From contig OY771587.1 of the NCBI GenBank assembly GCA_963674825.1, positions 896,001 through 960,000 on the forward strand: 64,000 nt of DNA. Direction: 5' to 3'. Under the pieces are notes generated by a model that made no database searches, was not told where the DNA came from, and saw only the letters and a list, made by a program, of their open reading frames with translations. Below, in pieces: positions 1-64,000 of the stretch. Source of the DNA: Candidatus Cloacimonadales bacterium. Lineage in GTDB: Bacteria > Cloacimonadota > Cloacimonadia > Cloacimonadales > JAIOQZ01. The first letter of the stretch is position 1. Each line of letters opens with the position of its first letter. Both the position numbers and the translations under genes were made by a program.

Positions 1-1809
<1,809 letters not shown>

Positions 1810-1821
1810 TGAAACCTCCGT

Positions 1822-4800
1822 TTACAGTTCGCTGTCGGACAGGAAATCGATGTCGAAGCAGAGCGACTTAAGCTCGCTGATCAACACGTTAAACGATTCC
1901 GGGATGCCCGGGTCAGGCGGATTGAGACCATTAGTAATCGCCTTGAAGGCGTTGGTACGTCCATCCACGTCGTCCGATTTGATGGTCAGCATTTCTTCCA
2001 GGAGACGTGAAGCGCCATAGGCTTCGAGAGCCCAGACTTCCATTTCTCCCAGTCGCTGTCCACCGTGCTGTGCCTTACCGCCCAGAGGCTGCTGGGTGAT
2101 GAGGGAGTACGGTCCGGTCGAACGAGCATGCATCTTGTCGGCAACGAGGTGGTTGAGTTTCATCATATAGATGATACCCACGGTCACTCTCTCGCGGAAC
2201 GGTTCACCCGTCTTGCCGTCATAAAGCACCTGTTTACCATCGGCAGGCAGTCCGGCTGTATTCATCTCATTGATGATGTCTTCCAGCTTTGCGCCGTCGA
2301 AAACCGGCGTTTCGGCGCGGAAGCCGAGCTTGTGAGCTGCCATACCCAGGTGGGTTTCCAGAATCTGTCCGATGTTCATACGGGAAGGCACACCCAGCGG
2401 GTTGAGCACGATGTCAACCGGGGTTCCGTCTTCCATGAACGGCATATCTTCGATAGGAGCGATGCGGGAAATAACACCCTTGTTACCGTGGCGTCCCGCC
2501 ATCTTGTCGCCAACCTGAACTTTACGTTTCTTGGCGATGTAAACCTTGACCATCTTGCGGACGCCGTACGGAAGCTCATCACCGTGTTTCAGGCGATCGC
2601 GTGACTTCTTGTACATGTTGGCGCTTTCCTCGCGAGCGGTCTTGACTTTCATCACGATATCGTTGTAGATGCGGAGGTTCTTCTCCGGATCTTCTACGAG
2701 ATCGTAGTCCAGATTCAGGCGCTTGAAGTCGATCTTCTTCAGGTCTTCCGAGGTAATTTTCTTACCGGCGGGGATGAAGAAGATGTTGGTCTTCTGATTG
2801 GAAATATTCTTCGCAATCTCACCGAGAAGGTAGTCGGAGAGTTTGTCTTTGAGGAACTTTTCGATGCGTTTGTTGCGCTCGGCCTGTTCCGCTTTCAGAC
2901 GTGCGATTTCATCTTTTTTCTGTTCTTCGTAGTCGTGGATATCCTCGAGGCGAGAGAACACCTTCACGTCGATCACAACGCCTTCCATACCGGGCTTAGC
3001 CTTGAGGGAGGTGTTCGTGAAGTCGCCGGCGCGGTCGCCGAACAGTGCGCGCATGAGGTTCTCTTCCGGTGAAGGATCGATATCGACGCTCTTCGGAGTA
3101 ATCTTGCCAACGACGATGTCGCCAGCCTTGATCACCGAACCGACACGGATGATACCGGTCTTGTCGAGGTTGCGAAGCGCCTGGGTGGGAACGTTCGGAA
3201 TGTCGTACGCGAGCTCTTCCTTACCGTTCTTCACGTTACGTACCAGAACTTCCTGCTCTTCGATGTAGATCGAAGTGAGGATATCTTCCTGTGCCACGCG
3301 TTCGCTGAGGAGAATAGCGTCCTCGTAGTTGTATCCATACCACGGCATGAACGCGACCAGCATGTTCTGGCCAAGTGCGAACCGGTCGCCCTGAATACAC
3401 GGTCCGTCCGACAGCGGATCGCCTTGCTTCACTTCATCCCCGATATTGACGATCGGACGCTGGTTGAAACATGTATCCTGGTTGGAGCGGGTGTATTTCT
3501 TCAGGTAAACGCGGTTGTCCGTTCCCATATCGAGCATCAGCTCATCGGTGTCCTTACGCTTGATATCAATATAAGCGGAAGTCACGTTGGAGACAATACC
3601 ATCGAACGGAGCGAGCGCGACAACACCGCTGTCCTGCGCCACGATTCTCTCCATACCGGTTCCGACAAGCGGAGCGGCCGGGTTGAGAAGCGGCACCGAC
3701 TGGCGCTGCATGTTCGAGCCCATCAATGCGCGGTTCGCGTCGTCGTGTTCCAGGAACGGAATCAACGATGCGGAGACCGAAACGATCTGTTGCGGCGAAA
3801 CCTCGACGTACTGAACTTCTTCCGGACGAACCTGAACGTATTCGCTCTTGTTACGGGCGAAAACGAGATCGTCGGTCAGAACCAGATCTTCGTTAATGGT
3901 AACGTTCGCCTGCGCGATCGTGTATTTATCTTCCTGTGCGGGATCGAGGTAATCGACCTGATGGGTCACCCTACCGTTCTCTACGCGGATATACGGTGTT
4001 TCGATGAATCCCATGCGATTGATCGACGAATAGATCGCCGGGGAAGAGATAAGACCGATATTCGGACCTTCAGGAGTCTCGATCGGGCAGATACGTCCGT
4101 AGTGCGAGTAGTGAACGTCGCGAACTTCGAAGCCAGCGCGATCACGCGTAAGACCACCAGGACCCAGCGCAGATAGACGTCTTTTATGCGTCAACGCTGC
4201 GAGCGGGTTGGTCTGTTCCATGAACTGCGAGAGCTGTCCGGTAAGGAAGAACGCTTGCACAACCGCGATCAGCGCATTGCTGTTGATCAGGTCGTGAACC
4301 GTTACTTCATCGGCGTTCGAGATCGACATACGTTCGATTGCGATACGGGTAATGCGCAGAAGACCGTTGGTGTATTCTTCTTCGAGAAGCTCACCGACAG
4401 TACGGATGCGGCGGTTTGCCAGGTGATCGATATCATCGACGGTTTCTTCGTTACGGAAGATGCGGACGATTGTATTGACGATCGCTTCAAGGTCCTGACG
4501 GGTCAGGACGAACATGTCTTCCGGGATGTCCAGATCAAGGCGGCTGTTGAGTTTGTAACGGCCAACTTCGCCAAGATTGTAGCGCTTTTCGTTGAAGAAC
4601 ATTCTTTCAACCAGGGCGCGTGCATCCTCATAAGAAGGATCTTCGCCGGGACGAATCAGGTTGTATATTTTCTTGACCGCCTCTTCTTGATCCACGGTCG
4701 GGTCTTTCGCGATTGTATTCTCTATAATTTTCGCATGAATTTCATATTCGTGCGTGACGACCGGGATCTCGTTGATGCCGGATTCGATCAATTCATCGAT

Positions 4801-5613
4801 AACTTCCTGCGTGATCTCGGTACCGGCCTTGCAGATTTCTTCGCCGTTTTCCGCGTCGTAAACATCCTGATAGAGGTATTTTTCGAGCGTTTCGGAAACA
4901 GGGAGCATTTCTGACTGATAGAAGGCGGTGCGGATGTCGTCATTGCTGGATATACCGACACTGCGCAGCAGAACCGTAACCGGGAGCTTACGTCGCTTGT
5001 CGATATGTACATACATTGTATCGTGGATATCGAGGCTGAATTCGAGCCAGGAACCATTATAGGGGATCACCTTCGCCGAATAGACCATCTTACCGCTTGG
5101 ATGTTTCTCTTCCGTGAAGGAGACACCAGGTGAGCGGTGAAGCTGGCTGATGATGACGCGCTCTGCGCCGTTGATGATGAAGGTTCCCTGCGGTGTGATC
5201 AACGGGATCTCGCCAAGGAAAACATCCTGTTCGATGATCTTTTTCACACGCTTCTCGCCGCTTTCCTTGAGGATTTCCTCATCGTAAACGGTGAGTTTCA
5301 TACGCGCTTTAATAGGCGCCTGATAGGTCAGGTTCCGTTCGATACATTCATCAGTGCTGTATTTTTCTTTCAGCACTGAGTAATCGATGAACTCGAGTAG
5401 ATAAACGCCTTTCGTGTCTTCGATCGGGAAAATCTGATCAAAGACCGATTGCAATCCTTTGTTCTTCCGTTTCTGCGGATGGATATCACGCTGCAGGAAC
5501 TCATCAAACGAATCGATCTGCATCGCCAGAAGGTTTGGAACCTCCACAGACGGCAGCCCGAGGTCACGGGCTCTTTTTAAAATGCGGGAATAGTTCTTCG
5601 TTTCTTTCAACAT
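1822..5613 (-). CDS. rpoB: RNA polymerase beta subunit
   Basis: 1263 aa; QLSQFM..THKRRLSALGPGG, GDKMAGRHGNKG, GGQRLGEMEVWALEAYG. Confidence 0.99.
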   Translation of the reverse strand: MLKETKNYSRILKRARDLGLPSVEVPNLLAMQIDSFDEFLQRDIHPQKRKNKGLQSVFDQIFPIEDTKGVYLLEFIDYSVLKEKYSTDECIERNLTYQAPIKARMKLTVYDEEILKESGEKRVKKIIEQDVFLGEIPLITPQGTFIINGAERVIISQLHRSPGVSFTEEKHPSGKMVYSAKVIPYNGSWLEFSLDIHDTMYVHIDKRRKLPVTVLLRSVGISSNDDIRTAFYQSEMLPVSETLEKYLYQDVYDAENGEEICKAGTEITQEVIDELIESGINEIPVVTHEYEIHAKIIENTIAKDPTVDQEEAVKKIYNLIRPGEDPSYEDARALVERMFFNEKRYNLGEVGRYKLNSRLDLDIPEDMFVLTRQDLEAIVNTIVRIFRNEETVDDIDHLANRRIRTVGELLEEEYTNGLLRITRIAIERMSISNADEVTVHDLINSNALIAVVQAFFLTGQLSQFMEQTNPLAALTHKRRLSALGPGGLTRDRAGFEVRDVHYSHYGRICPIETPEGPNIGLISSPAIYSSINRMGFIETPYIRVENGRVTHQVDYLDPAQEDKYTIAQANVTINEDLVLTDDLVFARNKSEYVQVRPEEVQYVEVSPQQIVSVSASLIPFLEHDDANRALMGSNMQRQSVPLLNPAAPLVGTGMERIVAQDSGVVALAPFDGIVSNVTSAYIDIKRKDTDELMLDMGTDNRVYLKKYTRSNQDTCFNQRPIVNIGDEVKQGDPLSDGPCIQGDRFALGQNMLVAFMPWYGYNYEDAILLSERVAQEDILTSIYIEEQEVLVRNVKNGKEELAYDIPNVPTQALRNLDKTGIIRVGSVIKAGDIVVGKITPKSVDIDPSPEENLMRALFGDRAGDFTNTSLKAKPGMEGVVIDVKVFSRLEDIHDYEEQKKDEIARLKAEQAERNKRIEKFLKDKLSDYLLGEIAKNISNQKTNIFFIPAGKKITSEDLKKIDFKRLNLDYDLVEDPEKNLRIYNDIVMKVKTAREESANMYKKSRDRLKHGDELPYGVRKMVKVYIAKKRKVQVGDKMAGRHGNKGVISRIAPIEDMPFMEDGTPVDIVLNPLGVPSRMNIGQILETHLGMAAHKLGFRAETPVFDGAKLEDIINEMNTAGLPADGKQVLYDGKTGEPFRERVTVGIIYMMKLNHLVADKMHARSTGPYSLITQQPLGGKAQHGGQRLGEMEVWALEAYGASRLLEEMLTIKSDDVDGRTNAFKAITNGLNPPDPGIPESFNVLISELKSLCFDIDFLSDSEL

Positions 5614-6067
5614 CCCACTCCTTTTTAAGAACGATACTGCGGATATAGCCGATGACGACGCAGCTCTTCCGGCTGTGTGTACATCGGCTTCGAGAGGAAA
5701 CTACTCAACTTGATCTTATGACTTCTCATGCTTTCCTAAGACAATCCCGTCCAGTCTTGTGGACGAATCATTCGGATCGAGCGGTTCGGGACTTTTCCCG
5801 CTTCCCCCTTTGGAAGCTTATCGCCGCTTTTCGATCCTTGATGGACCTGTCTCAACTTACATTCATGAAAAAAAGAATTTTCCGCAAAAGGCTCCTCTTG
5901 CGGGGTGACGAAAAAGCCCGGGATATCCGCAAATACCAGGGTATCATTTCCTTCTTCCTGCAGACACACAAATGCGGCATTAACCGCATCGGTATCCTTG
6001 AAACCATTAAACTGCCGACTTTCGACATTCATCAAACCGGCATGATATGAAAAGGTGCCTGACATGC

Positions 6068-6108
6068 AAAAAATCGAAGTGGGCTTCATCTGGGGAAACC
6101 CACTTCGA
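6068..6108 (-). terminator. Intrinsic terminator/attenuator after rplL
   Basis: TCGAAGTGGG...CCCACTTCGA stem followed by T6 on the minus strand. Confidence 0.75.
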
Positions 6109-6120
6109 ATATATTTGTCA

Positions 6121-6498
6121 TTACTTGATTTCGACAGATGCGCCAACCGCGTCAAGTTTAGCCTTGATTGATTCAGCTTCTTCTTTGGAAACTGCTTCAA
6201 CGACCGGCTTCGGAGCGGTGTCAACAAGGTCTTTAGCTTCTTTAAGCCCAAGCTTGGTGATTTCGCGGACAACCTTGATAACCTGGATTTTCTTATCTCC
6301 AGCGTTCGTAAGGATCACGTCGAATTCGCTCTTTTCTTCTTTCGCTGCCTCAGCAGGTGCTGCGCCAGCCGCTGCTACGGCAACCGGTGCCGCTGCGGTA
6401 ACGCCGAATATTTCTTCGAGTTCTTTCACGAGTTCGGAAAGCTCGATAACAGTCATTTCTTTTACGAGATCGATGACCTGTTGCTTCTTGTCAGCCAT
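6121..6498 (-). CDS. rplL: 50S ribosomal protein L7/L12
   Basis: Ala-rich hinge, [28 protein letters not shown]; start at MADKK after GGAGG. Confidence 0.98.
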
Positions 6499-6525
6499 TG
6501 GTTCCTCCAATTATGTTTATGATTC

Positions 6526-7056
6526 TTATTCTGCTTTTTCTTTTGCGATTGCGTCGACCGTGTAAACAAACTTGCGGATCACGCCCTGAAGGACGCCAAC
6601 AAATCCGGTGATCGGAGCGTTAAATCCGGAAAGCACCTTCGCAAGAAGCTCTTCGCGCGAAGGAAGCTCTGCAAGCATGGTCATCTCATCTGTACCCATT
6701 ACGATACTTCCGATATAACCCTGCTTGAATTTCGGAAAACCTTTGTCTTCCATCACCTCTTTGCTGAACTTGACGAGTTCCCTCGCCGGCGCTACTTCGT
6801 CTGCCTTGCAAACTGCGACGGCTGTCGGGCCCACCAGATACTCATCAAGATCGTTGATTCCAAGTTCGTTCAGCGCGATTTTGATCAACGTGTTCTTTGC
6901 CACGAAGTAATCTACACCTGCGCTGCGGAAACGTCTACGAAGCTCGTTCACTTCCTCGACATTGATTCCCTTGTAGTCGACAAGCACAATCGCCTTGGCT
7001 GAATCCAGCCGCTCTTTCAAAGTAACCAGGGTATCCTTGTTATGTTGATTCGGCAT
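6526..7056 (-). CDS. rplJ: 50S ribosomal protein L10
   Basis: VDYKG, VAKNTL, LPSREELLA motifs; position between rplA and rplL. Confidence 0.97.
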   Translation of the reverse strand: MPNQHNKDTLVTLKERLDSAKAIVLVDYKGINVEEVNELRRRFRSAGVDYFVAKNTLIKIALNELGINDLDEYLVGPTAVAVCKADEVAPARELVKFSKEVMEDKGFPKFKQGYIGSIVMGTDEMTMLAELPSREELLAKVLSGFNAPITGFVGVLQGVIRKFVYTVDAIAKEKAE

Positions 7057-7064
7057 GGCGTCTC

Positions 7065-7769
7065 CTATTTACGTGCTTCCAGCGATGCAGTCGCTACGTT
7101 GAGTTTTATACTAGGTCCCATTGTTGTGGTCAATGCGATCGACTTGATATAGACGCCTTTCAGCGCTGCAGGTTTGTCACGCATTACCGCGGAGATGACA
7201 GCCAGAATATTCTCCTTCAACTTGGGGACATCGAAGCTCTTCTTGCCTGTCGGGATATGGAGGTTCGCGAATTTATCGACACGGTATGCAACCTTTCCGA
7301 ATTTCGCGTCGCGCACTGCCGCGCCAACTTCCATTGTTACGGTACCGACTTTCGGGTTCGGCATCAGTCCGCGAGGACCGAGTACGCGACCCAGACGGCC
7401 GATCTTACCCATCAGGTTCGGTGTCGCAATCACGATATCGAAATCGAACCATCCACCCTGGATTTTTTCAGCCAGGTCATCTACTCCGACGTATTCCGCG
7501 CCAGCATCGGTTGCTTCGGTCGCTTTGTCGCCTTCTGCGAAGACGAGGACGCGAACGTCCTTACCGGTACCGTTTGGAAGAACGATGGAGTTACGAATTT
7601 GCTGATCCGCTTTTCGCGGGTCAACGCCCAGGTTGAAGTGAATCTCGACGGTTTCGTCGAACTTCGCCTGAGGCAACTTCTTGATCATTTCAAGAGCGTC
7701 GTCGAGTTCGTAACGAAGGTTACGATCGATCAGCTCTTGTGCGTTCTTGTAACGCTTGCTTCTGAACAT
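7065..7769 (-). CDS. rplA: 50S ribosomal protein L1
   Basis: [28 protein letters not shown]. Confidence 0.98.
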
Positions 7770-7831
7770 ATGTACTCCTGGATGCGAGGATCTCCTGCGG
7801 ATAGAAATTTAAGCGCGGTTTCGAAACGGGG

Positions 7832-8263
7832 TTATTTCGAAACGGTCACGCCCATGCTTCTCGCAGTACCTTCGATCATACGCATCGCTGCGTCCACCGT
7901 GTGAGCATTGAGATCTTTCATCTTGATCTCGGCAATCTTCTTGATCTGCTCTTTGGTGACGTTGCCGACCTTTGTCTTGTTCGGCTCCCCAGAACCCTTT
8001 GCCAGTCCTGCTTCCTTACGGATAAGCACGGCTGCCGGCGGGGTTTTCAATTCAAATGTGAAACTTTTATTCTTCGCAACATAGATCACCACGGGGAAGA
8101 TCATTCCCGGTGAATCTTTTGTCCGGTCGTTATACTGTCTGCAGAACTCCGGAATGTTGACACCTGCCTGACCCAGCGCCGGACCAACGGGAGGCGCGGG
8201 TGTTGCCTGACCAGCAGGCAATTGCAGCTTGATTACGTTTACTGCATCTTTCGGTTTTGCCAT
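7832..8263 (-). CDS. rplK: 50S ribosomal protein L11
   Basis: [22 protein letters not shown]. Confidence 0.98.
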
Positions 8264-8312
8264 GTTTGCCTCTACTGATTACTGGTTGACCGCTTTTACG
8301 TCAACCATCTTT

Positions 8313-8840
8313 TTATTTATTGATTTCCACCTGGTCGACTGACACTTCTACCGGGGTCACGCGACCAAATACGGTTACCTCTACCGTCAATTTTCTGGTC
8401 TCCGCGGTTACACTGCGAATGACACCTTTGAAATCGGTGAAAGGACCCGCGGTTATCTTTACGATATCGCCAGGCAGGAATTCGATATCAGTCTGATCCG
8501 AGTTATCGCGGTCAGCGATACCAAGAAGCCTGTTGATTTCATCCTGGTCGAGCGGAACGGCTTTCTTGCCCGTGCCGAGGAAGTTTGTCACGCCCGGCAG
8601 GTTCAAGATAAAGTTCTGAAGCTCTCGAGTGAGTTCCGCTTCGATGATGACATAGCTGTTGAACACTTTGCGTTCACGTTCGATCTTCTTGCCTTCACGA
8701 ATCAGGTATGTCTTCTGGGTCGGGATAAGAATCTGACCGAGTTTGTCCTCCATCTCAGTATCCTTTACTCCCGCCTCGAGCATTTCGCGAATCTTGTTCT
8801 CCTGGGATGCAAAGGTGTGAATGACATACCATTTCTTCAT
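8313..8840 (-). CDS. nusG: Transcription termination/antitermination factor NusG
   Basis: WYVIHT N-terminus, KOW motif GPFTDFKG, VFGRVTPVE. Confidence 0.97.
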   Translation of the reverse strand: MKKWYVIHTFASQENKIREMLEAGVKDTEMEDKLGQILIPTQKTYLIREGKKIERERKVFNSYVIIEAELTRELQNFILNLPGVTNFLGTGKKAVPLDQDEINRLLGIADRDNSDQTDIEFLPGDIVKITAGPFTDFKGVIRSVTAETRKLTVEVTVFGRVTPVEVSVDQVEINK

Positions 8841-8844
8841 TGCG

Positions 8845-9036
8845 CTAGCCCCTGTAGATTACGAAGCGCATCAGGATCGAGAAAATCCAGTCAACAACTG
8901 AAAGAAAGACCGCGACGAGGGCGGACATGGAAATAACCACGAGAGTTCCTTCCTTCAGGTCGTCTTTTGATGGCCAGGTGATGTACTGTTTTTCGTGCCA
9001 GACATCTTTCAGAAATTTCCAGAGCTTCTTAAACAT
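8845..9036 (-). CDS. secE: Preprotein translocase subunit SecE
   Basis: 63 aa from MFKKLWK; ITWPSK motif plus one TM helix; directly upstream of nusG. Confidence 0.93.
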   Translation of the reverse strand: MFKKLWKFLKDVWHEKQYITWPSKDDLKEGTLVVISMSALVAVFLSVVDWIFSILMRFVIYRG

Positions 9037-9183
9037 ATCCGTACTTCCTTCTTGTGCCGGGTTCGTCAATTCCGCTCCCGGCCTGGATTCTACGACTTTC
9101 AATGTACCAGCAGATATGCATCCACTGAAAACCGCTTCACATAAAAAGAAAGGCTGTTGGCAGCGCTTTCTTTTTGTAAAAAC

Positions 9184-9259
9184 TGGCAGGACAGGCAGGA
9201 ATCGAACCCGCAACCCCCGGTTTTGGAGACCGGTGCTCTGCCAATTGAGCTACTGTCCT
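9184..9259 (-). tRNA. tRNA-Trp (CCA)
   Basis: AGGACAGTAGCTCAATTGGCAGAGCACCGGTCTCCAAAACCGG...GTTCGATTCC...CTGTCCTGCCA cloverleaf with encoded CCA. Confidence 0.97.
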
Positions 9260-9274
9260 GCCCTGTATAAGTTC

Positions 9275-9424
9275 TTACCGTGTTTGCTTATGATTCGTGT
9301 GTTTCCGGCAGTTCGGACAGAACTTCTTCAGTTCGAGTCTGTTCGGATGATTACGACGATTTTTGGTCGTTGTGTAATTACGATTCTTGCACTCTTCACA
9401 AGCAAGGATAATTATTTCTCGCAT
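9275..9424 (-). CDS. rpmG: 50S ribosomal protein L33, zinc-ribbon form
   Basis: Below the ORF-track cutoff; [49 protein letters not shown] with two CxxC. Confidence 0.97.
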
Positions 9425-9432
9425 GATATTCC

Positions 9433-10617
9433 CTATTCTAAGATATCACCGACGACGCCGGCACCGATGGTGCGTCCACCTTCGCGGATAGCGAAGCGGA
9501 GACCCTGTTCCATAGCGATCGGGGTGATCAGTTCAACGTTGACCTCTACGTGGTCACCAGGCATTACCATCTCGACGCCTTCAGGAAGGGTCAGGGAGCC
9601 GGTAACGTCCGTGGTGCGGAAGTAGAACTGCGGACGGTAGCCACTGAAGAACGGCTTATGACGTCCACCTTCGTCTCCGGTCAGCACGTAGGTCTTACCA
9701 GTGAACTTGGTGTGAGGGGTGATCGACTTCGGTTTCGCAAGTACCATACCGCGTTCGATATCGGTCTTGGCGATACCGCGAAGAAGCATACCCACGTTGT
9801 CGCCTGCCTGGCCTTCGTCGAGGATCTTACGGAACATCTCGACACCGGTACAGGTGGTTTCGATGGTTTCACGGATACCAACGCGCTCGATCTTCTCGCC
9901 AACTTTCACGATTCCGCGCTCGATACGGCCCGTAGCTACTGTGCCACGTCCCTGGATCGAGAACACGTCTTCGACTGGCATGAGGAAAGGCTTGTCAACA
10001 TCGCGCTCGGGAAGCGGAACGTAACGATCGACTTCGTCCATCAGTTCCTGAATCTGGGCTTCACCTTCCGGATCCGCGTTCAGACCTTTAAGTGCAGAAC
10101 CCTTGATCACGGGAATATCGTCGCCCGGGAATTCGTATTCGGAAAGAAGCTCGCGAACTTCAAGTTCCACAAGCTCAAGAATTTCTTCGTCGTCCACAAG
10201 GTCGCACTTGTTCATGAAAACGACCATTGCGGGTACGCCTACCTGACGGGCAAGCAGGATGTGCTCGCGGGTCTGGGGCATTGGGCCGTCGGCTGCGCTA
10301 ACCACAAGGATAGCTCCGTCCATCTGGGCGGCGCCGGTGATCATGTTCTTGACATAGTCAGCATGACCAGGGCAGTCTACGTGCGCGTAGTGACGATTTG
10401 CTGTTTCGTATTCGACGTGCGCCGTCGCGATGGTGATACCACGCTCGCGCTCTTCCGGTGCGTTGTCGATACTATCGAATGAACGGAATGCAGCACCGGT
10501 CTTCTTGCTAAGATAAAGCGTAATCGCCGCGGTAAGTGTCGTCTTACCGTGGTCTACGTGACCGATCGTTCCTATGTTAACATGAGGCTTCGTTCTCTCA
10601 AATTTCGCCTTTGCCAT
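9433..10617 (-). CDS. tuf: Elongation factor Tu
   Basis: [27 protein letters not shown]. Confidence 0.99.
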
Positions 10618-10675
10618 GATTCCTCCAGGTTATATATTCGTTAATGCCAAATCCCAGATTGCTAAATAAAAAAAA

Positions 10676-10751
<76 letters not shown>

Positions 10752-10769
10752 TTTCATTTTTGAGAAATA

Positions 10770-10846
10770 TGGAGCGGGAAACGGGGCTCGAACCCGCGAC
10801 CCTCAGCTTGGAAGGCTGATGCTCTAGCCAACTGAGCTATTCCCGC
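10770..10846 (-). tRNA. tRNA-Gly (TCC)
   Basis: GCGGGAATAGCTCAGTTGGCTAGAGCATCAGCCTTCCAAGCTGA...TCCCGCTCCA. Confidence 0.97.
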
Positions 10847-10929
10847 GTTTATTCCGAATGTTTATCGTAAGATCATCCGGGCAAAAAAATCTCTCTCCCA
10901 GCAAGCCTGTCTGCTTGGGAGAGAAAAGA

Positions 10930-11014
10930 TGGTGGAGAGGGGAGGATTCGAACCTCCGAAGTCTTCGACGACAGATTTACAGTCTGTTCCCTTTGGCCGC
11001 TCGGGAACCTCTCC
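10930..11014 (-). tRNA. tRNA-Tyr (GTA)
   Basis: GGAGAGGTTCCCGAGCGGCCAAAGGGAACAGACTGTAAATCTG, long variable arm, CCA end. Confidence 0.97.
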
Positions 11015-11019
11015 ATGTA

Positions 11020-11094
11020 TGGAGCCGATGAAGGGAATCGAACCCCCAACCGATGGTTTACAAAACCATTGCTCTACCATTGAGCTACATCGGC
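11020..11094 (-). tRNA. tRNA-Thr (TGT)
   Basis: GCCGATGTAGCTCAATGGTAGAGCAATGGTTTTGTAAACCAT...ATCGGCTCCA. Confidence 0.96.
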
Positions 11095-11418
11095 GAGCTG
11101 ACAGTTTCTCAACAAAAAACTTTTCGGTTTTCCTGTCAACTCTTTTCTCGATAAATTTCTCTGTATGTGCAATTCAAATATCAATCACTGAGTGCGCAAA
11201 ATCATAACACCCAGTCTTTCGTGTCAACCTATTTTTCAGCTATTCGGCATTTTGTGTTCAACACCTGACGTAATACACTGATAAAACATACAAATACAAC
11301 CCGACACGCTGCTACCATTTTCTCCGAAACACAACACGCTAAATACCAAATATATTTTCACATTTCGTTTGACAACCCAAATAATCGCTCGCAGCTATGT
11401 TTCTCACAGGAGTCAACC

Positions 11419-12948
11419 ATGCCGAACCGTCATCGAAAAGCCGATCTCGAACTCGACCTGCGAGAACGTATCAAGGAACTCGAAGGTCTATACGCCTTGA
11501 ATCGCCTTGCTACCGAAGGATTACCACTGTACGAAGTATTCGAACGCCTGACAAGAGACATCATTCCTCCCAGCATGCAATATCCAGATAAAGTATTCAG
11601 CAAGATCATACTGGATGGCAGAACCTATTCACAGTGCGCGAACATCAGACAGGAAACTTCAAACGCTCTCAAACACGAGATCGCCATTAATGGCGAACAT
11701 CGTGGCACAATCTTCATCGGCTACATTGAAACCGATCTCGAATTCCTGGAAACCTTTGAGACCAACCTTATCAAAGGATATGCCGATAAAATCTGTGATA
11801 TTATACAACATCGTGAAAACGAAGATCGATTGCGTGAGGAAAAACTACGAGCAGAGCACTACCTGCGCATCGCCGGCGTAATCATCCTTGCTATGGATAC
11901 CAAAGGAAGCGTTACCCTGCTGAACGAAACCGGATGCCGTATCACTGGCTATAAGCAGGATGAGCTAATCGGGAGCAACTGGTACGACACCTGTGCTGCC
12001 CCCCAGGAGCGTGTTTTTCGGAAATACAACTACCAGCAGATGATGAAGGGGCTTTCGCTGCCAGTGAATATCCATGAGAATCGCATTATCACGCGTGAAG
12101 GCGAAACGCGCATCATATCCTGGCATACAACACTGCTGCATGACCTTGAAGGCAATATCACTGGTTCACTCAGCTCCGGCGAAGATATCACATTCCGCGT
12201 GCGCATCGAGAAAGAAAAGATAGAGATGGAAAAGATCGCAGAGCGTTCGTTACGACTCGCATCCATGGGAACGATGGTCTCGGGTATAGCGCATGAGATC
12301 AATCAACCCCTTACAGCACTCATGAGCAAGGCCGACGGCATGCTCTACTGGAAGGACAACCCCCATGAGATCAAGACAGAGGAACTTTGGGAAGCACTTT
12401 CATTTATATCCGAACAAAGCCGGCGCATCCACGACATCATTCGTCACATGCGTTCGCTCATTTACAAAGAACCGACTCACAAGGCCTATCGCTGCAATCT
12501 TCACCGCACGATCGATAGCGCGCTGGGACTCGTTAACGCCCAGTGCCGCGAACACAACGTCAGCATTATCCGCGATTACGCGCAAGAAATCACTGATTTC
12601 GACTCATATCCCGTGCTATTGGAACAGACCATCCTGAATCTGGTCAACAACGCCCTCGACGCACTGAATGCCATCGACGACATCGAGAAGCACGTCACGA
12701 TAAGGACGCGCAAGGAAGCGCAGTGTATCATGATCGAAGTGGAAGACAATGGAACCGGCATCTCACCCACTCACTTCGCGCATGTGTTCGATCCCTTCTT
12801 CACAACGAAAAGTCCTATGAAAGGTATGGGGTTGGGATTGTCGATCACGGAGAACTTCATCCGCAGTCTCGGAGGTGTAATCCGCGTACGTAACGCAGTA
12901 AAGCGTGGCGCTATCTTTCAGATCGAGTTACCACTTTCGTCAAGTTGA
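11419..12948 (+). CDS. Cytoplasmic sensor histidine kinase (GAF-like, PAS/PAC, HisKA, HATPase)
   Basis: H-box GIAHEINQPL, N-box NLVNNALDA, DNGTG, FDPFFTTK, GMGLGL; PAS ending GEDIT. Confidence 0.93.
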   Translation: MPNRHRKADLELDLRERIKELEGLYALNRLATEGLPLYEVFERLTRDIIPPSMQYPDKVFSKIILDGRTYSQCANIRQETSNALKHEIAINGEHRGTIFIGYIETDLEFLETFETNLIKGYADKICDIIQHRENEDRLREEKLRAEHYLRIAGVIILAMDTKGSVTLLNETGCRITGYKQDELIGSNWYDTCAAPQERVFRKYNYQQMMKGLSLPVNIHENRIITREGETRIISWHTTLLHDLEGNITGSLSSGEDITFRVRIEKEKIEMEKIAERSLRLASMGTMVSGIAHEINQPLTALMSKADGMLYWKDNPHEIKTEELWEALSFISEQSRRIHDIIRHMRSLIYKEPTHKAYRCNLHRTIDSALGLVNAQCREHNVSIIRDYAQEITDFDSYPVLLEQTILNLVNNALDALNAIDDIEKHVTIRTRKEAQCIMIEVEDNGTGISPTHFAHVFDPFFTTKSPMKGMGLGLSITENFIRSLGGVIRVRNAVKRGAIFQIELPLSSS

Positions 12949-13634
12949 TACAGATTCGCAGGCAGAAAAAACCGCGTAGTAACTCCCTCTCGATTGCAAT
13001 TCGGCTCAAGAATCATCCTTCCACCGTGTGAAGAAACGATCTGACAGGATACAAGCATGCCGATGTTGTTGTTTCGACAAGTCACATCACTCATGCATGA
13101 ACCCTGCAAGACACGTTCGGCGCAGATTCGTTCGATTGGAATACCGTTATCTTTGAGGTAAAACTCGTAACCACCTTCGACAATCTTCCACCCTATTTCT
13201 ATTCGTAGTGGACGTTCTCCGTATGCAGCCCGTATCGAGAGGACTATCAAATTCCGCCAAAGAAGCTCTATTCGCCTGCGATCAGCCCTCACGACCGGCA
13301 TCGATTCTCCAATCGTTATTTCATATCCAAGAAGGTCGTCGTCAATTGCTGCTTCAACAGCATCGCGCATAACGAACGATGATAGTTCGTTTGGTATCAG
13401 GCTCATGCGAGCGTATTCCATCATGTTATTGACGATATTTTCCATCCTGCCGATAGAATTGGACACTTCGCGTATATCCAGGATCGCTTCCGATTTTTTA
13501 CCTTCGAGAATCTCGAGCTCCAGGATGTAAAGCATGCTTTTAACCGATTGTAATGGGAGCTTCAAGTCGTGCGCCAAATGCATGAAGTAACGCTCGATAC
13601 CTGATGTTTGTGCGACGTCGTTTGTTATTGGCAT
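12918..13634 (-). CDS. Sensorless histidine-kinase-like protein with degenerate ATP-binding boxes
   Basis: H-box LAHDLKLPL intact; N-box NLIVLSIR, G1 DNGIPI and G2 NNIGM depart from consensus; IVSSHGGRM retained. Confidence 0.8.
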   Translation of the reverse strand: MPITNDVAQTSGIERYFMHLAHDLKLPLQSVKSMLYILELEILEGKKSEAILDIREVSNSIGRMENIVNNMMEYARMSLIPNELSSFVMRDAVEAAIDDDLLGYEITIGESMPVVRADRRRIELLWRNLIVLSIRAAYGERPLRIEIGWKIVEGGYEFYLKDNGIPIERICAERVLQGSCMSDVTCRNNNIGMLVSCQIVSSHGGRMILEPNCNREGVTTRFFLPANLYQLDESGNSI

Positions 13635-13670
13635 TCTATCTCCATTGAGAGAGTTATCAGCGATCAGTGA

Positions 13671-13686
13671 TGCAAGATAAATGCCA
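13671..13686 (-). promoter_or_regulatory. sigma54 (-24/-12) promoter
   Basis: Minus strand TGGCATTTATCTTGCA matches TGGCAC-N5-TTGCW, 36 nt upstream of the ATG at 13634. Confidence 0.75.
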
Positions 13687-13761
13687 TTAAATCTCGTAGT
13701 TCAGGGGGATATAAGCTTTCGGATTCTCGCAAACGAAAATGATATTTTCGGAAATGATAAA

Positions 13762-15093
13762 TCAATCGATTTCGGAAAGACCTCGAATCTTCCGCAATCT
13801 GCGATACAACGCCTGCCTCGAAATTCCGAGCGCTTTAGACGCCTTGATGGTATCGTTTCCACATTTCTCCATCACCATCATGATATATTCTTCGATGATC
13901 TGCTCCAAAGGCTTGATCGTTTTGGGCATGATGGACGTCTTGGAGAAACGCAGTCCGGGGAAATGCTCTTCGGTCGGCATCTTCCCTTTGGCGAGGATCA
14001 TAGCCCGTTCGAGAACATTGTTGAGTTCGCGGATATTTCCAGGCCAGGAGTACTCGGAGAGCAGCTTCATCACTTTCGCATTCAGATAGATCTCCGGGGC
14101 GTTTCGCTCATACAGAATCTGCCGCACCAGACCACCGAGGTCTTCTTTCATCTCTCGAAGCGGCATCATGTTGATGGGAAAAACATTGATACGATAATAT
14201 AGGTCAGACCGGAAACTACCCGCTTCCACCTCCACTTCGAGGTCTTGATTGGATGCGCAGATGAGTCGGAAATCGCTGGATCTCGTGCGAGTCTCGCCCA
14301 GTCTGCGGAAAGTGCGGTCTTCGATCACCTTGAGAAGCTCTGCTTGTACCTGCATGCTCATGGAGGAGATTTCGTCGAGGAACAGCGTTCCGTTATTGGC
14401 AAATTCGACAAGCCCCTGCTTTTCCTGCACAGCAGATGTAAATGCACCTTTGGCATGGCCGAAAAGCTCGCTGGCGAGTAATTCATCCTTAAGGCCGGCG
14501 CAGTTCACGGGAACAAATGGATTGTTCTTTCGAGAGCTGTTCTCGTGAATCCATCGCGCCAAAACGCCCTTACCGGTACCTGTCTCGCCGTGAATGAGGA
14601 TGATGGTATCGTTGAACGACGCCAGACGGGCGTAATCGAGGATCGACTTCATCATCGGGCGGTCATCGAGGAACATCTCGATCTTGGTGCGCTTGGTGCG
14701 CTGCGAAACTTGATCGGTCTGGCGGAGACGCCCAAGCTCGACGCTTTTACTGAGGAAAAGCTCAAGTCCGCTCATGTTAACGGGCTTGACCATGAAGTTA
14801 TCAGCACCCTTACGCATCGCTTCAACGGCGAGGTTAACATTTCCGTGTGCAGTGATGAAAATGATGGGAAGGGTATCGTTGCTCTCGCGGAATTCCGTCA
14901 GGAAATCGATGCCATCGCCGTCGGGAAGCATCTGGTCGAGAATCATCGCGTTAATCGGATGCAGTCGCAGCGCTTCACGGGCTTCTTCAAGAGAACCAGC
15001 AGTGATTACATCGTAACCGCGGCTGTTGAGGAACTTTGTGAAGCTGAAAGAAATGCTGGGATCATCGTCGATCATCAGGATGCGGGGTTTCAT
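13762..15093 (-). CDS. sigma54-dependent response regulator (NtrC family; REC-AAA+-HTH)
   Basis: IDDD, LDQMLPDGDG receiver; GETGTGKG; ELFGHAKGAFTSA; LFLDEI; WPGNIREL; Fis-type HTH. Confidence 0.95.
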   Translation of the reverse strand: MKPRILMIDDDPSISFSFTKFLNSRGYDVITAGSLEEAREALRLHPINAMILDQMLPDGDGIDFLTEFRESNDTLPIIFITAHGNVNLAVEAMRKGADNFMVKPVNMSGLELFLSKSVELGRLRQTDQVSQRTKRTKIEMFLDDRPMMKSILDYARLASFNDTIILIHGETGTGKGVLARWIHENSSRKNNPFVPVNCAGLKDELLASELFGHAKGAFTSAVQEKQGLVEFANNGTLFLDEISSMSMQVQAELLKVIEDRTFRRLGETRTRSSDFRLICASNQDLEVEVEAGSFRSDLYYRINVFPINMMPLREMKEDLGGLVRQILYERNAPEIYLNAKVMKLLSEYSWPGNIRELNNVLERAMILAKGKMPTEEHFPGLRFSKTSIMPKTIKPLEQIIEEYIMMVMEKCGNDTIKASKALGISRQALYRRLRKIRGLSEID

Positions 15094-17441
15094 GTCTCAC
15101 ATCCTCTCATCATAGGCAAACGAAGCGTTACGACGCAACCCTGCGGATCAGCATGATTCGCCAGTTCGACACTGCCGTCCATCTTCTCGATGATGCTTTT
15201 TACGATGCTGAGACCGAGACCAGTCCCCTTGCTACGGCGCGTAAAGAACGGATCAAAGACACGTGATATATCTTTCGGATTCACGCCATGACCAAAATCG
15301 ATCACTTGCAGAGAAACCTGCGATTCACCCTCTGAAAATAGACGCATAATAATCTTCCTGCTCTCCTGACTGTGTTGGGCGGCGTTGTCGAGAAGGTTTA
15401 GAAGAACTTGTTGTAATCGCGGAACATCCGTGCGTACAAGAGGTTCTTCGGGACACAATAATGTGTCGATCTCGACGATAAAACCGGGATACTCATTCTC
15501 CTGTTGCCACATTTTAACAGTCGATTGACATAGCGTCAAGAGAGAAATCATTTCAAGTATTTCAACATGGGTTTTCTTTCCGAAGTCGAGCAGATCACCC
15601 ATCAGGCGCGAGAGGCGCTCGACCTGGATATTGATATGATTCAGGTATTCTTGCATAGAGGGCAATTCGCCAAATTCGCTACTCAGCACTTCCGAGATCG
15701 CAACGATCGAGTTCAACGGATTTCGCACCTCGTGTGCGACACCGACCGACAACCTGTCAATCTCCTTGAAACGCTTCGCGTCTTCAATACGACGCTGCAT
15801 GCGACGTATCTCGGTTATATCTGTCGCAATTGCAAGAACCGCCGGTTTACTGGCATACTGGATTTTCCGGCAACTGATAACCAACGTCAATCGCTCACCG
15901 ATTGCTGTTTCCAGAGATGTCTCCCATGGAAGCAGCACATCAACCTCATCGATCCGGGCAATTATTCTCAACGCTCGAATTCTCTTCTCAGGCGGTAAAG
16001 CGTTCAGCAACGTGTGAACCATCTTCGCTCTATCTGAGAAATCAAATCCGGTGAGGCGTGACCAGTTGCCGTTCATGGATTCGATGGAATCACGGGTGAA
16101 AATCAGGATTAGATTGGGCGACTCCTGCGAGAGAATGCGGAATTTTTCTTCGGATTCCCGAAGCGCTTCCAGCGATTGCCTTGTCGTTGAGATATCACGC
16201 ATCAGCATACCAAGCCTGAGTTCGTTCGATGTTCTGATCGGGAATACAACCCGTTCGACATTCAATTTGCCCAGGGTAGGATGCATGATATCATCCTCTT
16301 CGATCATGTTGATGAAGTCAGCTGTCTCGTTTTGGCGGAATCGCTCCACCCGTGCCTGCCACATCCTGCGAACATACTCATGCGATTGGTGGTTACCGAC
16401 AATCTCTGCCTGAACATCCCAGAACGGACGTCCAATCACTTTGGGAGCTTTCAGGTTCGTCATTCGCGTCATGGCACGATTCCAGGCGATAATCCTGCCA
16501 TCGGCGTCAAGTAGCACCACACCATCGTACGCTTGCTCGAAAATACTCCGGAAACGTTCCTCGCTCTCCTTCACCTCGATTTCGGCATGAATTCGCTCCG
16601 ATATCTCGCTCAGAAGACGTTCGTTGGTCTTGATCAGCTCCAGCGTTCGTTCCATAACCCGGGCTTCCAACTCGTTACGCGAATCTGTCAGCGCTTTTTC
16701 GATTCGCTTCTGCTCTGTGATATCGAAAACCGACACTAACGCGAAGGCCAGCCGGTTCGAGTCGTCATACATGAAGCGCATATGAACTTGCACCCAGACA
16801 TCCCGGCGCGGGATATCTCCCAGCCGGAACTGCTCCACAAGGCTTGGAATCCGGACTTCACCGGAAATAAGTTTTTGTAGAAACGAGGCCATATTCTGGC
16901 GTTCGGATGGATGGATCATTTTAAGAAGATCTCTGTATGTGAATTCCTGTAGATTCCCCAATGGAAGCGCGACAAGCGATTCTGCTGCCGGGCTCATGTA
17001 CTCGAAACGATCTTCAATGAAGTTGAAGCGGCATAAAACGAAATCGGGGCTGTTCATGATCTCTTTGAAGTAAAACTCGTATTTCTCGAGGATATCCATC
17101 TCATATCTTGCCGGCGCGTCAAAATCGACAACCGTGATGCACAGCGTACGATTTTCTTCGTTATATAGCGCCTGAAGATGCAGCATGCTTTGATGCTGTT
17201 CACTCGCTGACTGGATTATGCTATGGCGTGTGGGGACTTTTGACTTAATTGTGTCTCGTATCCAGAGATGAATAGAGTCACGTTCAGTCTCTCTGGCAAG
17301 TTGGACGACCAGACTACCGGGCTTCGGGCTACCGGTAAGCTTGGCAAAGAGCTGGTTGTAGTGTAGAATACGCCCATCTTCGGTAACGCACGCCGCTGCA
17401 ACAGGCAGGATATCCAGATCGTGGGAGTGATCAGATGCCAT
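15090..17441 (-). CDS. Multi-PAS sensor histidine kinase, cognate of the adjacent regulator
   Basis: Several PAS/PAC repeats; VAHEVRNPL, NLLDNA, FDPFFT, GTGLGL; 4-nt overlap with the regulator; start could be 17441 or 17456. Confidence 0.92.
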   Translation of the reverse strand: MASDHSHDLDILPVAAACVTEDGRILHYNQLFAKLTGSPKPGSLVVQLARETERDSIHLWIRDTIKSKVPTRHSIIQSASEQHQSMLHLQALYNEENRTLCITVVDFDAPARYEMDILEKYEFYFKEIMNSPDFVLCRFNFIEDRFEYMSPAAESLVALPLGNLQEFTYRDLLKMIHPSERQNMASFLQKLISGEVRIPSLVEQFRLGDIPRRDVWVQVHMRFMYDDSNRLAFALVSVFDITEQKRIEKALTDSRNELEARVMERTLELIKTNERLLSEISERIHAEIEVKESEERFRSIFEQAYDGVVLLDADGRIIAWNRAMTRMTNLKAPKVIGRPFWDVQAEIVGNHQSHEYVRRMWQARVERFRQNETADFINMIEEDDIMHPTLGKLNVERVVFPIRTSNELRLGMLMRDISTTRQSLEALRESEEKFRILSQESPNLILIFTRDSIESMNGNWSRLTGFDFSDRAKMVHTLLNALPPEKRIRALRIIARIDEVDVLLPWETSLETAIGERLTLVISCRKIQYASKPAVLAIATDITEIRRMQRRIEDAKRFKEIDRLSVGVAHEVRNPLNSIVAISEVLSSEFGELPSMQEYLNHINIQVERLSRLMGDLLDFGKKTHVEILEMISLLTLCQSTVKMWQQENEYPGFIVEIDTLLCPEEPLVRTDVPRLQQVLLNLLDNAAQHSQESRKIIMRLFSEGESQVSLQVIDFGHGVNPKDISRVFDPFFTRRSKGTGLGLSIVKSIIEKMDGSVELANHADPQGCVVTLRLPMMRGCET

Positions 17442-17574
17442 TGATCCCCCTACCATAGAAAAACCGCTGCGATAAGCAGCGGCATTCTATGATCAAAGTT
17501 TTACTTTCAAAGGTTTATCCGCAGGGTTCATGAACCGATCGATCAAAAAATCGGGACGATGAGCCGATCATCCA

Positions 17575-17664
17575 TTATTTCTTTTTGTGACGATTTTTGC
17601 GAAGCCTTTTTTTACGCTTGTGCGTATTGATTTTATGCTTCTTCCGTTTTCTTCCGCAAGGCAT
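17575..17664 (-). CDS. Small basic protein, bS22/AURKAIP1-COX24-like ribosomal protein
   Basis: Not in the ORF track: MPCGRKRKKHKINTHKRKKRLRKNRHKKK (29 aa); SD AGGGGG; follows the HU gene. Confidence 0.88.
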   Translation of the reverse strand: MPCGRKRKKHKINTHKRKKRLRKNRHKKK

Positions 17665-17676
17665 TCAATCCCCCTG

Positions 17677-17976
17677 TTATTGTTCTAATAATTCGATGTT
17701 CGCGTCAGCAACGTCATCCTTAAAAGCGCGAGAGAACTTGAAAGTAGGAACTACACGTTCGGGCACTGGAACCTTATCGGCGGTCTTGGGATTGCGACCG
17801 ATCCGAGGTTTCCTTACTTTCAGCTTGAATGTGCCGAAACCGCGAATTTCGATATGATTTCCTTCTTTCATGCTGTCTTTGACCGCATCGAGGAATGTAT
17901 CCACTACGATTGCTACATCTTTACGAATTATTCCCGTTTCCTGTGAAATGGTCTTCACTAAATCAGCCTTGGTCAT
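17677..17976 (-). CDS. HU/IHF family DNA-binding protein
   Basis: MTKADL, IEIRGFGTF, GRNPKT. Confidence 0.95.
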   Translation of the reverse strand: MTKADLVKTISQETGIIRKDVAIVVDTFLDAVKDSMKEGNHIEIRGFGTFKLKVRKPRIGRNPKTADKVPVPERVVPTFKFSRAFKDDVADANIELLEQ

Positions 17977-18157
17977 AATTCCACTCCTTCACTCAGTTTT
18001 GAAATTCTGTTTTCCGAACCCTGAAATCTTTGTCAAGGGTTTTTGTCTCATCTTTTGAAATTCCATAAGATTACACGTTTGTCACGCTACGGAGATATCT
18101 TCCCAAAAGCCGCTCCGCAAACGGATTGACACCTCGTTAACAAATGGACGCAACACT

Positions 18158-18580
18158 TTATGAATCAGATTCTTCCGTCTCCGATTCTTCTACTTCATCA
18201 GGCTCATGTGTTTCCTGAGGTTCTTCCGTTTCCTCGGGTTCCAGATTAAGCTCTTTCTCTTCCGGCTTTTCTTCAAGGCGCACTGTCAGCGACATTTGAG
18301 ACAGGACCGGATAGAAGTCTTCGATATATTCGCGAACGAACTGCTCAATATCCGTTTCACGCGCCAATGTTTCCGCCGAGAACTTAAGGATGATGGTCAG
18401 CGAACGGAACTGGAGATTGATCTGAATCGCCGGCTGTTCACCGATCGTATTTTTTAGAAACAAAGGCAAGGATTTATCGAGCTTGATGGTCTGCTTCAGG
18501 CGCATAACAAACTTATAAACACAATAACCGCCAGCTGCCAACACTCCCAGCACGACCACATTCTTCAGAAATTTCTTCAA
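18158..18580 (-). CDS. Hypothetical protein with N-terminal membrane anchor and acidic tail
   Basis: TTG start after AGGAGG; hydrophobic N-terminus; Glu-rich C-terminus. Confidence 0.75.
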   Translation of the reverse strand: MKKFLKNVVVLGVLAAGGYCVYKFVMRLKQTIKLDKSLPLFLKNTIGEQPAIQINLQFRSLTIILKFSAETLARETDIEQFVREYIEDFYPVLSQMSLTVRLEEKPEEKELNLEPEETEEPQETHEPDEVEESETEESDS

Positions 18581-18668
18581 AACTCCTCCTTGGTTGTCCG
18601 ATTCAAAATCATCTTACAAAAAAACTGCCTCGAATTGGGAGGCAGTTCAATTGAAGCCTATATCATGT

Positions 18669-19400
18669 TTATTTGTACAAAGATTTGACGCGTCCCCAAG
18701 AGGTTCCGTGAACCTGATGTGAACCCGTGCTCGAAAGGTCGCTCACCGATCTCGGGCAAACCAGATATTCGCCATAACCATACACAACGATACCCTGGAT
18801 GTATTCCAGTGTGTCGCCAGCGCGATTCGTACGCTTGCGGCTGTCCATGATATTGTAGCCATCATACAGCGTACAGCTGCCGGTTCCGTCGTTGATGCTC
18901 CACCGTGTCGTCTGACGAAGATTTACGATGTTGACACTATGGATTTTCACCAGAGCGCCTTCCAGGGATTCGGTAACAGCCAGTTCGCCGGTCGTAACGC
19001 TGATGGGTTGCGGTATCGTGGAGCCACTTGAGCGTCTACGCAGAAGCGAGACATTGCGGATTTCGGTGCAACCGAAATCTTCATGTACCTGACCTTCCAG
19101 TGTGATGTAATCACCAACACGGAGATTCTGCCTTTCAACCTGATCTCGCGCTTGAACGACTATGCAATTCCAGGGACCGCCCTCGGAAGTAGAGAGAGTG
19201 AACGAAGACGCATCGAATCCGATCGATGTAACAACGCCTTCGGTCTGGATCGTCGAGCCTTCATAGGGTGATGGATAGGTACCCTCGGCACCCGGGTTTA
19301 CAGTGTACTGAATATCGTATATACTCACTTTCTCCGCAGCGCTGAGCGCGACGAAAGAAAGCGTTATCGCCAGAACAAAAAATTTCGTCCATTTTGTCAT
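18669..19400 (-). CDS. Secreted protein with probable tandem OB-fold domains and C-terminal TSWGRVKSLYK motif
   Basis: Signal peptide from MTKWTK after GGAGG; SIYDIQY..SPYEG..V/IQTEGVVT resembles YhcR-type extracellular OB folds. Confidence 0.75.
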   Translation of the reverse strand: MTKWTKFFVLAITLSFVALSAAEKVSIYDIQYTVNPGAEGTYPSPYEGSTIQTEGVVTSIGFDASSFTLSTSEGGPWNCIVVQARDQVERQNLRVGDYITLEGQVHEDFGCTEIRNVSLLRRRSSGSTIPQPISVTTGELAVTESLEGALVKIHSVNIVNLRQTTRWSINDGTGSCTLYDGYNIMDSRKRTNRAGDTLEYIQGIVVYGYGEYLVCPRSVSDLSSTGSHQVHGTSWGRVKSLYK

Positions 19401-19805
19401 AGGTTCCTCCTTGCACAACAAGGCAGTGTCATTGTGAATAATCCCAAGCCCTTGTCAAGCTTAAAATGAAACATTATCACGAGCTTTCTCTATTCCCCAC
19501 AATTAGTTTGACTCGCATTTTTCGCACCAATCGCGTTATTTTTTATTACGATAAATTGTGCATTAATACAACCTGCTTGCTTCGAGACTTTCTCCTTCCG
19601 TTCCACGGATTAGCCGGGTATTGCTTTCTTCCCCTTGAAATACGGGCAGGCGCTGCGACCTGACCGCACAGCGGGTAACATTTTTCGTATCATGCTGAGC
19701 CGTGAGTTTCGCAAGTGACAACTCGGATTCATAAAGAATCGAAGCATCTGCGCCAGCACAAACATTTTATATTTCCTATTATTCTATACAAATACATCCA
19801 TCAGG

Positions 19806-19821
19806 TGTTCGATTCCGAACA
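19806..19821. promoter_or_regulatory. Palindromic operator candidate TGTTCG-N4-CGAACA beside a sigma70-like promoter
   Basis: Perfect 6-4-6 inverted repeat just upstream of TTGACG (19829) and an AT-rich -10, ahead of the response regulator. Confidence 0.5.
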
Positions 19822-19905
19822 ATATTTATTGACGAACTGAGTACACATGCCTAATAATTACACTCGCAAAATATGAATGATTAAAACAACAATAAAGGAT
19901 GCACC

Positions 19906-21282
19906 ATGCCAGAAAAAATCGGTAGAATTCTCGCAGTTGACGATAACGAAGATATCCTCATATCTCTGAAGCTCCTGCTCAAGCAGCAGGTGGAATCAAT
20001 CAGAACCGAACAGAATCCGCAACGGATACCCGAGATCTTAAAAGAAGAAAGCTACGACGTGATTCTGTTGGACATGAACTTCTCTTCCGACATGATCAGT
20101 GGAAAAGAAGGCTTCTATTGGCTGGAGCGAATCCTGGAGATCGATCCCGACGCTGTGGTTATCTTCATCACAGCATTCGGCGATGTGGAAAAAGCCGTTC
20201 GCGCTGTTCATTCCGGTGCGGCCGATTTCGTGTTAAAGCCCTGGCAGAACGAAAAGCTGCTGGTCACGATCCACAACGCAGTTCAGCTACGCAAGTCACG
20301 CCGCGAAGCTACCTCCTTGCGCGAGCGCCAGCAAGGGCTCAGTGAATCCTACGACCAGCCGTTCCACGATTTCATCGGCGTCTCGGAAGAGATGCGACGT
20401 GTGTTTTCCACCATTAAAAAAGTGGCTCACACGGATGCCAGCGTGCTGATCCTTGGCGAAAACGGAACCGGCAAGGAGCTTGTCGCTCGTGCATTGCATC
20501 GCAATTCCAAGCGCAAGGACGATGTCTTCGTTAACGTCGATCTCGGCTCCATCAGCGAAACGCTCTTCGAGAGCGAGCTCTTCGGGCATGTCCGTGGCGC
20601 ATATACCGATGCCAAGAAAGATCGCCCCGGGCGCTTCGAGATAGCCTCCGGCGGAACGCTGTTCCTTGACGAGATCGGAAACCTCTCCATGCCGCTCCAG
20701 GCTAAGCTACTGACCGTCATCGAGAAAGGCGAGGTGATCCGTGTGGGAAGCAACCGTCACATTCCGGTCGATGTACGCCTCATCTGCGCGACTAACATGC
20801 CGGTGCATCAGCTTACTAAGGAGAAGCGTTTCCGCCAGGACCTTCTCTATCGCATCAACACCATTGAAATCCACCTGCCGCCGCTTCGTGACCGTATCGA
20901 GGATATCCCACTCCTGGCGAACCACTTCCTCAAACGACTGGTAAAGAAATACGGCAAGAATGTCACCGGAATCAGCAGCAGCGCCATGAAAAAGCTGGAG
21001 CTTTATCACTGGCCCGGCAACGTTCGCGAACTTCAGCACGCTATCGAGCGTGCGATCATCCTGAGCGAATCCAGCCATCTGGAAGCAGGAGATTTCCTGC
21101 TCTCCACAAATGGTAAAGGTGCTGAGGAATTTGTTATCGAGACCTACAACCTCGAGGAAGTAGAGAAAAAGACGATCGAGAAGGTTATCCGCAAGTATAA
21201 AGGCAATATCACGCAGGCAGCTCGGGAGCTGGGCCTGACGCGCACATCGCTCTACCGCAGACTCGAGAAATACGGCCTATGA
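19906..21282 (+). CDS. sigma54-type response regulator (REC-AAA+-HTH)
   Basis: VDDN, LLDMNF, GENGTGKE, ELFGHVRGAYTDA, WPGNVRELQH, HTH. Confidence 0.95.
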   Translation: MPEKIGRILAVDDNEDILISLKLLLKQQVESIRTEQNPQRIPEILKEESYDVILLDMNFSSDMISGKEGFYWLERILEIDPDAVVIFITAFGDVEKAVRAVHSGAADFVLKPWQNEKLLVTIHNAVQLRKSRREATSLRERQQGLSESYDQPFHDFIGVSEEMRRVFSTIKKVAHTDASVLILGENGTGKELVARALHRNSKRKDDVFVNVDLGSISETLFESELFGHVRGAYTDAKKDRPGRFEIASGGTLFLDEIGNLSMPLQAKLLTVIEKGEVIRVGSNRHIPVDVRLICATNMPVHQLTKEKRFRQDLLYRINTIEIHLPPLRDRIEDIPLLANHFLKRLVKKYGKNVTGISSSAMKKLELYHWPGNVRELQHAIERAIILSESSHLEAGDFLLSTNGKGAEEFVIETYNLEEVEKKTIEKVIRKYKGNITQAARELGLTRTSLYRRLEKYGL

Positions 21283-22631
21283 AGCTTCGTAGCTTCCGGT
21301 TACAATGCGTATTGCGCGTAATGCTGCTCACGCTGACGATCTTCGGGTTCATCTACACCCTTCAGATTAATATCCCACTAGGATTGAAGGTAGTACTGAG
21401 CCTGGCTGTTATCATGCAGGTGTTCTTCCTGATCACCTATGTAGAGCGCACCAATCGGATGCTCACGACGTTCCTGAATTCGATCCGTTATTCGGAGTTC
21501 AGCAGCTCGTTTGAAGTTAAGGGACTCGGTTCTTCGTTCGATGTGCTCAAGAACTCCTTCAACAACGTTATCAACGATTTCCAGCGTATCAGCACTGATC
21601 GCGAGATTCACTATCACTATTTGAAAAACGTGGTGGAGCACGTAGGTATCGCGCTGCTAGCCTTCCGAAGCAACGGTGATGTGGAAATCTATAATAAGGC
21701 CGCGCAAAACCTCTTCCGCATGGATCACCTTAAGAACATCCATACGCTTGCCAGCTTCAGCCGTAGATTGTACGAGAAAATCATCACCCTGCGATCCGGT
21801 GAGAAAGCGATGGTTAAAATCCAATACCACGATGAACTGCTCCAACTGGCCATGTACGCAACCGAATTCAAGCTCATGGATCGGAAGATTATTCTGGTTT
21901 CCATCCAAAATATCCAAAGCGAAATGGAAGAGCAGGAGTTGGAAGCCTGGCAGAAGCTAATCCGTGTTCTCACCCACGAGATCATGAATTCCATCACACC
22001 CATCGCCTCGCTGTCGTCCACAATCAACCAGATGCTCGATCAGATCCACAGCGAAATCTGCGTGGATAGCGAACAAGAAGAGACTTTCAATGACATCCAC
22101 AGCGCGGTGCGGACCATCGAGCGGAGAAGTTCGGGGCTGCTGAAATTTGTGCAGTCGTACCGCAATTTAACCCGCATTCCCAAGCCGAACTTCACCATTT
22201 TTTCCATCCGGAGTTTGTTCGACAACTTGCAGAACCTCTTCGCGGAAGAGCTGCAAACCGCTGGTATCGAGCTCGCGATCAAGATCATTCCCGAGGAGCT
22301 GGAGCTCACCGCTGACGAAAGCATGATTGAACAGATCCTGATAAATCTTGTCCAGAATGCCAAGCACGCCCTTCGTGAACGCGAACATGGCAGAATCGGC
22401 ATTGCGGCGTTTGTCGGACCCAATGGCAGGCCAGCCATCCAGGTGTGGGATAATGGTTCCGGCATTCTGGAAGATGTTATCGATAAGATATTCATCCCGT
22501 TCTTCACGACCAAGCCTTCGGGAACCGGTATCGGGCTAGCGCTCGCACGGCAGATGATGAGGCTGCATGGCGGAACGATCAACGTCCGTTCTGTGATGGG
22601 GGTGGAGACAATCTTCACCTTGAAGTTCTAA
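21279..22631 (+). CDS. Membrane sensor histidine kinase (2 TM, PAS)
   Basis: LTHEIMNSITPI, NLVQNA, DNGSG, FIPFFTTK, GTGIGL; 4-nt overlap with the regulator. Confidence 0.94.
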   Translation: MKLRSFRLQCVLRVMLLTLTIFGFIYTLQINIPLGLKVVLSLAVIMQVFFLITYVERTNRMLTTFLNSIRYSEFSSSFEVKGLGSSFDVLKNSFNNVINDFQRISTDREIHYHYLKNVVEHVGIALLAFRSNGDVEIYNKAAQNLFRMDHLKNIHTLASFSRRLYEKIITLRSGEKAMVKIQYHDELLQLAMYATEFKLMDRKIILVSIQNIQSEMEEQELEAWQKLIRVLTHEIMNSITPIASLSSTINQMLDQIHSEICVDSEQEETFNDIHSAVRTIERRSSGLLKFVQSYRNLTRIPKPNFTIFSIRSLFDNLQNLFAEELQTAGIELAIKIIPEELELTADESMIEQILINLVQNAKHALREREHGRIGIAAFVGPNGRPAIQVWDNGSGILEDVIDKIFIPFFTTKPSGTGIGLALARQMMRLHGGTINVRSVMGVETIFTLKF

Positions 22632-22691
22632 GCGTTTTTTTGTTGACATACAACAATATCTGAAGCAGACTTTTATTGGAGGAAAGCTGAA

Positions 22692-23801
22692 ATGAACATG
22701 GTCGACATATTACGAAACGTCAAATTTTTCGACTCGCTCAGCAATGATGAGCTGATGATCATCGCAGAGTATTTTCACGAGCTGCATCTTGCCGCTGGAG
22801 AAATCGTTTTCTCCGAAGGTGATGTCGGCGACAGCTTCTATATATTGAGAGAAGGTTCTCTGGAAATCACCAAACTCATTCGTCACGATCTCGAAACCCA
22901 GGCCGAGCTCAATACACTTGAACCGCTGGATTTCTTCGGTGAGATGGCACTGGTTGACGAAAGTCCTCGCTCTGCTACCGTTAAGGCTGTTACGGATGTT
23001 GTACTGCTGAAAATGGAAAAGCAGGACTTCCTTAATATCTGTCTGCAATACCCACAGGTTATCTTCCACCTGACCAAGACGATGTCCATTCACCTGCGAA
23101 ACACCAATCAGCAATTCGCGACCGTCTTGGAAAACCTCATCACGCGCAACAAGCTTGCCGCGATCGGCTCTGCGGCCAGCAAGATAGTACATGACATTAA
23201 AACGCCCATTACCGTCATCGTCCTCACCGCACAGCTTCTGGAAAGCATCTATCCCGACACCGCCAAATACATTAAGCGTATTGTGCACCAGACCAGCGTT
23301 CTCGACGATATGGTTCGTGAAATTCTAGACTTTGCCAAAGGCGAACGCATCATTCTGAGCATTGCCGAAATCGACATGGAAGAGCTATGTGCCGATATGG
23401 CGGATGACATGGATCCTATCGCAAAAGACCGCGGCATCAAACTGAGCATGATCAATCATGTGAAGAATCCCGTATTCATCGACCGGAAGCGCATCAAACG
23501 TACGCTGATCAACATCATCAAAAACGCGATCGAAGCGCTTGGAAGCTCCGGAAATGTAGTGGTCACCTGTCGCCAGGAAGGCGAGAAGCTTCATATATCG
23601 GTCTGTGATGACGGCCCCGGCATCCCGGAAGAAATCCTCCCTAATATTTTCGACGCATTCGTTACGAAAGGAAAAAGCAACGGCACCGGATTGGGACTGG
23701 CAATCTGCAAGAAGGTAGTCAACGATCATAAAGGCGAGATCATCGCGTCGAATTCCGACGACGGCGCTTGCTTCGATATCTTTCTGCCCATGCAGCAGTA
23801 G
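22692..23801 (+). CDS. Cyclic-nucleotide-binding domain histidine kinase
   Basis: cNMP motif FFGEMALV..PRSATV; IVHDIKTPI; NIIKNA; DDGPG; GTGLGL. Confidence 0.92.
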   Translation: MNMVDILRNVKFFDSLSNDELMIIAEYFHELHLAAGEIVFSEGDVGDSFYILREGSLEITKLIRHDLETQAELNTLEPLDFFGEMALVDESPRSATVKAVTDVVLLKMEKQDFLNICLQYPQVIFHLTKTMSIHLRNTNQQFATVLENLITRNKLAAIGSAASKIVHDIKTPITVIVLTAQLLESIYPDTAKYIKRIVHQTSVLDDMVREILDFAKGERIILSIAEIDMEELCADMADDMDPIAKDRGIKLSMINHVKNPVFIDRKRIKRTLINIIKNAIEALGSSGNVVVTCRQEGEKLHISVCDDGPGIPEEILPNIFDAFVTKGKSNGTGLGLAICKKVVNDHKGEIIASNSDDGACFDIFLPMQQ

Positions 23802-23935
23802 ATCGTAACGGCAATCATGCAGGACATCCAAACGTTTTACTACTGGGCGAATTACTTTCGTGCGATAAATTGCTTGCCATAAATTGGCGTATCTTTTTTC
23901 GTGACACGAAATAGAAATCATAACAGGTGGTTATC

Positions 23936-24127
23936 ATGTCAAGAATATGTGATGTATGTGGCAAACAGGCACAGGTTGGCAACAACCGCAGCCATGCCCT
24001 TAACGCGACCAAGCGTCGCTTCCAGCCGAATCTTTCCCGGATTCGTGCAGAAATCGAAGGTGAAGTGAAGAAGATTAACATCTGCGCTTCATGTCTCAAA
24101 GCCAATAAGGTACGTAAAGTCATCTAA
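23936..24127 (+). CDS. rpmB: 50S ribosomal protein L28
   Basis: [32 protein letters not shown]. Confidence 0.97.
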
Positions 24128-24180
24128 CGCGACATCCTTTCGAGGAAAAATCGTAGAAGAAAATATTTGACTGAAAATCG

Positions 24181-24212
24181 AGCCCCTTTCAATTTGAAGG
24201 GGCTATTTTTTT
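24181..24212 (+). terminator. Intrinsic terminator after rpmB
   Basis: AGCCCCTTTCAATTTGAAGGGGCT followed by a T-run. Confidence 0.75.
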
Positions 24213-24259
24213 ATCAGGACAGTATTCGGTTGACAGAAATCCAGGCTTTGGAGGTACCA

Positions 24260-24742
24260 ATGCAGCTAATCACAGAAAGAATCAATGTACCGGAAGGATT
24301 AAATATCATCTACGGTATGTCACACTTCATTAAAACGGTAGAAGACCTCTACGAAGCGCTCGTCAACAGCTTCCCCGGCATCAAGTTCGGTCTGGCGTTC
24401 AATGAAGCGTCCGGTCCCTGCCTCATCCGCCACGACGGCACAGACAAAGAGCTGATCGATCTGGCGATAGAAAACCAGAAACGACTCGGCGCAGGCCACA
24501 CATTCCTCATTGTTCTCAAGGACTGCTTCCCTATCAATGTCATTCCGGCTATCAAGGATGTTCGTGAAATCGTAGGCATTCACTGCGCAACCGCCAACCC
24601 GGTGGAAGTCGTACTCGCGGAGACGGAGCAGGGCCGCGGCGTGTTGGGTGTGATCGACGGAGGATCGCCGAAGGGAGTCGAGACCGAAAAGGATATCGAG
24701 GAACGCAAGTCGCTGTTGCGTATGTTCGGATATAAACGGTAA
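24260..24742 (+). CDS. Adenosine-specific kinase family protein (DUF355)
   Basis: [41 protein letters not shown] at 24260 after GGAGG. Confidence 0.85.
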
Positions 24743-25308
24743 TGCGCGTTTTCTTCGCATTCGAGCTCCCCGAACCGGTTCGCGACGAACTCGACCAACT
24801 TACACAAGAGCTGCGCAACATCATTCCGCGCGGTATCAAGTGGGTACGGCCAGATACGATGCATATCACCCTGCAATTTCTGGGTGATGTCTCACCGTCT
24901 CATATCCGCTATCTGGATCAGTCCGTCCAGGAGCTGCTCGATAATCAGGAGGAGTTCGAGATCTTCGAACCACAGATTGAGGCTGTTCCCAGCCGGAATC
25001 CACGCGTGATATGGGTACACTACCGGACGGACGAGAAGCGTATTTTCTCGCTTCCGGCAAAGATCCGCAGTCGCGCCGAAGAACTGGGCTACATATTAGA
25101 AAACAAGCCGATGAAGCTGCATGCCACCCTGGGCCGGGTTAAGTCGGTCGTTGACATGAATCAGGTAGCGAAGCTGCTGAGCTTCAAACCTACCATCACC
25201 AAATCAAATATCAACCAGGTAACATTATACAAAAGCGTGCTGCAGCCGGAAGGACCCGTCTATACCGCGATCAGCAGCTACGAACTACAAAGGAGGAACC
25301 ATGGCTGA
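24742..25308 (+). CDS. thpR: RNA 2',3'-cyclic phosphodiesterase (2H family)
   Basis: [14 protein letters not shown] and HATLGR (two HxT motifs). Confidence 0.92.
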
Positions 25309-26350
25309 AAAGGGCAAAGCAGATGCCTTGAAGACCGCGATGAATCAACTTGAGAAGAAATACGGAGTCGGAACCATCATGCGTATGGGCGATCGTCCCA
25401 AGCTCGATGTAGACGTCATCCCCACCGGTGCGATCAACCTCGACGCAGCCCTCGGAATCGGTGGAATACCCAAAGGCCGTATCACCGAAGTTTATGGCGC
25501 GGAAGCTTCCGGTAAGACAACTCTCACACTGCATATCGCCGCGGAAGCGCAGAAACAGGGCGGAACCATCGCCTTTATCGACGCAGAACACGCACTCGAT
25601 CCATTTTACGCACGCAAACTCGGCGTCGATACCGACAGCATGCTAATCTCGCAGCCCGACGGTGGCGAGCAAGCGCTTGAAATCGTGGAAACGCTGGTTC
25701 GCAGCAACGCGATCGACCTGATTATCGTTGACTCGGTGGCTGCGCTGGTTCCCCGTGCCGAAATCGAAGGTGAAATGGGCGATACCCATGTGGGACTCCA
25801 GGCTCGCCTGATGTCGCAAGCGCTTCGCAAACTTACCAGCATTGTCAGCAAATCGAATACCGCCGTGATCTTCATCAACCAGACCCGTATGAAGATCGGT
25901 GTACCGGCGTTTGTCAATCCGGAAACGACCACCGGTGGTGTTGCGCTGAAGTTCTATTCGTCGCTACGCATTGAAGTTCGCAACGCAGGTTCTATAAAGG
26001 ATACAAGCGGCGGAACGGTTAACATCGTCGGCCAGAAGACACGCGTCAAGATCGTGAAGAACAAATTCGCTCCGCCGTTTAAAACGGTCGAGTTCCCCAT
26101 TGTGTACGGTCAGGGCATCTCTCATCTGGACATTGTCCTCAACATCGCCGTCGACACGGATATTATCAAGAAAAGCGGCGCATGGTTCTCCTATGGCGAG
26201 ACACGTCTTGGCCAGGGCGCGGAAAAGACCAAAGACTTCCTGCGTGACAATCCTGAGATGCTTCTCGAAATCGAAGGGAAAGTCAAAGAAACGCTCAATC
26301 TGGTGATTGCTACCGAGTATGAAGACAATTCGGATTCGGAAGAAGAATAA
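25301..26350 (+). CDS. recA: Recombinase A
   Basis: [37 protein letters not shown]. Confidence 0.99.
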
Positions 26351-26945
26351 AACGCAGTTCATCATTTCGGAAAACGATTTCGATTGGGGAGTGCTGCCGC
26401 TGGCAAATCTCCCCTTTTTCATCGATGTGAATTCCGGTGAACAGGAGATCGACGAAGACGATTTCAAGCTCCTCTTTGAGGAGATCAGAAAATATGCGTG
26501 GAATCGTCTCCTGGACTACCTCGCGCTTCGGGAACGAAGCCGCCGTGAAAGCCTCGATTATCTCATGAACCTCCCTGTCGAAGCGGAACTCACCAATGAA
26601 CTTGTCCAACGCGCCGAATCGAAGAAGTTTATCAGCGATACCCGTTTCGCAGAACTATACACCGAAAGCCTACTGCACAGGCAGAAGAGTCGCGAGGAGA
26701 TCCGTTACAAGCTGAAAGAAAAAGGCATCGACGAGATCCTGATCGACCAAACACTCGCGAAAATCGTCACCCCGGAGCAGGAAGCGGATGTGATCGATCA
26801 GAAGATTGATAAACTGCTCGTTCGGTACCGCGATTTGAAACCGAAACAGCAGATAGAGAAGATCCTCACTTCTTTATGCCGCAATGGTTTCAGCTACGAG
26901 GACGTGAAAGACAAGGTACGCATGAAGGTGTACGCTGGGAAATAG
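26319..26945 (+). CDS. recX: Regulatory protein RecX
   Basis: [26 protein letters not shown]; overlaps the recA 3' end. Confidence 0.85.
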
Positions 26946-26957
26946 TTACGAGTCAAA

Positions 26958-27019
26958 CCACCAAACCCCAGCTTGCCATTTTTCCTATCTCCTTGGATCG
27001 CCAAGCCCCAGCTTGGCAT
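26958..27019. repeat. Two REP-like palindromes (GCCAAGC-CCCA-GCTTGGC type), one degenerate
   Basis: CTTGGATCGCCAAGCCCCAGCTTGGCAT at 26992-27019; a related copy lies at 59612-59639. Confidence 0.6.
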
Positions 27020-27171
27020 CTCTTCTCTCCGAGCATCTCACACGCTCTCCGCGCAGCAGATTCGTTCGATCGCACCAGCCGTGGTGTTACACGACGAAGG
27101 CGTGTTCATTCACGGCGTGCGGGATCGGGCGAATATGCGCGTGGATGCAATCTGCAATGGCTGTCACCACT

Positions 27172-27290
27172 CCTTCCCCTTTTTCCAAAGGGGAAGGCCG
27201 GGATGGGCTTTCTCTACTCCCTCTTCCCGTTTGCGTATCATCCCGAGTAGCGAGGTACTAACGTATCGAGGGAGGGTCGGGGTAAGGACT
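27172..27290. repeat. Palindromic extragenic elements
   Basis: CCTTCCCCTTT-TTCC-AAAGGGGAAGG hairpin, then a second copy interrupted by TCATCCCGAG...TCGAGGGA. Confidence 0.5.
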
Positions 27291-27345
27291 TTTAAAAAAA
27301 AAGCCCGGCGAAAACCGGGCTGAAAATGTATGATATCGATCAATT

Positions 27346-27840
27346 CTATTCGTCGAGGAACTTCTTGATCGACTCCACCTGTTCCTGCACATCCTTGATA
27401 CCATTCTGCGCGATGGTCAACTCAAGCTCGATGGTTTCCTGAAAGGAAAGGAAGCTTGCGACCCCGGCAACCGGCACATACCAGCTATATCGGTATGTTT
27501 GCAGAAAAGCGGGGTAGGTTTTACCTGTCTGAAGAAATGTAATAGGCTTAAGGCCCTCATAGCCCTCTGGAGGATTCAAGCGCTCGTATTTGATCTTGAT
27601 TTCATCACCCTCTTTCAGATCGGTCACGGTGCGGTAAACCTTATCAACGCGAGCCACGACATCGATGTTGCAAAATTCGCCGGGATCGCAATTTCCAGCT
27701 TTAACGGAAATAACGGTAATATCCACTCTTTCTGGAGCAATGTCCTGTGCTTCGAGGAATTCCATAGGTGGAATCTCGGCGGATATCACAGCAACTGCGG
27801 CAACCATTACCATCATCAATATCAAGCTTCTCAGGGTCAT
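27346..27840 (-). CDS. Hypothetical secreted protein
   Basis: Signal peptide, SD GAGGAGG, own terminator at about 27294-27321. Confidence 0.75.
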   Translation of the reverse strand: MTLRSLILMMVMVAAVAVISAEIPPMEFLEAQDIAPERVDITVISVKAGNCDPGEFCNIDVVARVDKVYRTVTDLKEGDEIKIKYERLNPPEGYEGLKPITFLQTGKTYPAFLQTYRYSWYVPVAGVASFLSFQETIELELTIAQNGIKDVQEQVESIKKFLDE

Positions 27841-28036
27841 AGATCCTCCTCATTTCAAAGCATTCATTAATATAATACCGATTTCGATTTTCCCGTCAAT
27901 AAAATAATCCGTCAACCATGTTTTTCCTGTTTTTTCTTTATGAGTACGGCTCAGAGATATTCGAACAACTTATTAACCAATAAAAAAAGCCTGCCATCCA
28001 TAGATAGCAGGCCCGAAAATATTCTATCGTAAGGAT

Positions 28037-29506
28037 TTAGGCTAAGTTCTTAACCAGCGCGTAAAGAAGCCTTACACCGCTCCCCGTTCCGCCGGACGGT
28101 CCGAATGTATTTTCGCTATCTGCGAAGGCTTTACCTGCGATGTCCAGATGCAGCCAGGGCTTGTCCTTCACAAAATCGCGAATGAACAGACCTGCAGTAA
28201 CGGTTCCGGCACCACGACCACCTGTATTCTTAAGGTCGGCGATGTCAGACTTGAGCTGATCGCGATATTCATCGTCGTGCGGGAGACGCCAGATGCGCTC
28301 GCCGCTGTAATCTGCGGCAGCCTCCAGCTTCTGATAAAGCTCATCGTTGTTGCTTAGGACACCAATGCGCACCTTACCCAGCGCGATAACGGCAGCGCCG
28401 GTCAGAGTCGCAATATCGACCACGCGTGCGGCCTTCTCTTTCTCGATCGCGTAAGTAACTGCGTCGATGAGAGTCAAGCGACCTTCCGCGTCAGTGTTGT
28501 CCACTTCGATGGTCTTGCCGGCCATGGAACCGATGATGTCGCCGTTGCGATAGGCGTGTCCGGACACCATGTTTTCACATGCTGCCACGACACCAACCAC
28601 GTTAACTTTCAGCTTCAGCTTCGCGATCATGCACATCGCCCCGATTACCGATGCGGATCCACCCATATCGCCCTTCATGGTGACCATGCCGGACGCTGGC
28701 TTGAGTGCGTATCCACCGCTGTCATAGGTGAGTCCCTTGCCGACCAGCGCGGTAATATTGTCTTTATCGCTGGGATTTCCCATCCAGCGCATGACAATCA
28801 ACCTCGGTGGATGATCCGAGCCCATTGCAACCGACCAGTAAGCATCCATCTTCATCTTCTGAATCTGCTTCTCGTCGAAAAGCTCTACTTCGAAACCATG
28901 TTCCTTTCCGGCCTTTTCCGCACGAGCAGCAAGCTCCATCGGCAGCAGCTCGTTAGCTGGTTCGTTGACCAGATCGCGCGCAAGACAGGTTGCCTTTGCT
29001 GCGATTTCAGCTTCCTTGATCACGGATGCAGAGACCTTCTCTGATCCGATGAAATCGACACTGCAAACCTTATCTTTCTTCTTATCGTTGCCAGTGGTTT
29101 TATATTTCTTGAATTCGTAAATTGCCAGTTCCATCGTCTCGATGAACATTCTTGCCGCTTCCGGGGCATCCCATTTGGCAGCCAGGCCATTGAGGAAGAT
29201 CGCCGCAGTTTCGCACTTGTCCCGCTTGATGGCTTTCGCCAGACCAGCTGCAGCTTTACGTAGTTTATTGCTGTTGGTCTCGTCTTTCTTTCCCAAGCCG
29301 ATAGCATAGATCGTTGTTGCGGGATCGATGAAGTTAACGGTCTTGACTTCGCCGCCATCCCATTTCCACTCTTTGCTTGCGGAAAGGTGTTTGAGCGCTT
29401 TCTTCACTGCTTCGGGGTAGTCGGTAACTTCCGGAGCCGCATCGGAGAATCCGAAAACGACCAGAAATTCCTGATCCTGATATTTGTCCGACCAATGATA
29501 TTTCAC
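28037..29506 (-). CDS. pepA: Leucyl aminopeptidase (M17)
   Basis: VGKGLTYDSGG, MKGDMGG, NTDAEGRL, HLDIAG; GTG start after GGAGG. Confidence 0.95.
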   Translation of the reverse strand: MKYHWSDKYQDQEFLVVFGFSDAAPEVTDYPEAVKKALKHLSASKEWKWDGGEVKTVNFIDPATTIYAIGLGKKDETNSNKLRKAAAGLAKAIKRDKCETAAIFLNGLAAKWDAPEAARMFIETMELAIYEFKKYKTTGNDKKKDKVCSVDFIGSEKVSASVIKEAEIAAKATCLARDLVNEPANELLPMELAARAEKAGKEHGFEVELFDEKQIQKMKMDAYWSVAMGSDHPPRLIVMRWMGNPSDKDNITALVGKGLTYDSGGYALKPASGMVTMKGDMGGSASVIGAMCMIAKLKLKVNVVGVVAACENMVSGHAYRNGDIIGSMAGKTIEVDNTDAEGRLTLIDAVTYAIEKEKAARVVDIATLTGAAVIALGKVRIGVLSNNDELYQKLEAAADYSGERIWRLPHDDEYRDQLKSDIADLKNTGGRGAGTVTAGLFIRDFVKDKPWLHLDIAGKAFADSENTFGPSGGTGSGVRLLYALVKNLA

Positions 29507-29648
29507 GTGAACCTCCATTCATGCTGATTTTTCTATCATTTGTGCCAGTATCGGACATCGTATCAATTTGTAAAGAAATTTACAGAGGTTCTTGTAGTGA
29601 TTGAATAGAGGCTGCACAGCAAACCAATATTCGTTATTTGTCTCCAAG

Positions 29649-31190
29649 CTAGAATGTGAAACTACTGCCCAGTCGATATCCGTCTGTAGCGCTACTCACG
29701 ATGCCGCCTGCGTATCCGGAGCCTTCACCGATAGGAAATAGATTCTCGCAGTTGACCGAAGCATTGTTGTCCTTACGGCGCAAGATTCTCACCGGTGAGG
29801 ATGTACGCGTCTCTGGCGCGATCAGGAGTCCCTTACCCACAAAACCTGGAACCCGGTGCTCGAAGTATTTCAGTCCAACCTGAATTGCCTTGCTGAGCAC
29901 TTTAGGATAGATCGTGCGCAGGTCATGATTATAGGTTCCTGGGCGATACGAGTTGTGTGCCAGACTGCCCTTCTTCGTGCCACAGAAATCACCCGCAGGC
30001 TGCGATGGCGCGAAATAAGGCATCTGCTCGTTATAGCATCTCTTCTCGATCATGCGCTGAAAGGCGATGCCGTCGAGTGGCTTCGATCCGAAATCACGAT
30101 CACCGACCGTCACCACCACTGCGCTGTTGGAGAAATAGGCTTCCCGGTTCGCGAGACTCATTCCGTTGGTAACCTGACACTGCGGCTCGGACGCGGCAGC
30201 AATCACTTCGCCGCCGGGACACATACAGAAGGTGTAAACACCGTAATTCCCAGATTTTGCAGTCATGCGGTAGGTCGCGGCACCAGAAAGGGAGAAGTCG
30301 GTCTTATCGCCATAAAACGCTTCGTCGATGAACTGACGCGGATGCTCTATACGGAAACCCACCGCAAAGGGCTTGGCCTCGATGCGGATTCCGCGCTCAT
30401 GAAGCATCTCGAAGGTGTCCCGCGCTGAATTACCCAGCGCTATTACCACGACTTCCGGTGAGAGCGTCATATCGCCGACACGGAGCTGGGTGATTCGCTC
30501 GTTCTGGAAGGTTACATCCTCCAGTTTATGGCGCCAAAAGAACTTGCAGCCCTGCTCTTCGAGCCAGTTACGCATTCTTACGATAATTGCGCGAATTCCG
30601 TCTGAGCCGAGATGCGGATGGGAATCGATGCTAATATCCTCCGGTGCTCCGAAACGAATAAACGTCTCAAAAACATTGTTGGAAAAGCCATCGCGACTGC
30701 GCGCCGTCAGTTTGCCGTCGGAGAATGTCCCCGCTCCGCCTTCACCGAACTGCGCGTTCGATTCGGGGTCGAGCTCGCCGGTTCGCCAGAAGTTCTCGAC
30801 CTGTTGAACGCGATCCGCCATGGCGTCGCCACGGTCGAAAATCCACGGTTTCAAGCCATTTTCCACCATCGCCACCGCAGTGAAAAGTCCTGCCGGCCCC
30901 GCGCCGATGATAACCGGGTTCTCCGAAGAAAGCTTGGTTACTGGCAGCTCATCCAGTGGCTTGATAGTATACGCATCGAGGTCCGGATGCGGATTGGGCG
31001 TTTTACGGAAATCGACCAGAAGCGTGTAGATCCATTTGAGCTGATTGCGTTTTCTCGCGTCGAGAGACCTGCGCAGTACAGTGCAACCGGTGAGTTCTTC
31101 AGCCGGGATTCGCAGCTTGGCTGCTGCCGCCTGAAGGTAGTCTGGATGGCTTGATAACGGTACGATCACGTTCTTGATCTGGTATTGCAT
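29649..31190 (-). CDS. Uncharacterised FAD-dependent oxidoreductase
   Basis: IIGAGPAGLF, QFGEGGAGTFSDGKL, TFCMCPGG, GEGSGYAGGIVSSA. Confidence 0.88.
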   Translation of the reverse strand: MQYQIKNVIVPLSSHPDYLQAAAAKLRIPAEELTGCTVLRRSLDARKRNQLKWIYTLLVDFRKTPNPHPDLDAYTIKPLDELPVTKLSSENPVIIGAGPAGLFTAVAMVENGLKPWIFDRGDAMADRVQQVENFWRTGELDPESNAQFGEGGAGTFSDGKLTARSRDGFSNNVFETFIRFGAPEDISIDSHPHLGSDGIRAIIVRMRNWLEEQGCKFFWRHKLEDVTFQNERITQLRVGDMTLSPEVVVIALGNSARDTFEMLHERGIRIEAKPFAVGFRIEHPRQFIDEAFYGDKTDFSLSGAATYRMTAKSGNYGVYTFCMCPGGEVIAAASEPQCQVTNGMSLANREAYFSNSAVVVTVGDRDFGSKPLDGIAFQRMIEKRCYNEQMPYFAPSQPAGDFCGTKKGSLAHNSYRPGTYNHDLRTIYPKVLSKAIQVGLKYFEHRVPGFVGKGLLIAPETRTSSPVRILRRKDNNASVNCENLFPIGEGSGYAGGIVSSATDGYRLGSSFTF

Positions 31191-31250
31191 GGCTTGTTCC
31201 TTGTTGTTACGCTGTTCGAGCTGAGCTATAGAATGTTCTTTATAAGCCGA

Positions 31251-31274
31251 CCCTTCGACTCCGCTCAGGGTGAC
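31251..31274. repeat. Short extragenic repeat CCCTTCGACTCCGCTCAGGGTGAC
   Basis: Matches a widespread REP-like motif (GTCACCCTGAGCGGAGTCGAAGG), recalled rather than searched; single close copy here. Confidence 0.5.
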
Positions 31275-31321
31275 ACTGCATGATCGATAACGAAAAAAGG
31301 CGCCATTTGGCGCCTAATATA

Positions 31322-31397
31322 TGGTGGCAGGACCCAGACTTGAACTGGGGACACAAGGCTTTTCAGGCCTCTGCTCTACCAACTGAGCTATCCCGCC
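31322..31397 (-). tRNA. tRNA-Phe (GAA)
   Basis: GGCGGGATAGCTCAGTTGGTAGAGCAGAGGCCTGAAAAGCCTT...GTTCAAGT...CCTGCCACCA. Confidence 0.96.
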
Positions 31398-31472
31398 TCT
31401 TGCTATCGGTGAAAAGCAAAAAACATTTTCCGAGTTAACGTGTCAAGCAAAATGATGAAAAAAGGTGGATGC

Positions 31473-32270
31473 TTACCTGCCTGGTCGATAATCAATCAGT
31501 TCGATTTTCTCCCACATACGATATTCGGCGACAGGCCCAACTCCCAGCGAATCGGTAACTTCAGTCACACCAAAATCTGCCCAGAGAAGCGCTACACCAC
31601 ATGGCGCATAGTAATAGTGAATTGGTTCTATATATCGATCATCGAAGAAAATAGTCTTTGTCTTATGCACACATGACAAATTTTCATACGGAACTTCGAT
31701 GATGCTCTGACCAATAATCTTGTTTACCACTCCTGATGAGTTATCATCTGTGTCATAGCTCCATTGATGACCGGACTCCGAATGATAGGGCATAAGCAAT
31801 CTGTAATCAGATGTCGTCTTTGCAAACCAGGTTTTCTCCGTAGGGAAATTCGGCTCGAATCCAGGAAATATGGATGGCGTATAATTATTGCGACCTGGTA
31901 TACCAATTCCGACACCGTCATAGCCTACCCGGTACACTCCGTCATTGAGGTTCGCTATGTAATCTCTACCGTAAATGTGTCCCGTGGAATCATTAACCAC
32001 CGCAATACCGGTTGCCAGAATGCTGTCCGATACGACGCGCATGGTGTCGGCAACCAACCAGTAGTAAACTTCGAACGTATCGATTATGGCAACGCCATCC
32101 TCAACCGTTACATTGGGCATAGACAATCGATAGAGCCATGAGCTTCCTATCTCAACCGGATATGAGCCGTATAAGATATTCGACTCACTGTCACATTGTA
32201 CAATAGCAAGACTAATGACAATAAGCATGCAGAAATACAGCCACCAATAAAGCTTTCTGATCCGCTTCAT
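31473..32270 (-). CDS. Hypothetical lipoprotein
   Basis: Basic N-terminus, hydrophobic stretch, IVQC-DSES; SD GGAGG. Confidence 0.7.
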   Translation of the reverse strand: MKRIRKLYWWLYFCMLIVISLAIVQCDSESNILYGSYPVEIGSSWLYRLSMPNVTVEDGVAIIDTFEVYYWLVADTMRVVSDSILATGIAVVNDSTGHIYGRDYIANLNDGVYRVGYDGVGIGIPGRNNYTPSIFPGFEPNFPTEKTWFAKTTSDYRLLMPYHSESGHQWSYDTDDNSSGVVNKIIGQSIIEVPYENLSCVHKTKTIFFDDRYIEPIHYYYAPCGVALLWADFGVTEVTDSLGVGPVAEYRMWEKIELIDYRPGR

Positions 32271-32280
32271 CTTCCCTCCG

Positions 32281-33099
32281 TTACCTCTTCAGAGCGATTC
32301 CAATCTCATACACACGGTTCTTGGATGTGCCGGTTTTCTTCGCGACATTCTTCACCGCCTGTTTCATGGAAACACCTTCATCTAATTCGCTTGTGAGCAG
32401 CGCTTCCAGTTGAGCGTCGTCCACTTCGGTGGATTGATAGCCCTCGACAAGCAGCACCATCTCGCCCTTTTTCGTATACTCGTTTTCGATGAGTTCCGTG
32501 AACGTTCCGCGCACGTACTCCTCATGCATCTTGCTGATCTCGCGCGCGATGACAGCCAGCCTGTCACCGAGTTTTTCGCGCAGCCAATCCAGCGTCTTAT
32601 CGATGCGATGCGGCGCTTCGAAAAACACGATCGTAGCCTGAAGCTGCTTGATTTCCTCAATGAGCGCATCGCGATCCTTGAGCTTGTCCGGCAGAAATCC
32701 GACGAACAGGAACCGCAAGGTGTCCAGCCCGGAAGCGCTGACAGCGGGAATGACGCTGGTTGCGCCTGGTAGCGCTACGACTGTTATATCGTTCCGGATG
32801 GCCTCCTGCACGATGGTCTGTGCCGGGTCGGAGATTCCCGGGCTGCCGGCGTCGGTGATCACAGCGATGTCGTTTCCTTCCTGAAGCTTTCGGATCAGTT
32901 GCGTTGTACGTTCGCGTTCGTTAAATTTGTGGTAACTCACGGTTGGTGTTTCGATGTTGTAGTGTTGCAGGAGGACGCGCGACGTGCGGGTATCCTCACA
33001 AGCAATTGTGGAGACGCTTTTCAGCGTCTCCACAGATCGGAATGTCATATCTGCCAGATTTCCTACTGGCGTTGGAATCAAGTAAAGCGTTCCATTCAT
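32281..33099 (-). CDS. rsmI: 16S rRNA (cytidine1402-2'-O)-methyltransferase
   Basis: LYLIPTPVGNL.D, ACEDTR, DAGSPGISDP, REISKMHEE. Confidence 0.95.
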   Translation of the reverse strand: MNGTLYLIPTPVGNLADMTFRSVETLKSVSTIACEDTRTSRVLLQHYNIETPTVSYHKFNERERTTQLIRKLQEGNDIAVITDAGSPGISDPAQTIVQEAIRNDITVVALPGATSVIPAVSASGLDTLRFLFVGFLPDKLKDRDALIEEIKQLQATIVFFEAPHRIDKTLDWLREKLGDRLAVIAREISKMHEEYVRGTFTELIENEYTKKGEMVLLVEGYQSTEVDDAQLEALLTSELDEGVSMKQAVKNVAKKTGTSKNRVYEIGIALKR

Positions 33100-33100
33100 G

Positions 33101-34342
33101 TCATATCTTTCTTGGTGGATTGATTTTGATGGTCATCACAGCGCTGATGAGGCACAGAACGCCGCAGATGGAAAATGCCAGCGGGAAATTGCCCATGTCA
33201 CCGAGAACGCCGCCGAGGATCGGCCCGAAAATACCACCAGCACCATAAGCAAGAAAGACGAACGGGTAATTTTCACCCACGAATTTCGAGCCAAAGGTAT
33301 CGGCAGTGATCGTAGGGAATAGTGCGAACGCGCCGCCGTAATTGAATCCGATCAGCGTTGCCACAAGATAGAGCATCCAAGGTGTTCCCGCCATGTATGG
33401 GAACAGCAGCATGAAAATACCCTGGCTGGCAGCCATGATAATGATGGACGGCTTGCGTTTGAGCTTGTCGCTGAAGACGCCCCAAAGGATGCGACCCAGT
33501 CCGTTTGCAAGGCTGAAAAACACCGCCATTGCAGTACCGGAGATCGCAGCAGCAGCAGCGAGATCCAGTCCCTTATTCTGCAGCGCTTCCATGGGATAGA
33601 GCTTCATGAGCCCGATCGACATAAGGCCTGCCATCGCGTTGAATACAAATACAAGGAAAATCAGATAGAACGGAAGGGTTCGCAGCATTTCCCCGCTGCG
33701 TAGATCCTTTCCGGACGATACCGCTTTCGCACTATCAGTTTTCTTATTAACGGCTTCTTTCTGCTCTTTCGGGAAAACCATCCAGATGCTCCCGATTAAG
33801 ATAAGAATAGCGAATAGCACACCATAGACGATAAACGTTGTGGAGATGCTGTAGCGTTCGATCAGATGTCCCCATTGACCAGCAAGCTTCACCCAGACCA
33901 TTGCCCCGAAGCCGAAGCCAGCCACCGACAAACCGCTGATAAGTCCCTTCTTATCAGGAAACCAGCGGATTCCGACCGCGATCGGCACTACATAGCTGAT
34001 ACCGATACCGCCACCACCGATCAATCCGATGAAGATCAGAATCGGCCAGAACGATGTCCCGCCGAAGAGACCGCCCAGAATATAACCGGCTCCCATGGTG
34101 ATCGCCGAGATGATCGAAAGACGACGCGGTCCTACTTTCGCAAGTTTCTTTCCTGCCAGCACCATGACCACCGCGAAGCTCACCAGACCGACAGAGAAGA
34201 CGATCTGCGTCTGAACCTTGCTCCAGCCGATTGCTGTCAGATAAGGCGTAAATACCGACCACGCATAGATTGCACCCAGACAAAGCTGGATGAGAACTGC
34301 TCCGAAAATGACCAGCCAGCGATTCCCTTTGTTTTCAGTCAT
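33101..34342 (-). CDS. MFS transporter, oxalate:formate antiporter (OFA)-like
   Basis: About 12 TM; QLCLGAIYAWSVF, RWFPDKKGLISG..VAGFGFG, NGLGRILWG.FSD. Confidence 0.9.
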   Translation of the reverse strand: MTENKGNRWLVIFGAVLIQLCLGAIYAWSVFTPYLTAIGWSKVQTQIVFSVGLVSFAVVMVLAGKKLAKVGPRRLSIISAITMGAGYILGGLFGGTSFWPILIFIGLIGGGGIGISYVVPIAVGIRWFPDKKGLISGLSVAGFGFGAMVWVKLAGQWGHLIERYSISTTFIVYGVLFAILILIGSIWMVFPKEQKEAVNKKTDSAKAVSSGKDLRSGEMLRTLPFYLIFLVFVFNAMAGLMSIGLMKLYPMEALQNKGLDLAAAAAISGTAMAVFFSLANGLGRILWGVFSDKLKRKPSIIIMAASQGIFMLLFPYMAGTPWMLYLVATLIGFNYGGAFALFPTITADTFGSKFVGENYPFVFLAYGAGGIFGPILGGVLGDMGNFPLAFSICGVLCLISAVMTIKINPPRKI

Positions 34343-34355
34343 ACGCTGCTCCGGA

Positions 34356-35603
34356 CTACAGGCCGTACTTGTCGATGATTTCTTGCTTGGTCAATCCGAG
34401 AATACCGTATTTTTTACCAACTTTGATGAAGGCTTCCAGCGCTTTGTCGAGGTGTTCTCTTTCATGTGCGGCAGATATCTGCGTGCGGATACGAGCCTTG
34501 CCCTGCGGTACCACCGGGAAGAAGAAGCCGATCGCGTAGATGCCTTCGTCATACAGATCGCGGGAGAAATCCTGCGAAAGCTTGGCGTTGAAGAGCATTA
34601 CCGGCACGATAGGCGTATCACCTGGCTGAAGGACGAATCCTGCATCCTGAAGACCTTTGCGCCAGTATTCGGTATTGGCTTCCAACTTGTCGCGGCGTTC
34701 GGTGGTCTTGGAGAGAATCTCCAGAACCTTGAGCACACCGGAGACGACCACCGGAGCGATGGTGTTGGAGAAAAGGTACGGTCGCGCTTTCTGACGGCAC
34801 ATCTCCACGACTTCCTTACGACCGGATACACATCCGCCGGAAGCGCCACCAAGAGCCTTGCCAAAGGTTGTTGTGATAATATCGATCTTACCCATCACGC
34901 CGCATTTCTCGTGGGTTCCACGACCTGTCTTGCCGATGAAGCCAGTAGAATGGGAGTCGTCCACAAACAGCATAGCATCGTATTTCTCGCAGAGCGCGAC
35001 CATCTCGTCGAGCTTCGCGGTATCGCCGTCCATAGAGAACACACCGTCGGTGATGACTACTTTGAGCCGTTTATCGGCGTGCAGAATCAGCTTTTTCTCG
35101 AGATGCTTCATGTCGGAGTGCTTGAAGGTGTCGTGCATAGCTGGAGCCAGCCGGATACCGTCGATGATGGAGGCGTGTACCAGACGATCGGAAATCATCA
35201 CGTCCTCGTCGGTGAGGATCGCTTCAAAAACGCCGGCGTTGGCGTCCATGCAGGACGGGAAGAGGATGGTGTCTTCAGTGCCGAGGAAATCGCTCACGAG
35301 CTTTTCGAGCTTCTTGTGGATGTCCTGCGTACCACAGATGAAGCGTACGGATGACATACCGTAACCACGGGTGTCGAGACCTTCATGCGCGGCCTGGATC
35401 ACGTCCGGGTGACTGGAGAGCCCCAGATAGTTGTTGGCGCACATGTTGATTACTTTCTTGAGGCTGGATCCGGTGGGGAATTCCACCTCGATGTCCGCCG
35501 CCTGCGGTGAATGTATGAAGCGTTCCTGTTTGAAGATGCCTTTGTCATCGATCCCTTTGAGGGTATCCAGATAGACTTGTCTCACTTTGTCGCTGTAAGC
35601 CAT
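34356..35603 (-). CDS. kbl: Glycine C-acetyltransferase (2-amino-3-ketobutyrate ligase), PLP alpha-oxoamine synthase family
   Basis: CANNYLGL, GMSSVRFICGTQDIH, HASIIDG, DGVFSMDG, TFGKALGGASGG, ARIRTQISAAH. Confidence 0.9.
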   Translation of the reverse strand: MAYSDKVRQVYLDTLKGIDDKGIFKQERFIHSPQAADIEVEFPTGSSLKKVINMCANNYLGLSSHPDVIQAAHEGLDTRGYGMSSVRFICGTQDIHKKLEKLVSDFLGTEDTILFPSCMDANAGVFEAILTDEDVMISDRLVHASIIDGIRLAPAMHDTFKHSDMKHLEKKLILHADKRLKVVITDGVFSMDGDTAKLDEMVALCEKYDAMLFVDDSHSTGFIGKTGRGTHEKCGVMGKIDIITTTFGKALGGASGGCVSGRKEVVEMCRQKARPYLFSNTIAPVVVSGVLKVLEILSKTTERRDKLEANTEYWRKGLQDAGFVLQPGDTPIVPVMLFNAKLSQDFSRDLYDEGIYAIGFFFPVVPQGKARIRTQISAAHEREHLDKALEAFIKVGKKYGILGLTKQEIIDKYGL

Positions 35604-35751
35604 AGTGTCGCTCCTTGTAAGGTTTTAGTGTCGTTGCTTTGATTTGGGCTGAACCAAACTTCCGAATGTTTGGGTCAGACGTCTCGTATCGAGTACCCAT
35701 ATCAAAGCAACGATCCCGACCGAGGCTTAACCCCGGCCGGGTAAAAAGCTG

Positions 35752-36009
35752 TTACTGGCCGAGGTGCTTGAGCACGAGCTCGGTGATAAGGTTTACGTTG
35801 TCGAATGCTTCCGGGGTCGCTTCCTCGTCGGGAAGGCTGATTCCATATTTGTTTTCCAGGAAGCGTTTGAGTGATACCATCGAAAATGAATCGACCAGAC
35901 CACCGGATATAAGCGGTGTGTCGAATCCTACCTCATCATCATCGTCCTCTACATATTCTTCGATCACGTATTCGAGCACGACTTCCTTGATTTCTTCACG
36001 ATCTGCCAT
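35752..36009 (-). CDS. Stand-alone acyl/aminoacyl carrier protein
   Basis: 85 aa, very acidic; GLVDSF phosphopantetheine-site motif; SD AGGAG. Confidence 0.9.
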   Translation of the reverse strand: MADREEIKEVVLEYVIEEYVEDDDDEVGFDTPLISGGLVDSFSMVSLKRFLENKYGISLPDEEATPEAFDNVNLITELVLKHLGQ

Positions 36010-36182
36010 AGTTGTTTCTCCTTCCTCGATTTATAGAGTTATTGCTTGGTTTTTTATACTTCATTCGATTCCCAGATTCGCACTGGATCATCACTCATCG
36101 GATTCCCGGACCAATTCATGTGAATCAAGTACCCATCCGTCAAATACTTTCAGCAAATCTTTGCACTTTATTCACCGTATGC

Positions 36183-36214
36183 AAAATCATCCGGGCGAGA
36201 TACCACCCGGATGA
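36183..36214 (-). terminator. Terminator-like hairpin after the lipoprotein array
   Basis: TCATCCGGG...CCCGGATGA then T4 on the minus strand. Confidence 0.6.
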
Positions 36215-36265
36215 CACCATATTATTCGCTAATCACATTACGTTTCAATCTCACGGTCGTTCTTA

Positions 36266-37018
36266 CTAGCGCTGGTTCATTACCTGATTTAGCAGAGTTC
36301 TGGCATGTTCATGGGGATCAATACTGCGTGCAAATGTACCCCAATTTGCAACATTGTAGGTGAATGAAAGGAATACCAAATCTCCAACCACCACCCAGTT
36401 TTCCTGATCGACCGACAAGTTTAGATATTCTGAAGTAGGATCGTTGAACCCGTGCAAGTTCGCTGCCAGCGTGTATGCTCTGAGTGCAGGGTCAATATAA
36501 ATTGAACCGATAGAGCGCGACTCGTCATCTGGGCCAAGGATGAACAGGGATTGTGCGTCGGAATTAGCTTCCAACGTCCAGGTCAATTCGTAATTTGTCT
36601 GTCCATCCCACGTATCATCGATATTGAGTGTAGGAATATAGGTCATCGTCAAAGTAGCAGTCTCGGCATAAGCGCCGTTGTTGATATCGAGATCGTAGGC
36701 ATAACTTTGGCCAGGCGTAAATTCGTAATTCGCCCACCATTCATTGTACATCTCCTGATAATACATCGAAACATCTTCGCCATCAATGGTAAGATTACAG
36801 GATTCAATGAGATCTGTCTCATCCAGCGCAAAAACGTAGATGTATCCATAACGGAACTCCGGACTTTGCGAGAATGTAACCGCATAGCGCCAGTCTGATG
36901 TAGGGGGCTGGGATATTCCGCCGCCGTTATCGTCGTCGTCATCGTCATCCGATGAGCAGGACACCATCATGCCCAATGCGAGCATCACGACAAGAAAGCC
37001 AATAATCAGTCGTTTCAT
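36266..37018 (-). CDS. Lipoprotein, tandem paralog 5
   Basis: MVSC-SSDDDDDDD; YEFTPGQSY, LTWTL, QENW shared with neighbours. Confidence 0.85.
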   Translation of the reverse strand: MKRLIIGFLVVMLALGMMVSCSSDDDDDDDNGGGISQPPTSDWRYAVTFSQSPEFRYGYIYVFALDETDLIESCNLTIDGEDVSMYYQEMYNEWWANYEFTPGQSYAYDLDINNGAYAETATLTMTYIPTLNIDDTWDGQTNYELTWTLEANSDAQSLFILGPDDESRSIGSIYIDPALRAYTLAANLHGFNDPTSEYLNLSVDQENWVVVGDLVFLSFTYNVANWGTFARSIDPHEHARTLLNQVMNQR

Positions 37019-37078
37019 TTGTTTCTCCTTGGTTGAGGGAGTTACAGTCTATATGCAGCAAAGGATAACGCCGCATTG

Positions 37079-37708
37079 TTATTTGTCATTTTCGATCATC
37101 CTCGAAAGCTGTTCTATCGTCCGCCTGGCAAGATCCAGTGGATTCAGCCTGTAATCAATGTATCCGTAGTTCTTCATTACACTCGTCTCTGCGACCACGT
37201 AGAATCCATCTTCCTCCGACCAGTTTTTTTCCTGAAGGTTGAAATGGATGAACTCGGTGGAAGGATCGTCGTAATCCATGAATCCGGCAGGAATAGAATA
37301 TCGCCGGTCTGACGGAAGCATATAAATTGTGGCAATGGGATCATCCCGAGCCGCGCCGGGGCCAACCACATACAGGGATTGCGTTCTCGCATTTCTTTGC
37401 AGCGACCATTCAAGCTGGAAATCGCTCTGACCATCCCAGGAATCAGGGAAGTTTGCGTCCGGGATATATGGCATCGTGAACGTCCCCGAGCGCTGATATG
37501 AATCGTTGATCACGACTACATACGAATATATGCTCCCCTGCACAAACGGATAGTAGGCCGAAACCGAATCCGAATCCCGGTAATATTCAAGCGGGACTTC
37601 TTCGATGATAACGCCGGTACTTCCACCACTGGAGCCATCGGAGCTACAGGAGATCACAAGGATCAGAATAAGCAAGAATGCGGTGAATGCAGTGGCAAAG
37701 CGATTCAT
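37079..37708 (-). CDS. Lipoprotein, tandem paralog 4 (shortened N-terminal part)
   Basis: VISC-SSDG; YPFVQGSIY, LEWSLQRNARTQ, EKNW. Confidence 0.85.
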   Translation of the reverse strand: MNRFATAFTAFLLILILVISCSSDGSSGGSTGVIIEEVPLEYYRDSDSVSAYYPFVQGSIYSYVVVINDSYQRSGTFTMPYIPDANFPDSWDGQSDFQLEWSLQRNARTQSLYVVGPGAARDDPIATIYMLPSDRRYSIPAGFMDYDDPSTEFIHFNLQEKNWSEEDGFYVVAETSVMKNYGYIDYRLNPLDLARRTIEQLSRMIENDK

Positions 37709-37753
37709 GATATCTCCCGGATATGGATTGCATGGTCAGAAATTGCAATTTTA

Positions 37754-38425
37754 TCAATGACACGTCAATGATTTTTGTTCAGAAATCCTATCGTCGTTGC
37801 TTCCGTAGGCAAAGCTGTAGAAGAAGAATTCCCCGGAAGTCTCCCAATTGCACTCCACAAGTTGAATACTGATGGTCGATTCACCGGTGTAGCCGAAGAG
37901 CTCCGCGTCCATGGAATAGCTTCGATCCCTGGGATTCATATAAATGAGCGTCTTGTAGGGATAGGGGTCGTCGCGGCCAGTATCAGCGTTCTCGAAATAC
38001 AGATACTGGGTTCTGGCGTCTTTATCCATATTCCATTCAATTTTAGTATTCTCACCCGCGACGTATTCATGAGGAAATTCGCATTCCGGTTCGCAGGCAA
38101 TCGTCAGATCAGTAATTTGATGGTAAATGCCATTGACAGTGATTTCGATATTATAAGTCTCACCTTCCTGGAATGGATAATACGCGAAATCGCGGCTGCA
38201 GGTCACCTCTTCCCCATCAATCAGGATACAGAGACTATTGATTGGGATCGAGCCGGTGAGGACTACATAGATCATCTGGCTCTGTGCCGACGCATAGACG
38301 GCGAAGCTGGATTGCGTGATGTCGGGGAGTTGGTGGATAGGATTCTCTTCCTCGTCGGAATCGAAAAGGTTGCAAGACAATAGCAGAAGCGACAGTAACA
38401 GGGCCAGTATGAAGATGCGTAGCAT
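37754..38425 (-). CDS. Lipoprotein, tandem paralog 3
   Basis: Start MLRIF after AAGGAG; LLSC-NLFDSDEEE; YPFQEGETY, IEWNMDKDARTQ, ECNW. Confidence 0.85.
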   Translation of the reverse strand: MLRIFILALLLSLLLLSCNLFDSDEEENPIHQLPDITQSSFAVYASAQSQMIYVVLTGSIPINSLCILIDGEEVTCSRDFAYYPFQEGETYNIEITVNGIYHQITDLTIACEPECEFPHEYVAGENTKIEWNMDKDARTQYLYFENADTGRDDPYPYKTLIYMNPRDRSYSMDAELFGYTGESTISIQLVECNWETSGEFFFYSFAYGSNDDRISEQKSLTCH

Positions 38426-38457
38426 GGATAAGTACTCCTTCAGATTCAGTATTTCAT

Positions 38458-39138
38458 TTATCTGGATGATTGCGGTGTAAACTCCTCGGTATCGGCATTG
38501 TAGCTTATGAAATAGAAATCGCCTTGCTGGATCCAATTGTATTCGGTAATGCTGACACGGATATTGGTATCGCCGGAATAACTCACCATCTCGCCGTTGA
38601 ATGTAAAATCACGCTGCTCGACGGGGAGGTAGCTGTAGAGATCGGAGACGCAGAATACGCTGTCGGTATCCACGAAGTTCTCGATTAGAAGCATCTGCGT
38701 CTGGGCATCGCAGTCGAGACTCCATGTGATCTCCGTGTAAATGCCGATCTCGAGACTGTCCGGAATCGAAAGCTCCGGTTCGCACACCATGGTTAGATCG
38801 ACAACCTGTCGTTTTGTGTCGTTTATGTTCACATCGATGGTGTAGCACTGGTTTGGTTCGAATGGATAATCACCTTCAAAAAGCGCGTAGTCTGCGTTTC
38901 GCCGAACCATGAACACGTCCGAGCCATTGATGATTACCTGTAAATTACCGATCTCCAACTCCGTGAAAGTAAAGACGCATATCGAGCCCCACGGGTACGC
39001 AACGATGTTGATGGTTTCTTTGTTGGACGGTAACGGATTTTCCATAAAATCACGATTGTTCTCATCAAACAGAGTGCAGGAAACGAGGGCAGTGACAGCA
39101 ACAAGTATCAGTATGAGATTGGTGGGTAGATTTTTCAT
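38458..39138 (-). CDS. Lipoprotein, tandem paralog 2
   Basis: LVSC-TLFDE; YPFEPNQCY, ITWSLDCDAQTQ, EYNW. Confidence 0.85.
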   Translation of the reverse strand: MKNLPTNLILILVAVTALVSCTLFDENNRDFMENPLPSNKETINIVAYPWGSICVFTFTELEIGNLQVIINGSDVFMVRRNADYALFEGDYPFEPNQCYTIDVNINDTKRQVVDLTMVCEPELSIPDSLEIGIYTEITWSLDCDAQTQMLLIENFVDTDSVFCVSDLYSYLPVEQRDFTFNGEMVSYSGDTNIRVSITEYNWIQQGDFYFISYNADTEEFTPQSSR

Positions 39139-39155
39139 GTAGGCAATACTCCATT

Positions 39156-39917
39156 TTATAGATTATCGGTGCGGGTTTTCCAAATTGTGTCAATGATCAT
39201 CTGTGTCCTTTTCATTCGTGCTTCAGGGCCGATATCTTTCATATTATACGAATGGTTCATGAACATATCATACGAATGGCTCATGAACCTGAAATCCCCC
39301 ACGATCTCCCAGTTATATTCTTCCAGGTCGATCGTCAGGTATGAATCGCCTGTGTGATGGAAGGTATCCGCGCTCAGCGTGTATTCGCGCTGTGAGCTGT
39401 GAACATAGACCATCTTCGCTTCGGGATTCTCCAGGCTGTCGGCGTTGGCGCTGTACAGGAAGCAGAAAACCTGGGTCTTCGCATCATGATCGAGGTCCCA
39501 CGTTAAATTCAAATCGACACCCTCTTCAAGCGAATCGGGAATCGCCAGCTCAGGGATGCATACCATTTTCAGATCGATCACACCATGATACTGATTATCG
39601 ACGGTAACATCGATGTGATAGACGCTGTTCGGCTGAAAATCGTAGAAACCTCCGAATCGAACCAGATTTCCGCTGTTCGCTGCCTCGTTTTCGATGTTTT
39701 GCCCATCGACAAATACACAAACAGTATCGACAGGCACATCCCAGTCACTGTATAAGGCAATGCTACCCCATTCTGGATGAACCGACACGATATAGGGTGA
39801 ATCGTCGACATAGGGAAGCGTGGTGATATCCGAATCGCTACTGTCATCGAACAAAGTACATGATGTCATGATGACACATAGGAAAATCACGATAATCTCA
39901 GGTAGATTACGAACCAT
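39156..39917 (-). CDS. Lipoprotein, tandem paralog 1
   Basis: MTSC-TLFDDSSD; YDFQPNSVY, LTWDLDHDAKTQ, EYNW; SD GGAGG. Confidence 0.85.
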   Translation of the reverse strand: MVRNLPEIIVIFLCVIMTSCTLFDDSSDSDITTLPYVDDSPYIVSVHPEWGSIALYSDWDVPVDTVCVFVDGQNIENEAANSGNLVRFGGFYDFQPNSVYHIDVTVDNQYHGVIDLKMVCIPELAIPDSLEEGVDLNLTWDLDHDAKTQVFCFLYSANADSLENPEAKMVYVHSSQREYTLSADTFHHTGDSYLTIDLEEYNWEIVGDFRFMSHSYDMFMNHSYNMKDIGPEARMKRTQMIIDTIWKTRTDNL

Positions 39918-40008
39918 TTTGCACCTCCATTCTTGTGAGCTTCACTTAAAACGACAATTGAAATTCGAAATATGGTTAATAATAAATGAATGTCAACGTA
40001 TTTTCGGC

Positions 40009-40036
40009 AAAAAAAACCGGGCGATTGCTCGCCCGG
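40009..40036 (-). terminator. Intrinsic terminator after the acetate ligase gene
   Basis: CCGGGCGA-GCAA-TCGCCCGG followed by T8. Confidence 0.8.
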
Positions 40037-40052
40037 ATATTTGACGCAATGT

Positions 40053-41759
40053 TTATTCGTCGTCTTCGAGGGTCGATGTGTCTCCAATCTCCTCGCCCCA
40101 CTCCTTCGCGTGAAGCAAGCGCCGCATGATTTTACCGCTGCGGGTTTTGGGCAGCGATTTGACGTATTCGGTCTCCTGCGGCATGGCGAGCGGCGAGAGT
40201 TTCTTGCGGATAAAATTCATGATCTTGAGCTCAAGATCCTTGGTCGGCTCGTAGCCTGGCTTCAGCACCACGAACGCTTTAACGACCTCCATGTTGACAT
40301 CGTCTGGCTTGGAAACGACTGCTGATTCCGCAACTGCTTCGTGTTCCAGCAGTGCAGATTCGACCTCGAACGGGCTCACCAGATGGCCGCCGGTGTTGAT
40401 CACATCGTCATCGCGACCCACGAACCAGAAGTATCCGTCCGAATCGATATAGGCACGGTCGCCGGGCAGATACCAGTTGTTCTGGAACTTACTCTGGTAG
40501 GTCGCTTCGTTGTTCCAGTAAGTCCGCATCATGGCTGGCCATCCCGGACGGAAAGCGATCAGGCCGATCTTGTCAGTCTCTTTGATCTCCTCGAATGTGG
40601 AGGTATCGACCAGACTTCCAGTGATGCCAGGGAATGGCCTTCCCATAGAGCCTGGCTTGATCTTCATGCCCGGGTAATTGGAGATCATGATGGAACCGGT
40701 CTCGGTCTGCCAGTAAGAATCGAGGAAAGCCCTGCCGAATACTTTTTCCGACCAGATCACCGCTTCTGGGTTGAGCGGTTCGCCCACGCTGGCCAGATGG
40801 CGAAGCGAGGATAGATCATACTTTCCAACCAATTCGTCGCCGGCTTTCATCAGCGAGCGAATAGCCGTTGGAGCGGAGTACCACACCGTAATGCCGTAGC
40901 GCTCGATAAACTGGTACCATGATTCCGCGGAAAAACCCGTATCAAGTACGCACTGTGTAACGCCGAGGCTCCAGGGGCCAATAATCCCGTAGGATGTGCC
41001 GGTTACCCAGCCAGGATCGGCGGTACACCAGTAAACGTCATCTTCATTGAGATCCAGAACCCACTTCGTAGTGAGATACTGCGAGATCAACGAGTAATGA
41101 ACGTGCTTAACGCCCTTGGGTTGGCCGGTGGTTCCGGAAGTGTAGTGTAATACTGACGGTGATTCGGCTTTGGTAGGATAAATCTCGAGATCCTGAATCT
41201 TGTCAGCCGTCTCCAGATCAAATGCCACTTCCCGCTCTTGGAGCGGTTTCTTGCCGTCGTAATCCACCACGATGATGTGTTTGAGGTAGGGTGTCTTCTC
41301 GAGAATTCTGCGTACTTTGTTGACGTGCTTTTTCTGGGTGATGATCGCGGTTGTCTCCGCGTTATCGAGCCTCACAAGCAGCGATTCGTCGCCAAATGCT
41401 GAGAAGAGCGGCTGCGCGATCGCTCCGATTTTGAGAACACCCAGAAAACCGATGTAGAGTTCGGGAATCTTGTCCATGAAGAGGCAGACGCGATCTTCAT
41501 TCTTGATTCCCAGGTTGCGAAGGAACTGTCCCACGGTATTGCTGGCGATTCTGATGTCGTTGAAAGTGTACTGCTTTTTCGCACCTCCGAGACCTTCCCA
41601 GTAGAGTGCGATACGGTTTCCGTTACCCTTCTCGCAGATTCTGTCACTACAATACCAGCCAATGTTAATTACGTTGCCGTCCTGGTATTCGAGTTCTTTT
41701 TCGGAAATGGACCAATCGAAGTTTTTGATGCGTTCATCATAGGATCCGATATTGGACAT
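40053..41759 (-). CDS. acsA: AMP-forming acetate ligase (acetyl-CoA synthetase family)
   Basis: YTSGTTGQPKG, YWCTADPGWVTG, WQTETG, LPKTRSGKIMRR. Confidence 0.9.
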   Translation of the reverse strand: MSNIGSYDERIKNFDWSISEKELEYQDGNVINIGWYCSDRICEKGNGNRIALYWEGLGGAKKQYTFNDIRIASNTVGQFLRNLGIKNEDRVCLFMDKIPELYIGFLGVLKIGAIAQPLFSAFGDESLLVRLDNAETTAIITQKKHVNKVRRILEKTPYLKHIIVVDYDGKKPLQEREVAFDLETADKIQDLEIYPTKAESPSVLHYTSGTTGQPKGVKHVHYSLISQYLTTKWVLDLNEDDVYWCTADPGWVTGTSYGIIGPWSLGVTQCVLDTGFSAESWYQFIERYGITVWYSAPTAIRSLMKAGDELVGKYDLSSLRHLASVGEPLNPEAVIWSEKVFGRAFLDSYWQTETGSIMISNYPGMKIKPGSMGRPFPGITGSLVDTSTFEEIKETDKIGLIAFRPGWPAMMRTYWNNEATYQSKFQNNWYLPGDRAYIDSDGYFWFVGRDDDVINTGGHLVSPFEVESALLEHEAVAESAVVSKPDDVNMEVVKAFVVLKPGYEPTKDLELKIMNFIRKKLSPLAMPQETEYVKSLPKTRSGKIMRRLLHAKEWGEEIGDTSTLEDDE

Positions 41760-41803
41760 AGCTTTCTCTCCTTCAGACGCGGCAGCGCCTGTGTCTTTAT
41801 TAT

Positions 41804-42178
41804 TTATAGTTCGAGTATAACCATTGCCATTGCCGTGGATTTCAAATGAGACAGCGAAACATGAATGGATTGAATTTTGTTCATTCGCACGAATTCGTCA
41901 ACCTTTCCATGCGTTTTTATCATTGGTTTGCCCAAATCATCGTTGGTAATCTCGATATCAGTAAACGTGACACCCTGCTGCCAGCCGGTTCCCAGCGCTT
42001 TCATCATCGCTTCTTTCGCTGCGAACCGGGCGGCGTAGCATTGGTCTTTCGATTTCCGGGATTCACACTCCCGAATCTCGTTATCGGTAAAAACCTTCTC
42101 GCGAAAGCCTTCCAGCTTGCTGATGCTTCTAAGGACTCGCTCCACTTCGATGTGGTCGATACCTACTCCAAAGATCAA
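41804..42178 (-). CDS. acpS: Holo-ACP synthase (AcpS-type phosphopantetheinyl transferase)
   Basis: GVGID, AARFAAKEA.MKALGTG, GKP, VSLSH; probable TTG start at 42178. Confidence 0.93.
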   Translation of the reverse strand: MIFGVGIDHIEVERVLRSISKLEGFREKVFTDNEIRECESRKSKDQCYAARFAAKEAMMKALGTGWQQGVTFTDIEITNDDLGKPMIKTHGKVDEFVRMNKIQSIHVSLSHLKSTAMAMVILEL

Positions 42179-42240
42179 CTTGCCCTCTTCAGCATAGAAC
42201 ATCCAAAGATCAAGCGTACTCCTTCAGTATAGCTGACGGC

Positions 42241-43203
42241 TTACAGCTGACCGGCTTTGAGCCTGGCAGTGAGCTTCTCGATCATATCTTTGGTCATGGC
42301 AGCCGTATCGTATGCAGGCTTCCAATCCCATTCTTCTCTTGCAGCGGAGTCGTCCATGCTGTTTGGCCAGCTATCAGCGATCGCCTGACGAACCGGATCG
42401 ACATCGTAGTCCATGGTAAATCCGGGCATTTCTTTTCTAATCGCTGCCGCGAGTTCTTCGGGATCGAAGCTCATGGCGGTGACGTTGAAGGCGTTGCGAT
42501 GGATCAGCCTTGCAGGATCGGCCTCCATTACGTCGATCGCAGCCTTGAGGCAGTCCGGCATGTACATCATGTCCATGAGGGTCCCCTCTTTGATGTAGCA
42601 TGTGTAGTGACCAGTCTTCACTGCTTCATAGAAGATATGCACCGAATAATCGGTCGTACCACCACCGGGAGGCGTAACGCTGGAGATGATGCCCGGATAG
42701 CGAACACCGCGAGTATCGACGCCGAAGCGCTTGTGATAATAATCGCACAGCAATTCACCGGCGACTTTGGTAACGCCATAGATAGAGGTCGGACGTTGGA
42801 TGGTGTCCTGCGGTGTGTTGTCCGGAGGTGTGGTGGGGCCGAAAGCACCGATCGAGCTGGGAGTGAACACCGCTGCGCCGGTTTCCTTCGCGATAGTCAG
42901 CGTGTTCAAGAGACCGTTCATGTTGACGTTCCAGGCGACTTCCGGTCTCGCTTCCGCAACCGCGGAAAGGAGCGCTGCCAGATGATAGATCGTGTCTATT
43001 TTATGCTTCTTCACCACTTCGGCGAAGCGATTTGCGTCCAGGCAATCGATGACTTCATAGGGACCAGCCTCGACCAGGTCTCCGGTGAGGTCATTGCGGA
43101 TGTCGGACGCGACAACGTTTGATGCTCCGTAAATCTTACGAAGAGCTGCGACGAGTTCGGTTCCAATCTGCCCTGCGGCACCAGTTACAAGAATGTTTTT
43201 CAA
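42241..43203 (-). CDS. L-threonine 3-dehydrogenase, extended SDR (epimerase-like) type
   Basis: TGAAGQIG, HLAALLSA, PSSIGAFG, YGVTK, PGGGTTDY, IADSWP. Confidence 0.88.
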   Translation of the reverse strand: MKNILVTGAAGQIGTELVAALRKIYGASNVVASDIRNDLTGDLVEAGPYEVIDCLDANRFAEVVKKHKIDTIYHLAALLSAVAEARPEVAWNVNMNGLLNTLTIAKETGAAVFTPSSIGAFGPTTPPDNTPQDTIQRPTSIYGVTKVAGELLCDYYHKRFGVDTRGVRYPGIISSVTPPGGGTTDYSVHIFYEAVKTGHYTCYIKEGTLMDMMYMPDCLKAAIDVMEADPARLIHRNAFNVTAMSFDPEELAAAIRKEMPGFTMDYDVDPVRQAIADSWPNSMDDSAAREEWDWKPAYDTAAMTKDMIEKLTARLKAGQL

Positions 43204-43391
43204 AGCACTTATCCTTTCTTAGCGTAATTTGTAATTGAATCGATTATTTCCTGGCTGTCCCGTTTTTTGTCAACTGGAAAATCAACTGTTTGAGATGAAT
43301 CCTCATATAATGAAAATCCACCGTATCCCTTCGATTCCGATCAAAGTTAATACGGTGGATAAATTCTTTTATTCTCCGTCTTCTGAAAAAC

Positions 43392-45396
43392 CTACTTGAT
43401 CATCAGCGCTTTGCCTGTATATTCCTTGTCGCCAGCCGTAAGCCGGAACAAGTACGTTCCAGACGAAGCCTGCTTTCCATCCTGATCGCAACCGTCCCAG
43501 ACGATCTTGTGCTCAATACCGCCAGCCTGAATACCTCTAACATAACCGCGAACTTTCTCACCGCGGATGTTGTAGATATCCAGCTCGACAGCCACATCAT
43601 TCACCAGATAATAGCTGATCGCAGTCGAGGGATTGAACGGATTCGGATAAATAGAACGAATACCGGTAACCAGTACAGCATCCGGAACGTCCTGCTCTTC
43701 CCCACTGCCTGTGACTGTCAAAGTAACAGGTCCATATAGCTGCACCATACCGGAAAGATCTGTCGATTCCAGCCAGTAGTAGTACGTGTTATTGAGCGAT
43801 ACTTCGTTATCGATCAGTTCGTAGCTGCTTCCAGAAGATGAATTCTGAGCTGCGATCGGTTCTGCGTTGATACGGATCGCCGAATCGACATCTGATATTG
43901 TATTGCGAAGAATGTTGTAACCAAGCATATCGCTTTCGGAAGCTGTAGTCCACTGGATGGACGCAAAGCCCGATTGCGTCTGGGCAGCAGCGAAAGAAGA
44001 GAGCTCTACGGGCAACGTTTCGCTGCTGAGAATGACGTATTCACGTGTGTAGGCACGTCCTCCAGGATTTGCCGTGATGCTGACTGAGCCGGGAACGAAT
44101 TCGCCGATGTACTCATATTCCGTCCAGGTATTAGAGCCGTCATCATGCTGAAAGACACTTGAGGGCGTCTCACTCCCCCCCCAATAATAGGTAAGATTTG
44201 TGGTTACGTCACTTGGAAGTCCTACAGTGAAAGCGCCGATCACATCCTCGGGATAGGGTACAGCGAGTTGCGGTTGATCGGTGATCATACCCCACAAAGT
44301 AAATGCGGCAGGTTCGGACACAAATGAGTAGTCAATTGCAGGATTCCAGGGACCATCGCCGAGGTCAATAATTGGGAAAACCAGTTGATCTGGGCCTGTA
44401 CCACCGGTGATTACCTCTTGTGCAAAAACAATCGCGGAAGGGACTCCAGTTGGATCTGCCGGTTCCGACATTACTGTGTAGGTCTGTGTCCCCAGCGCCG
44501 GATAATCTTCTCCCGGCCCAAACGGTACGACGTACCAGCTGACAGTCTCACCCCAGCCTGCTTGTGGTAACGCGCAGTTGTAAACCATCTCACCGAGGTA
44601 GTCGATTGATTCGCCTAACTGTGACCCGTTACAGAACACATTGAAGCCAAAGACCATATCGATGCCTGCATAGTCCCAGCTAACGGTAACCAAACGAGGC
44701 ATATTCGTTTCGCCGTTCGCCGGGAAAATGGCGTTGCAGTCCGATTCAGGTGTGTCAAATGTCATATCCAGGCCATATGATGTACCGTTCGTATTCGTAG
44801 CTTTAACACGATAATGATAGGTTGTGTTGGGAGTCAGTCCGCCAAGCATGTGGAATACCTCGGTCAACGAACTGCCGGTAACTGGGCTCTGATCAGCCTG
44901 TACTGTCATGCCGTAATTGAGATCCGTACCATATTCGAATTCAACTGCCGTGCTTTGCCCCATAGCATTTACATAGCCCTGGAACATTGCAAATGTGGTG
45001 AAGATGTTCGTCGCTGTGTTCGTGATAGCGATGGGGTAGAAGCCCGGAATAGTTTCGAACGTGGAATCTCCGCCGTGAACAGTCCCTCCACTGTAGCTTC
45101 CACATATACGGAAGTGATAGGTTCTGAATGGTGTCAATCCCGTGATTTCGGCACTGCATTCGTGCATCCCATCAATACTATAAACCGATGTCGGAGTAGC
45201 ATCGACGTATGTTCCATAACTCATGTCAAGCCCATATTCGAACCAGACATCGACCATGTTATCCCAGGGCTGTAATCATCAATGGCTCTAACCTACCGGT
45301 TTGATTCAGATTATCTATTACCACATTGTCGTTTCCAACATTCGCTGAGAGTAACACGATAAAAACAAGAAAAATCACCGTGAAGATTCGATTCAT
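43392..45396 (-). pseudogene. Frameshifted secreted protein with FN3-like repeats and FlgD/T9SS-like C-terminal domain
   Basis: Signal-peptide ORF 45259-45396 is out of frame with the 621-aa ORF 43392-45257, which has FEYG repeats, LPVELSSF and YPNPFNP. Confidence 0.75.
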
Positions 45397-45581
45397 AGAA
45401 ACCCCCAAAAAAAAGAATTTACTGAGTAGTGTTCCCATAACGCTTTGTGTCAAGAATATTGTGTTTCATGAATGAATTATCCTCATCGGTTCATTATTCT
45501 GATTTGCTACTCAGCTTATACCGTGATGCAGAATGGCTTTTATCTTTCAAATGTTGACAGAAACATGAGCTTTCAAATCAA

Positions 45582-46862
45582 ATGATTAGCATGGGAAAAT
45601 TTGTGACATTCTTCGTCGAGCGGGACATCCACCCGCGGCGAAAAGCTAACAGAAAACTGGAATCGCTGCACATGCTGAGCGGGATCATCATATCCGTCGC
45701 GGCGCTCATGACCGCGCTGGCGCTATTCTCGGGGTACGAGAAAGCGCTGAAGGATGTGATTCTGGGCGTCAATTCGCACTGCTATATCTTCCGTTTCGGC
45801 AGTCGCGATATCACGCCGGAAGACGAGCGTAGGATCGAGGAATATCTCGCATCGAAGCCGGAAATTGAAGCTATTGGTGCGGCAGTGAACGCTCAGGCAA
45901 TGGCAGTGCGCGGTCAGCGCACCAAAGGCGTGACTTTGCGCGGAATCGATACGGCCAGCGAGAGCCTTCCCACCCACTACCATCGTTACGTAAGGAAAGG
46001 ACGCGCGATCCTCGAAAACGATCGTGAAGCGGTGATCGGCATCAAGCTGATGCAAGAGCTGGGCCTCGATCTCGGCGACACGCTCAAGATCGTCAGTCCG
46101 CTGCACCCCAGGCTGACTCCGATGGGCTTAAAACCGAAATCCGCGCGGTTCGTCATCGTGGGCATCTACGAATCGGGTATGTACGAGTACGACAGCACCT
46201 ACCTGATCACTCAGCCACACGCAGCGGCTCAGTTCACCATGAGTCCAGACGAATTTTCCTGGCTCGAACTCAAACTAAAGCCTGAATACATCGATAATGC
46301 GGATGTCCTGGCAAGTCGATGGGAAGACGAGCTGAATCTCTACGCCCGTTCAGAGGATCCCGAATTCTACGGATCCTATCGCATCGCATCATGGATATTC
46401 TATAACGGTAACCTATTCACGCTTATTACGTTGGAAAAGTGGATCCTTTTCATCATTATGAGCTTCATGGTGATGATCGCATCCTTCAACGTCGTAAGCG
46501 GAATTCTCACATCGATCCTGGAACGACGACGCGATATCGGAATTTTGAAAGCATACGGCGCAACTTCCGGGATGATCAAGCGCATCTTCATGGGCCGAAC
46601 CATGCTCATGACCGCTCTCGCTGTCCTTTGTGGCGAAGCGCTCGGATACGTCCTGGGACAGATTATCAGCCATCAGACGCTTTATCAGCTCAAGGGCGAT
46701 GTCTATTTTCTCGAAAAGCTGAACGTAAGTTTCAGCTGGGAAGTGTGGCTGATCGTTTTTGTGGTCGCGATGGTGATCGTACTACTTACAGCACTGTTCC
46801 CGCTACGCAAGATCGAATCGATGAACGTGAGTGAAATCCTGCGGAATTCACATGGGAAATAG
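45582..46862 (+). CDS. Lipoprotein-releasing ABC permease, LolC/E family
   Basis: MacB/FtsX layout; GIYESGMYEYD, EKW.LF.IM, ERRRDIGILKAYGA. Confidence 0.88.
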   Translation: MISMGKFVTFFVERDIHPRRKANRKLESLHMLSGIIISVAALMTALALFSGYEKALKDVILGVNSHCYIFRFGSRDITPEDERRIEEYLASKPEIEAIGAAVNAQAMAVRGQRTKGVTLRGIDTASESLPTHYHRYVRKGRAILENDREAVIGIKLMQELGLDLGDTLKIVSPLHPRLTPMGLKPKSARFVIVGIYESGMYEYDSTYLITQPHAAAQFTMSPDEFSWLELKLKPEYIDNADVLASRWEDELNLYARSEDPEFYGSYRIASWIFYNGNLFTLITLEKWILFIIMSFMVMIASFNVVSGILTSILERRRDIGILKAYGATSGMIKRIFMGRTMLMTALAVLCGEALGYVLGQIISHQTLYQLKGDVYFLEKLNVSFSWEVWLIVFVVAMVIVLLTALFPLRKIESMNVSEILRNSHGK

Positions 46863-46870
46863 GAGACACA

Positions 46871-47533
46871 ATGCTATTGAAAGCTAAGAACATACAAAAG
46901 AGTTATCAAGAAACCGCTGGGAAACTGACAGTGCTCAGGGATATCAACCTCGAAGTAGCCGAAGGCGAGATGATCGCAATAACGGGTGAATCGGGCTGCG
47001 GTAAAAGCACCCTGCTGCACGTTCTCGGACTCCTTGATCAACCTGACAGCGGCGTTATCTCCTATCACAACAAAGAAATGAAACCCGACGACCGCAGAAT
47101 CGCGAACTTTCGTAATCGCTCAATCGGGTTCGTCTTTCAGTTCCATTACTTGCTCGAAGATTTCACCGCGAAAGAAAACGTGATGATCCCAGCCCTGATC
47201 GGTGGGAAGAGCCGCAAGGAATCGGAGAAGATGGCGCTTGAGCTACTTGATCTGCTCGAGATTGGTGCGCGACAGGAGCATTTCCCTAATCAGCTTAGCG
47301 GTGGCGAATTGCAGCGCATCGCTATAGCCCGTGCGCTGATCAACCGACCCGCGATCGTCTTCGCGGACGAACCGACCGGCAACCTCGATCCCCGGCACAG
47401 CGAGGAGGTCGTCAACCTTATCATCCGCCTGAACCAAGATATTGGGCAGACCTTCGTTGTGGTCACCCATAACCTCGGCATCGCCGGGCGGATGCAGAAA
47501 CACTATGTATTGGATGACGGAATCCTGCGCTAA
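46871..47533 (+). CDS. lolD: Lipoprotein-releasing ABC ATPase
   Basis: GESGCGKS, GFVFQFHYLL, LSGGE, ADEPTGNLD. Confidence 0.88.
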   Translation: MLLKAKNIQKSYQETAGKLTVLRDINLEVAEGEMIAITGESGCGKSTLLHVLGLLDQPDSGVISYHNKEMKPDDRRIANFRNRSIGFVFQFHYLLEDFTAKENVMIPALIGGKSRKESEKMALELLDLLEIGARQEHFPNQLSGGELQRIAIARALINRPAIVFADEPTGNLDPRHSEEVVNLIIRLNQDIGQTFVVVTHNLGIAGRMQKHYVLDDGILR

Positions 47534-47543
47534 ATAGACGCAT

Positions 47544-50500
47544 ATGAAATATAAAAAATGGCTACCCATCGTGGTGGCGATTCTGTTTCTAATCAATCTG
47601 GCGGCGTTTATCGTCTTCAAGGTAATCGATCTTGATCTGCTGGTGAGAGATAAAATCACCCGAAGGATCACTTCAACTCTAAATGCCGAAGTGACCATCG
47701 ACGATTTCACACTGGATGACCAGCAGGTCAATATCAGTGGAATGACCATCGACTGGCGCGAGCAGAACATGAAACTGACCGTCGATCAGGTCTACATCCG
47801 CTACAAGCTGCGCAAACTGTTATTCTCCGGATTCAGCATTCCCGGAGTTATCGATCAAATTTCCATTTATAATCCAAGGTTCGATATACTGATCGAATCA
47901 GCAGTAGATAAATCACCTAAAGAGTTTCCATCCCTGGAAGAGATTCTGGAGAACTTACCCGATCTCAGCGGTTATTTTAACGTCCTGACCGCCGAAAACG
48001 GTACCGTTTCGCTACGTTACGACAGTCCGGAAATCACAGTAGCAGACACGATCCGGGCTATTCGCATTTACGCTCGTAATGAAGAACTCTGTCACGTAGG
48101 CTTTACCGCAGGCGATTCGCTCGCAGGACTCACCGGAAGCCTGGTTATGCAGCGCGGTGAATTCCTCAACGCGGACGTGAAGCTGAGTGACTATCGTCCT
48201 GATGTACTGGACATCCCCATGTTCGACGACCTCGATTTCCGCTTTGACAGCCATGTTCATCTGACAAAACAGGGATTCCGGCTGGATGGCGCAATCCGCG
48301 ACCTGCGTGTTGACTATCGCGATCAGAAGGTGCGTGCAGACTCAATCGCGTACGAAGGCTCGCTCGATTCGATCATGGTCCGCACCCAGCGCATGTCCTT
48401 CAACGGCGACCCCGTGCGGCAGCAAGTCATTGTCACCAATCCGCTCAAACCAGAGCGTCGCATCGAGGGCACCTTCCACAGTGTAATCAATGTTCAGAAT
48501 TACGTTGATTCGCTTGACGGACACTTCGAGGTGGATGGAAACCTCACCAACGAAACCGGCGAAATCCTCTTTTTTGCAGGTGTGTCATCCGATTCACTTC
48601 GCTACGGCAGCCATATCGTACGTGATATCAAAGGCAATCTTGAAGCGGATATGGAAGGTGTGCGGTTCGATTTGAACCGACTCCTGTTCGAGCGCAACCG
48701 GCTATCCGCGCAGGGAGTTTATAATTTTGAGAAAGGCCTCCACGTCGATGTGGACGCACCCGGCTTCATCTGGGATGAATCGGGGCTTGTAGCGGAAGGA
48801 AATATCGTTGCGACTGTCGATTATCACCAAGGTAAGCCTCTCGTAGTTACGGCAACCATGGAAGACTTCGCAGTTCACGACCAATATATAGAGATCTCCG
48901 ACCTTTCGGCGGATATCGATTTGACCGGCGATCAGCTTTCTGTGAGAATCCTCGAACGTAATGAACATCTGGAAATTGCGCTTGAAGCCGATCTTGCCAA
49001 AGAAAGCATCTCCGCAGATTTGCAGTTCACACGCTTCGATCTCAAGAAATACCTGCCATTCATGAACTCACTCGGTTCAAGCCTTCCCGCGGTAAACGGC
49101 AATGTGCATATCATCGGCGATAGAAACAACATACAGCTCGATTCCAGGCTGCGCATCTATGAAGAACGATACGGCATGCTGGATGGTTTTCTAATCACCA
49201 ACGCTGTGATCGACCTTCTTCACGAACGGACGTATTTGCATGTTCGCACCCGCAGCGGTGTATATAATTACGAGCCCATCAAGTTTCACATGCTGGCAGC
49301 CGGAGACCTTCAGAGCCTGCACACGCTTGATTGTCGCATCAATGACCAGATTGCTGTTGATCTGCACCTTTCCCGTAAACCGGAGCTCGACTTTGGCTTC
49401 CGCATCAGAGCGAAAGATATTGTTATCCCCGATTACCTGCAATACTTCATGAACAACTACAATGCCCGGAAGTTCGAGGGAGAAACCGACTTCGACTTTG
49501 CATACAACATGGACGCTGACGACCGCGTAAAGGGCTGGCTCACACTCGAAGACTTCCGCTACGAAAACGTCTGTCCACTTTCGACAATGTTCAGATTTAG
49601 CGGAACGAAAGAATCCGTGCAGTTCGAACCATTTATGGTAACATCCGTAGGACAACTTGTTTCACGCGGAGAGGCATCCGTTCATCTTGAACCAAAGCCA
49701 TCCGTGCTGTTCAACCTTTCCACAGACGACCTGGATTTGAAGAAGCTTTTCATGGACTCGAACAACCGCGGAACCGTTTCGGGAGCAGTCAATTGCCGCT
49801 TCATGGAGGGTGACGATCACATTGAAGGGTGGGTATCAGCGCGAGATATCAATCTTTCCGGTTTCCAGGCTGACTCGATCTATGTCGAAGCTTCTCAGGA
49901 AAGCGGACAATTACGTATCGATACACTTTATGCTTACCAAAAACCCTATTTTGAGATGAATGTATCCGGGGCAATTGGCTATAATTTCCTTCGCGAAAAG
50001 GCTTTCGAAGACTCCAGCGTGGTTAAGGTCGCTTTCAGTGGCGACTTCCTCAAAATGCTCTCCGATCGTTTCAGCTTTCTGCATCACGGCCAATCATCGG
50101 CCGAGATCAAACTCGAACTCGGATTAAAAGATGAGCAGTTCAACATCCGTTCAGGTAATATCCAGCTCAAAGACGGCGAGATCAAGCCAGACTATTTCAA
50201 CACAAAAGTCCGCGATATCCAGATCGATATGCGGATCGAAGACGATATCCTGAATATCGAGGAGTTCAGTCTCGGCACGGAAGGCCCCGGACGGCTTCAC
50301 ATCGAGAACGACAATATCGGAGCTGAAGACCAATTCAAGCTCGGTACTCTCCAAATGGGATATTTTTACGCCTATACAGATCAGGAAGGAATCTGGGCAT
50401 CCATACCTTGGTATATGCCGGAGAATACCCTTGGCAACGCGATTATCACCGGGCGAAATGAAGATCGTGCCAAGATTTCCGGGCCTTTCGACGACATCCA

Positions 50501-51629
50501 CATCATCGGCGACCTGAACATCTCCAACGGCGGTGCAATCTACCCGGAAGATGTGACCAGCCTGTTGGACATCGTAGGAACCGAAACCACTTCCTGGATC
50601 AACGACCGTTTAAGCCTCGATAAGCGCTCGAAGGAGAAGAAAAGGAAGTCTCGATACTCGGAATACGTTCGCATTGGCGTACCAATCACGATGGACCTGA
50701 TGCTGCACTTCAAGGACAATTGTTTCTATGTTATGAATCCATGCAACTTCGAGGTGAATCCAGATAGCTATCTCCAACTATATCTTTGGGACAAGTATAT
50801 CTTTGTGAAAGAGGCGATGTTCACTTCCGAGCGAGGAACGATGGACCTCTTCGGCTCGACCTTCCAGGTGGATTACGTCGAAGTGGTGGTTAACCAGTAT
50901 CTAGATAAGAAAGGCGACGAAATCCTTGGTCTCAGCGACTATGACGTGAAGATCAAAGCCTCGCTCTATAACAAGACCGCCGACGGTACCCTAATAACGC
51001 TGGATGTGATTCCGCAGGATCAGGATCGCAAGAACATCATCGGGAACCTCCAGTTCCAGCTCCGTAGCGATGATCCTAACGACCAGACTGTCATGTCCAT
51101 GCTCTCCAAACTTAAGTACGGACGCAGCCACGACGAGGTTACGCAACAACAACAGGAAGCGCTTTTCCAGGATGAAGCGCTCTATATGGCAGGCGCTGGT
51201 GTTGAGAACATCTACATTAATCCGTTCCTTTCGCCGGTCGAGAACACATTCCGTAAGTATCTGCATCTGGACTACTTCTACATCAGGCCGGGCATCTTCC
51301 GCAACCTCTTCTACGAATACGCAGGTTCACACGTGGACGAGATCGAACCGGTGGAACAGGAAAGCAATATGTCGCGCTTCAGTGGTATTCTGCTGAACGA
51401 TCTTTCAGTCCGCCTCGGCAAGTACCTCACGCGAAACCTGTTTGTCGATTACGAATTTCTGGTGGAGAAAACAACGGATATCGAGCGCACCAGGATGACA
51501 TTATCGCACGATTTCACAGTGCGTTACGACCTCCCTTGGAGATTCAGGCTCGGATACACCTACCGGCTCGAGAACGATATCAATACTCAGGTGCATCAAA
51601 TCATGCTGGAAAAATCTTTACGATTTTGA
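47544..51629 (+). CDS. Large AsmA/TamB-like envelope protein
   Basis: 1361 aa; N-terminal TM anchor, long amphipathic beta-rich body; no diagnostic motif verified. Confidence 0.6.
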   Translation: MKYKKWLPIVVAILFLINLAAFIVFKVIDLDLLVRDKITRRITSTLNAEVTIDDFTLDDQQVNISGMTIDWREQNMKLTVDQVYIRYKLRKLLFSGFSIPGVIDQISIYNPRFDILIESAVDKSPKEFPSLEEILENLPDLSGYFNVLTAENGTVSLRYDSPEITVADTIRAIRIYARNEELCHVGFTAGDSLAGLTGSLVMQRGEFLNADVKLSDYRPDVLDIPMFDDLDFRFDSHVHLTKQGFRLDGAIRDLRVDYRDQKVRADSIAYEGSLDSIMVRTQRMSFNGDPVRQQVIVTNPLKPERRIEGTFHSVINVQNYVDSLDGHFEVDGNLTNETGEILFFAGVSSDSLRYGSHIVRDIKGNLEADMEGVRFDLNRLLFERNRLSAQGVYNFEKGLHVDVDAPGFIWDESGLVAEGNIVATVDYHQGKPLVVTATMEDFAVHDQYIEISDLSADIDLTGDQLSVRILERNEHLEIALEADLAKESISADLQFTRFDLKKYLPFMNSLGSSLPAVNGNVHIIGDRNNIQLDSRLRIYEERYGMLDGFLITNAVIDLLHERTYLHVRTRSGVYNYEPIKFHMLAAGDLQSLHTLDCRINDQIAVDLHLSRKPELDFGFRIRAKDIVIPDYLQYFMNNYNARKFEGETDFDFAYNMDADDRVKGWLTLEDFRYENVCPLSTMFRFSGTKESVQFEPFMVTSVGQLVSRGEASVHLEPKPSVLFNLSTDDLDLKKLFMDSNNRGTVSGAVNCRFMEGDDHIEGWVSARDINLSGFQADSIYVEASQESGQLRIDTLYAYQKPYFEMNVSGAIGYNFLREKAFEDSSVVKVAFSGDFLKMLSDRFSFLHHGQSSAEIKLELGLKDEQFNIRSGNIQLKDGEIKPDYFNTKVRDIQIDMRIEDDILNIEEFSLGTEGPGRLHIENDNIGAEDQFKLGTLQMGYFYAYTDQEGIWASIPWYMPENTLGNAIITGRNEDRAKISGPFDDIHIIGDLNISNGGAIYPEDVTSLLDIVGTETTSWINDRLSLDKRSKEKKRKSRYSEYVRIGVPITMDLMLHFKDNCFYVMNPCNFEVNPDSYLQLYLWDKYIFVKEAMFTSERGTMDLFGSTFQVDYVEVVVNQYLDKKGDEILGLSDYDVKIKASLYNKTADGTLITLDVIPQDQDRKNIIGNLQFQLRSDDPNDQTVMSMLSKLKYGRSHDEVTQQQQEALFQDEALYMAGAGVENIYINPFLSPVENTFRKYLHLDYFYIRPGIFRNLFYEYAGSHVDEIEPVEQESNMSRFSGILLNDLSVRLGKYLTRNLFVDYEFLVEKTTDIERTRMTLSHDFTVRYDLPWRFRLGYTYRLENDINTQVHQIMLEKSLRF

Positions 51630-51679
51630 TGCGTATGACTTCTTGACATAAACGATAATGCTATGTTATAAGGGATAAA

Positions 51680-52789
51680 ATGAAAAGCGATACAGTGTTT
51701 TTATCGGTCGATTGTCTTAGAAATTTCATGGAGAAGGTGTTTGTCAAACTCGGTGTACCGGAAGAGGATGCGGTAATCTGCGCGGATGTGCTGATCACCA
51801 GCGATCTTCACGGAATCGAATCGCACGGCATCGGCAGATTGAAGATGTATTACGACCGCATCCGCGAGGGCATCCTGAATCCCGTGACCAAAATCGACGT
51901 TATGCGCGATAAAGGCGCAACAGCTGTGTGGGACGGCAATCATGGCATGGGACATGTTATCGGCAAGAAAGCGATGCACAAGGCGATCGAGAAGGCCGGT
52001 CAGTACGGCGTCGGAATTGTCACCGTGCGAAATTCGAGCCACTACGGAATCGCCGGCTATTATGCCAAACTCGCTGTTGAACAGGGCATGATCGGCATCA
52101 CGTTCACGAACGCGCGTCCGTCGATCGCACCAACATTCGGGACAACTCCCATGCTGGGAACGAACCCGATCTGCTTCGGTGCGCCGTCGGACATGGACTA
52201 CCCGTTTCTCTTTGATGCAGCGACATCCATAAGCCAGCGCGGAAAGATCGAAGTGCTGGATCGCGAAGAGAAAGAGACACCATCCGGTTGGGCTATCGAT
52301 TCCGAAGGTAACCCCTACACGGATACGCCCAAACTATTGGTTGATCTGATCAAACAGAATGCCGCGATGCTGCCCCTTGGCGGGATTGGTGAAACGATGG
52401 GTGGTCACAAGGGCTACGGCCTGGCAACAATGGTAGAAATCCTCTGCGCGTCATTGCAAAACGGTAGCTTTCTGAATGGACTGCACGGATTCGATCAAGA
52501 TGGCAAACGCGTTCCGCACGCTCTGGGCCATTTCTTCATGGCGATTGATATAAGCTTCTTCACCGAACCGGAGGATTTCTGCCGGACAACCGGTGAAATC
52601 ATGCGTCAGCTCAAAGGAGCAAAGCTTGCGATTGGCGCAGAAAAGATTTTTATCGCAGGAGAGAAGGAACACGAGAACATACAACGCGTTATGAAAGAGG
52701 GAGTTCCGGTGATTCCGAATTTACAGAAGAATATTCGTATCATGCAGGAAAAACTGGGCCTGGATGATGACCTGATACCAAGAAGCTGA
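51680..52789 (+). CDS. Ldh2/ComC family (malate/L-lactate/sulfolactate-type) dehydrogenase
   Basis: GIESHG, NSSHYG.AG, GTNP, GHKGYGL. Confidence 0.9.
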   Translation: MKSDTVFLSVDCLRNFMEKVFVKLGVPEEDAVICADVLITSDLHGIESHGIGRLKMYYDRIREGILNPVTKIDVMRDKGATAVWDGNHGMGHVIGKKAMHKAIEKAGQYGVGIVTVRNSSHYGIAGYYAKLAVEQGMIGITFTNARPSIAPTFGTTPMLGTNPICFGAPSDMDYPFLFDAATSISQRGKIEVLDREEKETPSGWAIDSEGNPYTDTPKLLVDLIKQNAAMLPLGGIGETMGGHKGYGLATMVEILCASLQNGSFLNGLHGFDQDGKRVPHALGHFFMAIDISFFTEPEDFCRTTGEIMRQLKGAKLAIGAEKIFIAGEKEHENIQRVMKEGVPVIPNLQKNIRIMQEKLGLDDDLIPRS

Positions 52790-52833
52790 TTAAATCATTA
52801 TTCAAGAATATACATGATAAACAAGGAGGAATT

Positions 52834-54525
52834 ATGAAAAAGGTGCTTGTTATTACAGTGCTGCTGGCCATCGCAATGATGCTACAGGCGCAAAATCCGC
52901 CACGGAACCTCGAAGCTGTTGCCGGCGACGAAATGGTTACACTCAACTGGGATAGCCCGATCGAAAACGGCATGATCGAGATCACTTATCACGACGGTAA
53001 TCCCTACGACGCTTATTATCAGAACTTCGGATTCGGATACGGAACAGTGTTCGACCTTTCCGATTTCGACAATCCCACCCTTCAGAAGCTCGATTTCCGC
53101 CACACATCCTACGACATCATGGGACCGCACGAGTATAACCTTCATATTATTGACTGGGACGATATGTCTGTTATCACGGTGATCGAAGGTCTCGAAACTA
53201 CCGTTAACGACGATTGGGAAACAGATATCAACCTTCAGGAGATTTCCGCCCCGTCGATGGTCGGTATCTTTATCGAACCACTTGGTAACTCTGCAAGCGA
53301 CGCTTATCCAGTTGTTGACATGGATCCCCTCTGCAACTATCTTTCGTACGTTGTCGATGTCGATAACAATTATAGCATCAGTGAAGATCCCGCAGATGGC
53401 GACTTCCTGATCGACCTCTGGATTTCCGCAGATGGTTATCGCAGCGCGAAAGCGAAAAAAGTTCCCATGGTGGAACACCCAGTCTCACTCCACAAGCATG
53501 CACTCAGACCAGCGAATCCACAGTTCTCCACACCGCAGTCACACAACCGCGAGGACGTCCTTGGTTACCTGGTTTATCGCAATAACAACGTGATTACCCC
53601 GAATGTTATTCAGACACTCACCTATATCGACACAAACGTTACCAACGGTGTCGAATATACATATTACGTGACAGCCATGTATGAAAGCGGACAATCCGAA
53701 GGCTCGAATTCTGTCACTGTCGTTCCAAACATCCCGCAAGGGATCTATCTGACCGAAGGTTTTGAATCCAACTATATCCCTTCCGACTGGATTATCATTG
53801 ATGCAGATGGCGACAGCTATAACTGGGTGATGAATGAATCCAGTTTCGAACCGAATTCGGGAAGCCGCTGCGTTTGCTCAGCTTCTTACATCAACAATGT
53901 CGGTCCGCTTACCCCAGATAACTGGCTGATCACCCGTGCTATCGATCTCGAAACCGACGCAATACTGAAATTCTGGGTCGCGCCGCAAGACGAACAGTGG
54001 ATCAATGAACACTACAAAGTGAAGCTCTCTACAACCGGAACCGATATCGACGATTTCGATGTCCTCCTCATGGAAGAAACAATCGCTAGTTCGGCATGGT
54101 CGCAGAAGACGGTCGATCTCTCGGAATACACAGGCGAAACCGTTTACATCGCGTTTGAGCACTGTGAAGTAACCGATATGTTCTTCATCAAGCTGGACGA
54201 CATCCTGGTATATGACCCAACAGAGAACGATAACGACGCAATTACAATGCCCGAGTTCTCGACCAGCTGCTACCCGAATCCGTTCAACCCGGAGACAACC
54301 ATCAGCTATAGCCTGCCGATCGACGCGCAGGTTAAATTGGAAGTCTTTAACATCCGCGGTCAGAAGGTCACCACACTCGTAAACGACCGCGTTGATGCCG
54401 GACAGCATTCGGTTGTCTGGAACGGTACCGATCAGAGCGGAAGCCCTGTCTCCAGCGGTGTCTATTTCTACAAACTCAACACCAGTGGAAATACGCTCAT
54501 TCGCAAGATCGCGCTGATGAAGTAA
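52834..54525 (+). CDS. Secreted protein with FN3, cleaved-adhesin-like and FlgD/T9SS-like C-terminal domains
   Basis: Signal peptide; YTYYVTA; EGFE..W..IDADGD..W, LTPDNWLIT, YIAFEH; YPNPFNPETTI. Confidence 0.85.
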   Translation: MKKVLVITVLLAIAMMLQAQNPPRNLEAVAGDEMVTLNWDSPIENGMIEITYHDGNPYDAYYQNFGFGYGTVFDLSDFDNPTLQKLDFRHTSYDIMGPHEYNLHIIDWDDMSVITVIEGLETTVNDDWETDINLQEISAPSMVGIFIEPLGNSASDAYPVVDMDPLCNYLSYVVDVDNNYSISEDPADGDFLIDLWISADGYRSAKAKKVPMVEHPVSLHKHALRPANPQFSTPQSHNREDVLGYLVYRNNNVITPNVIQTLTYIDTNVTNGVEYTYYVTAMYESGQSEGSNSVTVVPNIPQGIYLTEGFESNYIPSDWIIIDADGDSYNWVMNESSFEPNSGSRCVCSASYINNVGPLTPDNWLITRAIDLETDAILKFWVAPQDEQWINEHYKVKLSTTGTDIDDFDVLLMEETIASSAWSQKTVDLSEYTGETVYIAFEHCEVTDMFFIKLDDILVYDPTENDNDAITMPEFSTSCYPNPFNPETTISYSLPIDAQVKLEVFNIRGQKVTTLVNDRVDAGQHSVVWNGTDQSGSPVSSGVYFYKLNTSGNTLIRKIALMK

Positions 54526-54566
54526 AAGCGCTCGTTCGAAAGATCGCGCTGATATAATTACTCTCC

Positions 54567-54600
54567 AATCCCCTCTCATGATCGTGAGAGGGGATTTTTT
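54567..54600 (+). terminator. Intrinsic terminator
   Basis: AATCCCCTCTCA-TGATCG-TGAGAGGGGATT plus T-run. Confidence 0.8.
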
Positions 54601-54607
54601 ATTGCAT

Positions 54608-54633
54608 GGGCAGGCACAGAGACCTGCCCCTAC
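54608..54633 (-). repeat. GTAG-type REP
   Basis: Minus strand GTAGGGGCAGGTCTCTGTGCCTGCCC; 25/26 identical copy at 60085-60110. Confidence 0.75.
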
Positions 54634-54775
54634 AGCCTTTCCTACCATCATCACACACCAATAAATCAAATCATTCTTCGCCAAGCTATCGATCCCGATT
54701 ATCTTATCATGCTAAGGTAAATGAACGCCGAATGAGGTGATCTCATCGGCAAAGAGAAAAGAGCGCAGAAAAAGA

Positions 54776-54805
54776 TTGACACGCTGAGAATGAGACTGAA
54801 TATCA
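54776..54805 (+). promoter_or_regulatory. Promoter with overlapping Fur-box-like site
   Basis: TTGACA at 54776; TGAGACT-G-AATATCA at 54791-54805 matches TGATAAT-N-ATTATCA at 11/14. Confidence 0.6.
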
Positions 54806-54825
54806 GTTGCAAAAGCGAGGCGCTC

Positions 54826-55263
54826 ATGAAGAAGCAGTACGAGATATTTGCCAAGTTCCTTGATCGGAAGGGACTCAAGATGACACGCTCGCGGAAAACG
54901 ATCTTGCAGGCGGTGTTCGAAACGCACGATCACTTCCACGCTGATCAGCTCTATGAGCAGATCAGGGAGCAGGACGACACTGTTTCCCGCGCGACGGTTT
55001 ACCGGACCATCCCGCTTCTGGTGGAAACAGGGTTGGTTAAGCAGTCGATGCGCCGTAACTCGAAGAATTACTACGAGCACATCTACGGTCATCCAAGTCA
55101 CCTCCATTTGATCTGCACACGATGCGGAAGCATCTACGAAGAGAAGTCAGGGAATATGGAGCGAGAACTGCGAAAACTGTGCGAGAAACGAATGTTCCGG
55201 GTGGATGAGTTCACTATCACCATCAAGGGACTCTGCCGGAAATGCGCGGAAAGGAAAGGATAA
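54826..55263 (+). CDS. fur: Fur family transcriptional regulator
   Basis: VSRATVYRT, H.HLICTRCG, GLCRKC. Confidence 0.9.
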   Translation: MKKQYEIFAKFLDRKGLKMTRSRKTILQAVFETHDHFHADQLYEQIREQDDTVSRATVYRTIPLLVETGLVKQSMRRNSKNYYEHIYGHPSHLHLICTRCGSIYEEKSGNMERELRKLCEKRMFRVDEFTITIKGLCRKCAERKG

Positions 55264-55264
55264 A

Positions 55265-55564
55265 ATGTTCAGAGGTATAGGGAAACGATTCCGCAGAATG
55301 GGCGGAAAAGGTCACGGTGGAAAGCACTGCCATTGCCATCGAAAAAATGGGTTTGCGCATCGTCCGCTTGATGAATGCGCCGAAAACGAACGGGTCTGCA
55401 TTCATCGCAATCCTGACCGTCAGACCATGGAGATGGGCCTGCACAACGGTGGACTTGTCATCATGCTCAAGAATGATCCGTCCGACAACAACATCGTCGT
55501 GGGAATCGGAAACTCTCGGTTCATCCTCTCGAAACGGGTTGCCAAGCTTATCGAAGTAGGGTAG
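55265..55564 (+). CDS. feoA: FeoA family protein with His/Cys-rich N-terminal extension
   Basis: PLDEC.E.E...I, MEMGLHNG, VVGIGNSRFILS..VA..I.V. Confidence 0.8.
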   Translation: MFRGIGKRFRRMGGKGHGGKHCHCHRKNGFAHRPLDECAENERVCIHRNPDRQTMEMGLHNGGLVIMLKNDPSDNNIVVGIGNSRFILSKRVAKLIEVG

Positions 55565-55568
55565 TATC

Positions 55569-55802
55569 ATGGTGCGCGAGCTTCGCAATTACATCGTTGA
55601 GCATGGACAGGCAGATATGTGGACGCTGTCCAATCGCTTCCATGCCGAGCCGACGGCAATCCGTCCGATGCTGGAGATGCTGATTCGTAAGGGTGAGATA
55701 GCAAAATCGCATTTCCAATGCGATTCTTGCGGTCTCAATAGCTGTACGGGATGCGGCTCGCAGCTGTTATCTGAAATCTACGTCAGCAAAAAATCTGCTT
55801 AG
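55569..55802 (+). CDS. feoC: FeoC-like winged-helix protein with Cys cluster
   Basis: ELRNYI..HG, LS.RF, MLEMLIRKG.I, CDSCGLNSCTGC. Confidence 0.75.
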   Translation: MVRELRNYIVEHGQADMWTLSNRFHAEPTAIRPMLEMLIRKGEIAKSHFQCDSCGLNSCTGCGSQLLSEIYVSKKSA

Positions 55803-55857
55803 GTTTGGAATTTGATTCCTTCCCTTGTAGGTTGTAACATGTAACTCGTAAACGCCC

Positions 55858-56445
55858 CTAATCTTCCTGCCACGTAATCGTATCGCCTGGTTTGATACCA
55901 TACATATCCGTGTAACCGGCATTTACTTCCACTACGTACCGAGAGGGGCCTTCGCTGGGAATCATGTCCTCATTCAAGGGTTTCGTATTTTTAGCGATAT
56001 GCACAATGTTTCCAGCCGTATCCACATAGATAATATCCAGCGGGATATAGGTGTTTCTCATCCAGAACGAGCGTTCGATCTCGGAAGAAAAGATGAACAG
56101 CATGCCACGATTTTCCTGCATCTGTTTGCGGAACATCAGACCACGAGTCCGGGAGAATTCGGTCGCGACAATTTCGATCTCGATTTCGGAGCGGAACTCG
56201 CCATTCGGACTTTCGAATCGCAGCGTTCCATCGCGACGGAACTTGATCTCTGGTAGATTTCGCTCAGTATAAGTTCCCGCCTTTGGCTTGTGCTTTTTAG
56301 TTTCCTGTTCTTCTCCACTTCGATTGTAAAGGTGAAGAAAGTAGGCCAATAACATACCAAACAGGATCGCCATCATGAAGATTGCAATTCTCATTTTTAA
56401 TCTGGGTTGTTTATCCTTTTCGGGTGCCTGTCTGTTCTTCTTCAT
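55858..56445 (-). CDS. DUF192 domain membrane-anchored protein
   Basis: RTRGLMFR, GMLFIF, FWMRNTYIPLDI, YVVEVNAG. Confidence 0.9.
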   Translation of the reverse strand: MKKNRQAPEKDKQPRLKMRIAIFMMAILFGMLLAYFLHLYNRSGEEQETKKHKPKAGTYTERNLPEIKFRRDGTLRFESPNGEFRSEIEIEIVATEFSRTRGLMFRKQMQENRGMLFIFSSEIERSFWMRNTYIPLDIIYVDTAGNIVHIAKNTKPLNEDMIPSEGPSRYVVEVNAGYTDMYGIKPGDTITWQED

Positions 56446-56587
56446 ATTGTCTCCCTCAGAATTCACGCGAGATAATCATATCTTGTTTATGTGTCAAAGG
56501 ATTTCAGGATTTGATTGACAAATTCCTTTTCCAGCGAGTTTCTCGTCTTGTCAAAGATTGATAATCTAATGAAATTGAGGACTTATT

Positions 56588-57883
56588 TTGAAATTCTTTA
56601 TCGAAACTTACGGATGTCAGATGAACGTCGCGGATTCCGAGACTGTAAGCGGAATCCTTACGATGGAGGGACTGGAGCCAGTCGATACGATCGACGAAGC
56701 CGATGTCATCATATTCAATACTTGCACGGTTCGCCAGCATGCCGAGGACCGTGTCATCGGTAGACTCACCAGTGAATTGGTGAGGAAAAAGCAGCGCCCC
56801 GAGCTCGTTTTTGTTATCATCGGCTGCGTTGCACAACGCAAGCGTGACGAACTACTCGAGAGTATTCCCGGTCTCGACCTCGTAGTAGGCGTTGATCAAT
56901 ACCGCATGTTGCCCATGATGATCAGAATGGCTAGTAATTACGGCATACGCAACAGTACCGAATTCGCTAAAACCGAGAACTATGAGAACCTTAAAATAAA
57001 CCGCGGTGGGCACAACAACGCGTTCGTAACCGTCATGCGTGGATGTGACAATTTCTGTTCTTACTGCATCGTACCGCATGTTCGTGGACGCGAAAGGAGC
57101 CGCAATACCCAAGGAATCGTCAACGAAGTCACCCGCGCCGGACGCGAAGGCTTCAAAGAGATTACGCTGCTGGGCCAAAACGTCAATTCTTACAGTTGGG
57201 GCGGCATTGACTTCCCCATGCTGCTGTGGCGTCTGAACGATGTCCAGGAGATCGAACGGCTGCGTTTCGTGACCTCACACCCCAAAGATCTCTCCGAAGA
57301 TCTTATCGAGGCCATCGCCAATTGCGAGAAGGTCTGCGAGCATATTCATCTACCACTGCAAGCCGGTAACGACGAGGTTCTCAGGCGTATGAATCGTGGC
57401 TACACGGCAGACCATTACCGTAACCTGATTCACGAACTGCGGCGCCAGGTTCCGGGGATCGCCATCACGACCGACATCATGACCGGCTTCCCGGGCGAAA
57501 CCGAAGAGGCTTTTCAGGATACGCTGAACCTGATGCGCGAGATCGAATTCGACTTCGCCTTCATGTTCAAATATTCACCTCGCGAAGGAACTCCCGCTGC
57601 CGAGATGACAGACCAGATCGACGAAGAAGTGCGGCTCGACCGTCTTAAACGGATGAACGACCTGCAAGCCGAGATCACCACAAAGAAATATCGTGAGCAG
57701 ATCGGCAGAGAGGTCGAAGTCTATGTCGAGAAGGTCAGCAAGCTCTCCGAGAAAGAGATCTCCGGTAAAACGCGCGACTTCAAGATCGTCGTGTTTGAAG
57801 GCGATCCATCCCAGATCGGTACTTTCGTAAACGTCAAGGTCGACGACGCCGTCGGCTGGACGCTCAAAGGACACCAGATATGA
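56588..57883 (+). CDS. miaB: tRNA-2-methylthio-N6-dimethylallyladenosine synthase
   Basis: TYGCQMN, NTCTVR, radical SAM CDNFCSYC, LLGQNVN, TRAM domain. Confidence 0.95.
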   Translation: MKFFIETYGCQMNVADSETVSGILTMEGLEPVDTIDEADVIIFNTCTVRQHAEDRVIGRLTSELVRKKQRPELVFVIIGCVAQRKRDELLESIPGLDLVVGVDQYRMLPMMIRMASNYGIRNSTEFAKTENYENLKINRGGHNNAFVTVMRGCDNFCSYCIVPHVRGRERSRNTQGIVNEVTRAGREGFKEITLLGQNVNSYSWGGIDFPMLLWRLNDVQEIERLRFVTSHPKDLSEDLIEAIANCEKVCEHIHLPLQAGNDEVLRRMNRGYTADHYRNLIHELRRQVPGIAITTDIMTGFPGETEEAFQDTLNLMREIEFDFAFMFKYSPREGTPAAEMTDQIDEEVRLDRLKRMNDLQAEITTKKYREQIGREVEVYVEKVSKLSEKEISGKTRDFKIVVFEGDPSQIGTFVNVKVDDAVGWTLKGHQI

Positions 57884-59604
57884 ATCACCTGCTTTCCTGG
57901 GTGCATCACGATACATCGCTCATCATCAACGCTAACGCGCTGCTGGTGCTCTCAATCCTGATTCTCACCGGGATCCTGATCGGAAATCTGGCCAAGAAGT
58001 TCAAATTGCCCACCGTCACCGGATGTATTATCGGCGGCGTCCTGCTTGGGCCCTACGTATTGAATATCTTCACCGAATCGGCATATGAGGCATTCTCCCC
58101 CATCACCCATTTCGTGCTGGGACTGATCGGCTTGACCATCGGTAGCCACCTTGATTTCCGTAAGTTGCACAACGCAGGAAAGCGTATCACCTGGATCACC
58201 TTCATGGACGTGCTGGTCACGGCACCGATTGTGTTTCTCGGACTATACCAGTTCTCTGGGCTTTCCGTCGAAGAATGCCTGCTCCTCAGCGCTATCGCCT
58301 GCGCAACAGCTCCCGGATCGGTGCTGCACGTGGTCAAGGAACGCAAGGCCAAGGGAATGTTCACCAAGACAATCCTCGCGGTTGTAGCGTTCAACAATGT
58401 TATCGTAATCCTCTTATTCTACACGCTTTACTACTACGCGGTGGGACGGTTGAAACCGGGCGACGTATCGCTCGTCCAGACTATGTTCAGACCGCTATTG
58501 TACCTCTCCGAGTCGTTTATTACTGGCGGCACGGTCGGCTTCGCGCTGATCTATCTCACCGAAAAACGCAAGAAGGTGCTCTTCTCCTTCCCGGCGATGG
58601 TGCTTTTCGCGCTGGTACTCTCGGTCGGTATTTCCCAGACGCTGCATTTTTCGGGACTTCTTACCAGTCTCATCCTGGGTATGATCATCACCAACTTCTC
58701 GCGCTACCGTGACGACTTCTTCTCCGCGTTCCACGATCTCGAGGAGATCATCTTCGCCACTTTCTTCGTGCTGGCAGGTACACACCTCGATTTTCACGCA
58801 CTGAAGGTTGCTGGACTGGCTGGCGCAGTGCTGATCATCGCGCGTTTTATCGGCAAATTCATCGGCCCCACGCTGGGTACGCAATTCGCCGACAGCACGA
58901 TTACCGTTCGCAAGTGGATCGGCCTGGCGCTCTATCCTCTGGCAGGAGTCGCGATCGGTCTCATGCTCATTATCACCGATACGCCCATCTTCCACGAGCA
59001 CGCCTCCACCCTGGCAGCGATCGTTCTGAGCGCGGTCATTTTCTTCGAGATCATCGGCCCTATCCTGACCGGCATGACCATCTCGAAAGCAGGTGAATCG
59101 CAGAAAAATCGTTTACGCCTGCTCGACTTCCTGCAGGAAGAGTACATTCGGCTAAATATCAATGCCAAGGATAAATGGGAAGCGCTCGAAAGCATGTCGG
59201 AATTCATGCATAAGGTGCACAATATCAAGGAACTAAGCCTCGAAGAACTCAAACAGGGTGTAATCGCACGTGAGAAAGAAATCACCACCGGTATCGGCAA
59301 CAACATCGCCATCCCGCATGTTATCGTAGAAGGCGGTCCGGCTATTCGCGGCGTGATCGGTATATGTAAGGAAGGGATCGAGTTCAATTCCATGGACGAC
59401 CAGCCGGTCAAAATCATCATCCTCATCGCGACACCGAAGGATCGCTACGAATTGCACTTACAGGTACTCGCGAATGTCGCCAAAATTTTCGGACATCACT
59501 CTCACATCAAGGAATTGATCGTGCACGCGCGCACACCGGAAGAGGTGTATGAAATCCTCCAACGCGAAGAAGTCGATAAGCTGAATCCCTTCTTCGAGGA
59601 TTGA
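57880..59604 (+). CDS. Cation:proton antiporter fused to a PTS EIIA (Ntr/Fru-type) domain
   Basis: About 12 TM CPA-like region; C-terminal REKEITTGIGNNIAIPH. Confidence 0.88.
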   Translation: MNHLLSWVHHDTSLIINANALLVLSILILTGILIGNLAKKFKLPTVTGCIIGGVLLGPYVLNIFTESAYEAFSPITHFVLGLIGLTIGSHLDFRKLHNAGKRITWITFMDVLVTAPIVFLGLYQFSGLSVEECLLLSAIACATAPGSVLHVVKERKAKGMFTKTILAVVAFNNVIVILLFYTLYYYAVGRLKPGDVSLVQTMFRPLLYLSESFITGGTVGFALIYLTEKRKKVLFSFPAMVLFALVLSVGISQTLHFSGLLTSLILGMIITNFSRYRDDFFSAFHDLEEIIFATFFVLAGTHLDFHALKVAGLAGAVLIIARFIGKFIGPTLGTQFADSTITVRKWIGLALYPLAGVAIGLMLIITDTPIFHEHASTLAAIVLSAVIFFEIIGPILTGMTISKAGESQKNRLRLLDFLQEEYIRLNINAKDKWEALESMSEFMHKVHNIKELSLEELKQGVIAREKEITTGIGNNIAIPHVIVEGGPAIRGVIGICKEGIEFNSMDDQPVKIIILIATPKDRYELHLQVLANVAKIFGHHSHIKELIVHARTPEEVYEILQREEVDKLNPFFED

Positions 59605-59611
59605 TCCCCCC

Positions 59612-60110
59612 CTGGGTACGCGGAGCTCCAGCTCGGCATTTCGCCCCATGGAACGCGGACGTCCTCGTCCGCATCCCTACTCCCTGTTTCGAACTAATGA
59701 ACATGTAAATTTACCCTCCTCGCATACTGCGAGAAGGGTAGTGTTTTACTTCTCTTTATTAATCATAATGCTAATATTCATACAACAATCCAGAACAATA
59801 CAGTATATTGCTTCATATTCTGGAATTATTGGCAAATATCTTGCACAAATGGGATAAAGAACCAAAGAAATGATTTCCTATAATGATTTCATATCCTCTC
59901 CTATTTATTATTTGGCTTAACGCCATGTCATGCTATTATAAAGCTCTGAGAAAAAAAATTCAGAAAAAACATTTTTTTTCAAAATGAATTGTTGATATTG
60001 CAAAACCTACGAAGAACATGCAGACGAGGATGAGGGATTCGAATTTGCATGCAAATTCACAGACGTCCGCGTTCCATAAGAGAAGGGCAGGCACAGTGAC
60101 CTGCCCCTAC
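59612..60110. repeat. Cluster of REP-like palindromes around an AT-rich insert
   Basis: 59612-59639; 59648-59674; an inverted interrupted copy at 60018-60077; GTAG REP at 60085-60110. Confidence 0.65.
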
Positions 60111-60210
60111 AGCCCATTCCAGGTACTCAGATGTCTTGTAGGTTTGGAACAAAACCTGGAATCTTCAACGGTCTGCATTCCCCCATGGAACGCATAAATC
60201 TCTACTCAAT

Positions 60211-60240
60211 AAAAAAAACGGATCCCGATTTGGGATCCGT
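60211..60240 (-). terminator. Intrinsic terminator after glnS
   Basis: ACGGATCCCA-AAT-CGGGATCCGT plus T-run. Confidence 0.8.
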
Positions 60241-60264
60241 CGTTGTATGTGAAGCTTTAGTTTA

Positions 60265-61935
60265 TTACTTCGTCGACTTCATGATCTTCGCGAAGCTGTC
60301 GCGAAGCGGCACGGTACGGTTGATGACAACGTGCTCGTCGGTGGTATCGGGATCGACATAGAAGTAGCCTTGTCTGAGGAACTGGAAATGCGTCCCGGGT
60401 TTGGCTTCCTTCAGGGACGGCTCGCCCTTGGCCGTGATAGTGACCAACGACTCGGGATTGAGTATCTCGTGGAAGTCGCTGTATTCGGCGGGGTTTTCCA
60501 CCGTGAAGAGGTGGTCGTAGAGCCGTACTTCGATGTCTTCCGCATGCTTTGCAGAGACCCAGTGCGAGGTGCCCTTGACCTTGCGTCCGTCTTCGGTCCA
60601 TCCACCGCGTGAATTGGGATCGTAAGTGCAGTGGATTTCGGTGATGTTGCCGTCTTCATCCGTCTCGTAGCCTGTACAGGTGACGTAGTAGGCGTGTTTG
60701 AGACGAATCTCGGCACCGGGTGAAAGGCGGAAGAATTTCTTGGGCGGATCGATCATGAAATCTTCCCTCTCGATGTAGAGCTCACGGCTGAACGGAATCT
60801 TCCGTGTGCCGGCATTCTCGTCCTCGGGATTGTTCTCCGCGTCAAACCACTCTTCCTGATCTTCCGGGTAGTTAGTGACGATCACCTTGACCGGATCGAT
60901 CACGGCCATCACGCGAGCGGCACGCTTGTTGAGATCTTCGCGAAGACAGAAGAAAAGCAGGCTGATATCAGCAGTGCTATTACTCTTGGCCATACCGATT
61001 CGATCGCTGAATTCGCGGATCGATTCGGAAGTAAAACCACGACGACGTAATCCCGCAATCGTAGGCATGCGAGGATCATCCCATCCATTCACAATCTTTT
61101 CCGTAACCAGCGCGAGAAGCTTACGCTTGCTCATGATGGTGTAGTTGATATTGAGTCTTGCGAATTCAATCTGCTGCGGGTGACTTGGCACCGGAAGCTG
61201 ATCCAGGAACCAGTCGTACAGCGGCCTGTGATCTTCGAACTCGAGTGTGCAAAGTGAGTGAGTGATCTTCTCCAGGGCGTCCGACATGCAGTGTGTATAG
61301 TCATACATCGGATAGATGCACCATTTGTCACCCGTGCGGTGATGATGTGCCTTGCGGATGCGATAGACGACTGGATCGCGCATGTTCAGATTAGGCGAAG
61401 CCATATCGATCTTGGCGCGCAGGGTAAGGGTTCCTTCTTCGTGCTTACCGTCTTTCATCTCCTGGAAGAGCGCAAGGCTTTCCTCGATAGGGCGGTTTCG
61501 GAAGGGGCTTTCCTTGCCGGGTTCCGTGAGCGTGCCGCGGAGTTCCCTGATTTGATCAGGCGTGAGTTCATCCACGAAAGCCTTACCATCTTTGATGAGC
61601 TGCACGGCGTATTCGTAGAGTGCGTCGAAGTAGTCGGACGCGAAATAAAGGCGGTCTTCCCAGTCGAATCCCAGCCAGTGGATATCTTCCATAATCGAAT
61701 CAACGTACTCGACATCTTCTTTAGTCGGGTTGGTGTCGTCGAAACGGAGGTTGCAAGTGCCTTTGTAATCACGGGCAATGCCGAAATTGAGGCAGATCGA
61801 TTTTGCGTGGCCGATGTGGATATAGCCATTCGGCTCCGGCGGGAAACGGGTCGCAACGCGATCACCGTTCTTGCCGGTTTCCAGATCGTGGTCTATGATA
61901 TTTCGAATGAAATTGGATTTTGTTTCTTCGCTCAT
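60265..61935 (-). CDS. glnS: Glutaminyl-tRNA synthetase
   Basis: [32 protein letters not shown]. Confidence 0.97.
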
Positions 61936-61942
61936 TGTTACC

Positions 61943-62845
61943 TCACCATGGAAATTGATCGTCGATGCGCACGGATTTCATTTCCATGTCGTGCCCAAGA
62001 AAAAGCAGTCCGTTCACTGGGCGCAGTTCATCGAGGATCATGCGTTTATAGCGGTACGACCTTGTCCGGTCAACTTCGTAAGCGGAGGTGACCGATGGCC
62101 GCAGATGTTCTTTATGCGGGAAGATGTCGCCGCCGTAATAGGCAAGCTCACCTTCGCTCTCGATACGGACAACCTGGAATCCGTTGGAGTGACCACCAGC
62201 CAGGATCAGCCTGATCTCCGGAGTGAGGTTCACATCGCCGTTGACCAGTCGAAACATCTCGCTTGCTTCAAGCAGGCTGAGCTGATGGTCGAACTGATAG
62301 GCGGATTCGTTGAGTTCGTCCGGGTGACGTGCGGTACTCCACTCGATCTCCTGGATGTAGTGAATGGCATTGGGAAAAGTCAGCTCATCGCCACTGCCAA
62401 AATCACTAACAACGCCTCCCGCGTGGTCAAAGTGTAAATGGGTCAGGATCACGCCGTCGATGTCCTCTCGCTTGTAGCCGACTCGTTCGAGGTTCTCGAC
62501 CAGAGTGAACTCGGATGCACGGTAGATCTTTTTCTCTTTATCGCTGATGCGATTGCCCAGTCCGGTATCGATGAGGAAAACCTTATCACCGGTTTCGAGC
62601 AGCACCAGGCTGAAATCCATTTGAATGCGGTGCTTTTCGTCGGTAAATACGCTTCTTTCCCATATGGCGCGCGGGAAAATTCCCATCGCTGCGCCACCGT
62701 CCGACCAGAAATGTCCGCCGGAGAGCGTCCTACTCTTTATCTTCCCGATTGTTGTTGTTTCGGTTATTGGTGCGGGTTCCGCCGCTATTGTTGTTTTCAC
62801 CGTTGTTGGGGCGGCGTGGCCGTCTTCTTCTGCGCGGCTTGGCAT
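61943..62845 (-). CDS. Metallo-beta-lactamase fold hydrolase (YtnP-like)
   Basis: [29 protein letters not shown]; probable ATG at 62845 after GGAGG. Confidence 0.88.
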
Positions 62846-63542
62846 TGGGTCTTCCTCCGTCTTTTTCAGCGTCTCTCGGAGCGACGTTGTTGTTATTTGA
62901 TGCAGCCAGCTTCTCTTCGGAGTCGGGCATGACAACGACGCGTTTTTTGTCGCCTTTTCCAACTGTCATGGTGCGAAGAGTCTTGTCCTTTTCGATATAA
63001 CGGTGGATGATCTTCCGATCTGTAGCACGCATAGGGTCGAATGTAAAGCTTTTATTGCGCTGTTTCACCTTTTCGGCTACATTGCGCGCTTTGCCGAGAA
63101 TCTGCTTCTCGTGATTTTTGCGATAACCCTCGCAATCCACTACAACCTGAATATCCTCGATGCCCTTATTGAGCAGCATACGGTTTGCCAGATGCTGGAT
63201 ACTGTTCAGCAGTTTGCCATCTTTGCCGATGACGAATCCCTTCTCTTTAACGCCTACCAGATCGATAATCACGGTGTCGTTCTTTTTCTCGGATGTGACT
63301 TTCTCAAAATCGACACCCATCTGATTGAGAAGCTCTTCGATGAACGACTTGATTCCTTCGTCGTCGCCCTGCTGAAGCATGAAATTGATAACAACCGGCT
63401 TTGCGCCGAAAAGATTGAAGAAGCCGTTGGAACCTTTATCGACGATTTCGTAGTTAAACTGGTTCCGTTTCAGGTTGAACTCTTTCATGAAGCCTGTCAC
63501 GACTTCAAATTCAGATTTTCCCTCTCGTTTGATTATCTTCAT
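62730..63542 (-). CDS. jag: Jag/KhpB (EloR) RNA-binding protein
   Basis: Jag-N, KH (VIGKDG), R3H (RKIIH); follows yidC. Confidence 0.9.
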   Translation of the reverse strand: MKIIKREGKSEFEVVTGFMKEFNLKRNQFNYEIVDKGSNGFFNLFGAKPVVINFMLQQGDDEGIKSFIEELLNQMGVDFEKVTSEKKNDTVIIDLVGVKEKGFVIGKDGKLLNSIQHLANRMLLNKGIEDIQVVVDCEGYRKNHEKQILGKARNVAEKVKQRNKSFTFDPMRATDRKIIHRYIEKDKTLRTMTVGKGDKKRVVVMPDSEEKLAASNNNNVAPRDAEKDGGRPNAKPRRRRRPRRPNNGENNNSGGTRTNNRNNNNREDKE

Positions 63543-63648
63543 TGTAAAAAACCTCGATTAAAAAATTACTGTTTCAGTAACTGCTCTCACCCATAGGAGG
63601 CAAAAAACATTCAAGTGAATTTCGCCTCGTATGGGTAAGAATTGTTGA

Positions 63649-64000
63649 TCAGTTTTGAGCAGCAGCTTTCTTGCGCTTGCCCATGATGTACATCTGGCCG
63701 ATGGACAGGATGTTGAAGATCGTCCAGTAGAGTACAAGACCGGATGAAAGTCCGGCAAAGATCCACACCATCATCACAGGCATGACATAAAGCATCATTT
63801 TCTGTGTCTGTGCGGCGGCTTTTTGCTGGTCATCCATGCTATCGGAGCTCTGCGTTTGCGGACTCATCATCTTCTGCTGTACAAACATGAACACACCCAT
63901 CAGGATGGGCAGCACGTAGTACGGATCCGGTGCCGAAAGGTCGTTCAGCCAGAAGAAGAAATTCGCCTGACGAAGCTCGATCGAATAGCGCAAAGCCGGA
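63649..64000 (-). CDS. yidC: Membrane protein insertase YidC, C-terminal part
   Basis: SIELRQA.F.WLNDLSAPDP, SGLVLYW; runs off the window edge. Confidence 0.95.
   Translation of the reverse strand, partial: PALRYSIELRQANFFFWLNDLSAPDPYYVLPILMGVFMFVQQKMMSPQTQSSDSMDDQQKAAAQTQKMMLYVMPVMMVWIFAGLSSGLVLYWTIFNILSIGQMYIMGKRKKAAAQN

Follow-up and report, generated by a model that had tools for sequence, protein, structure and literature searches.

A predicted carrier-protein-linked acs-acp-kbl2 module for acetyl transfer in uncultured anaerobes

Why would genes for threonine and acetate metabolism be accompanied by a carrier protein of their own? The question is raised by a locus of a Candidatus Cloacimonadales bacterium, which we analysed within a stretch of 64,000 nucleotides (the window). 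An initial annotation had proposed that six co-oriented genes form a pathway in which acetyl groups are exchanged through a dedicated carrier. All six were located on the minus strand, in the span 33101..43203 (Table 1), and the proposed identities (SDR-type Tdh, AcpS, AMP-forming acetate ligase, carrier, Kbl and MFS) hold by family scores or PDB matches. The further remark that fab and PKS genes are absent from the window stands; such genes occur elsewhere in the genome.

Table 1. Features of the locus, in window coordinates.
Feature	Position	Strand	Basis
tdh, SDR-type L-threonine 3-dehydrogenase	42241..43203	-	best PDB matches all L-ThrDH, E 6e-133
acpS, holo-ACP synthase	41804..42202	-	TIGR00516 above cut-off
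acs, AcsA-type AMP-forming acetate ligase, predicted acetyl-ACP synthetase	40053..41759	-	NF003313
intrinsic-terminator-like hairpin, directly 3' of acs	40017..40036	-	consensus match only
five tandem paralogous lipoprotein ORFs, no known family	36266..39917	-	lipoboxes, between acs and acp
the lipoprotein ORFs individually	39156-39917, 38458-39138, 37754-38536, 37079-37708, 36266-37018	-	
acp, stand-alone acidic carrier protein, type A, 85 aa	35752..36009	-	GLVDSF, attachment Ser41
kbl2, carrier-linked clade of 2-amino-3-ketobutyrate ligase	34356..35603	-	TIGR01822, NF005394
SfMCT/OxlT-type monocarboxylate MFS	33101..34342	-	NF049980 326.5 bits, cut-off 320

The six genes are not a single compact unit, as had been supposed: five lipoprotein ORFs, 24-35% identical to each other, split acs from acp, and a terminator-like hairpin (8 pairs, 7 of them G-C, then T8) follows acs. 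The hairpin is argued for by its shape and place only, since the terminator scan as a whole gave 13 sites against a shuffle mean of 10.5, which is near chance. The same holds for the promoter scan (23 sites vs 16.7 +/- 4.5), and an Rfam search of the 64-kb window for riboswitches matched nothing other than six tRNAs. The lipoprotein ORFs, one of which (37754-38536) probably starts near 38422, are a genus-level insertion outside the acs-acp-kbl2 module.

Nor do all six genes appear to be dedicated members. The best solved relatives of Tdh are L-threonine dehydrogenases along its full length; by tblastn its gene is the sole copy in the genome, shared with an ordinary Kbl, and tdh is near-universal in the phylum (113/121 genomes). 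AcpS is likewise the only AcpS-type copy found by tblastn, and its gene adjoins tdh also in genomes without the module. As the only copies found in the genome, tdh and acpS need not be dedicated to the module. The MFS, probably a lineage-specific acetate carrier, has true orthologues in 2 of the best 80 carrier loci, and other acetate transporters take its place elsewhere, namely SatP (14/80) or ActP-like genes (4/80).

What recurs is the core that the initial annotation had singled out. Among the best 80 carrier loci, from several phyla, kbl is present in 79 and acs in 78 (in one case as a fragment only); acpS adjoins acs in 61, and tdh is adjacent in 19. The conserved core is thus acs-acp-kbl, often with acpS, and the module is common to many uncultured anaerobes of several phyla. 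In 121 Cloacimonadota genomes this Acs type and the type A carrier occur in the same 24 genomes, where they are adjacent, and 23 of these 24 also have Kbl2. A carrier of type A or of its sister family, type B, is found in 38/38 Kbl2 genomes vs 1/83 genomes without Kbl2, and this Acs in 23 of the 38, leaving 15 Kbl2 genomes without it; kin are not independent, so these counts overstate the association. No genome among the 121 holds both the module Acs and the ordinary CoA-type Acs. Kbl2 was rare in a draw of 250 genomes from the phylum of one locus (L077, Bacteroidota), with 1/250 besides the centre.

The carrier has 22 acidic vs 6 basic residues, and Ser41 and its surroundings are invariant in 44 aligned relatives. 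Its PDB matches are the stand-alone carriers PltL and DltC, together with AcpP, and its Pfam PP-binding score of 19.1 lies just below the cut-off of 20.8. It is not the AcpP of fatty acid synthesis (TIGR00517 21.6 bits vs 70.45); a separate housekeeping ACP adjoins fabF at C1:3229925.

Kbl2 scores above the curated cut-offs of its family (TIGR01822 580 bits, cut-off 493; NF005394 573 bits, cut-off 460). The distinct Kbl clade that had been anticipated was recovered in a quick tree of 66/129 sequences as a single branch (SH-aLRT 100, stem 0.94). Kbl2 usually coexists with an ordinary Kbl, as recorded for 26/80 loci; the second kbl sought in the source genome is of this kind (C1:2459420). The glycine/PLP site (N50, V79, H136, S185, H213, K244, L272, F273, R368) is invariant in 91/91 Kbl2; these correspond to nine active-site residues named for Cupriavidus necator Kbl in the accessible text of PMC9814548. 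Fourteen residues after the catalytic His, however, Arg is found in 34/34 ordinary Kbl vs 6/91 Kbl2, and Asp comes next in 91/91 Kbl2. The basic adenosyl-pocket residue is absent from the enzyme of this locus, which has His157 (His157-Asp158-Thr159) in place of Arg; by the His+14 sequence offset, His157 equals E. coli R150 and ALAS K156. This ALAS lysine is described as part of the adenosyl pocket, and a complementation screen found it replaceable, by His among others (PMC4615937, in the part available), so that the change in Kbl2 may lower CoA use and need not abolish it. Other features of Kbl2 are Arg140/Val142, an N-terminal insertion and a C-terminal extension, and one divergent member (G277) is without the His-Asp-Thr signature. 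Judged from the alignments, Kbl2 is a distinct clade with the glycine site kept and the adenosyl (CoA) site apparently changed.

The ligase (NF003313 759.8 bits, cut-off 729) is a better match to 9g79 than to 8rpk, i.e. it is of the Bacillus AcsA type. It retains the acetate pocket (V252, T253, V325, W350; V310, T311, V386, W414 in AcsA numbering) and Lys543 (K609); the pocket is kept in 95-100% of 76 sequences. The R526 position is Leu in 76/76 (Leu460 here) vs Arg in 3/3 Bacillus-type sequences, and Arg526 is reported not to be a direct CoA contact (PMC10455477, accessible part). Arg584, the 3'-phosphate residue, is kept in 76/76, and the Arg191 loop is absent in module Acs and Bacillus-type AcsA alike. 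A sister AcsA type occurs with a carrier and pyruvate dehydrogenase (PDH) E1/E2 in 5/5 non-Bacillota plasmid matches that were opened; it shares His-Leu/Met in place of Arg526 with module Acs. PDH runs one way, towards the acetyl thioester, a point in favour of Acs working towards acetate. The initial annotation had looked to phylogeny for a distinct Acs clade as well, but in the tree Kbl2-linked and PDH-linked Acs did not resolve as sisters.

Another piece of the puzzle comes from the type B carriers, which among the 121 Cloacimonadota occur solely in Kbl2 genomes (21/21). All 15 Kbl2 genomes without this Acs have one, beside or near an MBOAT gene. At 30 metagenome type B loci Kbl2 lies directly upstream in 19 and an MBOAT downstream in 25, with Acs in none, so Kbl2 is the only visible loader there. 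The pairing of Kbl2 with type B carriers where Acs is missing suggests that Kbl2 loads the carrier from 2-amino-3-ketobutyrate. The source genome has such a carrier-MBOAT pair at C1:969414-970782, 11 kb past the end of the window. The MBOATs of the type B context have DltB as best PDB match, yet reach 177-205 bits against the DltB cut-off of 375. The same Kbl type thus probably also supplies acetyl to cell-surface acyltransferases. That type A carriers serve MBOATs only was considered and rejected, since 13/24 module genomes have no MBOAT; in these, Acs is the only visible partner for acetyl-ACP.

On these grounds, acs-acp-kbl2 very probably carries acetyl on the phosphopantetheine arm of its private carrier instead of on CoA. 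In this respect the initial proposal of acetyl exchange via a dedicated carrier gains strong comparative support from the co-occurrence, the Kbl clade and the seemingly changed adenosyl site, while a dedicated role is not supported for tdh, acpS or the MFS. Food for debate is the direction of flux. In the reading that we tentatively prefer, and for which the case is nearly balanced, AcpS would arm the carrier, Tdh would oxidise threonine to 2-amino-3-ketobutyrate, Kbl2 and holo-ACP would cleave this to glycine and acetyl-ACP, and Acs in reverse would turn acetyl-ACP, AMP and PPi into acetate and ATP, with the monocarboxylate carrier exchanging acetate with the medium. Kbl2 might also load the type B carrier and so feed the MBOAT acyltransferase for surface-polymer acetylation. 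Somewhat more speculatively, Kbl2 could be a new carrier-loading enzyme that turns 2-amino-3-ketobutyrate, whether derived from threonine or from acetyl-CoA via ordinary Kbl, into acetyl-ACP, a CoA-separate pool that would feed an ACP-specific Acs (AMP + PPi to ATP) and act as cytoplasmic donor for MBOAT surface acetylation.

Host metabolism bears on this in both ways. The source genome encodes a membrane pyrophosphatase and the glycine cleavage P protein, and no soluble pyrophosphatase of family I or the DHHA2 type was found in it, all of which fits flux from threonine to ATP. A GrdA search gave no match in any control genome and so carries no weight. Replacement of Ack by the module was rejected, as ackA is present in 23/24 module genomes. 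Since pta and an ordinary Kbl are encoded in the source genome too, ATP could be gained from threonine without the module, and a shared pool of 2-amino-3-ketobutyrate would partly short-circuit the insulation; both points count against flux from threonine to acetate and ATP. So do the ActP-like symporters and the Pat-type acetyltransferase (7/80 of the best loci), which are typical of acetate-activating Acs, and the missing homoserine route of the source genome.

The circuit may instead run in reverse, which we consider unlikely but a real contender: Acs would spend ATP to load acetate, Kbl2 would join acetyl-ACP and glycine, and the product would become threonine through Tdh or acetyl-CoA through ordinary Kbl. 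A private carrier would then prevent futile cycling with Pta-Ack and help to drive the uphill condensation, and AasR-AcpR-Spt, the closest known system, runs that way according to the accessible text of PMC9386255. Acetate transporters lie beside the module (SatP 14/80, ActP-like 4/80), although Ack fermenters would form acetate inside and have no need of an importer. Module genomes keep ackA (23/24), which is missing in 10/14 genomes with the ordinary CoA-type Acs, and the two Acs types are never together. The check for thrB and thrC found neither thrB nor a canonical thrC in the source genome (99.6% complete), which also lacks homoserine dehydrogenase. Its only thrC-like match (165 bits, below cut-off) was rejected as threonine synthase: it lies in a xanthine-dehydrogenase-type cluster, and tblastn with ThrC of E. 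coli or G086 does not match it. Across the phylum, however, thrC with a proposed homoserine-kinase-type neighbour is commoner in module genomes (11/24 vs 10/91 others). As TIGR00260 over-calls in Cloacimonadota, thrC was counted only at E < 1e-69 and outside one protein family (f12), giving 21 matches with 6 genomes left out and the neighbourhood checked for two matches. Replacement of thrBC by the module is therefore not supported phylum-wide, and the threonine synthesis from glycine and acetate first suggested is weakened as a general account while it may still apply to the source genome. Kbl2 without any ligase also still accompanies a carrier in 15 genomes.

Without any net flux between threonine and acetate, Acs and Kbl2 might be alternative acetyl-ACP loaders for a third enzyme, an MBOAT or another acceptor. 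The restriction of type B carriers to Kbl2 genomes (21/21), beside MBOAT genes, and the pair in the source genome fit this, but with no MBOAT in 13/24 module genomes and no recurring acceptor gene beside the best 80 type A loci it is improbable. Still less probable is that Acs and Kbl work with CoA in the ordinary way, in a threonine/acetate operon with a vestigial or regulatory small passenger: both exceed curated CoA-family cut-offs and Acs keeps Arg584, but Ser41 and its surroundings are invariant, acpS is present in 61/80 loci, the carrier goes with Kbl2 in 38/38 genomes and ordinary Kbl is kept alongside. AasR, too, passed for a CoA synthetase in annotations before it was tested (PMC9386255, in part). 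Finally, acetyl-ACP and glycine could be condensed with loss of CO2 to a small amino ketone for secretion or signalling, either aminoacetone itself or a compound derived from it. Other alpha-oxoamine synthases do decarboxylate, and 2-amino-3-ketobutyrate decays to aminoacetone (PMC9814548, accessible text); the active site is nonetheless identical to that of the non-decarboxylating Kbl, tailoring or export genes do not recur at the best 80 loci and tdh is adjacent in 19 of them, which makes this very improbable.

The closest known system, AasR-AcpR-Spt of Caulobacter and other Rhodobacteria, likewise brings together an alpha-oxoamine synthase with a specialised carrier and an AMP ligase under a CoA-synthetase annotation; the three co-occur, and the ligase is described as acylating the carrier only (PMC9386255, as far as accessible). 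A comparable trio holds here (carrier in 38/38, ligase in 23/38 Kbl2 genomes). However, that system joins a long-chain fatty acid and serine one-way into sphingolipid, whereas the module has an Acs-family acetate pocket, a Kbl glycine site and a predicted place in reversible central metabolism, in anaerobes of other phyla; SPT models (238-312 bits, cut-offs 500-670) and FadD-type models stay below cut-off, giving no SPT or long-chain identity. The Tdh-Kbl pathway (E. coli kbl-tdh; C. necator Kbl, 7bxp, accessible text of PMC9814548) shares the two predicted reactions and nine identical residues, but Kbl2 is a separate clade of ~55% identity with a changed adenosyl site, extra segments and an obligate carrier neighbour. 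Acs1 of Syntrophus aciditrophicus, an AMP-forming Acs, gives a precedent for ATP from acetyl thioester, AMP and PPi in an organism without soluble pyrophosphatase, much as found for the source genome, as the available portions of the sources have it (PMC4992975; bioRxiv 10.64898/2026.07.06.736832); unlike the carrier-linked, Bacillus AcsA-type Acs of the module, which stands alongside Ack, Acs1 uses acetyl-CoA and replaces Pta-Ack. With its MBOAT neighbour and a periplasmic partner, the type B carrier resembles DltA-DltC-DltB-DltD and AlgI/PatA-type O-acetylation, except that the predicted loader is a PLP enzyme rather than an adenylation enzyme and the predicted cargo is acetyl. The acsA-pdhA-pdhB-E2-acp plasmid cassette joins a similar AcsA-type ligase (His-Leu at Arg526) with a private carrier and with an enzyme that forms an acetyl thioester, but this enzyme is pyruvate dehydrogenase instead of Kbl, and the carrier belongs to a different family. 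Our literature search, with subscription journals and supplements outside its reach, found no published description of the acs-acp-kbl2 module, and a search for the cassette found no publication.

If true, a second acetyl pool would exist beside acetyl-CoA in central amino-acid metabolism. Hundreds of uncultured anaerobes from digesters, sediments and aquifers are concerned, in whose current annotations the gene products pass for ordinary CoA enzymes. Metabolic models would gain either a pyrophosphate-dependent ATP route or a protected acetate activation, and for one class of MBOAT acetyltransferases the carrier-MBOAT context points to a candidate donor in the cytoplasm.

All six genes of the initial annotation are present on the minus strand of the window and their family assignments stand. 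They do not form a single compact block, since lipoprotein ORFs lie between acs and acp and a terminator-like hairpin directly follows acs. No Pfam or NCBIfam family matched the five tandem lipoproteins; the same array recurs, with different copy numbers, at two same-genus loci (L001 and L005). The genome, a single contig that is 99.6% complete, encodes elsewhere fab genes, further carriers, pta, ackA and, at C1:2459420, an ordinary kbl.

Features in the window and at other loci. C1 is the contig of the same genome; L numbers are individual loci.
Feature	Location	Strand	Description
tdh	window 42241-43203	minus	SDR-type threonine dehydrogenase
acpS	window 41804-42202	minus	AcpS
acs	window 40053-41759	minus	acetate ligase of Bacillus-AcsA type
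acp	window 35752-36009	minus	carrier, 85 aa, acidic, Ser41 within GLVDSF
kbl2	window 34356-35603	minus	Kbl
MFS	window 33101-34342	minus	monocarboxylate MFS of SfMCT type
lipoprotein ORFs	window 36266-39917		five, paralogous, in tandem between acs and acp
FlgD/T9SS-like C-terminal domain proteins	window 43392-45257		very large family, about 200 further places in the genome
type B carrier and MBOAT	C1:969414-970782 (L182:2414-3779)		with two periplasmic partners
Pat-type CoA-ligase/GNAT protein	C1:2601033-2603708		67% identity to the Pat beside the module
thrC-like PLP enzyme	C1:3161485-3162750 (L183)		flanked by a macro-domain gene and a xanthine-dehydrogenase-type cluster
thrC, then apgM-like "proposed homoserine kinase"	L120:3495-8711; L121:4697-8974		TIGR02535 over cut-off in L120
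third oxoamine-synthase type	L099:6711-8018; L144:6668-7894; L145:5695-6921; also L048, L050, L055		35-41% identity to Kbl2

Searched against species genomes, the window carrier had 379 relatives, and the 80 best were retained; their record titles name Cloacimonadota, Bacteroidota, Aminicenantes, Elusimicrobia, Zixibacteria, Acidobacteria, Ignavibacteriales and others. Among these 80 loci, kbl is found in 79 (the missing case is a contig end), acs in 78 (one a 44-aa fragment, some frameshifted or cut at contig ends) and acpS in 61, so the proposed neighbourhood of acs, acp and kbl, frequently with acpS, does recur. The tdh and MFS genes, which had been counted as members, are present in only 19 and 2 loci (plus one distant MFS match), and the lipoproteins in 2. 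An ordinary Kbl is a second copy in 26. SatP acetate transporters adjoin the unit in 14 loci and ActP-like transporters in 4. These counts and the recurring acetate transporters define the unit as (acpS)-acs-acp-kbl2, with acetate the probable exchanged compound. A Pat-type acetyltransferase occurs in 7 of the 80, and its relative in the present genome is possibly a regulator of Acs Lys543.

In 121 genomes sampled without bias from the phylum, the Acs type (at least 73% identity) and the window-type carrier, type A (at least 69%), occupy the identical 24 genomes, side by side. Kbl2, the carrier-linked Kbl, is encoded in 23 of these 24; in the exception, G030, a different oxoamine synthase stands in its place. 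Kbl2 occurs in 38 genomes altogether, and the 15 that have no such Acs all carry a sister carrier, type B (34-43% identity to type A). Type B is found in 21 genomes, every one with Kbl2, and among the 83 Kbl2-less genomes G030 alone has a carrier of either type (E 1e-10). Kin among genomes and loci are not independent, so the number of events is smaller than all these counts suggest. The third oxoamine-synthase type adjoins tdh, takes the kbl2 place after acs-acp in G030 and lies behind kbl2 in three loci.

Kbl2 proteins from both the Acs and the MBOAT contexts form one branch (SH-aLRT 100, stem 0.94) in a quick tree of 66 of 129 sequences. All nine residues that PMC9814548 names for the active site of C. 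necator Kbl are kept in 91/91 Kbl2, an invariance that would lead one to expect glycine/2-amino-3-ketobutyrate chemistry. In ALAS, the adenosyl-pocket residue Lys156 lies 14 positions after the catalytic His (PMC4615937). At the Kbl position equated with it by sequence offset, Arg is found in 34/34 ordinary Kbl, and in 18/18 further ones from Bacteroidota, versus 6/91 Kbl2. The Asp that follows is invariant in Kbl2, which also has Arg at His-3 and Val/Ile at His-1 in 91/91. In the window Kbl2 this position opens the motif His157-Asp158-Thr159, and the Arg at His-3 is Arg140; a divergent Kbl2 that is linked to a carrier (G277) does without the His-Asp-Thr motif. These changes are suggestive of carrier use.

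The Acs keeps the acetate pocket, the equivalents of Gly524 and Lys609, and Arg584; the Arg526 position is Leu in 76/76 sequences (residue roles after PMC10455477). It has basic patches not present in Bacillus AcsA. The basic residues particular to the clades, R79, R140, K171, R303 and K406 in Kbl2 and K148, K305 and R518-K520 in Acs, are predicted to point towards helix II of the carrier. Its best plasmid matches are Bacillus-type acsA (one record unannotated) or acsA-pdhA-(pdhB)-E2-acp cassettes, the latter in 5/5 non-Bacillota plasmid records examined, and the cassette AcsA shares His-Leu/Met at the Arg526 position with the window Acs. The cassettes at L104, L105, L108, L109 and L111, on plasmids of five genera and three phyla, have pdhB and no E3; some cassettes adjoin USP, BON or Hsp20 genes. 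The module, Bacillus-type and PDH-cassette Acs are separate branches, and the base of the tree gives no branching order among them. The cassette parallels the module, and an AcsA-type ligase with a private carrier and an acetyl-thioester-forming enzyme is therefore a recurring design.

In the phylum sample, type B carriers have an MBOAT gene and a periplasmic partner next to them or close by, in many cases within polysaccharide loci, and kbl2 adjoins the carrier in 11 of the 15 Acs-less Kbl2 genomes. The kbl2-carrier-MBOAT-partner cassettes seen in polysaccharide loci L084-L095 and L150-L179 belong to genomes that lack the Acs. A metagenome scan with type B returned 32 loci, 30 of them strong (some duplicates, many short): kbl2 is directly upstream in 19 and MBOAT downstream in 25, with acs at none of the 30. 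The present genome has a type B carrier (C1:970552-970782), 43% identical to the window's, with no ligase beside it and an SPT-like gene near; this carrier-MBOAT pair is a candidate second client of Kbl2.

The initial annotation allowed the circuit to run as threonine synthesis or breakdown, and every step is in principle reversible. We tentatively lean towards threonine cleavage with ATP formation, a direction that is downhill under standard conditions. It is favoured because Kbl2 is the sole visible loader in the MBOAT context, because the PDH reaction of the parallel cassette is one-way, and because MBOAT is unmatched in 13/24 module genomes (no-match genomes partly counted from tallies). 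The combination of thrC and a proposed homoserine kinase, present in 11/24 module genomes versus 10/91 others, argues likewise. So do the glycine cleavage of the present genome and its membrane pyrophosphatase, with no soluble one detectable, as in Syntrophus with its ATP-forming Acs (PMC4992975).

Activation, with acetate loaded by Acs, is the main rival and somewhat less likely; several observations speak for it. The homoserine route was not found in the present genome. Uptake-type transporters and Pat lie near the module. ackA is present in 23/24 module genomes; of 14 other genomes with a CoA-type Acs, 10 lack ackA, and this Acs never shares a genome with the module, a distribution that fits avoidance of a futile cycle. 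An ordinary Acs in 10 of 14 genomes without ackA is a Syntrophus-like pattern, and Acs may serve to form ATP in two families of Cloacimonadota. Matches similar to the thrC-like enzyme of L183 are found in most genomes of the phylum.

Among known systems, Caulobacter AasR-AcpR-Spt is the one that the module would resemble in its working (PMC9386255), but the module is not a member because its synthase is a Kbl and its ligase an Acs. The predicted chemistry is that of Tdh-Kbl, but Kbl2 departs from ordinary Kbl at the adenosyl site. In the literature searched (subscription journals and supplements lay outside its scope), neither the module nor the acsA-pdh-acp cassette was described, nor was any pairing of acetyl-ACP with Kbl or any MBOAT fed by acetyl-ACP, and "acyl carrier protein" did not occur in the Cloacimonadota surveys searched for the term. 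The module is real and widespread, apparently undescribed in print and probably carrier dependent.
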